Made by a program: the position numbers and the translations under genes. A stretch of DNA of 64,000 nt, from positions 864,001-928,000 of the forward strand of contig OY970340.1 of the NCBI GenBank assembly GCA_963717465.1, read 5' to 3'. This document shows positions 1 through 64,000 of the stretch, piece after piece. Within the stretch, counting starts at the first letter, position 1. Every line of letters starts with the position of its first letter. The notes under the pieces were generated by a model. That model was not told where the DNA came from. It worked only from the letters and a program-made list of their open reading frames with translations, and searched no databases. The stretch is from Candidatus Bathyarchaeota archaeon. Its GTDB lineage: Archaea; Thermoproteota; Bathyarchaeia; Bathyarchaeales; Bathycorpusculaceae.

Positions 1-1
1 G

Positions 2-379
2 TTGCACCTGATTTCTCCAGAGACTCTTCGTATGCAAAAAAGTGTTTTGAAAACGATAAAAACGAAGATAAATGTTGTAGAAGACGCAAATCTTGAAAAA
101 ATAATCCAAGAAATAGACGTCTTGTATGTAACAAGAATTCAAAAGGAACGTTTCCCTGATCAAGCTGAATACGCGAAGCTAAAAGGCACCTACAAAATAG
201 ATAAAAATACAATTTTGAACGCAAAGAAAGGCATGATTATTCTTCATCCTCTTCCAAGAATAGATGAAATAGCTCCAGAAGTTGATAAAACGCCGCATGC
301 ACGGTATTTTCAGCAAGCATGGAACGGACTTGTAGTCAGAATGGCACTGCTAACGTTGGTTTTAAGCGAAACCAAATAG
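2..379 (+). CDS. pyrB: aspartate carbamoyltransferase catalytic subunit, C-terminal part (window edge)
   Basis: DVLYVTRIQKERF, HPLPR and YFQQA motifs. Confidence 0.95.
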   Translation: MHLISPETLRMQKSVLKTIKTKINVVEDANLEKIIQEIDVLYVTRIQKERFPDQAEYAKLKGTYKIDKNTILNAKKGMIILHPLPRIDEIAPEVDKTPHARYFQQAWNGLVVRMALLTLVLSETK

Positions 380-382
380 AAC

Positions 383-2590
383 TTAGGCTGAATCAAACCT
401 GTCAAATTTTGCTATCGAGTTTATGGATCCACATGTGGGGCACTTGTGAAGATTTCCAAACCAGCTTTTCTTGCAGTTGTCACAGTAACTAATTACTCGA
501 TTGTATGTGAAGAAATTAAGTGTTTGATTCTCTATTAATTGCTTTGTAAAACTCAAAAGCATTTCCGGGGTGTATTCAGCCTCATGCAAATCTATTATGC
601 CGAGAAAACAGCTTTTGAAGCCTTTTTGCTTCTTTCCAATCTTTATATCTTCAGGGGCAAATCCAAAATTCTCACTGTTTGCCTGCAAATGTATAGTTGT
701 TGAGTAGTAAGGCTTCTCTCTTGTTCCAGAAAACTTGATTTTAGCTATCCCGTACTTCTCGATGTCCAGTCGCGCAAGTCTTTCAGATGCTTCAGGACTG
801 TAAATTATTGCAGGATACAGACGTCTTCCAAGTCGTCTTCCGAGTATCACCTTGAAAGCTTGAATTTCCTGTATCACTTCTTCGAAAAACTTGCTGTTTT
901 CTTCAACTCTGCCTGCTTTTTCAGTGAAAGATTCTGCTGCTTCATTTAAACCTGCAAAATTTATTAATCGCAAGCAATTTTCAAGCCTAAAGTACGCGTC
1001 ACCCTTAGCCTTTTTTAGAAGAAATGGTAACGTATTATTGCCATATTTTTTTATAGCGTTATATTTAATATCTAAGGCACGAGCAGCTAATTCGCACCGA
1101 TCTCTTAAAATCTCAAAAAACTTGTTCTTTTCCATATTGCTTTCTTGAACAATCCGCGGAATGTTTATGGTAACATACCCAAGACACCCCGTACGGAGCG
1201 TATCTGTTTCCCAGTCATCAGTTAAGTCTGGTGAAAAACTAGCTCCTGTGGCAGAAAAAGAATTGTCTTCAACTTCTTTTTGAATCATACATGCAAAGTT
1301 AGGAATTCCGTTTCTTGTAGCCAGTAGATGTGCTTTCAAAAGCACTTTCTTTGCTTTCTCATCAGCTAAAACGTTTTTGTCTATTTTTAAGACTAGATTA
1401 GGGCTAAATAATGGTTTGATTGCGCTTTCTTCCATCATTACCTCAACGGTTAAATCAGCCAGTAACACGGTTTCTGAAGCAAAATCGCTATATTTCCCAT
1501 TAATTTTTCCTCCTGGGCCGATGGCTGGTTTTTCCCCTACCACTTTTGGAATTGAAAGCTCTAAGCCTAGCGTTACTTGGACGTGTTTGTTTAAGTTGAG
1601 CAGGAATAACCGCAGACTTTCCTTAATCCTTTGACGATCAAGACCTTTTGCGTAAGGTGCAAGAAACACAGTGAAGTAATTGCATGTTTGCATGCGATTT
1701 ACTTCTTTACTTGAATGCAAAAGTACATTAAAGATGGTGATTAATGCCGATTCGAAGTTGTCTGGTGGGCGCGTTGAAAATTCATGCGGGTCATCAAAAA
1801 TGATGCCGTTTTGGAAGAAAAACCGCATGTCGTGGATTACTTCGTTTGGTTTTAAAATCCACGTGCCTAAACCGTCTATGTGAATTGCGCCAGAGAGGTG
1901 TGCATCAGCTATGTCTCTTGGGAAAATGTTGAGAAGCGTGTATTCACCTATGACTGTTTGGCCTGCTTTTGCCAGAATGCTTGTTGAATCTTGTATTTTC
2001 TGTTTCGATATTATCAATAGAGTTACTTCGTGAATTGGCATGCCTACTCTGGTTAGTTTGTTGCGGTAATCTTCATAGCCCTTTTCGACTAGTATCCCAT
2101 TTACAACTTCTCTGATTAGTGAAGCGGTCAGGTACTTGGTTTTGGACTTTAGCAAGCGTTTCTCAGCTTCTTTAGCTGCTTTTTGGGCTAACTCAACGGG
2201 TACTCTTGCTTCAGCTATAAGCGAATTCGCAATTTTGTTTGCGTCAAATTCTTCAAGCGTTAAATGCGAGGTTCTTACAAGCATTCCTCGTGGTTTAACA
2301 GCGTTTTTCTCAATTCTATCAGAAACATCTAGAACCATTTTGCCAAGATCTGTCAAGAAATACTTCTTTGATTCAACATCAGCTTCAACCAAGTTAGCCT
2401 TTAAAAGGAACTTTAGGTGATAAGCAAATCTTCCAGCATCTCGGCTGGGATTCATCTTAAGCGCATTCATCAATTCCGTGTATGAGAGAGCGCTTTTATC
2501 GAATAATAAGTTGAGAATTTGAAGCCTGAGGGGTGAAGAAACGGCTTTTAGAACCTTCACGCCGCGCGTTCGATGAGGTGGATTTACCAT
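383..2590 (-). CDS. ArsR-type HTH + ATP-cone + class III ribonucleotide reductase (NrdD)-like barrel + Zn ribbon; predicted catalytically inactive
   Basis: N-terminal LKAVSSPLRLQIL...YHLKFL HTH; VRTS..EEFDANKI cone; AHLSGAIHI, FLAPY, LRTG..YVTINIPR; CDNC/CPTC; ends RFDSA instead of RxxGY. Confidence 0.85.
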   Translation of the reverse strand: MVNPPHRTRGVKVLKAVSSPLRLQILNLLFDKSALSYTELMNALKMNPSRDAGRFAYHLKFLLKANLVEADVESKKYFLTDLGKMVLDVSDRIEKNAVKPRGMLVRTSHLTLEEFDANKIANSLIAEARVPVELAQKAAKEAEKRLLKSKTKYLTASLIREVVNGILVEKGYEDYRNKLTRVGMPIHEVTLLIISKQKIQDSTSILAKAGQTVIGEYTLLNIFPRDIADAHLSGAIHIDGLGTWILKPNEVIHDMRFFFQNGIIFDDPHEFSTRPPDNFESALITIFNVLLHSSKEVNRMQTCNYFTVFLAPYAKGLDRQRIKESLRLFLLNLNKHVQVTLGLELSIPKVVGEKPAIGPGGKINGKYSDFASETVLLADLTVEVMMEESAIKPLFSPNLVLKIDKNVLADEKAKKVLLKAHLLATRNGIPNFACMIQKEVEDNSFSATGASFSPDLTDDWETDTLRTGCLGYVTINIPRIVQESNMEKNKFFEILRDRCELAARALDIKYNAIKKYGNNTLPFLLKKAKGDAYFRLENCLRLINFAGLNEAAESFTEKAGRVEENSKFFEEVIQEIQAFKVILGRRLGRRLYPAIIYSPEASERLARLDIEKYGIAKIKFSGTREKPYYSTTIHLQANSENFGFAPEDIKIGKKQKGFKSCFLGIIDLHEAEYTPEMLLSFTKQLIENQTLNFFTYNRVISYCDNCKKSWFGNLHKCPTCGSINSIAKFDRFDSA

Positions 2591-2720
2591 TCCATGCTTC
2601 CCCCACTCTAAATTTAGTGCTTTACTTATTATTAATTGCAGAGTTTAAACTTAGCTAAGGCTTTATTTATGCAAGCGCTTAAAAGGGGCTGTTTTATGTC
2701 GCTATTTTAGGGTACTTTCC

Positions 2721-2775
2721 TATTGATATATTATATCTTACGAAAGCACATTCAATATTGATAATCATTATATCT
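2721..2775. promoter_or_regulatory. two related motifs TATTGATA(T/ATC)ATTATATCT in the divergent intergenic region; candidate operator
   Basis: copies at 2721-2738 and 2756-2775. Confidence 0.35.
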
Positions 2776-2866
2776 ATCTCTGCACTAAGATAAGTTTTGA
2801 GAATTCGTTACGTTTATTTATGGTTTGGTATATTAAACTATCAGATAAGTCCGGGATGTACAAAGC

Positions 2867-3448
2867 ATGTCGAAGAAACCGCAATCCAAAGATGAAGCAT
2901 TCGAAGCCTTAGACTTCATCGTAAACGTACTTAAAGAGCACGAAAAAGACCTAGACCGACTAATAAACGAATTAGGAACAGTAACAGAACGTTTGGGCGA
3001 AACCGGTGAAGTAAGCAAAAAAGTGGAGAAAGTAGAGGAAAAAATAAACGGCTTACAGAATGAAGTAACAAACCTGATTAGCTATTTATCTACTTCACCT
3101 AAAGAAACCCCTACTCCATCAACCATTAGGACTCCAAAACTCGGTTCAGCAAATGCAACTTCGAACACTTTTACCCCTGCTGTACCTTCAGTGCAAAGCG
3201 GTCCTCCTGTAATTCTACGGTGCAAACAATGGGAAGATTTCCAAAATTTGGCGTCACAATCGCAAACAATATCATTCATGTATAAAGAAGCCGAAAAAGC
3301 GTTCCAAGTTGATGCAATAAAGGGCAATCAAATAGCCTCTTACAGCGGCGAGTTACCAAAGTTAGTTTCGCTTTTAAGAATGTGGCTATCAAAGCAGTTA
3401 GATGTTCCAGAAACCAGGATTTTAGAAGGCATTTTGGCCATCGGTTAG
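2867..3448 (+). CDS. hypothetical protein, N-terminal coiled coil, P/T linker, small C-terminal domain
   Basis: 193-aa ORF with heptad pattern. Confidence 0.8.
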   Translation: MSKKPQSKDEAFEALDFIVNVLKEHEKDLDRLINELGTVTERLGETGEVSKKVEKVEEKINGLQNEVTNLISYLSTSPKETPTPSTIRTPKLGSANATSNTFTPAVPSVQSGPPVILRCKQWEDFQNLASQSQTISFMYKEAEKAFQVDAIKGNQIASYSGELPKLVSLLRMWLSKQLDVPETRILEGILAIG

Positions 3449-3513
3449 CTTTCAACTTAATCTTTATTTGCAATTCATAAGTCTTATATTTAGAGTTTCG
3501 TAAGTCTTATGAC

Positions 3514-3640
3514 GTGATTGGAGGGCTTAATTACTTGGCGGCTACAACGGTAAAAAATTTTTCCGTTTTCGAAGCCTTCTCCTTTCTCCTCGACTACGGA
3601 TTGAACTGTTGTAGCCGCTAAACAAGCCCTCCCATCACCA
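3514..3640 (+). ncRNA. candidate structured RNA (long nested hairpin)
   Basis: GTGAT-GGAGGGCTT/AAGCCCTCC-ATCAC; GGCGGCTACAACGGT/ACTGTTGTAGCCGCT; TCCGT/ACGGA; TATA-like TTATATTT at ~3484. Confidence 0.5.
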
Positions 3641-3660
3641 AATAACAAGCGTGAATCGGA

Positions 3661-3804
3661 ATGACTCAAGAAAAGGCTCTTCGTAGACTCAATGAAGAAA
3701 TGATACAGTTCGAAAAATCGGTGGAAGACATGAAGTTGTTGCAAAGCGTTTCAAAAGACCTAAAAAACTTCCGAAAAATGATAAAAGTCAAAAAATACGA
3801 TTAA
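3661..3804 (+). CDS. small hypothetical protein (47 aa, MTQEKALRRLNEEM...KKYD)
   Basis: hand-translated ATG-TAA ORF below the track cutoff; amphipathic helical sequence. Confidence 0.6.
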   Translation: MTQEKALRRLNEEMIQFEKSVEDMKLLQSVSKDLKNFRKMIKVKKYD

Positions 3805-3909
3805 AATTCATCAGCATACAATCCTAAGCATACGACCCAAAGCGCCTTGGATTTGGATAAGGTATATAATTGTTAATTACTATGCGTTTACCGCCGAGTA
3901 AACGATCCT

Positions 3910-5016
3910 ATGACATTGCAGAAGACCAGACTTAATCTTAAAACTATCTTAGTTCCGCTTGCAGGAATAGCTGCTTTTCTACTATACATATTTGTCATTA
4001 ACACAATTAGCCAAAGTGGCTTATCGCAAATTATCGTGGACTTTCAAAAAGTAAACCCGCTTTATTATGGCTTAGCAGCCGTTTCAAGTTTGCTTGAAAT
4101 GGTTTTTTTCACGTATTCATGGAAGACGCTTCTAGATAGTCTATCGGTAAAGTTGTCTTTTCTACGTGCCAACCTGTATGTTTTCTACGGAAATTTTGTT
4201 GACATCTTACTCCCAGCCGGGTCTGCTAGCAACGATTTAACTCGAGTTTACTTAGTCACCAAAGAGCATGGAAAAACAAGAAGCGGCCTAGCAATGGCTT
4301 CGCTTGTTATACACAGGTTCATCGGAATGGGCATGAATGTCTTAATTTTAATCATCGGAGTAGTTTTGCTCTTAAACGAACCGGACGCGATTAAAAATCA
4401 GTTTTTAGTCCATATAGGAGGCTTAAATTATATTATAGCTTTAACGGTCGCCATTGCAGCAGCGTTAGTCGTCTTAATTGTACTTTTAACTAACGATAAA
4501 GTTAGCGCCAAGTTCATCAATGCCATGATAAAATTCTCATCAAAAATCAGCCGTAACAAATGGAATCTTGGAAATCTACAGAATAACGTTTCGGAAATTG
4601 CTCAAAATTACCATGAATCAATGAATCACTATAAAAAGAACATGAAATCAGTGGCATTCTCTTTCTTCTTAATGGTGATCACTTGGGTTTTCAGTCTCAC
4701 AACTCAATACCTAGTTTTCCTATCGCTTGGAATCCCAATTTCCTTTGGAGCAGTAGCAATAACTGCAGGAATAATTCTAGTTGTTTCTGCTATACCTTTT
4801 GGACCGTTTCAAGTTGGGATTCCTGATGTACTCATGAGTTTATTATATGGTATCTTTATAGGGAATTTTGGGGTTGCAGCTGTAGCCACTCTACTTATAC
4901 GGTTTTTGACTCTTTGGCTCAGGTTCATCTTAGGCTTTGTTGCCCAACAATATCTTGAATTAAGACCGATGAAAGCACCTGAAACGCCTGAAATTTCAAA
5001 TCCATCAAAAAACTAA
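3910..5016 (+). CDS. lysylphosphatidylglycerol synthase TM-region / flippase-like membrane protein
   Basis: multi-TM, GNFVDILLPAG, IPFGPFQVG, LLIRFLTLW. Confidence 0.8.
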   Translation: MTLQKTRLNLKTILVPLAGIAAFLLYIFVINTISQSGLSQIIVDFQKVNPLYYGLAAVSSLLEMVFFTYSWKTLLDSLSVKLSFLRANLYVFYGNFVDILLPAGSASNDLTRVYLVTKEHGKTRSGLAMASLVIHRFIGMGMNVLILIIGVVLLLNEPDAIKNQFLVHIGGLNYIIALTVAIAAALVVLIVLLTNDKVSAKFINAMIKFSSKISRNKWNLGNLQNNVSEIAQNYHESMNHYKKNMKSVAFSFFLMVITWVFSLTTQYLVFLSLGIPISFGAVAITAGIILVVSAIPFGPFQVGIPDVLMSLLYGIFIGNFGVAAVATLLIRFLTLWLRFILGFVAQQYLELRPMKAPETPEISNPSKN

Positions 5017-5049
5017 AAATTACACATGTTTTCTTTTGTTTAAAGGTGT

Positions 5050-5499
5050 ATGCAGGAATTAGTAATTGAAGGTGCGACCATAAAGTTTCTTGATAGATTA
5101 TACGAGTTAGAAACTTTATGTTTTGATCATGAAGCGTTTACTAAGCGCCAATTATTGTATCTTCTAAGCGACCACGATACTTTTGGGTTAATCGCCCGGT
5201 TGAACGGTGAAATCGTCGGGTTTATTATTTTTCGAATAGAAAGTGATGAAGATACTTATGGTCATATAATAACGATAAATGTCTCCCCAAATCATCGACG
5301 CCGAGGTATCGGACAGAAGCTTATGAAGGAAATGGAACTTATCTTGAAACAGAAAGGGATAGTTGATTGTCGCTTAGAAGTTAGAGAGGGAAATGAGGCT
5401 GCATTGAGGCTTTATAGGCAACTTGGATACCAAGAGGCAGGTAGGCTGGAAGGATACTATGGAAAATCCCATGGATTATACCTCAGCAAAAGATTATAA
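5050..5499 (+). CDS. rimI: RimI/Ard1-like GNAT N-acetyltransferase
   Basis: HIITINV..RRRGIG, LEVR..N..A..LY..LGY, YY. Confidence 0.85.
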   Translation: MQELVIEGATIKFLDRLYELETLCFDHEAFTKRQLLYLLSDHDTFGLIARLNGEIVGFIIFRIESDEDTYGHIITINVSPNHRRRGIGQKLMKEMELILKQKGIVDCRLEVREGNEAALRLYRQLGYQEAGRLEGYYGKSHGLYLSKRL

Positions 5500-5555
5500 T
5501 TGCTTCAACTCTGGGTGCAACATTGAGAACAAACATTTAAAAACAATCTTGCGAT

Positions 5556-5843
5556 TTGAATTATGAGGAATTTGGGGTGGGCTCTGAAGAGAAAATAACC
5601 AACGAACAAACGCTTGTTAAAACATTTGTTGTATTAATACGCAATACTACTTGGAGATGCGGAAAACTCGAAAAATCTATTATTCTCCACCTTCACAAGC
5701 GCCACGAAAACTTCGGCAAATCAGGTGCCTCAGTGGGCGATATCATGCAGACCCTAAATATTAACGGCAAGAAAAGAGACGAGTGCTTAGATGCACTAAA
5801 GAGACTTGAAAAACGGAATATAATTAAGATTTTGCCGCTTTAA
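5556..5843 (+). CDS. hypothetical protein, possible winged-helix
   Basis: 95-aa ORF ending DALKRLEKRNIIKI. Confidence 0.6.
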   Translation: MNYEEFGVGSEEKITNEQTLVKTFVVLIRNTTWRCGKLEKSIILHLHKRHENFGKSGASVGDIMQTLNINGKKRDECLDALKRLEKRNIIKILPL

Positions 5844-5859
5844 CCTTTTATCTTGTTAT

Positions 5860-6459
5860 TTATTTTGCTCTTAATTTTGCCTCGGAAATCCATCTTTTAA
5901 CAATTTTAGGCGATATCTGAAGGCTCTTTGCTACATCTTCAGCTGATGCATTTGCTAATTCTTCAAAACTGCTGATTCCTAAAGCATTCAATTGTGCAGC
6001 TCTTTTTTGCCCAATTCCTTTGAGTCTTTTCACTTGTGATCTTTTAACATGTGTAACTGGTTGTGTATCTGGCAAGGTTGTTGTTTCAGTTGCTGGCGAT
6101 GGCGTTGGGGATAATGGTTGAGTTGGAGATTCTACGGTTACGGTGTTTTCGATGACTGGTGGCTTTTCAACAACTGCCACAGGTTCAGCAGGAATTTGAA
6201 TTGTTTGCGGGACAACAGTCTCTGACACCGCTACATTTGACTGTACATTTGACTGTATACTTGTCTGTGGGGCTTGCATCAAAGCTTTTGGTCGTTGAAA
6301 GTAACCGAAGCCGATAGAAAGCAAGCCTAAGACGACTGTGGATACAACCCACAGCTGGTGTTCTGTCATCTCCATAGATATTGCTACGTAGGAAATTATT
6401 GTTACAACAAAAAATAGTCCGGCAACAACGTACATTATATAATCCAATCGCATGCACAT
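5860..6459 (-). CDS. membrane-anchored protein with C-terminal helix-hairpin-helix domain
   Basis: 2 TM, P/T/Q linker, LKGIGQKRAAQL HhH. Confidence 0.8.
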   Translation of the reverse strand: MCMRLDYIMYVVAGLFFVVTIISYVAISMEMTEHQLWVVSTVVLGLLSIGFGYFQRPKALMQAPQTSIQSNVQSNVAVSETVVPQTIQIPAEPVAVVEKPPVIENTVTVESPTQPLSPTPSPATETTTLPDTQPVTHVKRSQVKRLKGIGQKRAAQLNALGISSFEELANASAEDVAKSLQISPKIVKRWISEAKLRAK

Positions 6460-6742
6460 TCACTGGTTCCTTATTTCCATAGAGTTTACTTAAAAAACTT
6501 TCCATAACTATTTTTGACTATTTCACAAATTAAAGAATCAAACAGAAAAAAAATTACTGCAAAAGCCATTTTTAACTGACCTCTGTCTTACTAAACAATA
6601 CTTTACAGCAAATCGCCTGATTGCCTGAATTCTTAAAAATTCAAGTCGATTGTACAGTTTTTGATGGCTATTCCTAAATGTTCTTTAGTGCGCTTCGCAA
6701 AACTTTATACATTCTCGAAAATTAACCGAAGTGTACGCTTGA

Positions 6743-7499
6743 ATGGCAAAATCGAACATGGATGAGCGCCCATTATTGTGGATTGGGTGTGCCTATCGAA
6801 ACGTTTTACCTGATCTTCACAAAGAGATAACCCGCTTGTTAAATCGTCTTGGAGTCCAGTTTGAAACGTTGGACAAAGAAGAATGTTGCGGTTTCCCATT
6901 GATCCTCTCTGGAAACAATGATGAGGCCAAAAGGTTTGCAGAAAGAAACATACGCCAAATTGGTGATAAAAAGAGGGTTGTGACAGCATGTCCAGCTTGT
7001 TACAGGGCTTTTAATGAATTTTACCCAAATCTTCTCAAAAGTAAGCTTCCGTTTCGGAGTCTCTCATATAACACAGTATTACTGCGAACTCATAGATCGA
7101 GGCATTTTAAAGGCATCAATGCTAAAGCCTTTGAAAATTAAGGTTATGTATCATGATCCATGCGAACTGGGTAGGCATTCAAAGATTTTTGATGAGCCTC
7201 GAAGAGTGCTGAAGATGATTCCGAATCTATCTTTGTATGAGCCAAGGTTTAGCCGAGAATTGTCAACTTGTTGCGGTGGAGGAGGGCTGGTTTCAGCATA
7301 TTTCCCAACACTTTCTGTAAATATTGCTAGCCGTAAAATATTAGAAGAAGACCATGTTCCAAATGATGTTTGGGCAATTGTCACGGAGTGCCCTCAATGC
7401 GTAAGTAATCTTCAACGGGCATGGAGCAAGGATGGTACCCCATTGGGCATTAAGGTGTATAATTTGGCTAAAATTTTGAACATGTCATTAGGTGATTAG
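6743..7499 (+). CDS. CCG-domain Fe-S protein (LutA/GlcF-like), split by one frameshift near 7060
   Basis: ECCG, CPAC, YHDPC, CCGGGG, CPQC across two overlapping ORFs. Confidence 0.8.
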
Positions 7500-8778
7500 A
7501 GTGACTGAAGACGCAAAAAAGGGAATAGATGAAACTTTTGCTCGCTACCGGGATGAACTTTGGAACGCAATGGAAGATGAAACTATTCACTTAGCTTTGT
7601 CAAGGGCTGTTGAATCCTTCAGGCGTAACAGAGATGAAGCCCTGAAGCTTTACCCGAAAGTTAAGGAAAAAGCAGCGCAATTGAGGGATATCAAAGAATA
7701 CTCATTATTGCATGTGGATGAGCTTGTAAAACAGACTAAAGACAGGATTGAAGACCTAAAAGGGCAATGTTTCATCGCTGAAAAGCCAGAGGATGCTCTG
7801 AAATACATTTCTGAAATAACAAAGGAAAAAGACATCATAGTCAAATCTAAGAGCTTCACCAGCGAAGAACTTGACTTGAACGATTTCCTTGAAAAGCGTG
7901 GCTGCGAAGTCTATGAGACAGATTTAGGAGAATTCATAATTCAACATCTCAAGAGTCGTCCAATGCACATTCTATCTCCATCAATACATGTTCCAAAGGA
8001 AAAAGTCGCCGAATTATTCTCGTCAATCATGGGAAAACCTATCAGTCCAGACATAGGCGTCCTCGTGAAGGAGGCAAGACTTTTTCTGCGCGATATCTTT
8101 TTCAAAGCAAACATTGGAATAAGCGGAGCCAACGCTATAGCCGCTGAAACAGGAACAATATTTCTAATAGAGAACGAGGGCAACGCCAGACTTACAACAG
8201 GGCTCCCAAGGAAGCACATAGCAATCGCTGGTTTAGAAAAAATCGTGCCGACCTTGCAAGATGGAATGCTTGTAGTTGAGGTTGCTTCACGATACGCCAA
8301 TTATAAAGCTCCTTCTTACGTCAGTCTTATAAGCTCTCCCAGCAAGACAGGTGACATTGAAAAACAAACAACTTACGGCGCTCATGGGCCCGAAGAACTC
8401 CACGTAATCCTATTGAACAATAACCGAACTGAAATGATTAAGAACGATACCTATAGACAGGCACTCTACTGCCTGCGATGTGGCGCTTGCTTCTACGAAT
8501 GCTCAGTATATCCTTTAACTGCAGGCTATTTCGGTCATCGTTACATGGGAGGAATAGGAGCAATTCTAACCGCATTTCTATTGGGAGGATTAAAGAACGC
8601 CGCGCCAATTGCTTATACATGCACACTTTGTGGACGATGCAAAGAAGTTTGTCCAATGAAAATAGATGTCCCAGGCATGATTCTAAAACTACGCCAAACA
8701 CTAGCAAAAGAAGATTACGTGCCCCAGCAGATAAAGCAAACAGAGAAAACAATAATTAAAGAAAGAAGCCTAAAATAA
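7492..8778 (+). CDS. lutB: lactate utilization protein B (LutB/LldF)
   Basis: VKSKS, ETDLGEFI, ENEGN, GAHGP, two 4Fe-4S motifs. Confidence 0.9.
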   Translation: MIRVTEDAKKGIDETFARYRDELWNAMEDETIHLALSRAVESFRRNRDEALKLYPKVKEKAAQLRDIKEYSLLHVDELVKQTKDRIEDLKGQCFIAEKPEDALKYISEITKEKDIIVKSKSFTSEELDLNDFLEKRGCEVYETDLGEFIIQHLKSRPMHILSPSIHVPKEKVAELFSSIMGKPISPDIGVLVKEARLFLRDIFFKANIGISGANAIAAETGTIFLIENEGNARLTTGLPRKHIAIAGLEKIVPTLQDGMLVVEVASRYANYKAPSYVSLISSPSKTGDIEKQTTYGAHGPEELHVILLNNNRTEMIKNDTYRQALYCLRCGACFYECSVYPLTAGYFGHRYMGGIGAILTAFLLGGLKNAAPIAYTCTLCGRCKEVCPMKIDVPGMILKLRQTLAKEDYVPQQIKQTEKTIIKERSLK

Positions 8779-8979
8779 ATCCCTCTATTTTTCATGCTTT
8801 GGAATCTAAAATAAGAACGTCCAGGTTTCTTTAGCCTTGGCAAGTAACTAATGAATTCGATTTATAATTACTCTAAAGACTCTTTCATTTTATCCTAAAT
8901 GCATATTTTGGGCTTTAAAAAAACAAAGACGTGGAAAGCAAAAAAGCAAAAAAGGATTTTTTATTCGGCGAATACTAGC

Positions 8980-9531
8980 TTAGTATCTTTGTCTGTAACC
9001 GCCGCCAGAGCCTCTTCGGTCTCTGTCTCTTCCGCCACCGTAGCCTCCGCCGCCACCGCCTCGTCTGTCACCATAACCGCCGCCACCGCCGTATCCTCTG
9101 CCTCTGCCTCCTCCACCTCGGTAGGGTCGTCTTTCTTGTTCATATGCTTTGCTTGAAACGTTGTTTTCTTTGTTTACTTCAACTGCTAGTGGTTCTTTTG
9201 CGGGTTCGAGTTTGCCGTATTTTCCGATGTTTAAGCGTATATTTCCTTTGAATAATGTTACGTAACCGTTTTCTATGCGAACTGTGTCGTCATTGTTAAT
9301 TTTTTCTATTTTATCGTCCCAAAGTGTTAGGTATACCACGCCTGTTTCGTCACCGATTAGTGCGTCGCATACTTTGTGCGGGGATCCATCTCTTCCCATT
9401 GGGATTTCTCTTGTTTCTGTTTTGGATACTACTTTGGCCGTAACATTAACCGCTCGTGATTGGGGGGTTAATTCTCCGACTTTAGCTTCTACAGGTTGCC
9501 TTTTGTTTTCGAAAAAACCTTCAACAGCCAA
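8980..9531 (-). CDS. single-stranded DNA-binding protein (single OB fold) with Gly/Arg/Tyr-rich tail
   Basis: IGDETG..LTLWD, ENGYV..FKG OB fold; RGG tail. Confidence 0.9.
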   Translation of the reverse strand: MAVEGFFENKRQPVEAKVGELTPQSRAVNVTAKVVSKTETREIPMGRDGSPHKVCDALIGDETGVVYLTLWDDKIEKINNDDTVRIENGYVTLFKGNIRLNIGKYGKLEPAKEPLAVEVNKENNVSSKAYEQERRPYRGGGGRGRGYGGGGGYGDRRGGGGGGYGGGRDRDRRGSGGGYRQRY

Positions 9532-9883
9532 TTTGGGTTCATCTTCCTGTTTTTTTGAATCTTAGGAGACATTTAGATTTCCTGCGCACTTAAGTGTTTT
9601 GGTGAATTATTTTAGTAATAAAACGAAGATTGTACATGAAAGAAGCAGACGGAAATGATGTTCAAATTAAAAAAATTATTTTCCTGCTGAATTTTTTATC
9701 AATAAATGTTATGACAGTATAGTGAAGGCAATTCAAAACTGTAGGTTAATACATCGTTCAATTCCCAAAATTCTTAGATGCTTCAGGACTAGAACTTGGT
9801 AAAGTTGAATCGAAGAAAAACTTAAAACCAAAGCAAAGAATTAATTACTTACAAGTCAATTTCTGACAATCTAGGTGATTTAA

Positions 9884-10144
9884 GTGAAACCCACAGTAAA
9901 GAAGCCCACTCAAAAAGAAAGCAAAGAAGCAAGTTCCTGGCCAATTTGGGAAAAAGAAGAATCGACTTTTCCATGGGACTACACTGAACAAGAAACATGC
10001 CTAATCCTAAAAGGAAAAGCCGCCGTAAAAACACCTGACGGAACCATAGAATTCGGCGAAGGCGACTACGTTATATTTCCAACCGGCTTAAAATGCACTT
10101 GGACCATAAAGCAGAAGATCAAAAAACACTACAAATTCGGCTAA
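9884..10144 (+). CDS. cupin (DUF861/EutQ-like) protein
   Basis: WPIWEKE..FPW.Y..ETC, GD.V.FP.G..CTW. Confidence 0.9.
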
Positions 10145-10329
10145 ACCCCCTTTTTGCCCTCCTAAGCTACCAGTTTTCTTTATTTCTCCATTTTGCTGAA
10201 AGCACAACTATCAAGAATATGTGCGTTTTCTATGAAGAAAAGAAAGGTATACAAGTAGTGCTTTCTGTTCGTTTTGTTTATATATGGGTGTTTAAACTAT
10301 GCTTGTGCAAAAGAAGGAATATCTTTAGT

Positions 10330-10770
10330 ATGGGTTCCAAGTCTCCAAGAGGCGAATTCGCCGCAAGGCAATTAAAAAAGAAGCGGAAAGACTTTCGCTG
10401 GTCAAACCGTTACTTTAACAGGCGCATGCTTATGCTAGACGAGAAGGTTGATCCGATGCAGGGTGCGCCTCAATCACGTGGTATCGTTCTAGAAAAAGTA
10501 GGTGTCGAATCAAAACAACCCAACAGCGCTATCCGTAAATGCGTAAGAACGCAACTCATTAAAAATGGTCGTCTTATCACCGCGTTTTTACCCGGAGACG
10601 GGGCGTTAAATGTAGTTGACGAGCACGACGAAGTTGTTGTTGAAGGCATAGGCGGAACAAGAGGAGGCGCCATGGGAGACATTCCAGGAGTACGCTGGAA
10701 AGTAGTCATGATTAACGGCGTTTCACTAAATGAGCTTGTCTACGGGCGAAAGCAAAAGCCAGCAAGGTAA
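10330..10770 (+). CDS. rps12: 30S ribosomal protein uS12
   Basis: [24 protein letters not shown]; start re-called at ATG 10330. Confidence 0.97.
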
Positions 10771-10775
10771 TTTTT

Positions 10776-11366
10776 ATGAGTACACAATCAGTCGCTCAAC
10801 CACAAGAAATTAAGCTTTTTCAAAAATGGAGCTTCAAGGATATTAAAGTCGAAGACATAGGCTTGCAACGCTACCTGAACTTAACCCCAATGGTTGCGCC
10901 CCACAGCATGGGCAGACATGAACATCAAAGGTTCCGCAAAGCAAAAGTCAACATAGTAGAACGCTTAATCAACGGTCTAATGCGTTCAGGCAAAAACAGC
11001 GGCAAAAAAGCCAAAGCCACAAACATAGTCAAGGAAACGTTTGAAATCATCAACGTACGCACAGGAAAAAACCCAATCGAGATACTTGTAAAAGCCGTAG
11101 AGAACGCTGCACCATGCGAAGACACAACAAGAATCAGTTACGGTGGAGTCGTCTACCACTTATCTGTTGACGTTGCACCGCAACGCAGGATCGACCTTGC
11201 CCTACGCCATATCACTGAAGGCGCCAGAGCCGCAAGCATAAACAACCCGCGCAGCATCCAAGAAACACTTGCAGACGAACTTGTGTTAGCAGCAAACAAG
11301 GATATCAAAAGTGCAGGCGTCGCTAAACGCAACGAAATCGAACGCGTCGCGCAATCAAGCAGATAA
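10776..11366 (+). CDS. rps7: 30S ribosomal protein uS7
   Basis: IVERLIN, GKK, VDVAPQRR, ERVAQSSR. Confidence 0.97.
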   Translation: MSTQSVAQPQEIKLFQKWSFKDIKVEDIGLQRYLNLTPMVAPHSMGRHEHQRFRKAKVNIVERLINGLMRSGKNSGKKAKATNIVKETFEIINVRTGKNPIEILVKAVENAAPCEDTTRISYGGVVYHLSVDVAPQRRIDLALRHITEGARAASINNPRSIQETLADELVLAANKDIKSAGVAKRNEIERVAQSSR

Positions 11367-11398
11367 TCAAAAACGATATTTTTTTCCTATTTTTTAAT

Positions 11399-12583
11399 TT
11401 AGATTTTAGTGTGTATTTCTACTATATCCCCGTCTTCTAAAACAAAATTCAACCCAACCTTCTTGGGACTAAACGGCAAACGCTTAGCCCAAACCATGGC
11501 AAACATGAAGTTTGAGACAAGCTCCTTATGAATGTTTTTCGCCAATTCGTTAACGGTGGTGCCTCGCTTAAGAGCGAAAGGGTGGTCGCTATGCACCTTG
11601 TTGCCGGGTTCCTTTGTATAAACTCGAATTACGCCTAAAGACTCGAAGAGTGCTTTGCCCAGCGCCTCAAATCCAACCTTTTTCTCGCATGACATGGGCA
11701 CGATAGGCAAATTACCGTTTACATATTTCTCTAAAACTTTCAAGTTATTTGCTGACCCCTTCAAATCTGTCTTGTTCGCGGCAATTACTGCCGGCTTGTA
11801 CGTGGTGGTTTCAAAAATGGCGTCCTCTACATCGTCTAAACTTACTTCGCCGGTGATTTTCACGATTGCATCGTTTATTTTATAGGTGCGTATAAGCTCT
11901 TCGACATCCCGCATGTTGCAATCAAGCAATTTGCCGATAAGAATAATCCTTAAGCCAACTCCAGCATGGCGTCGATCAATCTCTACTTTTCCACTAGGCT
12001 TATTTACTAAAACGCGGCTCTTTTCCAATTCGCCCAAAACCAGCTTCAACTGCTCCACTGGATTATTGGACAAATCAACCATTAAAATTAAGCCATCAGC
12101 ATTGCGTGCCAATCCAAGTGTTACGTGACCTGTTCCGCGTCCATCTGCGCTGCCTTCCATTACTGCTGGTGCTTCGACAATTTGGAATTGCACATCTAAA
12201 TAGCTCATTATGCCCGGTACTGGTTCATGTGTACTGTAAGGCGTAGGTGTAACGAGCACTTTTGAGTTTGTTGTGGCATTCATTAAGCAGCTTTTGCCCA
12301 CGTTTGTTGTGCCGATCAAGGCTATCTGTGCGGAAGCTTCCTTCTCGATGAAAAGTTTCGGTCCGCCACTGCTTTTGCCTGTTCCCATGCGTTTCTTGTG
12401 GTCAAGGTCTTTTTGGATGACTGCCATTCTCTTCTTGATGGTGCCTCGAAGCTTCATAGTGCCTTTATGCTGAGGGACAGTGCTTAGGAATTCCTGCATT
12501 TTCTGCAGTTTCTCTTTTGGGGTATGTGCAGCTTCTACTTCAGCCCATTTATCCAAAGCTTCAGGAGGCAAATTATTTGGCAT
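11399..12583 (-). CDS. DRG/RBG1-family GTPase with TGS domain
   Basis: GTTNVGKS, NKTD, IRVYTK, LEDGDIVEI. Confidence 0.9.
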   Translation of the reverse strand: MPNNLPPEALDKWAEVEAAHTPKEKLQKMQEFLSTVPQHKGTMKLRGTIKKRMAVIQKDLDHKKRMGTGKSSGGPKLFIEKEASAQIALIGTTNVGKSCLMNATTNSKVLVTPTPYSTHEPVPGIMSYLDVQFQIVEAPAVMEGSADGRGTGHVTLGLARNADGLILMVDLSNNPVEQLKLVLGELEKSRVLVNKPSGKVEIDRRHAGVGLRIILIGKLLDCNMRDVEELIRTYKINDAIVKITGEVSLDDVEDAIFETTTYKPAVIAANKTDLKGSANNLKVLEKYVNGNLPIVPMSCEKKVGFEALGKALFESLGVIRVYTKEPGNKVHSDHPFALKRGTTVNELAKNIHKELVSNFMFAMVWAKRLPFSPKKVGLNFVLEDGDIVEIHTKI

Positions 12584-13571
12584 ACAGTCTTCAGCAATTA
12601 TATTTCATAGACGACTTTAATACCATTTCTAATACGCGGACAAGAAATGCTCGGCAAATCACTGTTGAGCACGTTCTTGGTAAACTTGCCGGTAAAGCTG
12701 GAATGCAGTTGGCAGCTCGCAAGACCTAGGGGTAGTTATGCTTGGTTCTCTTTCAGCTTTGGCTTTTCTGACTTTGGAGGAGCCGCGAAAACAGGCCTGA
12801 AGACTTGTTGGTAAATGTCCAGAAATGTCCTGAAAATCTGGGAAAACCCGCGAATAACAGGGTAAATCTCGGAAAACCCTGATTTGCTCTTGACGATAAT
12901 AAGAAAACCAACTGCAGTTTTGCTTCCATAGTTTAACTTTTAATTAAACTTGTTTTAATTGTTCGTCCAACTTTTAATTCAACTTTTTTCTTGGTTAGTC
13001 CTTTTGTTTAACTATAGGTTTAACTCATCCGAAATAAATGAAATTAATCTGAATAAGCAGATTGAGCGTTTAATGCCCACGTTTGCCGTCATAATGTTCA
13101 AGTTCAAGTGGCTAATCAGTAAATTTTGAACCATCTCAAGCGGACACGGAAGATTCGCCGAGTAAATTTTCACCAAGAGGGATGGACTGAAATCTTGCAT
13201 GCCTTTTCACAAAAAGTCGCAAAGCAAGAGAATTTAACACGCTTCGCGCCGCGCTCCGCAAGTATTCATTATCGTAAAATTAAGCATTTGTCATTTTATT
13301 TTTATCTAAAAATTTTTTAATTAATTCTTCGTCACTTTTAATTTGACTATCATCAAATTTTCTAAGACGATGGAGCAAAATACTAAAACAGTCCTTCTTT
13401 TCACCAGTTTCTATATTCTTTTATGATTTTTCGTTCCAAAGGACTTAGAATATAATTTCGCATAACAACTCCATTAATCATATTCGCTTATAACTTTTTC
13501 AAATTCTAAGCAATCTAACCAAAAGATTTAAAAAATGACTTAAAAAAGTAATTTAGAAAAAGAGTTAATCT

Positions 13572-14738
13572 TTATTTTTTCTTTAAAGCTTGTTGAATCT
13601 CATCTCTCAAAGGTATTACGGCTTCCGCAAGAAATGCAAATACTAAAAGTATAGTTGTGCTTATCCACGTGTTGGTATCAATATGAATATATGGTGTAAA
13701 AAATGCAAATTGTACTATCAAAATTAAAATAAATGTAACAACCATAACTGCCTTATAGAAGTATGGAATTTGAGAAACAAGTTTTTCGGTTCTCTTAAAG
13801 GGAGTACGCGTAGGTTTAATCGCCAAATCATAGGCTATCATCGAAATAGGGTCACACAATTCGTCCTTTGACTCTTTGATAATAGCTGGAGAATCAACGT
13901 GTCTTAATCTACCTTCTATTTCAAAAACAGTCTTATCTCTGATAGCTCCCGAAGCATCTGTCTGTTGATAAGAGTAAATTCCAGAGGTATAAGCGACCGT
14001 CGCAAGAATCGACTGATTTTTATCATTTGCATCTGAACCTATGACCATTAAAACACTATCAACAAAACCAATGGGCATTTTGTAAACAAGATAACCGTCG
14101 CTTTCTTCTTTTCTTCTATAATCTTCCACTTTACCTATTACATCATCAACAATTTTGAAATTCGCATTGATAAAATACGTTTTTCTTGACACGCCAATCA
14201 AATTAGGACCTACCACTAATCTGACTATAAAGAGCTGAACGAATCCAGCAAAAATAAAAACAAAGCATAAGATGAATGCTACGAAAACCCATTGAGAAAA
14301 CATGGTATTTATCATTGAAGTAGTTGGAATATAGTAACCTATGTAAAGAGTATTGTACATATGTAGAAACTCGATTGCAGCAAACGTCATCCAAGCAAAA
14401 ATTTGGATATTTAAAGGAGAAACAATCCTTTTTGGCGAGAAAAACAGAGAAGCAGCTATACAATATAAAATGGGCAAAACAGCAAAACCTGATAAATACC
14501 AAACCCCGTAATCAGTAAGTACAAATGTGGCATTGCTCGCTGTCTGATTTATAGATACAAGTACTCCAGCGTAGAAAAGTACAACTTCAATTGGAACTAG
14601 AATAATTGTGGCTACGATTAGAGTCAATGTTGTTTGGGAATTTTTAATTCTTTCCAAGAGGTTCTCTTTCCCTTTCGTTGTTAAGCCTTTTTCGTATTTA
14701 GATTTTGCCAACAATTGGACATTATAGAAGACCGACAT
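13572..14738 (-). CDS. hypothetical multi-pass membrane protein
   Basis: 388-aa ORF with several hydrophobic segments. Confidence 0.75.
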   Translation of the reverse strand: MSVFYNVQLLAKSKYEKGLTTKGKENLLERIKNSQTTLTLIVATIILVPIEVVLFYAGVLVSINQTASNATFVLTDYGVWYLSGFAVLPILYCIAASLFFSPKRIVSPLNIQIFAWMTFAAIEFLHMYNTLYIGYYIPTTSMINTMFSQWVFVAFILCFVFIFAGFVQLFIVRLVVGPNLIGVSRKTYFINANFKIVDDVIGKVEDYRRKEESDGYLVYKMPIGFVDSVLMVIGSDANDKNQSILATVAYTSGIYSYQQTDASGAIRDKTVFEIEGRLRHVDSPAIIKESKDELCDPISMIAYDLAIKPTRTPFKRTEKLVSQIPYFYKAVMVVTFILILIVQFAFFTPYIHIDTNTWISTTILLVFAFLAEAVIPLRDEIQQALKKK

Positions 14739-14777
14739 GCCATCAATTTTTTAAAAAGAGTTAATCTTAAGCGCACT

Positions 14778-14791
14778 GGCTTGTCCCTAAA
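14778..14791 (+). repeat. isolated IS terminal inverted repeat GGCTTGTCCCTAAA
   Basis: perfect reverse complement of 17661-17674; preceded by AGCGCACT. Confidence 0.75.
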
Positions 14792-14888
14792 ATCGGAAGA
14801 CTCCCTGAAACGCAAAACAAAAGAGTAAGTGAGGTGGAAATCGTTTCTTCAAAAATGCTGGCCACGTTGGGTTTTCATGGCGCGCACG

Positions 14889-15833
14889 CTATTTCTCATC
14901 GTGTTGACTTATACACCAACTAGGCAGGGCGCGCGTTTCGGCAACGACGCGAGCTGTGAACTTCGGGTTGCGCACGAGCTCTGAGCCAGTCATAGGACGG
15001 CCGCGCTCGTCGTAGTAGATGCCGGTCTGGCCTGATTCATTGGTCAAGATTTTGGTGATTACGCTTGCGGTTCGCTTCGAGGTGCTCATGTGTGGGATCA
15101 AAGGAGCGAGCGGCGCAAGGAGGTATTTAGCAAAGAAACGTAAGAAGATGTTGGCCTCACGCTCAAGACCGGTGCCCGGATTGAGGCCTGGTTCAAGTGC
15201 GCTGAAGCGTAATCGGGGAATCTCGTGGGCGAACTCTAATACCGTGGCAAGGCTGCACTGTTTTGAAGTGGCATAGGCGTCGAAGCCGGGATTCTTGGAG
15301 CCGCCAGGCTTCCACTCGCCACGTGCGCTGGCCTCCGCAGAGATATAGCGGCCGCCACGGAAGCCGAAGCGCTTGGCTAGTGAACGTGCGGGGTCTTCTA
15401 CGGCGGAGACTAAAAAGACGATGTTCACGTCGTCGGCCAGGTGCGGAATGAGTTCTTCGGTAAGTAGGAATGGCCCTATGTGGTTGGTCGCGAACGTCAT
15501 GTCCCAGCCAAATGAATTCTTCGTGGGTCGTTGCTGCCTGATACCGGCGTTGTTGACCAGACCGACGATTGGCAGATGCAGCGAGATGATCTCCGCTACT
15601 GCGTGCCGCACGCTCGCAGGCTCCGACAGATCGCAGATGACCGACACCGCGCGCTGTCCCATTTTCTCGATTGTCTTCTGCAAGTCCGCAAGCTTTTGGC
15701 GATCGCGGCCAACCAAGATAACTGTGCCGAGCTTAGCAAGCTCGAGTGCCGTGGAGCGACCTATGCCTGAGGTCGGGCCTGTGACGATGAACGCTTTCTG
15801 TGTTGCAGGGTTACTCGATTTAACATTCGGCAT
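14889..15833 (-). CDS. short-chain dehydrogenase/reductase
   Basis: TGPTSGIG, NNAG, YATSK; visibly GC-rich. Confidence 0.9.
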   Translation of the reverse strand: MPNVKSSNPATQKAFIVTGPTSGIGRSTALELAKLGTVILVGRDRQKLADLQKTIEKMGQRAVSVICDLSEPASVRHAVAEIISLHLPIVGLVNNAGIRQQRPTKNSFGWDMTFATNHIGPFLLTEELIPHLADDVNIVFLVSAVEDPARSLAKRFGFRGGRYISAEASARGEWKPGGSKNPGFDAYATSKQCSLATVLEFAHEIPRLRFSALEPGLNPGTGLEREANIFLRFFAKYLLAPLAPLIPHMSTSKRTASVITKILTNESGQTGIYYDERGRPMTGSELVRNPKFTARVVAETRALPSWCISQHDEK

Positions 15834-15846
15834 TTTTCCACCTGTA

Positions 15847-15908
15847 GTTGATTGTCTAGTCAGTCATTATCAATATGCGATATAAATGTTTGTCTAGTCA
15901 ATCATTAT
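15847..15908. promoter_or_regulatory. two TetR operator-like repeats TTGTCTAGTCA(G/A)TCATTA flanking a TATA box
   Basis: direct repeats either side of TATAAAT; related palindrome ATGAGTG-N6-CAGTCAT at 16505-16524. Confidence 0.6.
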
Positions 15909-15921
15909 TTAGTTCGAAAAA

Positions 15922-16500
15922 TCAAGCAAGTGCGCGCCAGAGGGTGTCGAAACCGATCTTGCAGTATTTGGTAGCGTTGGTTGGGTCCTGAGCCATGAAA
16001 TCCATCGTTGCTTCCGCTACTGAGTTCATTATTGCAACGACAAAATCCATCGAAGCATCACAAATAGGACCGTTTGAGCGACCTTGTTCCAGCAGTTTAG
16101 CGATGTCTGCCATGGTTTTGCGCGCCGCAGCACGACTTGCAGGGGTTATCTCATCTGAAACGCCGAGCAGCGCGAGTGCCCGTCGCTTACCAGGGTTGTT
16201 AACCGCCCAGTCCATCCAATTTGACCATACATGAAACAACTGATCATGAATCGTGGTCCCTGCTGGAAGTCCATCCATGGAAGCGGACGCCATCGCGGAT
16301 TTCAGTTCAAGGTAGAGTTGGTTAAAAAGGTTAGCTTTAGTCTCGAAGTAGGTGAATAGTGAACCGTTAGAGATGCCTGCCTCTTGAGCTATTGTGGCCG
16401 TCGGTGCACTTAGCCCGTGAGTAACGATAACTTGGGTCGCTGCCGCCATGATAGCGTTCCGTTTTTCTTCGCTTTTCGGTCTAGCCATGTTTCTCATCAC
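15922..16500 (-). CDS. TetR/AcrR-family regulator
   Basis: MARPKS, IAQEAGISNGSLFTYFETK HTH. Confidence 0.92.
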   Translation of the reverse strand: MMRNMARPKSEEKRNAIMAAATQVIVTHGLSAPTATIAQEAGISNGSLFTYFETKANLFNQLYLELKSAMASASMDGLPAGTTIHDQLFHVWSNWMDWAVNNPGKRRALALLGVSDEITPASRAAARKTMADIAKLLEQGRSNGPICDASMDFVVAIMNSVAEATMDFMAQDPTNATKYCKIGFDTLWRALA

Positions 16501-16579
16501 ATAAATGAGTGTTTAATCAGTCATGTATATAAATTCTGTGACTTTTATCATGAAAAATAGTGAATTTGATCAGCGCGCC

Positions 16580-17674
16580 GCTTTGTCCATAAATTATGTG
16601 TTGAAGTAGGTTGGTGATACTGCTTTTTCATATCTGCCAATCCTCTGAGCTGCCTCTCTGTTTAGAACAAGGCAAAGAATGCTGCACAATGCATAGAATG
16701 TTACTTGCGCTAAACCCCTGACTTTGTTGTTAGCCATAGCTAAACTGTGTCTTAAGAAAACTGTTAACTGCCTCGATAGGGGTCTTTTGTGATATTCCAT
16801 CTTTTGTTCTTCAGATCCATAAGTCCTAAACTTCCTATCAACTCGCAAAAGACCCTCAACACCCTTCATGTGATTCGCAGGATAAGGAATAGTTGCCGTC
16901 TCCACAGCGCCTCTAAGCTTAGAATCGCTATATTGACTATCCGCAACTGCACTTCTAACCTTGGCTTTGCACCGTTGCAGAATTCTCTTGGCTTTGTCAA
17001 GTATAGTCAAGGAATGTTTCTTCTCATTTTGGTTTGCAGAAACAAAGACGCTTGAAAGAGGAAGCATAGTTTTGTGGTCAATCGACAGATGTAGCTTATA
17101 GCCTAATGCAAAGGATCGTCCGGATCTGCCAACTCGGGCGTCAGCATCCGAATAGCCAGTTTGATTATCTGTTGGATGACGAATACTCCAAGCTTTGATG
17201 AAAGAAGCATCCAAAACAACATAAACCTCACCGCTTTGTTGTTCTTTCAGGAGTTTGACCACTTTGCTGTCTATTATTTTGTTGAGGCTTTCTTCGCCGA
17301 CGCGTTTGGAGAATCTGCTTAGAACGCTTCGTGTGTAGCCTTTTTGTTTGTCATTGATTAGACAGAGCTTTCTGATTCTTTGGTCTGTGTTTAGGATGCG
17401 GGTCATTTCTCTTAGGCTGCATACTGCTTTCATGCGCATGATTAAGAAAGTTCGAAAGAGGCCGAGTGGGTTTCTGGGCGGTCTTCCGGGACCAGAAATG
17501 TGGAAACATCTGGTTAGGATTTTGTGGGCAAAGCTTAAGTCAACGTTTTTGAAGAGGGTTTCAAGGGTTTCGTGTTCATCCTGTCTCGCAGGGATTCACC
17601 TTCCTTGTGTTGATTGGTTCTCAAGATACGAGACCCCGTTTCTAGTAATAAGCGTTTCAATTTAGGGACAAGCC
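16580..17674 (-). mobile_element. DDE insertion sequence (IS5/IS4-like superfamily)
   Basis: imperfect 14-bp TIRs GCTTTGTCCATAAA / TTTAGGGACAAGCC; flanks AGCGCGCC / AGCGCGCT. Confidence 0.8.
16594..17595 (-). CDS. DDE transposase (DDE_Tnp_1-like), apparently damaged
   Basis: LDAS, GYKLH, ADSQY; frame stays open upstream of 17439 (GPGRPP); the YxxRxxIE Glu lies in another frame near 16775 (compensating indels). Confidence 0.85.
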   Translation of the reverse strand: MPARQDEHETLETLFKNVDLSFAHKILTRCFHISGPGRPPRNPLGLFRTFLIMRMKAVCSLREMTRILNTDQRIRKLCLINDKQKGYTRSVLSRFSKRVGEESLNKIIDSKVVKLLKEQQSGEVYVVLDASFIKAWSIRHPTDNQTGYSDADARVGRSGRSFALGYKLHLSIDHKTMLPLSSVFVSANQNEKKHSLTILDKAKRILQRCKAKVRSAVADSQYSDSKLRGAVETATIPYPANHMKGVEGLLRVDRKFRTYGSEEQKMEYHKRPLSRQLTVFLRHSLAMANNKVRGLAQVTFYALCSILCLVLNREAAQRIGRYEKAVSPTYFNT

Positions 17675-17788
17675 AGCGCGCTAAAATTATTGAATATAGG
17701 ATTACCATAGAGCGCGCATGATAACGGATACAAAATATTTACCTCGAATTAATAAATCTCATATAATAAGTTCGCACAATTTGAAATT

Positions 17789-18079
17789 ATGTCGAGAAAA
17801 AACCAGAGCCTACTAATAAGCAATAGTGTTCTTAGCATTAAGCCCGTTAGACGCCGCACGCGCGCCAAAAACACTTTTGGTACACCTTTGCTAAAAAGAA
17901 AGCCTATTGTGAGAGTAGGGAAAACAAGTAATTTCGTTGTTGATTACGATAGCACTGAAAGACTCATTCTGGTGTATGGAAAAGAAGCTCCAATCTCACA
18001 TGGTTTCAAACTTGGATTAGATAAAAACGAAGCTACGGCTCTAATTAATTTATTGAAGCGCGCGTTATCGAGCAAATAA
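17789..18079 (+). CDS. hypothetical protein
   Basis: 96-aa ORF. Confidence 0.5.
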   Translation: MSRKNQSLLISNSVLSIKPVRRRTRAKNTFGTPLLKRKPIVRVGKTSNFVVDYDSTERLILVYGKEAPISHGFKLGLDKNEATALINLLKRALSSK

Positions 18080-18209
18080 ACGATTAGATTTATGAGTTAT
18101 CAACAGCGAGCGAAGTATTTTCTTAAATTCGTCAAAAGAATCGATTTCCATAAACAAAATTCAAAATTCATAATGTTTTTCTTTCTAATTCCTAAAAGAA
18201 TAGGCACAA

Positions 18210-18728
18210 GTGAATAAATTGAGCCAATTCTACTACGATTGCATGTTGAAAGGGAATTTTTACAAGGACATGATTAGGGTTATGCTGCAAAAATCTGGAT
18301 ATTCAGTTTGCCCTTATGGTTATGAGAGTACTTTGTCAGATGTCAAGTCAAAGCTTACGGAAGAAACAAGAAACTCCAAGACTGGTCGTAGAATTAGGTG
18401 CTCTCCAGATTTGCTTGTTTACGATGACCAAAACGTAATGCTTGTAGAAGTCAAGATGCGGAGCAAATCACCGCCAATGATAAGAGCCAGTGAAATTAAA
18501 AATGTTAAAGAGTTTTGGAATGATTCCATTCTTGTGGTCGTAGTCCCAGAAGATAACATCTTCTATGCTCAAGAGATGAGCAAATTAGAATTTCAAAAAA
18601 CCGATTATTATCAATTATCAGATTTTGAGAAATTTCAAGATATTTTTACAAGGGTTCAGTTTAAGGACATTTCATATTATAAAGACATTGTGTTACAAAA
18701 CATGACAAAGAACTCCAAAAAAGATTGA
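18210..18728 (+). CDS. PD-(D/E)XK nuclease-like protein
   Basis: SPDLLV...LVEVK. Confidence 0.7.
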   Translation: MNKLSQFYYDCMLKGNFYKDMIRVMLQKSGYSVCPYGYESTLSDVKSKLTEETRNSKTGRRIRCSPDLLVYDDQNVMLVEVKMRSKSPPMIRASEIKNVKEFWNDSILVVVVPEDNIFYAQEMSKLEFQKTDYYQLSDFEKFQDIFTRVQFKDISYYKDIVLQNMTKNSKKD

Positions 18729-18816
18729 CCCCTATACCTATGCCACATATTGACTTGCTTTTTCTTCAGAGAAGATACGCACAGCTAAAAACATAAGCGC
18801 ACGCTTAAATCACTAA

Positions 18817-19119
18817 CTAGCGTGCTTTTATTTTGAATTTTGGCGACCTATTATAACCGATTTTTGGATTATTCGATTTGTATTTCAGAATTAGTTCAAC
18901 TTCTTTCTTGTTTACTTCTCTATCTGTTGCGTCATTGGATTGCCAAAGAATTTCCCTTCTTATCGTGAAATCCTTTTTTTCTTCATCAATAAAATCCGAC
19001 TCCAAAAGTTTACTATCTGGACTGCCAAAATATCTAAACGTACCTGTTAAATCCTTTCCAATGTAGATTTTACCGTTAGGATATGTTATTTTATAAATAA
19101 CCTTCAAACTTGCCACCAT
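18817..19119 (-). CDS. GIY-YIG nuclease
   Basis: VIYKITYPNGKIYIG, E, GYN. Confidence 0.85.
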   Translation of the reverse strand: MVASLKVIYKITYPNGKIYIGKDLTGTFRYFGSPDSKLLESDFIDEEKKDFTIRREILWQSNDATDREVNKKEVELILKYKSNNPKIGYNRSPKFKIKAR

Positions 19120-19151
19120 CTAAATATTTTTTGTTCTATCGGTCAAATTTT

Positions 19152-20018
19152 TCAAGAATCGATTTTGTCATTGACTAATTTGTAATCAGAGATTCGTATC
19201 GGTTCAACCAAACTGTTAGACAACAGAGAAGCAAAATCCCTAATGAGCATTCTTTCAAATGATAGTCTATGCTCAAACAACTCGTCTGGAAGAACATCAT
19301 ACCGAAAGTAATCCCAATTAGGTATTGATGCATGCTCTTGGCTTAATCTCTCTATCAACTTGGATGCTTCTCCAACGTACAAAAGTCTGTTCTTAGTGTC
19401 TATGAGAAAGTACAGAACATTATTAGCGCCTAATTCAAACTCTAATTCCTTGCGCGGTTTCCAATGAGTCTTATAGATTCTGAAAGGTGGCTTTTCATTT
19501 AACTCATCATCAATTTTGTGAAGCACAGGTGACCCTATAAAATGTTTGAATAACTCAGAGAACATTGGTTTTTGCGTATAGTAAGCTTGGAAATAGAACT
19601 GCTTTGTTTCCCTCTGATATTCGATATCAAGGAATTCCCAGAAGGGTATTTCGTCTTCTATGCTCCTTGTTTCTGATCCGTTAGATTTTCTGAGCCTGTC
19701 TTCAATGTCTCTGACAAAACTCATAACAAAAACATCTTTCAACTCATATGATAGTTTAGGTTCATACCATAATCTGTAAGCTGGTGTTTTTCGTCCTTCC
19801 TTAGCTATCGTCATCCATCCTTTGAATAGCCTTCCTTTGAAATTTACTTTAACTCTTGAATTTTGGTGGTTTCTTGATGTGCATTCTGAAAAGTCTTTTT
19901 CGATTTCCCACATCCTGCAAGCCCATTGAGGGATAGTCGTACCACTCTGTCGAAAAAGGGATGAGTCTACTTTCTTACGCCATAGTGGATGGTCAACATC
20001 TGACCGCTCAAGTTTCAT
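19152..20018 (-). CDS. protein with unknown N-terminal domain and C-terminal GIY-YIG domain
   Basis: VLYFL..LYVGEA..RL..H..E; ATG start at 20018 preferred. Confidence 0.75.
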   Translation of the reverse strand: MKLERSDVDHPLWRKKVDSSLFRQSGTTIPQWACRMWEIEKDFSECTSRNHQNSRVKVNFKGRLFKGWMTIAKEGRKTPAYRLWYEPKLSYELKDVFVMSFVRDIEDRLRKSNGSETRSIEDEIPFWEFLDIEYQRETKQFYFQAYYTQKPMFSELFKHFIGSPVLHKIDDELNEKPPFRIYKTHWKPRKELEFELGANNVLYFLIDTKNRLLYVGEASKLIERLSQEHASIPNWDYFRYDVLPDELFEHRLSFERMLIRDFASLLSNSLVEPIRISDYKLVNDKIDS

Positions 20019-20170
20019 GTTATCACTAAGTTTATTGTAGCAACGTATACTGTAAGTCAATTTAACGTTTAAAAAATTATTGACAAAAAAAGAGAAAAAA
20101 TGTGCTTTTTAAAAGGTCTTAAATCTGAACAGCGCAGAATAGAAAAAACTGAATAAAACTGGTGGTGAGT

Positions 20171-20311
20171 GTGAAGGTCAAGGAATTAAATGGAGTATTA
20201 GTTCTTGATGGGGATGTGTTGATAGGTGGAGAAGAAGCCTTCACTGATACGAGATACATTGAAGCTTTTACTCTGCTACATGCCTTGATTGATTGGTGGA
20301 GGCTGACTTAA
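20171..20311 (+). pseudogene. short gene fragment (MKVKELNG...EAFTLLHALIDWW)
   Basis: GGTGA SD, GTG start, protein-like sequence stopping early. Confidence 0.35.
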
Positions 20312-20460
20312 TTCAATTTGATGAAGGTCTTTTCAAGCGCAAGTATAGATTCAGAAACTCAGTAAACTATCTCAAACGGGTCCTGGAATCCACTCTTTTC
20401 TTTCATGCCTTAAATATTTTGCCAACCAAATAATTCTTAAATGCTTAACCCCTAATTTCA

Positions 20461-21405
20461 ATGGGCTCAATTATGGAAGATTGGGATTTAATAATAATTG
20501 GTGCAGGTGCAGCGGGGCTTGCAGCTGGAATTTACGCTGTTCGAAGCGGCTTGAAAACGTTAATTTTGGATGAAGAACTCGCTGGAGGAGTCCTCGGTAA
20601 AGTTCCGATTGTTGTGAATTACCCTGGTTTTACTGAAATAACTGGTGGAGAACTTGCAGAAAAATTTGCTTTGCAGTGCAAAAAAATAGGCGCCACGATC
20701 CATGAATTAGAAGCAGTAACCAGCTTAGATCTTAGGCAAGAAAAGAAAATTGTAAAGACTTCGCGTTCTATTTATGGTGCTAAAGCGGTCATTATCGCGT
20801 CTGGTTCACATCATAAAGAAATCGGCGTCAAAGGTGAAAAAGAATTTCTCGGAAAAGGCGTTAGTTATTGCGGCGTTTGTGATGGTCCATTTTTTAAAGG
20901 TAAACGCGTTCTGATTGTTGGCGGAGGAAATTCTGCTTGTGTGACTACTTTGTATCTTTCAGGGTTAGCTGCTGAAGTTTTTGTTTCGCATCGAAGAGGG
21001 GCTTTCAGGGCTGAGGAAGCCACAGCGAAGGACATTGCTGCTAAAACTAATGTGACTGTTTTTTGGAATACTGAAGTTAAAGAAATTAAAGGTGAAAAGA
21101 CTGTGACTTCTGTTGTGCTGTACGATAACAAGACTGGGATGACTCGGGAATTGAATGTTGACGGTGTTTTCGTCCAAGTTGGCGAGTCGCCTAAAAGTCA
21201 ACTTGCTAAAGAGTCAGGAGTTGAGGTTGATGATGAAGGCTTTATCAAGATTGATGTTTGCCAGCGAACTAACCTGCTTGGAGTTTTTGCAGCAGGAGAC
21301 GTTTCGAATTATCCTGTTAAACAGATTGGAACCGCCGTTGGTCAAGGAATCATGGCAGCTCTTGAAGCCTATGCCTTCATTCGAAGTCCTTATTATAGGA
21401 AATAG
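20461..21405 (+). CDS. trxB: thioredoxin-disulfide reductase
   Basis: GAGAAG, GVSYCGVCDG, GGGNSA, FAAGD. Confidence 0.93.
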   Translation: MGSIMEDWDLIIIGAGAAGLAAGIYAVRSGLKTLILDEELAGGVLGKVPIVVNYPGFTEITGGELAEKFALQCKKIGATIHELEAVTSLDLRQEKKIVKTSRSIYGAKAVIIASGSHHKEIGVKGEKEFLGKGVSYCGVCDGPFFKGKRVLIVGGGNSACVTTLYLSGLAAEVFVSHRRGAFRAEEATAKDIAAKTNVTVFWNTEVKEIKGEKTVTSVVLYDNKTGMTRELNVDGVFVQVGESPKSQLAKESGVEVDDEGFIKIDVCQRTNLLGVFAAGDVSNYPVKQIGTAVGQGIMAALEAYAFIRSPYYRK

Positions 21406-21492
21406 GTTAAACGTATAGAAAAAAATATATCCTAAACGTTTTCCAAACAAGCACCAGTTAGCGTAGTTCAGGCGAAATGAGGTTCAGGTAAG

Positions 21493-22731
21493 ATGAGTGA
21501 AGAGAAATGTCTAGCCGTAGTGGAAATTAATCAAGATCTTTGCGGTAGATGCTACGTTTGCCAATCGATTTGTCCTTTCGAAGCGATAAAACGCGATTCA
21601 GAAGGAAAAGTCGAAATAAACATTCAAGATTGCCAAGTTTGCGGCATATGCTACAGCGCTTGCCCAACATCCGCAATAAGCATGGATTACTACAACTATG
21701 AAAACCTCTCAAACAGCGTTAAGAAACTCAGAGCTAAAGCAAAAAGTAGCAAACAAATTGCGGGAAAAGACGCAGGCGAGACTCTTGTCTTAATGTGCCG
21801 TGGAAACTCGCCTTCTACAGGCGAAGTTGAGGAAATTCTTAAAGACCAAGGGTTAAAAGTTAACAGTTACATACCGTTAAGGTTACCTTGTTCGGGTCGA
21901 ATCCCGACCAGCTTTATATTTGATGTTCTTAATTCAGGCGTAAAAAATGTTGTTTCCATCCAATGTGAAGACTCTTTTTGCCGCTACAAAGAAGGCACAA
22001 AAATTAACACTCAGCGGCTTTTATTATCAAAAAATGTTCTCAAACAATTAGGCTTCAATGAAGATGCAGTTAAAATCGTAAAATACTCTCGCAAGGCAGT
22101 TTACAACGTCAATGAATGCGTGGGCTGCGATAAATGCATCTTTATTTGCCCCTATAAAGCCTTAGAATTTGAATCTTTCGCGACGCCAAAGGTGATTAAC
22201 GAAAAATGTATGGGTTGCGGCGCATGTCAACTTGTTTGTCCGCATCATGCTATCCAAGTAAAAGGCTTCGAATTTGAAAACGTACTGAAACGTTATGCTA
22301 ACTCGGCATCAAAATTAAGAGCTAAGCGTAATAATCCTGTAATCCTCGCATTTATTTGTCAATGGTCAGAATTTTCAGCCTTAGACAACCCAAACAACAT
22401 TTTCGCGGGCAAAAACGTTTTGGCTCTCGAAGTTCCCTGCTTCAAATCCTTGGATCCGGTTCACGTAGTAAATGCGTTGAACTGCGGTTTTGACGGTGTA
22501 ATGGCTGTTGTCTGCTCATCTAAGGACTGCAAATTACAAGAGGGAAGAGATACTGCAGAGCGAAACATGGGCGTCTTAAAGAACTGTTTGAAAAAGACGG
22601 GTCTTCTCGATCGATTTGAGCTTTTCGAAGAATCCCCACGATGCGCAGGCGACTTCAACAAGAAACTAGACGCGTTTTACGAGAAAATTTCAGCTTTACC
22701 TAAACGCGAAATACTCTTGGAGGCAAAATAA
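21493..22731 (+). CDS. 2x(ferredoxin + MvhD/FlpD-like) tandem fusion
   Basis: four CxxCxxCxxxCP motifs; RLPCSGR..CEDSFC and FICQWS..VPC..CSSKDC. Confidence 0.85.
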   Translation: MSEEKCLAVVEINQDLCGRCYVCQSICPFEAIKRDSEGKVEINIQDCQVCGICYSACPTSAISMDYYNYENLSNSVKKLRAKAKSSKQIAGKDAGETLVLMCRGNSPSTGEVEEILKDQGLKVNSYIPLRLPCSGRIPTSFIFDVLNSGVKNVVSIQCEDSFCRYKEGTKINTQRLLLSKNVLKQLGFNEDAVKIVKYSRKAVYNVNECVGCDKCIFICPYKALEFESFATPKVINEKCMGCGACQLVCPHHAIQVKGFEFENVLKRYANSASKLRAKRNNPVILAFICQWSEFSALDNPNNIFAGKNVLALEVPCFKSLDPVHVVNALNCGFDGVMAVVCSSKDCKLQEGRDTAERNMGVLKNCLKKTGLLDRFELFEESPRCAGDFNKKLDAFYEKISALPKREILLEAK

Positions 22732-23576
22732 TGTACAAAATAGTAAATAAAAAAGAACTTGCCCCAAAAATAAAACTCTTTGAAGTCGACGCTCCAGACA
22801 TAGCGTCTAAATCTGCAGTTGGTCAATTCCTAATAGTTATACATAATAAAACAGGCGAACGCATTCCCTTAACCATATGCGGATACGACACCGCTAAAGG
22901 AACCGTTTCATTCGCTTTCCACGAAGTTGGTAAAACAACTCAAACGCTTGGCTTGCTAAGCAAAGGCGAATGCATAGACAACGTTACTGGTCCACTTGGA
23001 AATCCCTCTGAAATAAAAAAGTTCGGCAAAGTTCTCTGTGTAGGCGGAAGCGTTATGATTGCTCCACTGCTTTTGCAGGCTAAAGCCATGAAAGAAGCTG
23101 GAAACAATGTTACCACGATTATAGGTGCTCGGACAAAAGACTTCATCATGATGGAAGATGAAGCAAAAGCATTAAGCGACATTGTTTATGTGGCGACAGA
23201 TGATGGTTCCAAAGGTTACAAGGGATTAGATTTCCTTAAAGAATTATTGAAGAAAGAAAAATTTGATCGCTGCGTAGTCATGGGTCCAGTTATCTTAATG
23301 AAAGATGTCAGCGAAATAACCAAGCCGTACGGTATACCGACAATAGTCACTTTAACACCCATAATGATTGATGGCATGGGAATGTGCGGCGTATGCCGTG
23401 TCACAGTCGGCGGCAAAATGCTTTTCGGCTGCATAGATGGACCGGAATTCGATGGTCACAAAACCGATTTTAACGAGTTAATTTTACGTCAACGAATGAT
23501 GCTTCCCGAAGAACGCTTAAGTTCTGTTCTGTGGGACATGCGAGGAGGTTGTAAATGTGGCAGAAACAAAGCCTAA
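22731..23576 (+). CDS. sudB: SudB/NfnA-like FAD/NAD-binding subunit
   Basis: GERIPLT, GPLG, TDDGS, MIDGMGMCGVCRV, CIDGPEF. Confidence 0.9.
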   Translation: MYKIVNKKELAPKIKLFEVDAPDIASKSAVGQFLIVIHNKTGERIPLTICGYDTAKGTVSFAFHEVGKTTQTLGLLSKGECIDNVTGPLGNPSEIKKFGKVLCVGGSVMIAPLLLQAKAMKEAGNNVTTIIGARTKDFIMMEDEAKALSDIVYVATDDGSKGYKGLDFLKELLKKEKFDRCVVMGPVILMKDVSEITKPYGIPTIVTLTPIMIDGMGMCGVCRVTVGGKMLFGCIDGPEFDGHKTDFNELILRQRMMLPEERLSSVLWDMRGGCKCGRNKA

Positions 23577-24968
23577 ACCAAAATTAGTCAAGAAAGCAGT
23601 TGAAATGGCAAAACAAGACCCAAAGGTACGCGCTAAAAACTTCAGCGAAGTCGCTTTGGGCTACACAGAGGCGCAAGCTCAGGAAGAAGCGAATAGATGT
23701 TTGCAGTGTCCAAAACCTCAATGTACGACTGGTTGCCCAGTAGAAGTTCCTATACCTGCATTCATAAAGCTGATTAAAGAAAAGAAGTACGCCGAAGGCA
23801 TATCTGCAATTAAAGCAAAGAATGCGTTGCCAGCTGTATGCGGACGAGTTTGCCCTCAAGAAGTGCAATGTCAAAGCAAATGCGTCGTCGGCAAGGTGGG
23901 TGAACCAATCAGCATTGGACGTTTAGAACGTTTTCTTGCAGATTGGGAACGTGATAACGGATTTCAGATTCCGCAGAAAGCGGCATCTACAGGCAAAAAA
24001 ATTGCTGTCATCGGTGCCGGGCCCGCTGGATTAACTGTTGCTGCAGACCTCGTTAGGCTTGGCCATGATATTACAATGTTTGAAGCGCTGCATGTTGGCG
24101 GTGGCGTATTAAGTTATGGCATTCCAGAATTTCGTTTACCAAAAGCAATTGTTCAAAACGAAGTTTCATACATCCAAAAGCTTAGGCGTTGATTTAAGAT
24201 TAGGCAACCTAATCGGCAGAATCCACACGATTCCTGAACTAATGAAAGACGGCTATGACGCTGTATTCATCGGCAGCGGGGCTGGTTTACCACAGTTTAC
24301 AGGTTGCCCAGGCGAAAACCTCGGCGGAATATACTCTGCAAACGAATTTTTGATCCGCGTCAACCTAATGAAAGCCTTCATGTTTCCAGAAACTGACACA
24401 CCAATACGCATAGGCAAAAAAGTTGTCGTCATCGGCGGCGGAAATGTTGCTATGGACTGCGCAAGATGTTCAATGCGCTTAGGCGCTGACGTATGCTTAC
24501 TATACAGACGTTCACGAGACGAGTTACCTGCAAGACACGAGGAAATCGAGAATGCTGAAGAAGAAGGCTTAATGTGCAAGTTCCTAGCAGCTCCGATCGA
24601 ATTTTACGGTGACGAAAAAGGCTGGGTAAAATCAATGAAATGCATAGCAATGGAGCTCAGGCGCACCTGATGCTAAAGGAAGACGCGGTGTAACACCGAT
24701 TCCAAACTCTGAATTCACGATGGATGTAGACACAGTTATCATTGCAATCGGCCAAACACCCAACCCAATTATTCAAAGGACTACACAAGGCTTACAAAGT
24801 GACCCAAGACATGGCACAATAACCGTTAATGAAGTCGGCAAAACCAGTTTAGACGGCGTTTACGCTGGTGGCGACGTAGCCACAGGCGCAGCAACCGTAA
24901 TCAGTGCGATGGGAGCAGGCAAAAAAGCAGCAAAAGCAATGCACGAATACTTAACAAGTAAGAAATAA
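23557..24968 (+). CDS. sudA: SudA/NfnB (GltD-like) flavoprotein, two frameshifts (~24180, ~24660)
   Basis: EANRCLQC, CGRVCPQE, GAGPAG, GGGNVAMD, AGGD..GAATVI across three ORFs. Confidence 0.9.
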
Positions 24969-25150
24969 CATCTCAATTTTTTATAACTAAATTTTGTTGC
25001 TTCGAAACTCGAACTAAATAGTTGGTAATAGTGACTATTGAGTGTAGATTAGATTTGGTGTTTTAGGGTTGCTTCTCGATTCTTAAAGGCAAAGGCTTAA
25101 GAATAAAGGTTGCCCTTGATTCGAACAAAAAGTTCGATGTGCATTTGAAG

Positions 25151-25970
25151 ATGGGCAAAATGAAGGTTTGTGTTGCTGGTCTTGGTCAGATTGGTTTTCC
25201 AGTTGCACAATACATTCAGGCTAAGGGTCTTGAAGTTGTAGGTTATGATATTAATCCCAGCACTGTTGCAAATGCTGGTAAAACTGGCAAGTTTAAAGCA
25301 ACAAGCAAATGGGATGATGTACCGGATGTGGATGTCTTTATTTGTTGTGTCACAACTGGTCAAATTAATGATTCACCTGACTTGTCAGCGGTTTTTGATG
25401 TTTGCAAAAAAATGGCTGAAAAAACCACGCCTGATTCGCTTGTATCTATTGAAAGCACAATAATTCCAGGCACAAGCAAAAAAATATTTGAAGAAATTTT
25501 TAGTAGTAAAGTGTCTGTTTGTGCATGCTCCTCATAGGTACTGGGCAGACGAACCAGAAAAACACGGGGTCAACCAGCTCAGGGTAATCGGAGGAGTAAA
25601 CTCAAAAAGCCTTAGCGCTGGCTTAAAATTCTATAAAGATACTTTAGGAATACCGATGCATAAGGTTTCCAAAGTTGAAGTCGCAGAAATGTGCAAGATC
25701 ACAGAAAATTCGCATCGCTATCTGCAAATTGCGTTTGCTGAGGAACTGAAAATGATGTGCGACAAGCTGGACATGGATTTTAATGAGCTTCGTGATGCAT
25801 GTAACTCGAAATGGAATGTTGATATGCCTGAAGCAAGAGATGGCATCGGAAGGCATTGCCTACCAAAAGATATTAGATACGTCACATCGCTTGTTCCCGA
25901 TAACATTTTGCTGCAAAGTGCGGTTCAAGTTGACAAGAAATATAGAGAGTGGCTTGCTCAAAAAAAGTAA
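25151..25970 (+). CDS. UDP-glucose/GDP-mannose dehydrogenase-family protein (short form), one frameshift ~25510
   Basis: GLGQIG, IESTIIPG, AEMCKITEN, GRHCLPKD. Confidence 0.8.
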
Positions 25971-25983
25971 ATGGAGAAAATAA

Positions 25984-27018
25984 ATGCCTGATGTCTGGTT
26001 AGACACTGTTACGCCTAAAATCAGCATAGCAATCAACAGTTTACTTCCTATTCTGCATAAGAAAGATTACTCCACGCTTATCACGGCTAAGAAGGCAACT
26101 CAAACAACAGATATGTTTGACGCCTTAAAAGTTCAATATTACACGATAGGCGAATATGGCGAAACTCCAAAAGAAAAATTAGTAGTCGAGCAGAAACGGA
26201 CTTTAGAATTTCTTGAGCTCTTCGAAAAAGTGGGCACTCCAAAAGTGCTCTGGACGCACGGCGACGTATCTGCCATTCGAACAGCTTTTGGACTCGGCAT
26301 CCCAATCGTCTACGCTAACGACACAGTTTTTGCCTACCACGTAGCCAAACTTGCCGTTCCACTGGTGAACTGGTTAATTGCGCCAGCCTGTTTTGGAACC
26401 TCATGGAGCAAATTCGGAATCTCCAAAAAACAAATAATTCACTATGACGGCTTAGAGGAACTAGCATGGCTTAAAGGCACAAGATTCGAAAAACCGGGCT
26501 TTCTAAAGGAACTAAAAAGCAAAAAACCCATTATTCTCTTCCGAGACGCCGAGTATAAAGCCAGCTACTGCAAGGACGTTAAAGTTGACTCAATACAGCT
26601 TTTGGAAGAATTAACCAAGTTAGCAACTGTCGTATGCCTTCCCCGCTATGAAGAAGAAAGACAGCAATTCACCGCTTTAAACAACGTTTGGATACCGCCA
26701 AAACCAGTATTAACCGCCCAACTAATGCCCTATATCGACTTGATGGTTGGTAGCGGAGGTACTGCATGCCGTGAAACAGCCCTCTGCGGCATACCGACCA
26801 TAAACTTTCACTTCTGGGATGTACAAGCACGCTACCTCTACAAGAAAGGTTTTCCCATCCAAATCTTAAGAGACAAAAATAAAATAGTTAAAGTAGCGAA
26901 GAAAATTCTTGAAAACCCGCAAAAACACCGATTGGACACAAAAATTTCGCTGGCAAAACTTGAATCCCCCATCCCTGTTTGGACTCGTTACATCCAACTA
27001 TGCCTAAAAGACAAGTAA
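25984..27018 (+). CDS. DUF354 GT-B fold protein
   Basis: VWLD..TPK, GLEE, GGT..RE.A..GIPTI. Confidence 0.8.
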   Translation: MPDVWLDTVTPKISIAINSLLPILHKKDYSTLITAKKATQTTDMFDALKVQYYTIGEYGETPKEKLVVEQKRTLEFLELFEKVGTPKVLWTHGDVSAIRTAFGLGIPIVYANDTVFAYHVAKLAVPLVNWLIAPACFGTSWSKFGISKKQIIHYDGLEELAWLKGTRFEKPGFLKELKSKKPIILFRDAEYKASYCKDVKVDSIQLLEELTKLATVVCLPRYEEERQQFTALNNVWIPPKPVLTAQLMPYIDLMVGSGGTACRETALCGIPTINFHFWDVQARYLYKKGFPIQILRDKNKIVKVAKKILENPQKHRLDTKISLAKLESPIPVWTRYIQLCLKDK

Positions 27019-27021
27019 TTA

Positions 27022-27909
27022 TCATGAAGTAAGATAACCTCGCAGATAATAGAGACGAATCAACGGGTGGATATAGGCAAGTGAGGGTTCACGGGTTTGG
27101 TAAGCAACAAACAATCCAGTGAATGGCGATATCAAAAAACGGTAAATCACATCGAATTTTTTAATTGGCGGTTCCCTTTTGTGGGTAACGGAAGTGATTT
27201 TTCGCCACATTTCGGGCAACTGCTTGGCGTACCAGTATTGGTGGTTTAGTTCCTGTTTTAGGCTGCTTCGAAGATGAATTGACTGCACATTATAATCTAC
27301 AAACCATTGATAGCCATGCCTGTCGATTTCGTAAGCTAGGACCGTGTCAACGCCGCTGCTTGATGCCAATTTAGGAAAGCCGTCTATCTCGCGAATGACG
27401 CTTGTTCTGAAAATCGTGTTATCCAATGTTTTGCCCAGCGTGAAAGCAGCCATCTCTCTGCCTTTAAGCCATGACTCCAATTGTGCTTCTCCACGGTACT
27501 TTTTTGCCACATACAACTGTAACATATGCACGCCAGGCGGCTTATCAGCAAAACGCATACCTGATGCCCCAGCAACTTTAAGGTTTTTTAGAGCTTCTGG
27601 AATTTTTTTCCACCAGTCATGCGATAGGAGTAAATCCTGCTCAAAGCAAACAAAAAATTCGGATTCCACATGCTTAAGCGCAGTATTGGCATTATCGCTG
27701 ATGCCTTGACCCTCGTTAAAAACCACAGTCCAACCAAACGACTCGGCAATTTCGCGTGTGCCATCCGTACTTTTGTCGTCCGAAATGATTTTTTTATTCA
27801 CCATTTCAGCAGGAATTACTTGGTTGATTCTTTTCAACACAGACGGCAGCGTTTTCTCGCCATTAAATGTCCACATTACCAAGTCGACTTTTCCAACCAA
27901 GCATAACAC
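27022..27909 (-). CDS. GT2 glycosyltransferase
   Basis: DDKSTDGT, EQD. Confidence 0.85.
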   Translation of the reverse strand: MLCLVGKVDLVMWTFNGEKTLPSVLKRINQVIPAEMVNKKIISDDKSTDGTREIAESFGWTVVFNEGQGISDNANTALKHVESEFFVCFEQDLLLSHDWWKKIPEALKNLKVAGASGMRFADKPPGVHMLQLYVAKKYRGEAQLESWLKGREMAAFTLGKTLDNTIFRTSVIREIDGFPKLASSSGVDTVLAYEIDRHGYQWFVDYNVQSIHLRSSLKQELNHQYWYAKQLPEMWRKITSVTHKREPPIKKFDVIYRFLISPFTGLFVAYQTREPSLAYIHPLIRLYYLRGYLTS

Positions 27910-27927
27910 AACCGTTTAATTTTGCAT

Positions 27928-28732
27928 CTAAGCAGCAATCCAGCCTTTAAATATGAGTACATTACTGCGAAAATGAATTTTGGAAGCTTCAAAATCTCTG
28001 GTTACAATATAAATCCAAATTGCCTTCGGTAAAGAACTTGCAAGCCAACGCAAAATTGTAATGAATTTGCCATAATGGTATTTTTTAAGAAGGTAGCCAG
28101 TGGTTATAAAACCCGTAGACCGTTCATTAGGCGTTAGATTATGCAGGCAATATGGTGAAGTAACTTTAAGGAAACGGTAACCTTTCTGGATAATGTAACG
28201 TCCAATAAAATCATCCTCATAAATATGCAAATCGGAAGGAATACGAATACCCGCTACTGCAGTAGACCTGACAAGAGTGTCATGCATCATGCACCGTTCA
28301 CCGCGCATTTGCTTGACCAACAAATCCTTCATATCGAGATGATAAAGCCTAGACATGGCATAATTAATATTGTAGAAGTGTTTTTCAGAAGGTACGGCAA
28401 CGCCCCAAACAGCACCAGTGTCGCTTTTCACGTTTTCCCACGCTTTGTAAAACCAGTCTCTTGTTAAAATAACATCTGAATCGATATGGACATGCCATTG
28501 GGTTTCAACGGCTTCAATACCTTTCTGCCCTAGCTGTTGCACGTGTACCTTTGTTGTCATGTATTAATTTCACGTTAGGAAGGGCTTTCAGCAAATCTAG
28601 TGTTCCATCTGTGCTTCCGCCATCGACAGCAATTAGCCTGTTAACTGGAATATTCGCATAAATAGAATCAACACATTCTTTCAAACATGGCTGCACGCTA
28701 TTTTTTGTAAGTAAAACAACATCCAACTTCAT
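27928..28732 (-). CDS. GT2 glycosyltransferase, one frameshift ~28530
   Basis: VDGGSTDGT and IDSD, ED in consecutive ORFs. Confidence 0.8.
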
Positions 28733-28745
28733 TTCTTTGGCATAG

Positions 28746-29825
28746 TTAACTTGTTCCATGACCATTAATAGACCTCATTTTTGATTTATGCATTTTGTCT
28801 AAATACTTAAATCTAGAAAAAACAAGGTACAGCGGAAAAGGCGGATAAGGAGCAAGCATAGCTTTTTGCACTTCTCTATCGGACACTTGCCTGATAAATT
28901 TTTGAACCGTCTGCCTCTTACTCCATGTTTCTCGAAGATGAAGCCAATTCCAAAAAAAACCTTTCACAATAGCAAGGCTAACAAGTGGTCGACGTCTAGC
29001 AAGAGATAAAGCGGCATTACGCATCTCATAAAGAATTGAAACAGCGATTGCCTTTGAAAGTTGTTGTAAGCTGTAATTTTTTATAAGAACCATTAAATGA
29101 TTTCTGGTGTAAAAAAACATGCGGTTTTGGTGCGTGAGCTTGGAGGCAGTAGACCCTGAGGCATGATAAACAATCGAATCAGCAGCAAACATTACTTTGT
29201 ATCCGCTTAGCCATATTCTCCAGCACAAGTCAACTTCGTCAAAGTACATGAAAAAGTCTGGGTCAAATAGACCAGTTTCCTTTAATACAATACGCTTTAT
29301 GAGAATTGCTGCGCCTTTGGCGTAAAAGACTGTGTCATTAGAATTATAATCACTAGCCTCTTCTCCTCGACCTCGTTCAAAATGATATCCGTAGTAGTCA
29401 ACTAAACCGCCTGCGCAATCAAGAAGTTCAGGCGAATTCATAAGTAAAAGTTTGCTTTGAACGACTCCGACTCTTGGTTGCGACTTTATTGTGTTAACTA
29501 ACGATGTTAGCCATTTCGGTTCAACCCGTGTATCGCTATTAACTAGAGCAATTAGATTGCTCGCAGATTTTCTTATGCCAATGTTGTTCCCTTCGGTAAA
29601 ACCATAATTTCGACTATTTCTTATGATACGTAATTTCTTGTTTTTGCCAAAACGGCTTTCAATAAAATCGACGCTGCCATCTGTTGAGGCATTGTCAACG
29701 AATAACACTTCAAAACTGGGATAATCAGTTAAAAGTACTGAGTTAACGCAAGTTATCAGAAGTGGCCCTAAATGCTTTCTACCATTATAGTTTAGAATTA
29801 TAACTGAAACCCTTTCAGCTTCCAT
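28746..29825 (-). CDS. GT2 glycosyltransferase (rhamnosyltransferase-like)
   Basis: VDNASTDGS, NSD, FFMYFDEVDLCWR. Confidence 0.9.
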   Translation of the reverse strand: MEAERVSVIILNYNGRKHLGPLLITCVNSVLLTDYPSFEVLFVDNASTDGSVDFIESRFGKNKKLRIIRNSRNYGFTEGNNIGIRKSASNLIALVNSDTRVEPKWLTSLVNTIKSQPRVGVVQSKLLLMNSPELLDCAGGLVDYYGYHFERGRGEEASDYNSNDTVFYAKGAAILIKRIVLKETGLFDPDFFMYFDEVDLCWRIWLSGYKVMFAADSIVYHASGSTASKLTHQNRMFFYTRNHLMVLIKNYSLQQLSKAIAVSILYEMRNAALSLARRRPLVSLAIVKGFFWNWLHLRETWSKRQTVQKFIRQVSDREVQKAMLAPYPPFPLYLVFSRFKYLDKMHKSKMRSINGHGTS

Positions 29826-30019
29826 TTAAAGGCCTCCACTAGTGAATGCAACCTTGATAGACAATCAAGGTTATATAAACAAGTGCGCTCCAACTTTTTA
29901 GCAAAAAAATTAATACCTGCAACTCTGTTCTGAAAATTGATTCTTCAAGCTCGTTCAGCATATTTGAGAGGCTACTTTTTGTTTTTTAACAACTCTATAA
30001 TTGGCATTATGTCAAGTGT

Positions 30020-30781
30020 TTAATCAGACCCAAATCGCATATTATGTAATGCAACTCTGAAAACAGACCTGAAATATGGTTCATTGTATTTACAGGTTGA
30101 ACATGTTTTGAATTTGTTTTTGTTTTTCAATATTCTTTCAACAATATCTACGTATGATTCTTGAGTTAAGTTGCCTACGGGACTTGATAACCCAAAATCC
30201 ATGCAACACAGATAAACATCTCCATTTGGTAGTACAACAGGTTTAATTTCTTGATAAAATCTGGCGCACCAGCCTAATCTTTTCTGTTTCTTAACTAGTC
30301 CTCTTGTAGTATTTTCTCTATTATTTGTGACAAAATTATTATTCATTATGTTAAAGCTGACGTTTGAGTTACTTTCGATGAGTTCAAAGAAATGATTACG
30401 ATAATTTTCCGTTATTGGCTCTTTCATTATTTGTCCATCTGGAAGATGAATGCATATTTGATTGAATTTAATGCGTTTCAATTCTTTCATATCTGCATCC
30501 TTTAATCCATACAAAGTCGTGTATAGTTCCAGTGTATGCTTATCCGTCATTTTAAAAAAATCTATGCACTTTGGATTTTTTAATGGCTCAGAAAATCCTG
30601 CAAATAGAATTCTAACATAATCCGGTACATTATTAAGTATTTTCTGATATGTTTCAACACTCATGTTTTTCTCGCATTTGTACCTTGACACTAATACTTC
30701 TTGTGGACAATATTTTGAACAGTTTACAGGGCATCCTATGTTAGTAGTTATTTCTAAAGCATATTTCATCATTATCACCAA
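30020..30781 (-). CDS. radical SAM/SPASM protein
   Basis: CPVNCSKYC, FAGFSEP, GDVYLCCMD, CSTC. Confidence 0.8.
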   Translation of the reverse strand: MVIMMKYALEITTNIGCPVNCSKYCPQEVLVSRYKCEKNMSVETYQKILNNVPDYVRILFAGFSEPLKNPKCIDFFKMTDKHTLELYTTLYGLKDADMKELKRIKFNQICIHLPDGQIMKEPITENYRNHFFELIESNSNVSFNIMNNNFVTNNRENTTRGLVKKQKRLGWCARFYQEIKPVVLPNGDVYLCCMDFGLSSPVGNLTQESYVDIVERILKNKNKFKTCSTCKYNEPYFRSVFRVALHNMRFGSD

Positions 30782-31134
30782 ATATTGAGCTTTAGAAGTC
30801 CTGAAATGACAACGGACAAACCGTTAACAAATCGAGTTTTTTCTGTCATTATGAGCAGAGTCTGCCTGGCTTCTTTATGGATTTTACTTCTTTGAGTCAT
30901 GAACTTTATCTCTAATTTAAGAAATTACATTATTTTGTGTGTGCATAACTGCGACACACAAACGAATTAATTACAACTAAACTTCGTAAAAATGAACTGA
31001 CACAATGGAGAGGAAATTAATACCCAAAAAAAACAAGAATTCAGAAAAATCATTCTTTTCTTCTTGCAATCTTTATATTATCACATGAAAACAGAGTATA
31101 GCTGTTAAGTGGGCTTAGCATAAAAAGAATTAAC

Positions 31135-32418
31135 GTGCTTCAATTGGTCTACGGGTTCGGGATTGGTGGAACTGAAAAAGTAATGCAAACATTTTCTGAA
31201 CAATTAAGCAAGGAAATTTTTGATGTTTCAGTATGCGCTGTTTCGGGCGGCGGCATCAGAGAAAAAATGCTAAATGAACATGGCATCCCAACTTGCACTG
31301 CACAAAAACAAGAAGAACTCACTCGGCTACTAATAGATAAGAAAATCCAAATTATGCATGTTCATAGAGCAGGAAAAGAACAGCCCTTTGAAATTCTACG
31401 AGCGCAACAAGCTAAAGTGCCAGTCATAATAGAAACAAATGTTTTTGGAATGTATGATTCGAGTGAAACTGGAAAAGCTATAAACATGCATTTAATGGTT
31501 AGCAAGAATGCTGCCTTAAACTATGTTAAAAGGGGCAAAATTTCAATTCAAGACTTTACACAAAATTGCCGAGTATTGTACAATCCAATTGAAGTTGACA
31601 AATTCGAAAATTTTAGAGCTGACATCGATGCATTTAGAGCTAAATACGGGATTGATAACGATGAACCATTGATTGCCAGAGTTGGAAGGCCAGACCTTAT
31701 AAAATGGAGCCGTTTCACGGTAGACATGTTTAGGATATTGAACAAGAGAATGCCGAAAATCAGGTATTTAATTGTAGGTGGCATACCTGATACTATAAGA
31801 AAGGAATTTATCAAGATAGGCCTGGAGAAAAACATAATCGATGCTGGAGTTTTGTCTGAAGATGATCTTTTGACAGCCTACTATTGCATCGATGCTTTAG
31901 CACATTCTTCACAAATAGGCGAATCATTCGGAATCACGATTGCAGAGGCCATGGCAGCAAAAAAACCTGTAGTGGTGAACTCCACGCCTTGGGCGGACAA
32001 TGCGCAAGTTGAACTTGTCGACCACAACGTGACGGGTTTAATTGCTAATTCACCAAGAACGTACGCGGAGGCCATTGTTCATCTGCTTGAAAACAAGAAA
32101 GAAACTGCTAAGATGGGTCAAGCAGGTTACGAGAAAGTGAAAAAAGAATATGACGCCAAAAAGGTAACCAAGCTTCTTGAGAAAATCTACATCACTCAAC
32201 TAAACAAAAAGACAGGAGGAGTAAGCAAAGAAATTACCGCAAAATATACAGATTTGGAGTATTCGCCTTCAGACAATGATATGCTCAATTTCCCTGAAGA
32301 ATACAAAAAAAGGCTAGCAAATCAGTTTGACAAGTTAACTATTTTTGAAAAAGTGTCACTTGAAGTCAGACCAAAATTAAGAGTACTGAAGAAGACTTTA
32401 CGCAATCTTCTTAGCTAA
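31135..32418 (+). CDS. GT4 glycosyltransferase
   Basis: GGTE, ESFGITIAEAM. Confidence 0.9.
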   Translation: MLQLVYGFGIGGTEKVMQTFSEQLSKEIFDVSVCAVSGGGIREKMLNEHGIPTCTAQKQEELTRLLIDKKIQIMHVHRAGKEQPFEILRAQQAKVPVIIETNVFGMYDSSETGKAINMHLMVSKNAALNYVKRGKISIQDFTQNCRVLYNPIEVDKFENFRADIDAFRAKYGIDNDEPLIARVGRPDLIKWSRFTVDMFRILNKRMPKIRYLIVGGIPDTIRKEFIKIGLEKNIIDAGVLSEDDLLTAYYCIDALAHSSQIGESFGITIAEAMAAKKPVVVNSTPWADNAQVELVDHNVTGLIANSPRTYAEAIVHLLENKKETAKMGQAGYEKVKKEYDAKKVTKLLEKIYITQLNKKTGGVSKEITAKYTDLEYSPSDNDMLNFPEEYKKRLANQFDKLTIFEKVSLEVRPKLRVLKKTLRNLLS

Positions 32419-33564
32419 CTTTACAAGATCTTCAGCGATAACTTTTCTGTCTAAAACTTTTCTCCAGCACTGTGCAATTTCTTGAATGTTATATAAACCA
32501 CTATCCCATTTCTGCGCATCCTCTAATAACGCATTCAAAATGGGCTTCATCTTAAAATTCGACGATATAGTTCCAGAGAAACCCTGTCGAGTTAGAAACT
32601 GTAAACTTTCAATTGGTGTACCTACTACTGAACAACCCATGCAGAGTGCTTCTCCAGAAGAGATGGAGAAGCTTTCCCATCGAGAAGGAACAAAAAATAT
32701 TTTCCCATTTGCAAGATAATCTATAATTTTTGGGCGCTCAACAAAATCGTAAATTGTAATTCTTTCAGTAATGTTCGTGGGCAAATTTCCAACCATTTTA
32801 CGTATTATTTGAGCGCCTCTGCCAAAAATTATTGCTCTGTAATCCTTGCGGGCTTTCAAGAATTCAACAAGAGCCTTTACCATGATTCGGGTGTTTTTTT
32901 GTTTGTAATCATTCCATCGACCATAAGAAACGACAATATTATCTTTCTTGCTTAGGGGAGCTTCAAGAAACTCAGGTGTTACGGGATTTGGCATGAAAAA
33001 AAGTTTTTTAGTCAAATCTGGTCTTTTCCAGAAAACTAAGAAACGCTTCAGATTGTCGAGTGCATTAGGGCTTTCAATCAAAACCGCGTCGCTTAATTCT
33101 ATATGCTTAATTCTTTGGGATGCTCGTTCTGAATGAAGTTTTTTGAAGGGTAAGTGCCAAAAAATGTAACGGATAACATTGCGTGCAGAGAAATCTTCAA
33201 GCAATGGAATTCTTAAAAGAACATTACCCAAGGGATATCCTATTCTGCCGTCACTATCTGCTTTAACGATGACTTTCTTGCCGGCAAATTTCATTTTTTC
33301 TAAAATGGGCGTGTATGATTCGGAAATCCATGAATAGAACAAGATGACATCAGAGTCCAATTTCGTCCAGAACTTTTCGTTTACGAAAGTTTCATAGGAG
33401 TACTGTTCGAAGGCAAAATTCGGTTTATAATCAGTTAGTTCCTCTCTTTTGCTACAAATTATATCTGCATTAACGTGTAAATCATTCAAACCCAAGACAA
33501 TTTGTACCGGATCTTTGGTTTCAAGCAATTTCTCATAAATGTCTATAAAAATCGATATTTTCAT
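32398..33564 (-). CDS. GT4 glycosyltransferase
   Basis: PSRWESFSISSGEAL. Confidence 0.85.
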   Translation of the reverse strand: MKISIFIDIYEKLLETKDPVQIVLGLNDLHVNADIICSKREELTDYKPNFAFEQYSYETFVNEKFWTKLDSDVILFYSWISESYTPILEKMKFAGKKVIVKADSDGRIGYPLGNVLLRIPLLEDFSARNVIRYIFWHLPFKKLHSERASQRIKHIELSDAVLIESPNALDNLKRFLVFWKRPDLTKKLFFMPNPVTPEFLEAPLSKKDNIVVSYGRWNDYKQKNTRIMVKALVEFLKARKDYRAIIFGRGAQIIRKMVGNLPTNITERITIYDFVERPKIIDYLANGKIFFVPSRWESFSISSGEALCMGCSVVGTPIESLQFLTRQGFSGTISSNFKMKPILNALLEDAQKWDSGLYNIQEIAQCWRKVLDRKVIAEDLVKLAKKIA

Positions 33565-33739
33565 TTGTAGCTTATCACGAAATTACTTATCTATGCTTGC
33601 TGTATATAAGCGATAAACACAGTTTCTTAATTAATTCAACCGATTTTTTCCAATTGAAGGAAAAAAGAAGCATATTTACCAGCATAAGGATTTATAATTA
33701 GCTAAAATATTCACTACTTCAAGACGGCAACTGAAGCGC

Positions 33740-35243
33740 ATGATAAAAATAAGACTCGATGTCGATTATCCGTATCCTTCACGGCTTAAAAGTTTTGTTT
33801 ATGTAGGATTAAACAGGAAAAAACCAGGCAAAGATTACCTTAAAAATTCAAAGATAATCGCCATGATGATAAACGAGTCGAAAAAAGATGTGAAAGCTTA
33901 CTGGTTCTTCACACCTTACACTATTCCAGACAAGGAACTTCTCGAAATGCTCGCATCCGGACAAGCATGAAGTAGCCCTTCACGTTGCCAACGATCCCTA
34001 CGGAGAATTGTCCCAATTAGAAAAAGCAACAGGACGTAAAGTAACATACTATACAGTACATGGAACCGATCGCCTGTTTGCAAGGATAATGTGGCGCAGA
34101 AAACTCTCTGAAGCCAGAAAACCGATTCCAAACAATTTCCCATTAAAGTCGTTTTATGAATACCCAACATTTTCTCTGGACGTGTTATGCTACGACAAAC
34201 CATTTGAACAAGCCAAGGCTTTTGCGGAAGAAAAAATTTCGGAAGGATTAGTCGTACATGTTCACCCTGAATGGATTTTTCAAAGTGGAAAACGAATTAA
34301 TCATAGAGGACCATATTACAGCGTTTTTAAAGAAATTCTTGATGTTGATAACGAGCTGAACGATGTTGGCTTTCGTAAAAAAGTTTTCTTCAAAATTGCC
34401 AGCTACACAGATTTCAAAGAAGATGGTTTTGATTTAGCTTCATCTGAACAGTTCAAGAAGAAACTAGTCATTCGAGATATAGACCTATTTTCGTTTGCTG
34501 AACACAAAGAGTCAAGCGGCAACAGCCAAAATTACCCCAGTTACTGGACTAAAGAAGCAGATAATATCGCTCTTCTTCACATTTCTTCGTTCGACAAGTG
34601 GTGGAACAGCGTCGGAAAGAAAACGCGAAATATGGTTCGTAAAGCAGAGAAAAGCGACATTAAAACAATCGCGGTAGAACCAAACGATGATTTAGCTAAG
34701 GGCATATGCAACATTTATAACGAAACACCTATCCGTCAAGGAAGAGCTTTCCCGCATTTTGGTAGCACACTTAAAGACGCTGAAATATACGTCAACTCAA
34801 TATCCAATTCAACTTTTATCGGAGCTTTCTTTAAGGAAGAGCTTGCAGGCTTTATACAACTTGTTTATCATGATGACATGGCCGTTATTGCACAAATTCT
34901 TTCCCTGCAAAAATACTGGGATAAAGCAATTAACAATGCGCTTGTTGCAAAAGCCGTTGAAATTTGTGCAGAAAAAAAAGTTCAAAAGTTGATGTATGGC
35001 AGAATAGGAAATCATCCATCACTTGACAACTTTAAAGAAAACAACAAATTCGTTAAATATAAAATAACTCGATATTATGTACCTTTAACTTTAAGGGGCA
35101 AAGTAGCCATTAAATTAAACCTTCACAAAGAAGTCAAAGATACACTTCCTGGACCATTAAAGAAACCGCTATTTCCTTTCTTTAACTGGATTAGCCGAAC
35201 AAAAGTCAAGATACGACTAAAACTGCATCCTAAATCAATTTAA
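33740..35243 (+). CDS. polysaccharide-deacetylase-like domain fused to FemAB/GNAT-like domain, one frameshift ~33960
   Basis: RLDVD..HEVALH (across frames), VHPEW; KKTRNMVRKAEK, FKENN. Confidence 0.65.
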
Positions 35244-35427
35244 CTGGGTAATTTGTCTTTCTAAATAATAATGCACAACTTCAAATTAACTTAATATTAC
35301 CTCTTTATCCAAAAGGCAGTCGAGCAATTAACGAAAAACTATTACGTTAAAAAGTATATGAATTGTCTAATGTTCATGCAAGAAACCTCAATATACTAAA
35401 AAAACAAGTTGACCTGAGATTAGGAAA

Positions 35428-36519
35428 ATGGAAAAAGAAAAGCCAAACGAAGAGCCGAATGGAAAAGAAAAATTGAAGATAAATTTTAGTTCTTTGAACA
35501 TGGGTCTTAGCGGTGGAACACGCGTCATTTTGGAACTAGCAATACGTCTGCAAGCCATGGGTCATACAGTGACTATAAACGCTATCGGAAGAAATGGAGA
35601 TACAGAATGGTTTGGAGATATCCCAAACATCAAAGTGAATTACAAGTTTCCTTCTAAAATTTCAAGATTATTGCATCAAAAAATACTAAAAGAATCATAC
35701 TTGGACGTTCAAGCCAAATTATTAAGCAAAATGATTGCCCAGTCTGAATGCGACATAAATGTAGCAACATACTGCTTAACTGCTTTGCCTACTTTTGAAA
35801 GCAAAAAAGGCAAGGGGTTTTATCTAGTACAAAACTATGAACCATTGTTCTTTAAAGACCCAATCCATAAGGCGATGGCTGAAAAATCGTATAAACTCCC
35901 CCTAACAAAACTTTGCGTGTCAAAATGGTTGCAACAAAAAGTTGGCGGAAACTGGATTGGAAACGGAGTTAATACTAACACGTTCCATAAACGGAATTCT
36001 TTCGAAGAAAAAGAACCAAAAAGCATATTGTACATCTACAGGGACATTCCTTGGAAAGGAGATACCTTAGCCTTAGAAACGCTCAAACAACTGCACGATT
36101 TATGCCCAGAAACTTCAATCCATATAGCTTCAAGAAAAAAAATCGAGATAAATCAAAAATTCCCATTCAAACTGCACACTAATTTAACGGATAACGAATT
36201 GGCGGAACTTTACTCAAAAGTCGCCGTTTTATTGTTCACAAGCGATTTTGAAGGATATGGGCTACCACCCTTGGAGGCGTTCGCATGTGGAACAAATGTG
36301 GTATCGACCAACTTTACAGGAAACGATTACTTAGTTGATTCTGAAAACTGTTTCTTAGCAAGCAACGCAAGAGACTTAGCTAATGCGGCTCTGAAACTCT
36401 TTAACGGCAAAGAATTAGCCAAAAAGCAATTAGAGCGAGCACAACTGACAGTAGACGAGCATGATTTTGATTTGGTAGCTGAAAGAATGCTTGCACTTTT
36501 TAAAGGAGGATTTGAATAA
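35428..36519 (+). CDS. GT4 glycosyltransferase
   Basis: SGGTRVI, EGYGLPPLEAFACG. Confidence 0.9.
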   Translation: MEKEKPNEEPNGKEKLKINFSSLNMGLSGGTRVILELAIRLQAMGHTVTINAIGRNGDTEWFGDIPNIKVNYKFPSKISRLLHQKILKESYLDVQAKLLSKMIAQSECDINVATYCLTALPTFESKKGKGFYLVQNYEPLFFKDPIHKAMAEKSYKLPLTKLCVSKWLQQKVGGNWIGNGVNTNTFHKRNSFEEKEPKSILYIYRDIPWKGDTLALETLKQLHDLCPETSIHIASRKKIEINQKFPFKLHTNLTDNELAELYSKVAVLLFTSDFEGYGLPPLEAFACGTNVVSTNFTGNDYLVDSENCFLASNARDLANAALKLFNGKELAKKQLERAQLTVDEHDFDLVAERMLALFKGGFE

Positions 36520-36604
36520 ATAACTAACTATGAAGTTACCTTTCAGATTAATGATTTTACTTCCGCTAAAAATGGACGATTTGCTTGGTTAAGATGGAAT
36601 TAAA

Positions 36605-37645
36605 ATGAGTAAAATGGTATCTAAAACAGGCAGGGCAGTAGGGCACCTCAGCAATGGCATATACTGCACAGTTTGCCTCAATCAAGGCAAAATATTGAAG
36701 CCAAAATATCTTTGGCTGGAAGTAACTGATAAATGCAATAGTAGATGCGAGTATTGTAACATATACAAGAAGAAGCCAACGGCTGATCCCCTCTCTCCAG
36801 AGGAAATCAAAAAGATTCTTTCAAGCTCCTTGTTTAGCCAAGTTAGTTACATAATCAATTCTGGTGGTGAACCGACAGTCAGATCAGATGTTCTTGATAT
36901 TTTTTTGGCTGAACATGAAGCACTTCCAAAAGCGACATTGCAATATTCCACCAACGGTCTACTTCCAGAAAGAATCCTATCAGTAGTCAAAGAGTTATGT
37001 CGAAGGAACATTAAGGTTGATGTCGGAATAAGCTTGGATGGTATAGGCGATGCACATGATAAAATCCGCGGCGTAAAAGGCAATTTTGAAAAAGTTGATT
37101 ATCTCGTCAAGAAACTCGTAGAAACTCAAGCTTCCGTCTCGCTAGGGTCAACCTTGACAGCTAAGAATCTTCAAGATAACATTCAAGCCAGAAAATACGC
37201 AAAGAACTTGAAAATCCCCTTTATGTATCATTGGTTTAATACTTCAGAATTCTATGATAACCAAGGATCAAATAACGACCTTTATTCAAAAAAGCAAGAA
37301 ATAATCCAAGAAATAAAACAAACAGTACCAAACGGAATATACAAGGAAATGTGGATTAAAGAGGTCGAAAGCAAACAGCAACCAAAATTCCAGTGTTTTG
37401 CTCTGAATACGTTTGCAGTGCTAAAATGCAATGGGGATATAGCGCCATGTCTCTCGTTATGGGACAAAAACATCGGCAATGTCAGAAACGAGGACCCTCA
37501 AAAAGTCTGGAATAGCGTCAAGGCACAACAAGTAAGAAGAGAAATAAGGTATTGCAAAGGATGCCTAAATAGTTGGGGTGTAAGCTGGAGCTTGGCGAGC
37601 AGCTACTACCAAAATCTATTCTATAAAATAAGAAATAAAAAATAA
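36605..37645 (+). CDS. radical SAM/SPASM protein
   Basis: CNSRCEYC, SGGEP, SLDG, GDIAPC. Confidence 0.9.
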   Translation: MSKMVSKTGRAVGHLSNGIYCTVCLNQGKILKPKYLWLEVTDKCNSRCEYCNIYKKKPTADPLSPEEIKKILSSSLFSQVSYIINSGGEPTVRSDVLDIFLAEHEALPKATLQYSTNGLLPERILSVVKELCRRNIKVDVGISLDGIGDAHDKIRGVKGNFEKVDYLVKKLVETQASVSLGSTLTAKNLQDNIQARKYAKNLKIPFMYHWFNTSEFYDNQGSNNDLYSKKQEIIQEIKQTVPNGIYKEMWIKEVESKQQPKFQCFALNTFAVLKCNGDIAPCLSLWDKNIGNVRNEDPQKVWNSVKAQQVRREIRYCKGCLNSWGVSWSLASSYYQNLFYKIRNKK

Positions 37646-37808
37646 TATATTTGGTCTGCTCGTTATCTTATTTTTTCTCATTTAGATTTAGATTTATGAA
37701 TTTGTTCACGAAAAAATCTTTACATTATTAGGGTCAAGCGTAAAAATTAACCGAGCCCCTAATCTGGACTGATTAAGCAGAATTAAAAAACAGCTTTCTA
37801 ATCTTTTA

Positions 37809-38033
37809 TTATTTGGATCTGGAAGTTTGCGTTCTTTTGCTACCTCTGCTTTCTCCTCCTTTTTTTCCAATTTCCTTGAAAAATTCTGATCCGCGTTCTT
37901 TAGCTACTTTTTCGCCTCCTTTTTTTCCAATTTCCTTGAAAAACTCAGAACCTCTTTCCTTAGCTACTTTTTCGCCTCCTTTTCTACCGGCTTCTGCGCG
38001 AGTCATTTTGCTTCTTTTTTCTTCACTTTTCAT
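37809..38033 (-). CDS. KGG-repeat general stress protein (GsiB/Em-like)
   Basis: AEAGRKGG and two 20-aa repeats; SD GGAGGTGA. Confidence 0.88.
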   Translation of the reverse strand: MKSEEKRSKMTRAEAGRKGGEKVAKERGSEFFKEIGKKGGEKVAKERGSEFFKEIGKKGGESRGSKRTQTSRSK

Positions 38034-38155
38034 AGTCAAGTTTTTCACCTCCAATTTTTTTAACAAGAAGAGAAAATCCATAACACTTTACAGAGAAAAC
38101 GAACTCAAATGAACATTATAAAATGCAGGTCAAATGCTAAAAAATAGTTCCACAT

Positions 38156-38440
38156 TTACTTTATTTTTCCAATCTCTTTTGTTACGTCTATCGGCGAGCT
38201 ATACGTCTTGTCAGGCAATTTGTTTATTAATTTCATAACGTCTTCAGAAGCGCCTTTTCCCTGTGCGTTGCTTGCCAACTTTTCTTTTCCAGCTGGGTAA
38301 TGGATGCCTCCGAGATATCTTTCAACTATTGCCGGACTAACATGACCTGAGCCTCCGCTTTTGTCGGTATATTGCCTTCTTAATCCTCTGCCTTGCCCGA
38401 TTCCTCTACGCCGAGTTACTTCACCCTCTTGCTTACTCGT
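38156..38440 (-). CDS. DUF2795-like protein with ACG at the expected start position
   Basis: hand translation ...YLGGIHYPAGKEKL...LPDKTYSSPIDV; SD GGAGGTGA just upstream of ACG; missed by ORF track. Confidence 0.75.
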   Translation of the reverse strand, partial: TSKQEGEVTRRRGIGQGRGLRRQYTDKSGGSGHVSPAIVERYLGGIHYPAGKEKLASNAQGKGASEDVMKLINKLPDKTYSSPIDVTKEIGKIK

Positions 38441-38500
38441 AGTTTTTCACCTCCAATTTACCCTGTAAACGCTGGCGCTGAAAAATCGATAATAAAAACA

Positions 38501-38674
38501 CTACTTTGTTTCTTCATAATCCTTTCCTTCCTGTATCAATTTCCTAACTTTCTGTCCGCCTTTGTGACCTATCTCACTATAAAATTCGTCGCCATGCGTT
38601 TCAGCGGTTTTTTGACCGCCCATTCGTCCAGCTTCCTCCACAGTCATCTTGCCCTTCCTTTTCTCATGAGACAA
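38501..38674 (-). CDS. KGG-repeat stress protein
   Basis: MTVEEAGRMGG..FYSEIGHKGG; TTG start after SD. Confidence 0.85.
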   Translation of the reverse strand: MSHEKRKGKMTVEEAGRMGGQKTAETHGDEFYSEIGHKGGQKVRKLIQEGKDYEETK

Positions 38675-38730
38675 ATGTGTTATCACCTCCTAAGCTAAAA
38701 TCCACAAAAAACATGAAACTTCTAAAGCCT

Positions 38731-38913
38731 CTATTTTTTTTCGCGGGCTTTCCCTTGTTCAATTAATTTTCGAACTCTTTGCCCGCCTTTATGACCAATT
38801 TCTTCGTAGAATTTTCGTCCATGTGTCTCAGCGGTTTTTCTTCCGCCCTTCTGACCGCCTTTTCGTCCAGCCTCTTCAACGCTCATTTGACCTTTTTCTC
38901 TCTCCTGCGCCAA
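38731..38913 (-). CDS. KGG-repeat stress protein
   Basis: MSVEEAGRKGG..FYEEIGHKGG. Confidence 0.85.
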   Translation of the reverse strand: MAQEREKGQMSVEEAGRKGGQKGGRKTAETHGRKFYEEIGHKGGQRVRKLIEQGKAREKK

Positions 38914-38982
38914 TCAATTCACCTCCCATTTTTGGCAGAAACGGCGCAAAATGTGGATTGCATTAACATTCGAGAATAGGAC

Positions 38983-39243
38983 TTATTTTTTTTCATATGC
39001 TCTTCCCTGTTGGATGAGTTTTCGTACTCTTTGGCCGCCTCTGTGGCCTGCTTCTTCAAGACTTGTTTTGCCTCTGGCTTCGGGTGAACCTTCATGTTGC
39101 TTAGCCCTTTTCGATCCACCTTTACTGCCTATTACACTGTAAAACTCTTCACCATGAGTTTTAGCTGTTCTTTGACCACCTCGTCTTCCAGCTTCTGCTA
39201 CGGTCATTTTGCCTTTTCTCTTCTCGGTTTCACTTCGACTCAA
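38983..39243 (-). CDS. KGG-repeat stress protein (paralog of 40246-40563)
   Basis: MTVAEAGRRGG; TTG start after SD. Confidence 0.85.
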   Translation of the reverse strand: MSRSETEKRKGKMTVAEAGRRGGQRTAKTHGEEFYSVIGSKGGSKRAKQHEGSPEARGKTSLEEAGHRGGQRVRKLIQQGRAYEKK

Positions 39244-39425
39244 AAACGAATTCACCTCCATCAAAAAACAGGTTACTACTAACCTCAATTTTTCTAGCCA
39301 GAAACGCACCTTTTAACATATGTGGCTGGCATAATACAATAACAATTGCTTTACTAAGTTGACTTTTAAGCGCAAAGTCAAAAATAGAGAAATTCTAGCT
39401 TTTTATAAAACAAAGGATTTCATGT

Positions 39426-39923
39426 TTACGCTATGGTGAGCTTCTTTGTCTCAACCAGTTCCTTCTTTGGAAGAGTAATCTGCAGTATGCCATCATTCAA
39501 GTTTGCTTGAGCTTGATTGGAATTAATTTCCTGGGGGAACGTTATCTTTCTGAAATAGGATTCAGCGGCTCTTTCTTTGCGTACATAGCGCTTTTTCTTA
39601 TCTTCTTCCTCTTTCGACACGCCTTTTGCAGCTTGAATTGTCACGTAGTCATCAGTAACTTCAATGTTTAATTCCTCTTTCTTAAATCCCGGCATATCGA
39701 CAGTTACAAAAAAATCTTTTTCCCGATCTTCAATATCAACAAAAGGCATTTCTGACCGCCATGGTGCTATTTCTCCATGCCTCTTTGGCAAGTCAAAGAA
39801 ATCTTCAAAATCGCGAGTAATTCTATCTATTGCGCGATTAATATCCCTTTGGACATCACTTGACGCATAAAGCATTACGGGTTCCTTTTTTGACTCTTGA
39901 TTTTTCTTTTCTTTTTCTCCCAA
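39426..39923 (-). CDS. small heat-shock protein Hsp20
   Basis: DMPGFKKE, ANLNDGILQITLPK. Confidence 0.93.
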   Translation of the reverse strand: MGEKEKKNQESKKEPVMLYASSDVQRDINRAIDRITRDFEDFFDLPKRHGEIAPWRSEMPFVDIEDREKDFFVTVDMPGFKKEELNIEVTDDYVTIQAAKGVSKEEEDKKKRYVRKERAAESYFRKITFPQEINSNQAQANLNDGILQITLPKKELVETKKLTIA

Positions 39924-39972
39924 AATATCCCTCCTTCAAACCGTTAAATTCCAAAATTGGAAAGACTTGTGA

Positions 39973-40170
39973 TTATTCTTCGCTTTCTTTTCCCTCTTTG
40001 ACTAGCTTGCGAACTCTTTGGCCGCCTTTGGGTCCACCTATTTTTCCACCTTTTCGGCCAATTTCACTGTAAAACTCTTCGCCATGAGTTGCAGAAGTCT
40101 TCAATCCCCCTTTTCGTCCTGCTTCTTCAACGGTCATTTTTCCTTTCTTTTGTTCATCAGACAAACGCAT
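39973..40170 (-). CDS. KGG-repeat stress protein
   Basis: MTVEEAGRKGG..FYSEIGRKGG. Confidence 0.85.
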   Translation of the reverse strand: MRLSDEQKKGKMTVEEAGRKGGLKTSATHGEEFYSEIGRKGGKIGGPKGGQRVRKLVKEGKESEE

Positions 40171-40245
40171 CGTCACCTCCTTTTTATAAAAGCACTATTC
40201 TTAAAAGACAGAAAATTCGAAAAATAGGTTGAATTTGCTGTTATT

Positions 40246-40563
40246 TTATTCTTCGCTCTCCTTTCCTTGTTGAATGAGTTTTCGTACTCTTTGGCCGCCT
40301 CTGTGGCCTGCTTCTTCAAGACTTGTTTTGCCTCTGGCTTCGGGTGAACCTTCATGTTGCTTAGCTCTTTCAGAGCCACCTTTACTACCGATTTCACTGT
40401 AAAATTCAGGTCCTCGTTCCTCGGACACTTTCTCGCCGCCTTTCCGGCCAATTTCCTCGTAAAACTCTTTGCCGTGAGTTTCAGATGTTTTTTGTCCGCC
40501 TCGTCTTCCAGCTTCTGCTACGGTCATTTTGCCTTTTCTCTTCTCGGTTTCACTTCGACTCAA
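40246..40563 (-). CDS. KGG-repeat stress protein
   Basis: near-identical to 38983-39243 with one extra 20-aa repeat. Confidence 0.88.
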   Translation of the reverse strand: MSRSETEKRKGKMTVAEAGRRGGQKTSETHGKEFYEEIGRKGGEKVSEERGPEFYSEIGSKGGSERAKQHEGSPEARGKTSLEEAGHRGGQRVRKLIQQGKESEE

Positions 40564-40785
40564 AAACGAATTCACCTCCGTTAATACTTCCAAAAACAAG
40601 TTCCTAATTTATAGAAGCCGAAATACCGCTCATAAACCTATGTGGTTGTTGCATAACAATAACATGCCCTTGCATAACAAAACCAGAGAAAGCCAACAAA
40701 TTGTTAACATTTGTTGTTGTTTACGGTTGTCCTAAGCACTTGAAAATTCGTTTTTTTAGAAAATAATTCTTTAAGAAAGATGAAG

Positions 40786-40882
40786 CGGGCCCGCTGGGAT
40801 TTGAACCCAGGATTTTCGGCTTTCTTCCGCTTAAAGAAGCGTCCGGAGGCCGACGCCTTAATCCGTACTAGACTACGAGCCC
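40786..40882 (-). tRNA. tRNA-Arg(CCG) with 21-nt intron at canonical 37/38 position (40822-40842)
   Basis: GGGCTCG/CGGGCCC acceptor, TCGGC-CTCCGG..A-GCCGA anticodon arm, GGTTCAAATCC. Confidence 0.92.
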
Positions 40883-40935
40883 AAGATATTGGAATATAGA
40901 CCAAAAGGTCTTTAGGATTTAAAGCTAGCCGCTTG

Positions 40936-41436
40936 TTATTCTTGGACTAATTCTTCGCTTATCCACCAGGCTTTTTTCTTTCCTGATTTTTCTCCTCCGT
41001 AAAAATCAATGATTGGTTTCCCCAGTTGTTTGCTTGAGTTGCGCTGAATTTTTCTTAGCCTGTTTAGAATAAGCCACCTGTTTGTTTTGACGTAGTCAGC
41101 AAGCTCCGGTGTTGTGGCGCCCTTGTAATGGAGCAGGTAATCCATTATTTTATGGTCTAATTCGTCAATGCAGAATGAATAGGGGTTTATTTTTCCATGC
41201 TGATACGTGAGAAGCTCCAAATCTGCCAGGTATTTTCTAACTTCTCCGAATTCTTGTTCGATTTTTTTCATTCGCTCTTCCAAAGCTAAAAGTTTGTCTG
41301 GTTTAGGTGTTTTTTGTAGTTTTTCACTTATCGCCTCTCGGATAAAGTTGCTCCTGTCTCCTTCTGGGATGCGCAAAATCATTTCTTCATAGACATCTTC
41401 AGGAAGTTTAACTGAGACTACTCTAACTTCGCTCAT
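40936..41436 (-). CDS. ribbon-helix-helix + coiled coil + winged-helix regulator
   Basis: VVSVKLP..RSNFIREAI; ELDHKIMDYL..ATTPELA. Confidence 0.75.
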   Translation of the reverse strand: MSEVRVVSVKLPEDVYEEMILRIPEGDRSNFIREAISEKLQKTPKPDKLLALEERMKKIEQEFGEVRKYLADLELLTYQHGKINPYSFCIDELDHKIMDYLLHYKGATTPELADYVKTNRWLILNRLRKIQRNSSKQLGKPIIDFYGGEKSGKKKAWWISEELVQE

Positions 41437-41673
41437 GACTGTTTCTCCGGTATACGTGATTACGCTTTTTGTCTATTTCATTTTTTCTTTATTTAAAAGT
41501 ACTAAAACTGGTTTATAATTCCGTAAGCTGTCAAAATTGAGCGTTATTGGTCGATAAGATTTGATAAATGGTTTATTAATTATTTATATTGAATTAAAAT
41601 ATATAAGATTGAAAAGGAAAGTTTTAGTATGTAGAATTAGTTGAATTGTTACTTGAAATGGTGACTATTGAGA

Positions 41674-42924
41674 ATGAAGATTGCGGTTTTTGTCTATGAA
41701 TATCCGCCTAAAATTGTAGGCGGGCTAGGAACTTACGCAGCTGAGATTACTCGTAAATTTGTTTTGATGGATCATGATGTTACAGTTTTTACCATGAATG
41801 ATGATGGGGGAACGCTGCCGACAAGGGAGATTTGGCGTGGAATTGAAATCCATCGTCCATTGCACATTGATATTTCTGATTCTTTGCCAGATGTAATTTC
41901 GGAAGACATTAAGAAATGGGGCAGAGGAGCGAATTTTTTTGGCAAACTCATGGTTTACAATTACCTGTCTGCTTCCAAACTGATTAACGAATTGATTAAG
42001 AAAGAAGGGATGAAATATGACATCGTTGTCGCGCATGACTGGCTTTCCGTAATGGGCGGAGTTACTGTTAAACGTGAAACAGGTTTGCCTTTAGCTTTTC
42101 ATGTTCACTCAACTGAGAAGGGCAGAACCTTAGGAAACGGATCAGGCGTAGTCAGCAACATTGAATTGCGCGGTGGGAACATGGCGGATCTTATCGTGAC
42201 GGTTTCTTACGCGATGAAAGATGAGTTGATACAACTAGGGTATCCTAAGGACAAGATTCAGGTAAGTTACAATGGCGTTGACCAAGACAAGTATAATCCA
42301 GCCAACGTTTCAAAAGCAGACATTCAACGGGTTCGAGCCAAGTATGGCATTAAGGATGATGAGTTTATGCTTCTATTTTTAGGCAGACTTGTTGGAGTGA
42401 AAGGTGTTGACAAACTGATTATGGCAATGCCCCATATACTGCAAAAGATTCCTAAAGCTAGACTTGTAATTGTAGGAGTAGGCGACATGCAGGAGTACCT
42501 GGCAAATCTAACTAATACGGTTCGATTGAATGATTACGTTAAATTCTGCTTTGATTTCATAACTGAAGAGGAACGGATCGTGCATTATGCTGCTTGCGAC
42601 GTAGCCGTTTTCCCAAGTTACTATGAGCCTTTCGGCATTGTTGCTATTGAAGCAATGAGCATGGAAAAACCCGTTGTAGTCGGAGCTGCAGGCGTTAGCG
42701 GCATGCGTGAAATCGTGATTTGCTGCGGCGAAGATCAATGTGGTTACCATGTTGACCCGAACAACCCTACAGATATAGCTTGGGGAGTGATAAGCACCCT
42801 TGAAAACCCTGAAAAAATGAAGATGCTGGGAAAGAATGGACGCAAACGGGTGCTAGCTGAGTTCACTTGGACCAGAATAGCTGAAAAAACCATTGACTTG
42901 TACGAGAAAGTAGTTAAGCGTTAG
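41674..42924 (+). CDS. GT4 glycosyltransferase (glycogen synthase-like)
   Basis: EYPP.IVGGLG, HDWL, HSTE.GR, YEPFGIVAIEAM. Confidence 0.9.
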   Translation: MKIAVFVYEYPPKIVGGLGTYAAEITRKFVLMDHDVTVFTMNDDGGTLPTREIWRGIEIHRPLHIDISDSLPDVISEDIKKWGRGANFFGKLMVYNYLSASKLINELIKKEGMKYDIVVAHDWLSVMGGVTVKRETGLPLAFHVHSTEKGRTLGNGSGVVSNIELRGGNMADLIVTVSYAMKDELIQLGYPKDKIQVSYNGVDQDKYNPANVSKADIQRVRAKYGIKDDEFMLLFLGRLVGVKGVDKLIMAMPHILQKIPKARLVIVGVGDMQEYLANLTNTVRLNDYVKFCFDFITEEERIVHYAACDVAVFPSYYEPFGIVAIEAMSMEKPVVVGAAGVSGMREIVICCGEDQCGYHVDPNNPTDIAWGVISTLENPEKMKMLGKNGRKRVLAEFTWTRIAEKTIDLYEKVVKR

Positions 42925-42941
42925 TTCTTTGCGATTGGTGA

Positions 42942-43559
42942 ATGTTGATTGCTGACTCTGACTTAAGACTTCGTGTGGCTAGGGAAGCAGCCACCCTTCT
43001 ATATTTTGGAGCCCAGAAAGAATTCAAACAAGCTAAATTGAAGGCTGCAGAAACTTTTGGCGTTCACTTTTTGCCTTCAAACCTTGAAGTTGCCTTAGAA
43101 CTTGACAAAATTGCTCAAGAAAATGAGGGCGCCAAACGATCAGAACGCTTGATCCAAATGCGCAAAGAAGCTTTGAAAATAATGAAACTTTTAGAAGCAT
43201 TCCATCCCCTATTGATTGGAAGTGTTTGGCGAGGCACTATTCGTAATGGAAGCGACATTGACATCGCAGTTTACTCAGACTCCTCAGATAATGTTGCCAA
43301 GCTGCTTAAAGAAAAAGGTGTAAAAATCTCTAAAACCAATCTGACAACCGTTAACAAGCATGGAGTAACCTTGGAGTCATTTCACATTTACGCGGAAACA
43401 TCGGCTAAGTACTCGATTGAAATTGTTGTCAGAAGTTTGGAAGAAAAGGGCAAAAAGAGGAAATGCGAAGTTTTCGGTGATCAACTTAGAGGCTTAAGCA
43501 TTTCTGAACTCGAAAAATGCCTTGAAAAAAACCCGTTGCAACGATTTATTCCAGATTAA
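42942..43559 (+). CDS. nucleotidyltransferase-domain protein
   Basis: LIGSVWRG..SDIDI. Confidence 0.85.
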   Translation: MLIADSDLRLRVAREAATLLYFGAQKEFKQAKLKAAETFGVHFLPSNLEVALELDKIAQENEGAKRSERLIQMRKEALKIMKLLEAFHPLLIGSVWRGTIRNGSDIDIAVYSDSSDNVAKLLKEKGVKISKTNLTTVNKHGVTLESFHIYAETSAKYSIEIVVRSLEEKGKKRKCEVFGDQLRGLSISELEKCLEKNPLQRFIPD

Positions 43560-43646
43560 CACTTCAAATTCCCGTGTGAAATTTCATTTTCTATGCAAAG
43601 AAAATAAATATCAAAATTATCATTAATTATTGTAAATTGATGTGTA

Positions 43647-44036
43647 ATGGCAATCGACAAAAAGACACTGAAGAAGTTGTTTCCAAACCTTTACAGGGAA
43701 ATCGAAGAGCTAGACGAATGCAAAGTGCCAATAAACTCGGTTCGCGCAGACCCTAAAGCAGCGGAAGAAGAAGTTGAGCAAGAGAAAGAAGAAATACCGT
43801 CGCCCACGTTGCCACCTGATAAGTTTCGCCATTTTAACCCTTCAGCCACCGATTTTATCCGACGCTGCGAAACAGAAGCCCAAGCTGAAGAAATAATAGA
43901 TTACCTTCAAAAAAGAGGCGAATTAACACCTCAAGACGCAAAGGAAATGAAGAATCAGCTTAAACGTGACGGCTTAAGAAGTTTCGGCCCCAAAAAAGAA
44001 GATTATTACTACTTCAAAGAAGCTGGAACATACTAA
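43647..44036 (+). CDS. DUF2095-like protein
   Basis: FPNL..E, P..DFIRRC.T, GLRSFG. Confidence 0.8.
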   Translation: MAIDKKTLKKLFPNLYREIEELDECKVPINSVRADPKAAEEEVEQEKEEIPSPTLPPDKFRHFNPSATDFIRRCETEAQAEEIIDYLQKRGELTPQDAKEMKNQLKRDGLRSFGPKKEDYYYFKEAGTY

Positions 44037-44072
44037 AATCAACCATCGATTTTGCCTAACTTGAGATGGTGA

Positions 44073-44592
44073 TTATAGATTTTTTCGGTCACTTGGCTTC
44101 CAAGTTATCTTGTGAAATAAGCATCCAACAGCTTTAGCTGAGGCAGCATCGTTTTCTGAGTCTCCAACGAAGAGGATATTTTGGGTTGGAACCTTGAGTT
44201 TTGCTATCGCCATCTTCAATTGTTCAAGTCTGCTAAGTGAAACTTCTCTGGTTATGATCGCAGCGAAGGAGAAATGGTATTTTTCAATTATGCATTTTAC
44301 GACTTTTTCGCCTTGAAGTGTGACTAGGATTTTGGGTTTGCTGGCGAAATCCTTGTAGAGGCCTGTTCCTTCTTCGTTAATTGTGATGTTTGGTATGGAG
44401 GTGACTTCTAGCTTTGTCCCATGCTTCGAAAACCTGTTTTTTGGTGGATTCATCAGCTTTAGAGACAGCTTCTGCTATTGGGTGAACTTTTTCGATATGC
44501 ATTATTGATTTCATTTGGCTCATTAATGAATCATAGTCGATTTGTAAATTCACGAGTGTTCCGTCAAGGTCAAAGATTAGAGCTTCAATCAT
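44073..44592 (-). CDS. HAD-family hydrolase, one frameshift ~44410
   Basis: FDLDGTL and VGDS.ND in consecutive ORFs. Confidence 0.85.
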
Positions 44593-45669
44593 TAAGCGTA
44601 CATTGCTCCGATGACCTTGTTGTCCTTCACTAACCGTGCGGGTGCATCCATGTGTCTTATCCAGTAAACATCAGAGGGTAAAACGTCGTACTTGTCAAGT
44701 TTTGGAATGCCTTCTTTGAATGCGAGTTTCGTGTACAAGTATGGAATGTTACTGCGGAAATCATTGAACAGTACTTTGCTTGCGTAAGAAAAGAAGAACG
44801 ATGTGGTAAACATTCTTCCAGGGTTGATCTCTGTCACGCATGGAACGCCTTTTGCGTTTTCTTTCAGGTCAACTGATGCTATTCCGTTAAATCCTGAATC
44901 AATCGCCAGGACCGCTTCGGTTGCAATTTTGTTCACGTTAGCATCGTGCACGGTTCTTTGGACTGCTGGTGTACCCGTGATTCCTGATGGCGCAAGATAG
45001 GAATAGATGTATTCAATTCGTTCCCTCGCGTTCGAAACTACCAGTTCCCCGTTCTTCCATAGGCTGTGAAAAGCGATGTTTCTTCCAGGCAAATGCTCCT
45101 GCGCGATAAACTCCCAATCAACATCACGCGAACGCCAATACTTAATCCATGACCAAGCCGTTTCAGGATTGTTTGCTGGTGTGCTTCCTTTTCCGCCTGC
45201 GCCATGTCTCGCCCTAATCCAAATTGGGCTTCCAAACTGCTCAAATGCTTTCGTAACATCCTGTTCTTTCTTAATCGCGATTATTCTTGCAACTGGAACA
45301 TTCTTTTTTTGCCAAATCACTGCTGACTCCAACTTGTCTTGGCAAGCCTTCACTGACTCTTTTAGAGGGAAGAAAAACAGTGGCCTCAAGTTTCTCCCGC
45401 TTTTCCGAAACAGCTTCCACTTCAATGTCAGGCTGTGCATGCAAAAACTCAATCCTTTGCTGACGGATAATCTCGTTCAACTTATCAATGTAACCTGCTT
45501 GGCTCGCCCGAGGCACTAAAAATTTCTCGTCAGTTGAAGCCAAATGAATAAAATGCTCGTTAGCTTCCGTGCCAACAAGAAGCATCTTTTCCGGCGCAAC
45601 ACGAAGAGACATAACAAAATTAATTCCAGCTGGACCACCAGCACCCGTACATAGAATTCTCTTCACCAA
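44592..45669 (-). CDS. ATP-grasp (CarB-like) protein, one frameshift ~45360
   Basis: TGAGGPAG, QEHLPG, TEINPGR. Confidence 0.8.
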
Positions 45670-45813
45670 AACACCTCAAATCCAAACTTAAGCAAACGCA
45701 TTCAACCTCAACCAAACAATAGCTTTCCATAAAGGATAAACCGAGTTATATTTATTCTCAATCAGCAAACTTAAAAACCACAAAACCACTAATCAAAGAA
45801 GAAAACCAGCAAC

Positions 45814-45888
45814 GGGCCGGTCGTCTAGCTTGGTTAGGACGTTGGCTTTACGAGCCAAAGGTCGCCGGTTCAAGTCCGGCTCGGCCCA
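45814..45888 (+). tRNA. tRNA-Val(TAC), integration site (attL)
   Basis: full cloverleaf; TTGGC-TTTACGA-GCCAA. Confidence 0.95.
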
Positions 45889-46786
45889 CTTTTACACAGA
45901 CCCGAGACATTTCGGGAAATATTGTAAAAACAATCTGGGAACTAAAAAAACAAGGCTATGCCCATTACACGCTTAAAGCATATGATTCCAGACTTAGAGG
46001 ACTAGCTAAATTTGTTAATTTAAACAAACCAGAAGAAATTAGAGAATATGTAGCAAATAAAGAAAATTGGAGCAATGCATTCAAAGAAGGCGTCATAAAA
46101 GCTTACAACCATTATGTAAACATTAATGGTCTATCGTGGGATAGACCAAAGTACAAGTGCACAAAAAACCTTCCGCATATCGCTACTACTGAGCAACTAA
46201 ATAAAATTATAGCTAATTGCAAGAGAAAATACGCCCTTATTTTGAGTATCCTAAGAGATACTGGCCTAAGACCTGTTGAACTTTATAGACTTAGACTGAA
46301 CAATGTAGATTTGGAAAAAGGCCAAATAACAACTTTTTCGGCGAAAAACGGAAATCCATGGCTCTTAAAATTAAAAATGGAAACTCTGGCAATGTTTAAG
46401 GAATATGTTATCCGGAACGATTTTGGCATGAAAGATTGCATGTTTCCAGTGCCTGAGGCAATGAGAAAGGCTTATTGCAGAACAAGATTGCATTTATCTA
46501 AAAAACTGCATGAGCCAGATTTGATGAAAATCCTCCTTTATGATTTTAGACATTATTACGCAACTATGCTTTACCAGCGAACTAAAGATATTTTATATGT
46601 CAATAGCAGCTAGGCCATAAACGATTAGAAACAACTCTTACCTACACGCATTTAATTAATTTTTCCGAGGAGGAATTTATTGCTAGAGTTGCTAAAAATA
46701 TAGAGGAGTCTTGCCAGCTAATAGAAGCAGGATTTGACTACGTAACTGAAGTTGACGGCGTAAAGATATTTAGAAAAAGGAAATGA
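45840..46786 (+). CDS. tyrosine integrase Int(C) fragment; no start codon; frameshift ~46603
   Basis: TGLRP.E, AKNG, YDFRH, then LGHK..TYTH in next frame; frame open back through the tRNA. Confidence 0.85.
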
Positions 46787-46822
46787 GCAAACTATCCTGT
46801 CCTATTTTTAATTTTTTGCTAT

Positions 46823-47137
46823 TTAGAGCGAATCTATTTTCCTCTTGCATTCTTCTTCGCACTTTTCTTGTTTATCGCATGTTTTGCACTTGTCATAAAC
46901 GTTAAAATGTCCGAAACATTGTTCTTCAGCCATTAATTTTTCCTTCAAGAACCATAGTTCACCTTTGGTATAATGCGAAAGCTCGGATTGAACAAGTCCT
47001 AAAACGAATGCAGCGTCTGACACGTTAACTTTGCTTGCAAAAATTGTTTTCCATATTTGCTTTCTTAAATCGTCTGTTCTTTTATTTGAATCAATGACTA
47101 TTTGTTGAAAGATTTCGTCTGTTTTACGCGTTTTCAT
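46823..47137 (-). CDS. hypothetical protein with Cys-rich C-terminus
   Basis: CFG..CKTC..C..C. Confidence 0.65.
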   Translation of the reverse strand: MKTRKTDEIFQQIVIDSNKRTDDLRKQIWKTIFASKVNVSDAAFVLGLVQSELSHYTKGELWFLKEKLMAEEQCFGHFNVYDKCKTCDKQEKCEEECKRKIDSL

Positions 47138-47397
47138 CTTTTTTTTTTATCTCCCTCCTTTGTGTCTAATAATCCCTTAGGCGTTTGTCCTTTCATGGTT
47201 TTGCCGCACATTTTGCATATTTCGCTGCTGTTTTTTGATGACCAAATAACTCCACAATGTTCAAATTTGAAATAGAAATACTCCCTGTATTTTCCGCAAT
47301 CTTCGCAGGTTCCAATTTCATCATACCATTGACAATCGCTGTCTTTACAAATTCCTTTTGCTGTCATGTATTCTCTTGTGGGCTTCGGCTGTTTCAT
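47134..47397 (-). CDS. small Zn-finger-like protein
   Basis: multiple CxxC motifs. Confidence 0.6.
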   Translation of the reverse strand: MKQPKPTREYMTAKGICKDSDCQWYDEIGTCEDCGKYREYFYFKFEHCGVIWSSKNSSEICKMCGKTMKGQTPKGLLDTKEGDKKKR

Positions 47398-47659
47398 TAG
47401 TTTGCTGATATTTTTGGCTAAATTCTTTTTTTATCGAGCTTTCGACACTATTCCCATTTTGAATTTCGTTGAGATCTTTGTCGATTAGTTTTTCCATTGC
47501 CTCTCTGCTGCTATTATAGTAATGTTTAGTGGCATTAGTTAATTTTTTAGCCCGTTCTTCTGAAATAAGCCCTTTTGACTGTTTTTCTTCAATTTTTTAA
47601 TCTCTATGATTAACTATCGGAAAACCGTTTAGTACGAGAGATTATCCCTTATTATTATC

Positions 47660-47878
47660 TCTATTATATTATATTATATATGTATAATCGCGAAATTTTA
47701 TTACTTGTAGCATGTAGCCATGTAGCACATTGTGCTACAGAAACTTGTTTTAGAATTATTGTATGTAGCCTTGTAGCACACTGTAGCACAGAAACTTGTT
47801 TTTTTATTTTCTGTAGCACAGTAGCACAATTTCTTGGATACTAAACATATTTTTAAAAAATGTAGCGCAGTAGCACAA
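47660..47878. repeat. iteron-like (T)GTAGC(AC) array with adjacent AT-rich tract; putative replication origin
   Basis: 10 forward + 1 inverted GTAGC; palindrome 47721-47739; 40-bp duplication 47712/47763. Confidence 0.7.
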
Positions 47879-48064
47879 AAGAGCGAAGCTTGACGTAAAA
47901 AAGTTGAAGGATAAGAAAAGATGTCGCACGCGTGCTAGATAACAATTACTATACTCATCTACAGAGGAGCAGAAATATTTTGACCAGTTTTTTTATTAAC
48001 TTAGGGGCAACTTTAAAGTGTAAACCAAAAAACAGATATCTCGGAACATAAGACTAATTAATCA

Positions 48065-49111
48065 ATGTGCTCTCTCGCTGAGAACCCTAAATTTCCTTCG
48101 ACCCGTTTCCTTGGTAGCAAAGTAAAAATCATTGATTGGTTATGGGGCCACGTTTCAGACAGGAGATTTTCGACTGTGCTTGACGCCTTCGGGGGAACAG
48201 GTTGCTTCAGTTTTACGTCAAAGAAATACGGCAAGAGAACCTACTTTAACGACGCTTTATCTTTTAACCACGTCATAGGAACAGCCATAATTCAAAATTC
48301 AATTACAACAGTCTCTGAGAAAGAAACAGCAAAAGTGATGGTCGCCCACAAATCAGTTGAATACAAGAAATTTATAGAACAAACTTTTGCAGGAATATAT
48401 TTTACTGATGAAGAGAACAAGTGGCTTGATTTAGTTGTACAAAATATTAGCTTAGTTGAGAATAAGTACAAACAAGCTATTCTTTTTTCAGCTCTCGGTC
48501 AATCCTGCCTAATTAAAAGACCATACAATCTCTTTCACAGAAAAAATCTTTACATGCGCATGAAGAAAGTTGAGCGAACCTTCAACAATAAAAAATGCTG
48601 GGATACTCCCTTCCAGCAATATTTCTTTCGCTTTGTCAAGGAATACAACGAAGCAGTTTTTTGCAATGGCAATCAAAACCTATCCACTTGTTCGGATGTT
48701 TTTAGTTTAAATGACAATTTTGATCTTGTATACCTTGACCCTCCGTACATGTCAGGCAAAATTAGCGACGATTACCTCTCACTATATCATTTTCTCGACG
48801 GTATTACTGATTATAATTCATGGCATGAAAGGATCGATTACTCAACAAAAAACAGAAAATTAAAGTCAAACAATCAAGTTAAGCAATGGGGAAGAAAGAG
48901 TACTATAGATTCGTTGTTAGACAAGCTGATCGAGAAATTTTCCGCAAGCATAATTGTTATGTCATACCGCAATGACGGCTACCCAACTTCCGAGAGAATC
49001 ATTGAATTATTTAAGAAACATAAGGGAAAAGCTCCAGACATATATTCACTGCCTTATCAATATGCCCTAAGCAAAAAGCCTGTATCAGAACTTCTATTTA
49101 TCGCAGAGTAA
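48065..49111 (+). CDS. DNA adenine methyltransferase (D12/Dam-like alpha class)
   Basis: RFLGSK, DAFGGTG, YLDPPY, ELLF. Confidence 0.9.
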   Translation: MCSLAENPKFPSTRFLGSKVKIIDWLWGHVSDRRFSTVLDAFGGTGCFSFTSKKYGKRTYFNDALSFNHVIGTAIIQNSITTVSEKETAKVMVAHKSVEYKKFIEQTFAGIYFTDEENKWLDLVVQNISLVENKYKQAILFSALGQSCLIKRPYNLFHRKNLYMRMKKVERTFNNKKCWDTPFQQYFFRFVKEYNEAVFCNGNQNLSTCSDVFSLNDNFDLVYLDPPYMSGKISDDYLSLYHFLDGITDYNSWHERIDYSTKNRKLKSNNQVKQWGRKSTIDSLLDKLIEKFSASIIVMSYRNDGYPTSERIIELFKKHKGKAPDIYSLPYQYALSKKPVSELLFIAE

Positions 49112-49114
49112 ATT

Positions 49115-49885
49115 TTAGGTAATTGTTAGCACTTTTTTTACTTTATCTCTGTAGTAAGTAAGCATCCCCTTTTCAAGTACTTTAGATCTATGCCCCACAT
49201 GCATATTCTTTAACTCGGCTGGAAATGCCAATGCTAATAGTACATTAATGTAAGTCTGCGTTTGTTTATAAGAAGTAAGCCATTCATTGAATCTTCCAAT
49301 ATCATATCGAGGCGAAAACATAGTTGGCTTTGTCTGAAAGCGTCGAGGGCTTGTGTGAATAAAGCCAGAAAGAGCGCCATAAAAAGTTTTAAGGCATTGG
49401 CCATCATCGCCAAACAAAGCCTTCTTGTCAGGGCTGCATTCTTTCTCAAAAGCTTGAAAAATTCTAGCGAAATACTCGTACTTCCGACCGTAGACGTCAG
49501 TAAAACTGTACTGCGTATGCCAATTTATTTCTTTTTTCCACCATTCATATTCTACCGGATGATTAACAAAATAAACCAATCGCAAGGTCGTCTCAATACT
49601 TGACCGTAATGATGTGTTAGCATACTTGTAGAGTCCCATCATAGCAAAGCTAATTGAGACGTAGCCATCCATCCATATTTCTGGCAAAAGGTTTGTTGCT
49701 ACACTTGTTTGCCGCAGTTCATTGTTCCAAATTTCAAGACTGCCCAGCATTTCAAGCGATTCTTCAATCTCTGAATCATGCTCGCATAAAGTTTTTTTTA
49801 TATTCCTTCTTTTGAAAGCACTTAGGCTTTCATACATTCCGCGTGTTTCAGGTTTTAGTTTACTAAGAGCGAATCGTGCCATCAT
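49115..49885 (-). CDS. helical protein, possible HEPN-like/DUF5677-like
   Basis: LRSSIE and FYGALSGFIH motifs. Confidence 0.55.
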   Translation of the reverse strand: MMARFALSKLKPETRGMYESLSAFKRRNIKKTLCEHDSEIEESLEMLGSLEIWNNELRQTSVATNLLPEIWMDGYVSISFAMMGLYKYANTSLRSSIETTLRLVYFVNHPVEYEWWKKEINWHTQYSFTDVYGRKYEYFARIFQAFEKECSPDKKALFGDDGQCLKTFYGALSGFIHTSPRRFQTKPTMFSPRYDIGRFNEWLTSYKQTQTYINVLLALAFPAELKNMHVGHRSKVLEKGMLTYYRDKVKKVLTIT

Positions 49886-50619
49886 ACCACCTTCATAATG
49901 CCACCGAGAGATAACATTAGATTGTCATCAATTGCTTGGTGCTGTATTTGTTGCGAGGTAAGAATATACCCATGTTTACGTGACACTTGTCTGATTATGT
50001 TTTCTATTAGAGCTATCTTTTCATCATTGGCAACTGATGTTTCTGGTAGCGAAGTTATATCTAACCCTGTCCATCCTTGCGACAATATACCATCTGAAGT
50101 TTGTTTGAAGTTGTTCCGTTCAATATCTTTTCCGTTAAGAAGTGTAGTATAAATTAAGCCAAAAGCTCGCTTATCAGTAGTGGAGTTCTTTTGCTTAACG
50201 AAACAATGCTCTATTGCAATCAGTTCTTTTTCCACCCGGCCACAATATGAGTCACAATCTTGAGATGTAAAATCAATGTTAATTAGGTCCAAGGGGAATA
50301 TTGCGTGAAGATTTCCATCGCTCTGAACTGAGTCCTCGTATCTTGTGCCACCGATTACTTGAAGCTTGTGAGGAAGTACCGTTTCGAGTCTTAATATCCG
50401 CGTAAATGAATTTGACCATGCAACTATTTTTTCATAAGTTGAGAGTTTAGAATTTACGAATCTTGATATCTCATTATAATTTAACGAGCTTGTAAGAGTT
50501 AGGATTTTCATTCCTTTATTTTTTCTCAGGCGTGGGTACAATAGTTCACCTGAGGCCGTTGCTATAGGCAACCACATATTTTCCAAGAAAGTGCTTTTTG
50601 TTTCTTGAACGGTAACCAT
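49882..50619 (-). CDS. hypothetical protein, possible degenerate Rossmann methyltransferase fold
   Basis: MKILTLTS, PLDLINIDF; 4-bp overlap with downstream gene. Confidence 0.55.
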   Translation of the reverse strand: MVTVQETKSTFLENMWLPIATASGELLYPRLRKNKGMKILTLTSSLNYNEISRFVNSKLSTYEKIVAWSNSFTRILRLETVLPHKLQVIGGTRYEDSVQSDGNLHAIFPLDLINIDFTSQDCDSYCGRVEKELIAIEHCFVKQKNSTTDKRAFGLIYTTLLNGKDIERNNFKQTSDGILSQGWTGLDITSLPETSVANDEKIALIENIIRQVSRKHGYILTSQQIQHQAIDDNLMLSLGGIMKVV

Positions 50620-50630
50620 TCAGGTCATTC

Positions 50631-52316
50631 TCACTCAACGAAAACTTCGGTTAACAATTTCTCGAGTTTGCCGAGCAAAACGTTCCCGTTAGGTTCACTT
50701 TTCAGGACCAACGCAAGTCCAAGCGCAAGTTGCTTGACAGCCCTGTTGCTTAATGCACTCTTAAACAAAGGATGGTTCTGGTTGTATTGCACTATATGGC
50801 CGTCTTCTGATAATCTGCAAATACTGGGTGGTTTATTACAATTCCATTCAGAATATTCTACATTAAAAGTTTGACCAAGTACATTTATGGTTTCGAAAAA
50901 TGCAGGATGATCTTGATAAATTACAACATCCTTCTTATTATCAGCAACTTCTATTGGGGGTTTATCTTGAGCGACTGTACCGCTGACTATCCTCACATTC
51001 ATGCCTTTATCGCTTGAAAGTAAGTCCATAAGCCGCGAAGCCGGTGATTTTGGATTTACGCGTCGACGCTTGCTTTTTGAAATAGAGCTTTGGGAAATTC
51101 GCAGCCTCTCTTTTGGGAATTGAATTATGTCGGCGTTTTGAAGTTCTTGAACAACACGCTCGCTTCCCAAAGTCTCTGAGAGGCCTTCATATAAGTCCTT
51201 ATCTTGCGCAGACTTACTCTCAAGGAAATCATTCCATTTTATGAGTTGCCTCCTAAAGAAGGAATCAAAATTGGACACGTCGTTAGTATAGGAAAAACTA
51301 TCTCTGTCAATCATAAGGTAATTCGCAAGTCCTTCAACTATGTGAACTTCGCCGCAAAGGTAATTCAACTTTCCCGCAACTTTTCCTGTTAGCTCACCAA
51401 CATCAAAATCTTTTGGCATTCCTATGCCAACGTTTCGCAGTCTGATCTGCAAGCCCTTCATCTCAATTGGACGAACTGGAGAAAATGGCGTCATAATTAC
51501 ATATTTTACTTTAATATCTCCGAATCCAGTCTCTCCTTTGTCCAAGATCCTTGCGCCAGAGGGAACATTTCGGAATAGCTCTTCCCCATCCAACCAAACT
51601 CTTAAGGGCACCCTACCTGAAACTGCAAAGAAATCACTCAACTCATGTTGATCTTGAGGATATTCGAGAGGACAATACTGTTGCAATGTCCATTTGAATT
51701 TTTCAAAACCGCTAAGCTTTTCTATTGAAACCGAAAGGCTCCGTTCTTCTTTGCGTAGGTCATTAATAACGTGAGGTTTTAATTGGTCAAGTATAATTAT
51801 CGTTTCGCCCTGTTCATAGGGAAGGTCACTTATCGTTGTAGTGTAAGGAAATTTTGCCTCTTCCATTTCCTTTTCCAAGATAAAAGTTTCCCCTTTAAAA
51901 AATCGACCTGCGTGGATATTTAACTCAACTGTTCTATCACTCTTCCGTTTCTTGGTTATAACAGTTAACTTTTCACAGTACGGAAAAACCGAGATTGATC
52001 CAATTCCAAAAGTGCCGACTCTTTTACGACCTAACTCATCAATATTTTCATCAAGTGGTGTAGGAAAACCAACTGCCATAAACTTTTCTTGAAGTTCCTC
52101 TATACCCATGCCTATTCCGTTATCTCTAACAATAAGTCGATTGTTTAGCAGGTCAAGCCTCATTTTCACTTCAGTGGCTTTGGCGTCATAGGCGTTAGAA
52201 ACAAGTTCTTTTACTGCCCGTCCAAAATTTCGGTATAATCCAGCGCTAAAATAACTAATAATCTCTCTATGGACACGCATCGTTATTGTCCCATGACCGA
52301 CAATGTTCTTGGACAT
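50631..52316 (-). CDS. GHKL (Hsp90/MutL/MORC-like) ATPase
   Basis: KELVSNAYDA, DNGIGM, GTFGIG, GETIIIL; S5-like GEVHI..DRDSF. Confidence 0.88.
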   Translation of the reverse strand: MSKNIVGHGTITMRVHREIISYFSAGLYRNFGRAVKELVSNAYDAKATEVKMRLDLLNNRLIVRDNGIGMGIEELQEKFMAVGFPTPLDENIDELGRKRVGTFGIGSISVFPYCEKLTVITKKRKSDRTVELNIHAGRFFKGETFILEKEMEEAKFPYTTTISDLPYEQGETIIILDQLKPHVINDLRKEERSLSVSIEKLSGFEKFKWTLQQYCPLEYPQDQHELSDFFAVSGRVPLRVWLDGEELFRNVPSGARILDKGETGFGDIKVKYVIMTPFSPVRPIEMKGLQIRLRNVGIGMPKDFDVGELTGKVAGKLNYLCGEVHIVEGLANYLMIDRDSFSYTNDVSNFDSFFRRQLIKWNDFLESKSAQDKDLYEGLSETLGSERVVQELQNADIIQFPKERLRISQSSISKSKRRRVNPKSPASRLMDLLSSDKGMNVRIVSGTVAQDKPPIEVADNKKDVVIYQDHPAFFETINVLGQTFNVEYSEWNCNKPPSICRLSEDGHIVQYNQNHPLFKSALSNRAVKQLALGLALVLKSEPNGNVLLGKLEKLLTEVFVE

Positions 52317-52500
52317 CCAATCGCTCTCTTTTTTTGATTTAATTCACAATAGTTTTTCATAGTTATAAAACCTGTTATAAAACAAGCGGCAACACTTCAA
52401 ATTGGGAATTCGATTAATACTTATGAAACAATTAAGTTATCAAGCTATAAGAAATCAGGTTTCGAGTTTATTCTGACGCACATTAGAGTGTGCGATCTTT

Positions 52501-52830
52501 TTATTTCCGTTTGCAGGGACCGGGAGGCAGGTTGATATAAAATGGAAAATCAAAAAAATAAATCAAAACGTTGGCTTTACGAGCCTGAGCGAAGCGAAGT
52601 CCTGAAGCGTAGCGGAAGGACAAAGGTCGCCGGTTCAAGTCCGGCTCGGCCCACTTTTCATTATTTTTGATTTCCAATTTACCGATATTTTGCGGAGACA
52701 TCAGTGAATTACCATTCAATAAGTGTTTTAAGTGGTTTTCAAACGTTTTACTCAAATTAAATCCTAATTCTTTTGATTTTTCGACTAATTCTTTGTCTAA
52801 GTATAATACGACATTGCCCTTAGCTGGCAT
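52501..52830 (-). CDS. CcdA/RHH-like small protein reading antisense through attR
   Basis: NVVLYLDKELVEKSKELGFNLSKTFE. Confidence 0.6.
   Translation of the reverse strand: MPAKGNVVLYLDKELVEKSKELGFNLSKTFENHLKHLLNGNSLMSPQNIGKLEIKNNEKWAEPDLNRRPLSFRYASGLRFAQARKANVLIYFFDFPFYINLPPGPCKRK
52542..52670 (+). CDS. Int(N) fragment of the split integrase
   Basis: MENQKNKSKRWLYEP[12 aa]KVAGSSPARPTF is in frame with Int(C) through att; SD-like GGGAGG. Confidence 0.75.
   Translation: MENQKNKSKRWLYEPERSEVLKRSGRTKVAGSSPARPTFHYF
52568..52658 (+). repeat. attR: tRNA-Val 3' fragment with a 36-nt insertion (52585-52620)
   Basis: 17-bp and 38-bp identity to the tRNA copy either side of the insert. Confidence 0.92.
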
Positions 52831-53195
52831 TTGCATTCGCATCCGAGGGCATGCGAAGAGAAGTTGTATGTTATATGTTTGTTCATTACTTTAGAGATTG
52901 ATCAATAGAGATGAGGGCACCCTATACTAGAAATTTATTATTATCTATTGATTATTTGGCGAGTAAAGTCGTGTACGCTATAAAAACATGTTTCCTTGCA
53001 ACACAAGAGTTCCGTAATCTGCATAGTCCTTTCCCGCAATCAATCAATTTTATAACTCTAAAATCTACATGTCCATTAGTTTGTAGTAAAACTAAAAAGA
53101 GTTAAGAACAATAACAATCAATTATGCAAGCTCGTTGTGGAACCTTAAACGCGCTCGGTCATTAAGCAAAAATAATAATTAACGGTAAAAGAAAA

Positions 53196-53540
53196 ATGGG
53201 AGAAAAAGGAGAAAACCGCCTAAAAAAATTCAACCGACTGCTTATGTGGCCAACGTTGGTCCTTTTCATATTTTTGGTAATTTCTGGATATGGAATCTCT
53301 AATCCAACATTGGTCAATGAACTGACCGGAGGCTTGTTTACTCGCGCCTTTTCATTTCAGCTACACATGACTTTGGTTCTGCCTACTTTGACTTTGCTCA
53401 CAATTCACGTTCTGATTGCAATCAGGGCGTCCCTGATTCGTTGGGGCATAAGAGAAGGCAAACTTCTAGATGCTTTTCTGATTCTTCTAGGAGCCTTCGC
53501 TCTGACCCTGATCGCACTTATGCAGTACCTCATAATGTAG
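53196..53540 (+). CDS. 3-TM membrane protein, possible cytochrome b-like partner
   Basis: two His 14 residues apart in one TM helix. Confidence 0.65.
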   Translation: MGEKGENRLKKFNRLLMWPTLVLFIFLVISGYGISNPTLVNELTGGLFTRAFSFQLHMTLVLPTLTLLTIHVLIAIRASLIRWGIREGKLLDAFLILLGAFALTLIALMQYLIM

Positions 53541-53552
53541 AGAGTTGAAAAG

Positions 53553-54836
53553 ATGCCCAAAACCCAAAGAATAGCTTCCCTGACCTTAGCGATAGTCATT
53601 GCTCTAGTCATCTGTCTGCCAACGCTGAAAACAACCGCTGCTCAAGAATCTGGCATGATAGAAATAACTGGGGATGTGAGCACGCCGTTAAACTTGACCT
53701 ATGCTGAACTGCTTTCTATGCCGATGGTTTCAGAGGTAGCTGAGCTGAAATGCGTCACAGGTTCTCCAGACGTTACTTACAACTGGACTGGAATACCACT
53801 CTTCTATCTTCTGACTTTAGCTCAAATCAAACCCGACGCCTACAAGATAGTAACAATATGTTCAGACGGCTACACTTCAGACCTGCTCGTAGGAGACGCT
53901 TTGCAGCCCACGACAATTCTGGCTCTAAAAGCAAACGGAGTAAGCCTACCGCAACTGACTTACGGTCCTGAAGGTCCTAATAGACTGGTTGTCCCGGGCA
54001 AGTATGGTTATAAATGGTCTAGTGGGATTGTAGAAATAGAAGTTGTCACGACTGATTACAAGGGAGAATATGAAAGTTCAGGTTACAGTGACGATGCCAA
54101 CGTGCCTAACTATGGACCAATGCCGACGCCAACTCCTCCTTTACAGACGCTGGATCTAACCTACGGAAACAGGACCTTCGAAGTTGGGGCGTTCACAAAC
54201 GTTTCGATAGCGGCCTCTTCATTTGATGGTTCCTTGAAAACATTGAATGTGAATGTTACTGTTCCGGAAGGAACGTCGGGTTTCACCGACTTGATAATGC
54301 AACAAGACTTTCTAAGTAGACCATACAGCGTCACCTTGGATGGAAAGGCAGTGAGCACGGTTGAAGCTGATACCAACTCAACCTCGTACATATACTTGGC
54401 TCTTACGGATGGCTTTCACACGGTGAACATAGTAGGCGCAGAGTTTGTTCAAATCCCAGAGGTTATCGTAAACTATCCTTCAACGGTCAATGTTGGACAA
54501 GACGTGACTTTTGACGCGAGCAAGTCAGCTGACGTTGGATTTATAGTTTCGTATGATTGGAGTTTTGGCGATGGAACAAATGGAAATGGACCAGTTGTAT
54601 CACATGTGTATGGCAAAGTAGGAACATACCAGGTGACGCTCAATGAGACTAACAATGTAGGTGCGAGTAGTTTGAAAACGTTCACGATAACAGTTGTAAA
54701 TTCGCTGGATATCCTTCTTGTCGTAAAGATGCTTTTAGTGGCGATGCTGGTCGGGCTTGTTTTGATTTTTGGATTTCTTTTAAGAAAGAGGAGAATAACG
54801 CATCCGCCAAGCAACGGAAATTCAGGTGCTGATTAG
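53553..54836 (+). CDS. secreted molybdopterin oxidoreductase (sulfite oxidase/MsrP-like) + PKD + C-terminal TM anchor
   Basis: LKCV, WTG.PL, DGY, RLVVPGKYGYKW; WSFGDG. Confidence 0.85.
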   Translation: MPKTQRIASLTLAIVIALVICLPTLKTTAAQESGMIEITGDVSTPLNLTYAELLSMPMVSEVAELKCVTGSPDVTYNWTGIPLFYLLTLAQIKPDAYKIVTICSDGYTSDLLVGDALQPTTILALKANGVSLPQLTYGPEGPNRLVVPGKYGYKWSSGIVEIEVVTTDYKGEYESSGYSDDANVPNYGPMPTPTPPLQTLDLTYGNRTFEVGAFTNVSIAASSFDGSLKTLNVNVTVPEGTSGFTDLIMQQDFLSRPYSVTLDGKAVSTVEADTNSTSYIYLALTDGFHTVNIVGAEFVQIPEVIVNYPSTVNVGQDVTFDASKSADVGFIVSYDWSFGDGTNGNGPVVSHVYGKVGTYQVTLNETNNVGASSLKTFTITVVNSLDILLVVKMLLVAMLVGLVLIFGFLLRKRRITHPPSNGNSGAD

Positions 54837-55073
54837 CTTACTTATTAAACGTACGAGTGTAATTATTTTTTAATGCTCGCACTATTGTCTAACTGTATCA
54901 CCTGCTATTACAAGCAGTACCAGCGCAGTAATTTTTTAATATTAAAATTTAATGCTTAATCCTTTAAGAATAACTCAATGGGTAATGACTAACTAATAAA
55001 AGAGAACTTTTTAAGTTAATTTTACACTCATTTCCTAATTTATTAATTCACCATTTTTGTGATTTTACCTGAA

Positions 55074-55195
55074 TTTTCTAAATTTCTAATTTCTAAATCG
55101 GTAAAGAAATAAAAAATTTAGAAGGCTCTTATCCCTTTGTGGGAAGGCAATTAATTTTCTAAAAAATATTTAATTTTATAAATTATAAATAGAAA
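55074..55195. repeat. AT-rich ~100-120 bp element, copy A
   Basis: shares TTCTAAATCGG..AGAAATAAAAA, AATTAATTT, ATAAATTATAAATAGAAA with 58041-58139. Confidence 0.6.
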
Positions 55196-55404
55196 AAAAA
55201 TGGCAATACGTAATGATTTACTGTACATTCATTTCTTAACTCTCCAAAAAGCAAAAAAACTGAAATAGCTTGAATTTACCAACTTTCAATATTGTTGCTT
55301 TCTGCCTACTTACCCTTTATTCTGTTGGTTCAGAAGGAAAAAGCAAAAAAAAGAGCTGATTTAACGAAAAAATAGGGGAGCGTTGTGGTTCCGGTCTGTT
55401 CATT

Positions 55405-56223
55405 CTACTCTGTTTGTATTTTTCGCATGTAGGCGGCTACAGTGAGAGGCATGAATATAGCCGCAACTACCGCTATCCCAATGAGTGATAGCCAGAAGTC
55501 ATTACCGAAGGTGCCATGATTGAAAAGTTGCCGAATAGCATCAACAAGATAGGTTACTGGATTCAAATTGACAAATGTTTGCAGCCAGTTGGGCAGTGTG
55601 TTGGTAGGTACAAAGGCATTGGATAGGAAAGTAAGCGGAAATAATATGGCCATGGAGATTCCCTGTACAGTGGTTGCTGAATTAGCGATGACTCCCATAA
55701 AAGCAAATATCCAGCTGATACACCATGCAGCCAGAATAACGAGAAGGCAGCCAGCAACAGCGCCTCCAACACTAGCGCATCGGAAACCAAGGATGCAACC
55801 CATGCCGAATGTCAGAGAGGTGGCGATGCTGTAGCGTAGCAAATCGGCTATCGCTGCCCCAGTTATGGGAGTTTCGTGTGAGATTGGAAGGGATTTGAAA
55901 CGATTGAACACGCCCTTAACCATGTCCTCGCTGAGTTGAACACCCATAGGCATGGTAGCAGTTAACGCAGTCTGAACCATAATACCTGGAATAATTATTG
56001 GTAGATAACCATTGATGTTGCCAGAGATCGCGCCTCCAAAGAGATAGGTAAACAAAAGCGTGAATAAAATAGGTTGTACGATAACGTCAAAAAGTTGTTC
56101 TGGGTTTCGGCGAATCAGAAGTAGATGACGATACGCCATGGTTAATGAGTTCCGGATAGTCATAGGAATGCTTGTGCGGTTCTTTAGTTTGCGTTCAACG
56201 CCTGGAACAATTTTTGTTGTCAT
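55405..56223 (-). CDS. ABC-2 permease (DrrB-like)
   Basis: QPILFTLLF, FLSNAFVP, NPVT. Confidence 0.92.
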   Translation of the reverse strand: MTTKIVPGVERKLKNRTSIPMTIRNSLTMAYRHLLLIRRNPEQLFDVIVQPILFTLLFTYLFGGAISGNINGYLPIIIPGIMVQTALTATMPMGVQLSEDMVKGVFNRFKSLPISHETPITGAAIADLLRYSIATSLTFGMGCILGFRCASVGGAVAGCLLVILAAWCISWIFAFMGVIANSATTVQGISMAILFPLTFLSNAFVPTNTLPNWLQTFVNLNPVTYLVDAIRQLFNHGTFGNDFWLSLIGIAVVAAIFMPLTVAAYMRKIQTE

Positions 56224-57257
56224 TGTTTGTTTGCTCCTTTTTGTGCTTGCTTGTTTTCACGTTCGTGTTTGCTTTCACCGGTGAGAGTCAGGAAAACTTC
56301 GTCTAGAGTTGGTTCTTGCACGTTCACTCTAGAAAGGCGAATACTTTCTTCGCGCAGAGCGAGGAGTAAATCGGTTACTCGTTCAGGATCTGCCATGGGA
56401 GCGGTAATGAGTGTGGGCTCGTTTGACGATGCTTTTGCGTTGAGTACTGTTTGAACGATGCTTATTGCCTTGGCGTTATCTTTCTCATTATCGAGTCGCA
56501 GATGCAACGTTGCACTTCCAATTTTCGCTTTTAACTCGTTAGGTGTACCTTCAGCCACAACATGTCCATGATCGATAACGACGATTCGGTCAGCAAGTTG
56601 GTCGGCTTCATCGAGATACTGAGTGGTCAAAAGAATCGTTGACCCTGACGAAACAAGTTGTCTAATAATCTTCCACATCTGATTTCTCGTTCGTGGATCA
56701 AGCCCGGTTGTAGGCTCATCCAGAAAAATGAGCGGTGATTGCACAATGATGCTTGCCGCGAAATCAAGCTTGTGCCTCATACCTCCTGAGAATTTCTCGA
56801 CTGGCCGGTTGGCAGCCTCGGTTAACCCGAATTCTTCCAGTAACTCTGCGGTTCTCTTGCGTGCTTCAGTTCTGCTTAATCCAAGTAACATTCCAAAAAT
56901 GTTCAAGTTCTCGGCTGCGGATAGTTTCTCATCAAGAGCGGCATCTTGATCAGTTACACTGATGAGCTGTCGGACGATTTGCGCTTCATGCTGTATGTCG
57001 TGGCCAAATATTTTAGCAGTACCTTCATTAGGCTTTAGTAGGGTCGCAAGCATATTGATGGTTGTTGTCTTACCGGCACCGTTTGGTCCAAGTAAACCAT
57101 ATATGCAGCCTGTCGGTATGGCTAAATCCACGCCATCAACTGCTCGATTATCGCCAAATATCTTTACGAGTCCTTTAGCTTCCACGGCTAGTGTGTCTTG
57201 ATCTGTTTTAGACGAATTCGTCGGGGTTTTAACCTGAATTTCTGATTGTTTAGACAT
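56220..57257 (-). CDS. ABC ATP-binding protein (DrrA-like)
   Basis: GPNGAGKT, FSGGM, LDEPTTGLDP. Confidence 0.95.
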   Translation of the reverse strand: MSKQSEIQVKTPTNSSKTDQDTLAVEAKGLVKIFGDNRAVDGVDLAIPTGCIYGLLGPNGAGKTTTINMLATLLKPNEGTAKIFGHDIQHEAQIVRQLISVTDQDAALDEKLSAAENLNIFGMLLGLSRTEARKRTAELLEEFGLTEAANRPVEKFSGGMRHKLDFAASIIVQSPLIFLDEPTTGLDPRTRNQMWKIIRQLVSSGSTILLTTQYLDEADQLADRIVVIDHGHVVAEGTPNELKAKIGSATLHLRLDNEKDNAKAISIVQTVLNAKASSNEPTLITAPMADPERVTDLLLALREESIRLSRVNVQEPTLDEVFLTLTGESKHERENKQAQKGANKQ

Positions 57258-57279
57258 TTTTTAACTTCCTTTTTTTATC

Positions 57280-57867
57280 TTAGCCTTTAGAGTCTTGCAT
57301 TTTTTTGTTTATATTTTCAAGCTTTGTTATGGTCTCATTTAAAATCGTCAAGCTTTCGCTTTCTACTTGCTGAGAGTAATTTTGTCGTAGTTCCCCGATT
57401 AGCTGTACGGCTACATGCTGGAGCCTAATCATAGCGTGTACGAGTTCACTTCTCTCATGAGGTATTCCTCTCTGAAATTCTTCTAAGGGTGCCCTTTGAA
57501 AGAAACCCATGTGTTCCCTAACTCTGCCCATATGTTCCTTTACTTTCTGCTGATCTTTTTCAAGCAAAAGTCGTCCGTTTTCGGTTATTTGATAACGTTT
57601 TACGCCGTTTTCTTCAGGCAGTTCTTTGATGTATGTGCTGTCTTTTAGAAATGCGAGTAGCGGGTAGATTGAGCCGGGACTGGGTTTCCAAGCTCCACCT
57701 GTATGTTTTTGGATTTCATTCATGAGCTCCGAGCCTGACATTGGCTTTTCAGTTAAGGCTTCCAATACATGGTAACGTAGAAAACCCTTTGGCACCATGT
57801 CGATTCGATGAAGCCAATGGTGCAAATGCTTTGCATGATGATTGTGTTGAGTGTGTTCATCAAACAT
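57280..57867 (-). CDS. PadR-family regulator with His-rich N-terminus
   Basis: WKPSPGSIYPLL, YQITENG. Confidence 0.9.
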   Translation of the reverse strand: MFDEHTQHNHHAKHLHHWLHRIDMVPKGFLRYHVLEALTEKPMSGSELMNEIQKHTGGAWKPSPGSIYPLLAFLKDSTYIKELPEENGVKRYQITENGRLLLEKDQQKVKEHMGRVREHMGFFQRAPLEEFQRGIPHERSELVHAMIRLQHVAVQLIGELRQNYSQQVESESLTILNETITKLENINKKMQDSKG

Positions 57868-57905
57868 ATCGATTCCGATATCGCATAAGATATCGCATGA
57901 GATAT
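57866..57905. promoter_or_regulatory. three overlapping ATATCG-N4-(C/A)GATAT palindromes; PadR operator candidate
   Basis: 12-bp periodicity at 57866, 57878, 57890, between TATA and start. Confidence 0.7.
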
Positions 57906-58040
57906 TTAAGTCTAGCTGTTGAGATAGTTTTCCGTAAAGCGCATATTTATCAACCTACTATTAGTTTAAGAAAAGTGCATCTGACACTGCATTCATTTCT
58001 TTATTTGTTCGTTTACTAAGAAATAAGCCAAAATTTCTTT

Positions 58041-58139
58041 TTTTCTAAATTCTAAATCGGGTAAGAAATAAAAATTAATTAAGCCATATTGTCACATTGT
58101 GATAATGGAAAATTAATTTCTATAAATTATAAATAGAAA
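58041..58139. repeat. AT-rich ~100 bp element, copy B
   Basis: see copy A; central hairpin CCATATTGTCAC/GTGATAATGG. Confidence 0.6.
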
Positions 58140-58310
58140 TCTCGAGCCGGCAATAAGCCAAAAGAATCATCGAGTTTGCGCCACTATAGTCATTTCTGTG
58201 CTTTTTTGTGATAAAATTCGGTTTATTGCTCTGCAACCAGGTTAACGCTAATCTGATTGAAAAAGCTTTTATCCACAGACGTACAAGGCAATTTATTGAG
58301 GAAAAATCAA

Positions 58311-58991
58311 ATGAGTAGCAATGTCGAATCAAGTAAGACCTTAGCTGGTGTCGGTTCAATATTACTGATACTCAGCATGGTTCCTTATGCAGGTGCAGTA
58401 TTAAGCATCATCGGTGCAATACTATTGCTCATAGGAATTAAGGGGCTCGCAAGTTACTATCAAGACAACGAAATCTACGAAAACACCTTGATGGGCATTA
58501 TATTTTTAATAATCGCTGTAATAGTTGAGGCAATTCTCGTTTTCGGAGCAGTAATTAGCTTTGCAAGTCTAGCCGGCATTGGATTAGGACTAATAGAAAT
58601 AGTATTAGGTTTAATTCTAGCGTTCATCTTTTACCTACTTTCAGCAATGCGTTTGAAAAAAACTTTTAATATGCTTTCGCAGAAATCAGGAGAAAATTCA
58701 TTTGCGACCGCCGGAACTTTAATTTGGTGGGGAGCTATACTGACAATAATTTTCGTAGGCTTTATTCTAATATTTATCGCTTGGATATTTGCAACAATAG
58801 CCTTCTTCTCTATGAAACTTCAACCACCTCAGCAACCATTCGCTTCACAACCACCTGGCTACACTCCGCCTTCTGTGCCACCAGTAACACAACAAACGCA
58901 AACCTCACGATATTGCCCAAACTGTGGTGCCCCCCTTGGACCTGATGCAACTTTTTGTACAAACTGTGGAAAACAATTGCCAACAAAATAA
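58311..58991 (+). CDS. DUF996 membrane protein with zinc ribbon
   Basis: 4 TM, FATAGTL, CPNCG..CTNCG. Confidence 0.85.
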   Translation: MSSNVESSKTLAGVGSILLILSMVPYAGAVLSIIGAILLLIGIKGLASYYQDNEIYENTLMGIIFLIIAVIVEAILVFGAVISFASLAGIGLGLIEIVLGLILAFIFYLLSAMRLKKTFNMLSQKSGENSFATAGTLIWWGAILTIIFVGFILIFIAWIFATIAFFSMKLQPPQQPFASQPPGYTPPSVPPVTQQTQTSRYCPNCGAPLGPDATFCTNCGKQLPTK

Positions 58992-59132
58992 AATCCAATT
59001 TTTTTTTCTATGCGCGTTTAATCTTACATTCATTTCATAATCTGTTGATTTACCATTTTTCCAATTTTACATCGAATTTTCTAAACGTTTTTTCGTTTGC
59101 CTTAAATAGGAAGGAGACTTACACACAAGAAT

Positions 59133-59717
59133 ATGACAATTGAAGAAACGTTATCTGTATTACGTAGAGTTTTGTTGAATCAATTGTTTAGGTATTATGT
59201 GAATGAAAATGGGTTTCAAAAAGAACCAGCAGATGGCAAGCTATTTGTTTATGAGGAATTAGATCTAAATGCTGTTTACGATCTTAAAAAAGCGTTTACT
59301 GATGATGCTTTATTAAAAGTTGACCGATTTGAACAGCCTCCAACACTGATCGGCTATATTAAGAAGAATTCAGAATTTGCTGGCCTCATCGTTAACGTAG
59401 ATTATGGAGAATTGTTGCTTCAGACAATTAAAAGAACTAACAAATTAAAGTTACTTTCAAAGGCAAAATTTGCTTTCGCGATAACAACCGAAGAAGTGAC
59501 CACTAAATTGTTAAAGACGCTCAAGAAAAACCAGCAATTGTACGAAAACATCGTTATTGCTACTTACATTAAACCTAACCTGTTCTATGGTCTTGGATTA
59601 ACATACGGAGATTTAATAATCAACCCAATGTTCAAAAAAACTACTCCAAAATGTCTAACACCTTTAGTCCATGATACTAAAGAAAAAAGAAACAAATCCA
59701 AAACCAAAAAAAATTAA
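59133..59717 (+). CDS. hypothetical protein
   Basis: 194-aa ORF. Confidence 0.65.
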   Translation: MTIEETLSVLRRVLLNQLFRYYVNENGFQKEPADGKLFVYEELDLNAVYDLKKAFTDDALLKVDRFEQPPTLIGYIKKNSEFAGLIVNVDYGELLLQTIKRTNKLKLLSKAKFAFAITTEEVTTKLLKTLKKNQQLYENIVIATYIKPNLFYGLGLTYGDLIINPMFKKTTPKCLTPLVHDTKEKRNKSKTKKN

Positions 59718-59819
59718 TCACCATTCAGACGGCACTTTCGTGCTTCTTTTTCGTGTACGCGCAAATACACTTTTTGGGTTTAAGTCCATTCGTTAATAGA
59801 AGAATTTGAACTCAAAGAG

Positions 59820-59893
59820 GCGGCCGAGCAGGATTTGAACCAGCGACCTTTCGACTATCAGTCGAACGCTCCAGCCGTATTGAGTACCGACTC
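59820..59893 (-). pseudogene. degenerate tRNA-Ile(GAT)-like sequence
   Basis: TTCGA-CTGATAG-TCGAA arm and GGTTCAAATCC; mismatches in acceptor and T stems, 1-nt loss in D stem. Confidence 0.65.
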
Positions 59894-60240
59894 TCCATCT
59901 CTCTAACTCTAAATGGAACTCCATAATGGCTATATGTTTCAGCAAATTCTAACACCTAAGGCTGCCAAGTGTGCTGTGAGTTAAAGTCATTATGGGCTGA
60001 AGCCTTCAGAACACCCAAATTTAGCACATAAAACCTTAACTAATGCACTTAAAACCTTAACATTTTCCCTCCTGTTAATGCCGTCTCCTTCAAGCTTTAA
60101 CGAAAATAAGCGCAATTCAAGGGTATCTCTCTCCGCGGAAATCAACTTTTTTAAGATTTACTTAACTTTTTGCAAATTTTACTACTGGCGACTTAGATTA
60201 CACCATTCTTAAACTTAACAAAACCAATTTAGATATAATT

Positions 60241-60367
60241 TGGGGATGAGGGGCTTTCACTGGTGCCCGTCCACACCACCCGCTTAATTTCTGATTTGGC
60301 GCTCCCGACCTTGGGATACATAAAAGGGGATTTACGTGTGCATAGCAGGCATCCTAAGTGAAAGCCT
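60241..60367 (+). ncRNA. candidate structured RNA
   Basis: GGCTTTCACT/AGTGAAAGCC, GGTGCC/GGCATC, CACAC/GTGTG, TCCC/GGGA; GC-rich within AT-rich spacer. Confidence 0.45.
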
Positions 60368-60669
60368 AAAAAATACTGCTCTCTTGCTACTAAAAAAGTA
60401 TTGTCCAAAGCCGCACAGACGCACAAATATACTTTGTTCGGCGCGTCTACATTTCCACACAATTTTTATTTTGAGCAATCCACCTTAAAGTATTCTTAAC
60501 CGTTTGAATTCAAAACCAAATATGTTCGGGTCACCTCCGCCAGTTTAGGCTTTGATACATCAGGAATACTTTTCGCAGGGGAACCAGGCTAATTCTGATA
60601 TACATCGCAATCTGATGTATTGCGCTTTTAGCAAGAAACTACTTAAATAAAAAAATAAAAGAAACTTTA

Positions 60670-61110
60670 ATGCAAATACTACGAAAAAAAGTAAAGGACT
60701 TTTCTAGTTCAAGTCCAACCACAGCGGCGCCATCAGCAGAAGAAACCCTGCAGCAACCTTCACAAGCACCAACCAGTGAGCCAGCATTAGAAACAACTGC
60801 ACTTCAGCAAGCCCTAAAAGACCAAATACTAACTCAATTAAATCAAATCTCAGAAACTTCAAGCAGAATCAAGGTCTTAGAGGCACAACTTGAATCAGAG
60901 AAAGAAAACTTATCCAAAGACCTAATCACCTTAAGACAAACATTTGCAGAACAACAAAAAGAAGTAAAAAGCTACTTCTGCAATGTAACTGCAGAAATTA
61001 AGAAACTAGACGCTGTCCTAACCGACAAAGAAATAATGAATAACAAAAATGAACAAAACCGTCCCAATAGGCGTTCACGTAACTCGCGCTCACGCAAAGG
61101 GAAGTCCTGA
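60670..61110 (+). CDS. coiled-coil hypothetical protein
   Basis: 146-aa ORF. Confidence 0.65.
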   Translation: MQILRKKVKDFSSSSPTTAAPSAEETLQQPSQAPTSEPALETTALQQALKDQILTQLNQISETSSRIKVLEAQLESEKENLSKDLITLRQTFAEQQKEVKSYFCNVTAEIKKLDAVLTDKEIMNNKNEQNRPNRRSRNSRSRKGKS

Positions 61111-61353
61111 GTTATAATTTATAATTTTAGCTGCAGATTATCAGAAATAGCGCTCCCCTTCAACTATTCTTCAATCATAACGCATCTAAACAATGGCAGA
61201 TGCCTTTCGCCCAACCTGTTTCTGACGATCATGAGCAATGGGAACTTAAGATGCTTGCCCATTGAATAAACTATTTACACCAGTTTGTACAGATTCAATC
61301 GCAAAGCTTATTATAGATTGTTTGCGAAAACAAAAGAGTACAGGGATATTAAA

Positions 61354-62148
61354 TTGTCGTTTGAATCTGGAAAAAAGCTCGGCCTAATAAGCAGTATTAT
61401 AAACGTTATAGCGCCTGTTATAAGTATTACACTTGGTATCCTCTGGGCTTTTATTCAAATCAGCAACATCTACCAAGATAGTTTAACCGTTACTCCTAAT
61501 CCAACTAGCCAAATATTCCTAAATGAAGGAGCCCTAACAGCACTAATAGTGCTAACAGTAGTTATTATGGCAATTTACATTATCAGTAACGCACTGTTCT
61601 TTTTGTCCTCAAACCATCTTGCAAAATATTATGGATATCCATCAATTGCCGGAAACGTCCGCAAAGGCTTCATCATCTACATAATAAGCTATGTAGTTAG
61701 CGCCTTGTCTTCTTTTGTAACGATTACCTTGCTATCGCAAGGGATAATCGATTCTGTATCATTTATTTTCACGATCGTAAACTGGGTGCTGTCTTCATTT
61801 GCAGCTTACTTTTACTGGCAAACATTCAACAACTTAAGTGGCTGTTCAAACGAAGGCAAATTCAAAACCGCCGGCTTATTATTGTTCATCGGGAGCTTAA
61901 CCACAATAATTGTCATCGGCGGCTTGATCGTCTGGATAGCATGGATCGTTGCAGCATCCGCCTTTAACGCATTGACTCCACGGCAAAAGCAACAAGAATT
62001 TAATCCGTATAGCCCACAAATACCCGGGGTGCCGCCAAATCTTTATGAAACTAACTATTGCACGAACTGCGGAGCGCCAGTTAACAAGTCAATGGCATTT
62101 TGCCCAAACTGCGGCAAAACAATACAAAGTCAACAAGATCAAAAATGA
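61354..62148 (+). CDS. DUF996-like membrane protein with zinc ribbon
   Basis: FKTAGLLLFIG, CTNCG..CPNCG; TTG start preferred. Confidence 0.8.
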   Translation: MSFESGKKLGLISSIINVIAPVISITLGILWAFIQISNIYQDSLTVTPNPTSQIFLNEGALTALIVLTVVIMAIYIISNALFFLSSNHLAKYYGYPSIAGNVRKGFIIYIISYVVSALSSFVTITLLSQGIIDSVSFIFTIVNWVLSSFAAYFYWQTFNNLSGCSNEGKFKTAGLLLFIGSLTTIIVIGGLIVWIAWIVAASAFNALTPRQKQQEFNPYSPQIPGVPPNLYETNYCTNCGAPVNKSMAFCPNCGKTIQSQQDQK

Positions 62149-62354
62149 AAATGAAATTAGTGTTCTCAAGAAAAATGAGTGCCTAATTGGGTTCAGGCTA
62201 ACTTTACAGGAAGCAAGATAAACTTGAAACATTGCATATCCGTGATGTTTTCTTTCGGCTGTAATCCCTCTTGTTATCTCTATGTGTGATGCTTGCCTGT
62301 TAAATTATGAATCGACAAGAAAACATAAGCTGCGTCATTTGAGAAAATGTGTTT

Positions 62355-62498
62355 TTATCGTATGGCTTCGTCTAGTTTTGATTCGCGTTTTGTTTTGGTG
62401 ACTTCGTTGAATAGTTCGAGGCATTCTTTTTTTGTTGGTGCTTCTATACCTATGCTTCCGTAGGCGCCGATGTCTATTCTATATCTTTTCCTGTCCAT
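62355..62498 (-). CDS. small hypothetical protein (47 aa, MDRKRYRIDIGAYG...)
   Basis: hand-translated ORF below the track cutoff. Confidence 0.5.
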   Translation of the reverse strand: MDRKRYRIDIGAYGSIGIEAPTKKECLELFNEVTKTKRESKLDEAIR

Positions 62499-62597
62499 TC
62501 TATCTTCATTTTGAGTTATGATCCTTCTCCCCCTGATACGAAATAATATTAGATTTAGTACAACGTATGGTGTACATAATTATAAGGTTAATCCCTG

Positions 62598-63359
62598 TTA
62601 ACCGATAAAATCGAGAATTTTCTTTGGATTAAAAACAACAAACCGAGCGTACTTAAGGTATCTACCAATCCTCGGAATCAACCCCGCCGCGTCAGTCCCA
62701 AGTTTACAAGTCAAAACATGCTCAAACAACCCAAAAGAATCAACACCAATAACATCCCTAAACAGCCTTGCACGCTCAACAACCGCCTCCACTTCGTCAA
62801 GAGAAGAACCTAAAATAATCAACCTATCCAACAAAGCCTCCTCCCACAAACGAATTCTTTCAATCTGATCTGAAGAAAACTCTGCCTGCATAAAGCCTTG
62901 TTCGTCTTCTAACCCAATAATTCTCACGCTTATCGGTAATCCTTCACAAAAACCGTAAAGCTTAGCAATTTCACTTAAAGGAATTTTTCTTCCACGCATA
63001 AGTTGCTCTTGCAAATAAGCCAAAGACACTTTTGCCATGATACTTTTAGGTTCAAAAACCCCAATATCCACAAGCAAAGCATCACCGTTTTTTGCAGTCT
63101 TGATAATGTAGCCTTTGAAAGTCGACGAAACTGCGACTTCACCAATGCTTTTTGGGCAAATTCCAATTTCCCTTGAAACATAACTTGTGGCAATAGCTTC
63201 ATCTTCCCCGGAAAGCGAAACTTGCACCCAATTCCCAACAGCATTACCTTGAACTTTTACTTCCACAGCCAAATTTTCAAATTCAGCAGTTAACAGTTGC
63301 TCGATTTTTCTAAGTTGGTGCACACTAGAAGTCTTAACTAGTAAATTCACGTTTACCAT
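62598..63359 (-). CDS. DUF2110-family protein
   Basis: GEDE..A, VDIG, CK.GTDA.G; conserved archaeal synteny. Confidence 0.8.
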   Translation of the reverse strand: MVNVNLLVKTSSVHQLRKIEQLLTAEFENLAVEVKVQGNAVGNWVQVSLSGEDEAIATSYVSREIGICPKSIGEVAVSSTFKGYIIKTAKNGDALLVDIGVFEPKSIMAKVSLAYLQEQLMRGRKIPLSEIAKLYGFCEGLPISVRIIGLEDEQGFMQAEFSSDQIERIRLWEEALLDRLIILGSSLDEVEAVVERARLFRDVIGVDSFGLFEHVLTCKLGTDAAGLIPRIGRYLKYARFVVFNPKKILDFIG

Positions 63360-63362
63360 AGC

Positions 63363-63887
63363 TTATTGCTCTAACAGTTTAGTTATTTCTTCATTGAGCC
63401 TTCTAACTCTTTCCGCAGCCTCATCTTTATGCTCAGCTCTCAACTGATTGACCGTTATGTCTATAGATACTCTTTTTGAATTATCAACCAGTTTATCAGC
63501 ATAAGAAACAATTTTCTCCTCCAAAGAAACGGGAAAATAATCCTCTTCTGGCCAACCAAATTTATTCGCTTCTTGAGCCGTAATGCCTCCACCGATATGC
63601 CTTTTGATAATCAAAATTACAGGCTCAGGTAAACCAAGAGACTTTGCAATTTTAGCTCCAACAACAACGTGGTCAACAGACTGCGTTTTTGAACGGCCAA
63701 TATCATGAAGCAAAGCTCCTACTTCAATCAAACTTAAATCCAGCTTGAACCCTTTTTCAGAAAGCTGCTCGCCAGTTTCCACAGCTAATTTCGCAACATC
63801 TAAACAATGCTCAATTACTTTTGGATGGCAGCTAGTTTTGTAAAGAAGCTGAATTGCTTGCTCCCTTGACGGAAGCTGCTTACTCAC
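63363..63887 (-). CDS. HDIG/HD-domain hydrolase (TIGR00295-like)
   Basis: H..V, LLHDIGR, RHIG.GI, EEKIV.YADKL. Confidence 0.9.
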   Translation of the reverse strand: MSKQLPSREQAIQLLYKTSCHPKVIEHCLDVAKLAVETGEQLSEKGFKLDLSLIEVGALLHDIGRSKTQSVDHVVVGAKIAKSLGLPEPVILIIKRHIGGGITAQEANKFGWPEEDYFPVSLEEKIVSYADKLVDNSKRVSIDITVNQLRAEHKDEAAERVRRLNEEITKLLEQ

Positions 63888-64000
63888 CCAGTTCCTTCCT
63901 TAATATTTCCACTTTTTCCGATAATTTGGCAACCATTTTTTCGTTTCCAAAATGCACCAGAGGTTTGCCGCAGGATGAACAGTGGAAAACTAATTCGACA
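63880..64000 (-). CDS. tfe: transcription factor E (TFIIE-alpha), C-terminal part
   Basis: ELVFHCSSCGKPL Zn ribbon plus helix; tfe-HDIG-DUF2110 order. Confidence 0.75.
   Translation of the reverse strand, partial: VELVFHCSSCGKPLVHFGNEKMVAKLSEKVEILRKELGE

Follow-up and report, generated by a model that had tools for sequence, protein, structure and literature searches.

A class III RNR fold behind a winged helix

Near its start, the window (the whole stretch of 64,000 nucleotides that was analyzed) carries two convergent genes whose stop codons lie 3 bp apart, pyrB and a minus-strand open reading frame for a 735-aa protein without a single internal stop (Table 1). An earlier note, made from the letters alone, had described the protein as an ArsR-like helix-turn-helix (HTH) followed by an ATP-cone, a barrel resembling that of the anaerobic ribonucleotide reductase (RNR) NrdD, and a Zn ribbon, convergent to pyrB, and this layout was recovered in full. 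Pfam placed HTH_5 at residues 19 to 69 and DUF7347 at residues 13 to 87, the ATP-cone at 104 to 175, and NRDD at 207 to 731. An AlphaFold2 model of the protein (pLDDT 87.5, pTM 0.79) retrieved class III RNRs as the top matches in Foldseek (E 7e-26), and Pfam, model, and Foldseek search together indicated that the ten-stranded RNR/GRE barrel and the C-terminal Zn site of class III RNR are present. With the NCBIfam NrdD profile TIGR02487, whose cut-off is 326 bits, the protein scored 211 bits, versus 520 to 521 for neighboring nrdDs; the NrdR profile TIGR00244 gave no match to it.

Table 1. Features of the fused gene and its surroundings (positions in the window)
Feature	Position	Strand	Remark
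pyrB, 3' part (aspartate carbamoyltransferase)	2..379	+	convergent neighbor
Whole gene, 735 aa	383..2590	-	winged helix, ATP-cone, catalytically dead class III RNR barrel, Zn ribbon
C-terminal KFDRFDSA	386..409	-	stump of glycyl-radical loop; from RITGY only Arg remains
Zn ribbon, C703-x2-C706 ... C717-x2-C720	431..484	-	dN/dS 0.076
NrdD-like barrel, aa 200-698	497..1993	-	no catalytic or substrate-binding motifs; dN/dS 0.12
ATGASFS	1232..1252	-	degenerate finger loop without Cys; active enzymes have MGCR/QCCR
KPNEVIHD	1829..1852	-	Glu250 in column of conserved beta-strand Cys
ATP-cone, aa 102-190	2021..2287	-	VRTS-type; dN/dS 0.031
Winged helix-turn-helix, aa 13-92 (HTH_5/DUF7347)	2315..2554	-	dN/dS 0.028 in relatives
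Putative recognition helix DAGRFAYHLK, aa 51-60	2411..2440	-	recognition role presumed from fold
Likely BRE/TATA of the gene, AGCTAAGTTTAAACTC	2641..2658	-	presumed function; similar in several close relatives

The ArsR-like label held for the fold of the head, with HTH_5 (PF01022) above its cut-off, but not for a metalloregulator. ArsR/SmtB metalloregulators have metal-binding Cys/His sites; residues 1 to 100 here contain no Cys, the head reached 31.8 bits against the 55-bit cut-off of the metalloregulator profile NF033788, and it is fused to a large sensor module. A VRTS-type cone is also found in the neighboring active archaeal NrdD.

Catalytic and substrate-binding motifs are lost across the family

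Alignment with canonical NrdDs bore out the claim that RFDSA-stop, KPNEVIHD, and ATGASF stand in place of the catalytic residues and that SGGQ/RGGQ is lost. The chain terminates where NrdD carries the RxxGY glycyl-radical loop (Gly711-Tyr712 in PcNrdD; PMC11226230), and the finger loop lacks the thiyl Cys reported for NrdD in MGCR or MCCR (bioRxiv 2022.04.23.489257). The beta-strand column filled by Glu250 is Cys in 10/10 canonical NrdDs and in none of the 121 HTH-fused proteins. As for the NxN flap and the HxHD motif, reported to bind substrate in NrdD (PMC11226230), the flap is deleted along with RGGQ, HxHD reads HIDG, and A/SGGQ is down to its Gln.

Loss of Gly and Cys proved common to the family, since a complete working motif set was found in 0/121 HTH-fused homologues and in all 10 canonical NrdDs aligned alongside. 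Neither flap Asn occurs in any of the 121, and the second His of HxHD occurs in 2. GC[RK] was present in the finger window of five fused proteins, none of which has the glycyl Gly, and an RxxGY-like tail was present in two, neither with a Cys. An assembly error at the C terminus was ruled out by the relatives: none of the 120 closest proteins has RxxGY in its 14-residue tail, none of 65 coding sequences has it after the last CxxC, and R..G[YF] occurred anywhere in the last 40 residues of only 1/120 closest proteins. The C-terminal loop is shorter in this protein than in distant homologues. With radical loop, active-site Cys, and flap gone family-wide, the protein is, as judged from its sequence, a catalytically dead derivative of a class III RNR.

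Constraint is tightest on the winged helix and the cone

Pooled over 10/14 close pairs of relatives from this genome's own group, dN/dS values (Table 1) showed purifying selection to be strongest on helix and cone. In the recognition helix, G53, F55, Y57, H58, and L59 are each shared by no fewer than 90% of a diverse set of 56 homologues. The ATP-cone is the best-conserved part of the family, with R106, I120, R160, and R181 invariant in 121/121 proteins. The earlier note had proposed nucleotide sensing through cone and allosteric sites. The cone part of that proposal stands, with binding predicted; the barrel specificity site is patchily kept (its PAKH-loop Lys in 65/121 homologues, Asp277 here), so the proposal is supported for the cone only.

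Within the barrel, N476, P478, R479, R604, D609, and Y629 are near-invariant, and 17 columns are at least 90% conserved in the fused family versus 146 in 10 canonical NrdDs, which are more closely related to one another. The conserved barrel residues also occur in canonical NrdD and look structural in role.

Distribution and neighbors of the fused gene

The head was found in 199/301 genomes of the class, including 45/48 of this genome's own family (f1), and the gene is near single copy per genome. A recent pseudogene was ruled out by this presence together with the open frame and a dN/dS of about 0.1. Homologues also occur in Asgard archaea and in aerobic ammonia oxidizers; in four complete amoA-positive genomes the fused gene is the sole NrdD-like gene, and no NrdG scored above cut-off there. 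A FastTree phylogeny separated 26 canonical NrdDs and 6 HTH-less dead copies from 62 fused proteins with support 99, in an unrooted tree with long branches. The closest active relatives are archaeal NrdDs, which often adjoin the fused gene.

The observation that no NrdG lies nearby was true of the locus; an nrdR-nrdD-nrdG operon sits about 430 kb away, and this class III nrdD and a class II nrdJ provide the genome with separate active RNRs. Among 40 hand-picked loci, an RNR gene adjoins the fused gene in 17 (nrdD in 5, nrdJ in 12) and pyrB/pyrI in 12, while 9 have neither an RNR nor a pyr neighbor; the convergent pyrB arrangement is found in 17/17 closest loci. Within the ammonia-oxidizer class, the gene sits immediately 5' of nrdJ in 6/6, 3/3, and 17/20 regions of three families. 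In 5/5 genomes of a fourth family, its distance to the start of nrdJ is roughly the length of nrdJ, with a tail-to-tail arrangement shown in 2.

NrdR and a candidate element at RNR promoters

NrdR is described as the RNR-specific repressor of most bacteria and as rare in archaea (PMC9110341). It scored above cut-off in 31/151 genomes of the class and in 21/22 genomes of family f1. The fused protein had been likened to NrdR as a convergent analogue; RNR-linked context and cone agree with this, but it is no stand-in for a missing NrdR here, as the genome has its own NrdR (154.9 bits with TIGR00244), and paired NrdR boxes lie at nrdR-nrdD-nrdG in this genome and its family. The main nrdD operon of the family is under NrdR boxes, and the fused protein is still strongly conserved. 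In most of 21 nrdR promoters, a TTTGTnTATTT element is conserved about 40 bp before the BRE; this could be a degenerate site of the fused protein.

In part of the class, a 29-bp element immediately precedes the TATA box at nrdD and nrdJ, with the consensus (G/C)TACA-nnnTT-TATACA-nnn-TTGTC(T/G)AAA, which extends into the BRE; part of it may simply be BRE. Its Gibbs log-likelihood was 575 versus 403 and 404 on shuffles. A pattern scan of 301 genomes gave 44 matches, one each in 44 genomes, whereas the reversed pattern gave 9. Directly downstream of 31/37 matches inspected was nrdD or nrdJ. Among matches unused in building the pattern, 24/30 precede an RNR gene; these 24 span 7 families with 17 from two, so they are not independent. 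The pattern matched in 41/199 genomes with the head versus 3/102 without it, and in one of these 3 the gene is cut by a contig end. Families f56 (0/71) and f54 (0/6) have neither a head match nor the element, a co-absence that reflects mostly one clade. With the matrix, 10 bits were reached by 0/20 held-out nrdR-operon promoters, 2/20 held-out nrdJ promoters, and 0/66 controls. The element was absent in this genome at nrdR, nrdJ, pyrB, and the fused gene, where scores ranged from -9 to 1, and a genome-wide scan with the matrix gave scattered matches, none at RNR or pyr genes. It is not an NrdR box, because its genomes are mostly without NrdR and true boxes differ in look and sit after the TATA box. 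Self-regulation was set aside when no common element was evident by eye upstream of the gene; a TGTCAA-type palindrome occurred at 2 mismatches in 2/33 of the upstream regions inspected.

Ammonia-oxidizer promoters carry a different element, resembling TGTCAA-N5/6-TTGACA, although the recognition helix differs little. Allowing 2 mismatches, it was found at 12/32 distinct nrdJ promoters of family f12, 5/5 of f72, and 0/9 of f79/f80, versus 1/145 controls. Genome-wide, its 109 matches were barely above chance (about 81 in the control); of 30 loci inspected, 11 belonged to nrdJ and most of the rest fell within coding DNA, as did the extra matches in f72. We treat this element as a lead only.

A likely nucleotide-responsive regulator of RNR genes

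The earlier note had read the protein as a pseudoenzyme regulator, and the dead enzyme, its loss of residues shared across the family, active RNRs elsewhere in the genome, and the RNR-linked context support that reading, with DNA and nucleotide binding as predicted properties. We consider it likely that the protein is an NrdR analogue, a (d)ATP-sensing one-component regulator that controls RNR genes and derives from a duplicated anaerobic RNR. In such a regulator, the dead barrel would retain the NrdD dimer and serve as a scaffold, and ATP or dATP would bind the cone. The cones of solved NrdDs are reported to shift between ATP and dATP (PMC12662201, PMC11226230); here, such a shift would align the winged helices, which a linker of about 10 residues ties to the cones, with an operator or take them out of alignment. 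Since the candidate operator extends into the BRE immediately ahead of the TATA box, the likelier sign would be repression at high dATP through a block on TFB/TBP, with activation as the alternative. We lean slightly toward a wider proposal, that of an ancient archaeal regulator, spread across Bathyarchaeia, ammonia oxidizers, and Asgard archaea, that would have arisen when an entire RNR dimer became a transcription factor: its ATP/dATP on-off machinery would swing DNA-binding heads onto the BRE operator of whichever RNR (class II or III) is used, and archaea without NrdR would depend on it as their chief transcriptional control over dNTP supply.

An unlikely reading, though the best placed of the alternatives, is that the protein senses nucleotides as a transcription factor but mainly controls pyrB/pyrI or a wider nucleotide regulon, its adjacency to RNR genes dating from a tandem-duplication origin. 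The pyr neighbors at diverse and closest loci speak for it, as does strong selection on the gene in f1, where NrdR already covers nrdD. However, pyrB is mostly tail-to-tail with the gene and regulator-nrdD-pyrB appears to be the ancestral arrangement (loci L037, L038, L040), so that the pyr link may be left over; an operator at pyrB was rejected when 0/87 pyrB promoters reached 10 bits with the RNR-promoter matrix; and the adjacency tracks the switch of RNR class from nrdD to nrdJ, a pattern that duplication by itself leaves unexplained. Slightly less probable again is a non-transcriptional partner, either an inactive subunit in complex with the active RNR, serving as allosteric inhibitor or stabilizer, or a tether that holds the RNR on DNA via the winged helix. 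Inactive paralogous RNR subunits exist in yeast, and here barrel and Zn ribbon persist in full at a dN/dS of about 0.1 in a gene often beside nrdD; yet the gene is retained in ammonia oxidizers that have no active NrdD to pair with, near-invariant residues sit at the sequence-reading position of the helix, and the RNR-promoter element follows the gene at the family level.

That the RNR role was lost to an acquired NrdR in f1, leaving a relic or a re-assigned protein, seems very improbable. It would accord with the lack of the element in this genome and at 20 nrdR promoters of the family, the NrdR boxes, and the shortened C-terminal loop, but the tight constraint was measured in this very group of close relatives, nearly all family genomes keep the head, and TTTGTnTATTT could be the degenerate site. 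It is hardly credible that the enzyme still works through some new, non-radical chemistry: an active-site Cys in an unexpected place is reported for Thermotoga NrdD (PMC4493059) and some barrel residues are near-invariant here, but Gly-Tyr, both Cys sites, NxN flap, and HxHD are gone with no conserved polar set replacing them, and conserved barrel columns are few beside those of the more closely related canonical NrdDs.

Relation to NrdD, NrdR, and other regulators

As an RNR-gene regulator, the protein would combine features of several known systems. It shares the domain order cone-barrel-Zn ribbon and the fold with NrdD (PF13597, TIGR02487; 9D3X, 4COI, 8P23, 1H79); unlike NrdD, it has lost the working residues, falls below the TIGR02487 cut-off, has an extra N-terminal winged helix, and persists in aerobes without detected NrdG. 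With NrdR (TIGR00244) it has in common an ATP-cone as probable sensor, linkage to RNR genes of any class, and a candidate core-promoter site; however, NrdR has about 150 aa (N-terminal Zn ribbon plus ATP-cone) versus 735 here, DNA would be read by the winged helix rather than a Zn ribbon, the candidate element differs from the paired NrdR box, and both proteins coexist in this genome. ThiR is an archaeal regulator made of a winged helix and a metabolic-enzyme domain. In RbkR, too, an HTH is fused to an enzyme fold of its own pathway (PMC5397151), and this trait, with genes of the pathway adjoining, is present here beside RNR genes. RbkR operators are reported to vary between lineages, as the candidate elements do here; RbkR is still an active kinase (PMC5397151). 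Compared with RbkR and ThiR, the present protein differs in sensor fold and pathway and retains a 500-residue dead RNR barrel and that enzyme's own allosteric domain.

In the main texts of papers mostly from non-subscription journals, no description of an HTH-NrdD fusion was found; the family probably acts on the genes of working RNRs as a nucleotide-sensing switch not described before. With NrdR rare in archaea, it supplies a candidate protein, ligand, and operator for the control of RNR expression, and it would clearly exemplify the reuse of an allosteric enzyme as a sensor. Many members are annotated in databases as active anaerobic RNRs, so that aerobic ammonia oxidizers, among which cultured strains exist, are wrongly credited with a class III enzyme; if the regulator reading is true, thousands of "anaerobic RNR" entries are mis-annotated regulators.

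A catalytically dead NrdD fused to a winged helix

The gene under study reads as a single open frame of 735 aa, in which Pfam recognized the winged helix, ATP-cone and NRDD domain that the earlier note had described. Its AlphaFold2 model (pLDDT 87.5, pTM 0.79; 84 sequences used) had class III ribonucleotide reductases (RNRs) as top structural matches, and pyrB is convergent as claimed, with 3 bp between the gene end and the pyrB stop. The protein did not qualify as an NrdD, scoring 211 bits with the NrdD equivalog model versus a cut-off of 326. Close homologues bearing names are mostly Candidatus Bathyarchaeia, and the host genome (G000) is a single contig (C1) of 3.05 Mb, 88% complete.

Locations of the features discussed (L, locus; aa, residues of the fused protein)
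Feature	Location	Strand	Basis
Fused gene	window 383-2590	-	frame reading
Winged helix	aa 13-87	-	Pfam
ATP-cone	aa 104-175	-	Pfam
NRDD	aa 207-731	-	Pfam
193-aa protein	window 2867-3448	+	
Fe-S oxidoreductase/LUD-like gene cluster	window 6743-8778	+	reading of sequence
Overlapping frames of its first gene	window 6743-7141, 7014-7499		
Small Cys-rich ORF	G000:C1 ~863,100-863,330	-	
Archaeal NrdR regulon promoters	L137-L156; G000:C1 ~1,297,420-1,297,635		
Frameshifted nrdD, nrdJ	G000:C1:1297636-1300902 and 2121732-2123823		
HTH-less dead NrdD copy	L071:3177-5084		
Nucleotidyltransferase genes (two f11 genomes)	L208:1637-2506, L209:1244-2128		

An alignment was drawn from 150 cluster representatives and 70 genome loci, in which a sequence had to be closed, 600-850 aa long and furnished with a Zn ribbon at its C-terminus, all others being removed. 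It holds 121 HTH-fused homologues and 17 HTH-less ones, 10 of the latter being canonical NrdDs; some rows are near-copies, and Zn conservation holds by construction, the ribbon being an entry criterion. The motifs scored were taken from PMC11226230, PMC12662201 and bioRxiv 2022.04.23.489257. All 10 canonical enzymes retain the flap Asn, the second His of HxHD, the beta-strand Cys, the RGGQ Arg, the glycyl-column Gly and the Tyr after it, versus 0, 2, 0, 4, 18 and 3 of the 121 fused proteins, respectively (the Cys position is Glu250 in the window's protein). The finger window GC[RK] is kept in 5/121, none with the glycyl Gly; an RxxGY-like tail occurs in 2/121, both without a Cys; and 3/121 have a Gly in the glycyl column and a stray Cys close to the finger, without RxxGY. 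No working set exists among the 121, and the several catalytic losses in an open frame noted earlier are common to the homologues. The dead NrdD fused to a winged helix is a real observation.

Distant members hold a recognizable ruin of the glycyl loop (e.g., YSRLSSKYLP..W), and the window gene's lineage shares a loop shortened to FDRFxS-stop, which together argue for loop decay and rule out an assembly error at the C-terminus. Judged from sequence, the tail reads as a decayed loop that once worked.

HTH-less NrdD copies also without the Cys and glycyl motifs were encountered at L071, directly behind an HTH-fused gene, and in proteins P0180, P0189, P0194, P0216, P0239 and P0268; these are possibly further, separate deaths of NrdD. 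HTH-fused members that stop before the Zn ribbon (loci L060, L064 and L067-L069; proteins such as P0207, P0211 and P0270) show further barrel erosion in some lineages; Nanobdellota and Woesearchaeota are represented among the Atlas clusters with this trait, at scores <0.9.

Selection on the cone and helix

Sixty-five coding sequences were recovered from 79 related loci plus the query; they gave 14 independent close pairs, none containing the window's gene. Of these, the 10 with unsaturated synonymous sites were pooled. The dN/dS values were 0.028 for the helix, 0.031 for the cone, 0.076 for the Zn ribbon and 0.12 for the barrel. In a set of 62 diverse fused proteins, conservation of at least 90% was reached by 28 of 89 columns in the cone but by only 17 of 499 in the barrel, and the cone pattern VRTS...EFD..KI...LIRE is common to the fused protein and the neighbouring active NrdD. 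The proposal that cone and allosteric sites act as sensors stood for the conserved cone; the specificity-site region is only patchily kept (Lys in 65/121 fused proteins, Asp277 in the window's protein). Asp229, kept in 120/121, aligns weakly with Asn167 of S. thermophilus NrdD, the core residue touching cone-bound ATP (PMC12662201); their equivalence may serve as a lead only.

Distribution and genomic context

The head (aa 1-190) was found in 199 of the 301 genomes of the class, in single copy in 197, and was not found in families f56 (0/71) and f54 (0/6). Full-length matches reach numerous further families of the phylum; in f12, of the ammonia-oxidiser class, 43/43 genomes match. Atlas clusters with the three domains occur most often in Bathyarchaeota, Nitrososphaerota and Promethearchaeota, and one cluster carries the name Promethearchaeota. 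In four complete f12 genomes, all with amoA, the fused gene is the sole NrdD-like sequence, and no NrdG scored above the cut-off. Since a glycyl-radical enzyme requires NrdG and the absence of oxygen (PMC9669993), retention in f12 argues for a non-catalytic job.

NrdR scored above the cut-off in 31/151 genomes of the class and in 21/22 of the gene's own family, f1. The separate RNR genes sought in G000 were found: elsewhere it carries nrdR-nrdD-nrdG and a class II nrdJ, both RNR genes frameshifted in the assembly. The breaks, two in nrdD and one in nrdJ, lie near short homopolymer runs, and nrdD is intact in 5/5 genus relatives; they are likely sequencing indels.

Forty loci, one per genome, were hand-picked across the score range. 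An RNR gene adjoins the fused gene in 17 (5 nrdD, 12 nrdJ), another NrdD-like ORF of doubtful state in 2, and pyrB or pyrI in 12, while 9 have neither RNR nor pyr. The order regulator-glutaredoxin-nrdD recurs in several more loci (L024, L026, L028, L029). Within the ammonia-oxidiser class, the fused gene is placed shortly upstream of nrdJ in f80 (6/6), f79 (3/3) and f12 (17/20 regions), and was absent within 3 kb upstream of nrdJ in 6/6 regions of three other families. In 5/5 genomes of f72, the distance from the fused gene to the start of nrdJ is about one nrdJ length, and in the two genomes read the genes stand tail-to-tail. Adjacency to both nrdD and nrdJ indicated that the link outlasts a change of RNR class; related genomes are not independent of one another.

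A candidate operator at RNR promoters

Regions upstream of nrdD and nrdJ in the class numbered 61, of which 6 were discarded for being near-copies or largely coding; Gibbs sampling of the other 55 yielded the motif nTACAnnaTTTTATACAnnTTTnTCTAAAA, with a log-likelihood of 575 versus 403 and 404 on shuffles. Nineteen regions, from both RNR classes, reached at least 13 bits, mostly just before a TATA-like box. The first held-out promoter test of the matrix, at 10 bits, was unfavourable: 0/20 nrdR-operon promoters of f1, 2/20 further nrdJ promoters and 0/66 controls reached the threshold.

The genome-wide pattern test was favourable. At two mismatches, the pattern occurred once in each of 44/301 genomes, the reversed pattern giving 9 matches. 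Of 37 matches fetched, the other 7 being discovery sites, 31 immediately precede nrdD or nrdJ; without all 14 discovery sites, 24/30 precede an RNR gene, in seven families, three of which contributed no site to the pattern. Since matches lie mostly before RNR genes, the element is, for part of the class, a real feature of promoters and specific to RNR genes. The six others comprise two before a nucleotidyltransferase-domain gene, three in unrelated DNA and one at the end of a contig, behind the regulator gene. The nucleotidyltransferase, from f11, has a short N-terminal extension resembling, by eye, a ribbon-helix-helix, and is possibly an extra regulon member, or chance.

Among the 44 genomes, 41 have the head, in one the gene is truncated where the contig stops, and no match was obtained in the remaining two; the element is missing from f56 and f54, where the fused protein is also missing. 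We infer that the fused protein binds the candidate element. The site was found neither in G000 nor at 87 pyrB promoters. A different, TGTCAA-N5/6-TTGACA-like element holds a fixed place before nrdJ in f12 and f72, near chance genome-wide. In f1, the nrdR promoters, that of G000 included, instead carry a pair of NrdR boxes immediately behind the TATA box; those of the family also have a short conserved TTTGTnTATTT element ~40 bp before the BRE.

Proposed mechanism and related regulators

The barrel would keep the dimer; ATP versus dATP, which repositions the cones in solved NrdDs (PMC12662201 and PMC11226230), would shift those of the fused protein alike; and the cone-tied helices would engage or release a site running into the BRE. 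The likelier sign of control would be repression when dATP is high. We consider this whole scheme probable. That the fused protein serves other targets is unlikely, and a non-transcriptional partner slightly more so. A relic in f1 would be an improbable reading. New chemistry, in a protein family that has lost its catalytic set, is the least credible.

The fused protein qualified neither as an NrdR nor as an ArsR metalloregulator. ThiR is built alike. So is RbkR (PMC5397151), and the fused protein would work as NrdR does (PMC9110341). No description of an HTH-NrdD fusion was found in the full-text literature searched, a scope outside which lie subscription journals and supplements, nor in the passages searched of PMC9669993, PMC4493059, PMC2795772 and bioRxiv 2022.04.23.489257. 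Our verdict is that the fused protein probably represents a new form of enzyme-derived one-component regulator.

Neighbouring genes

The divergent neighbour encodes a protein of 193 aa that begins with a coiled-coil region and for which Pfam and NCBIfam gave no family above the cut-off. The first gene of the LUD-like cluster is split into overlapping frames, suggesting further indels in the assembly. Just left of the window and divergent from pyrB lies a small, conserved Cys-rich ORF, called at lengths of 43-76 aa and reading PCQWL..C..GKCP.F...NGNFYC. In 19 related loci its promoter shares a conserved element that is partly palindromic.
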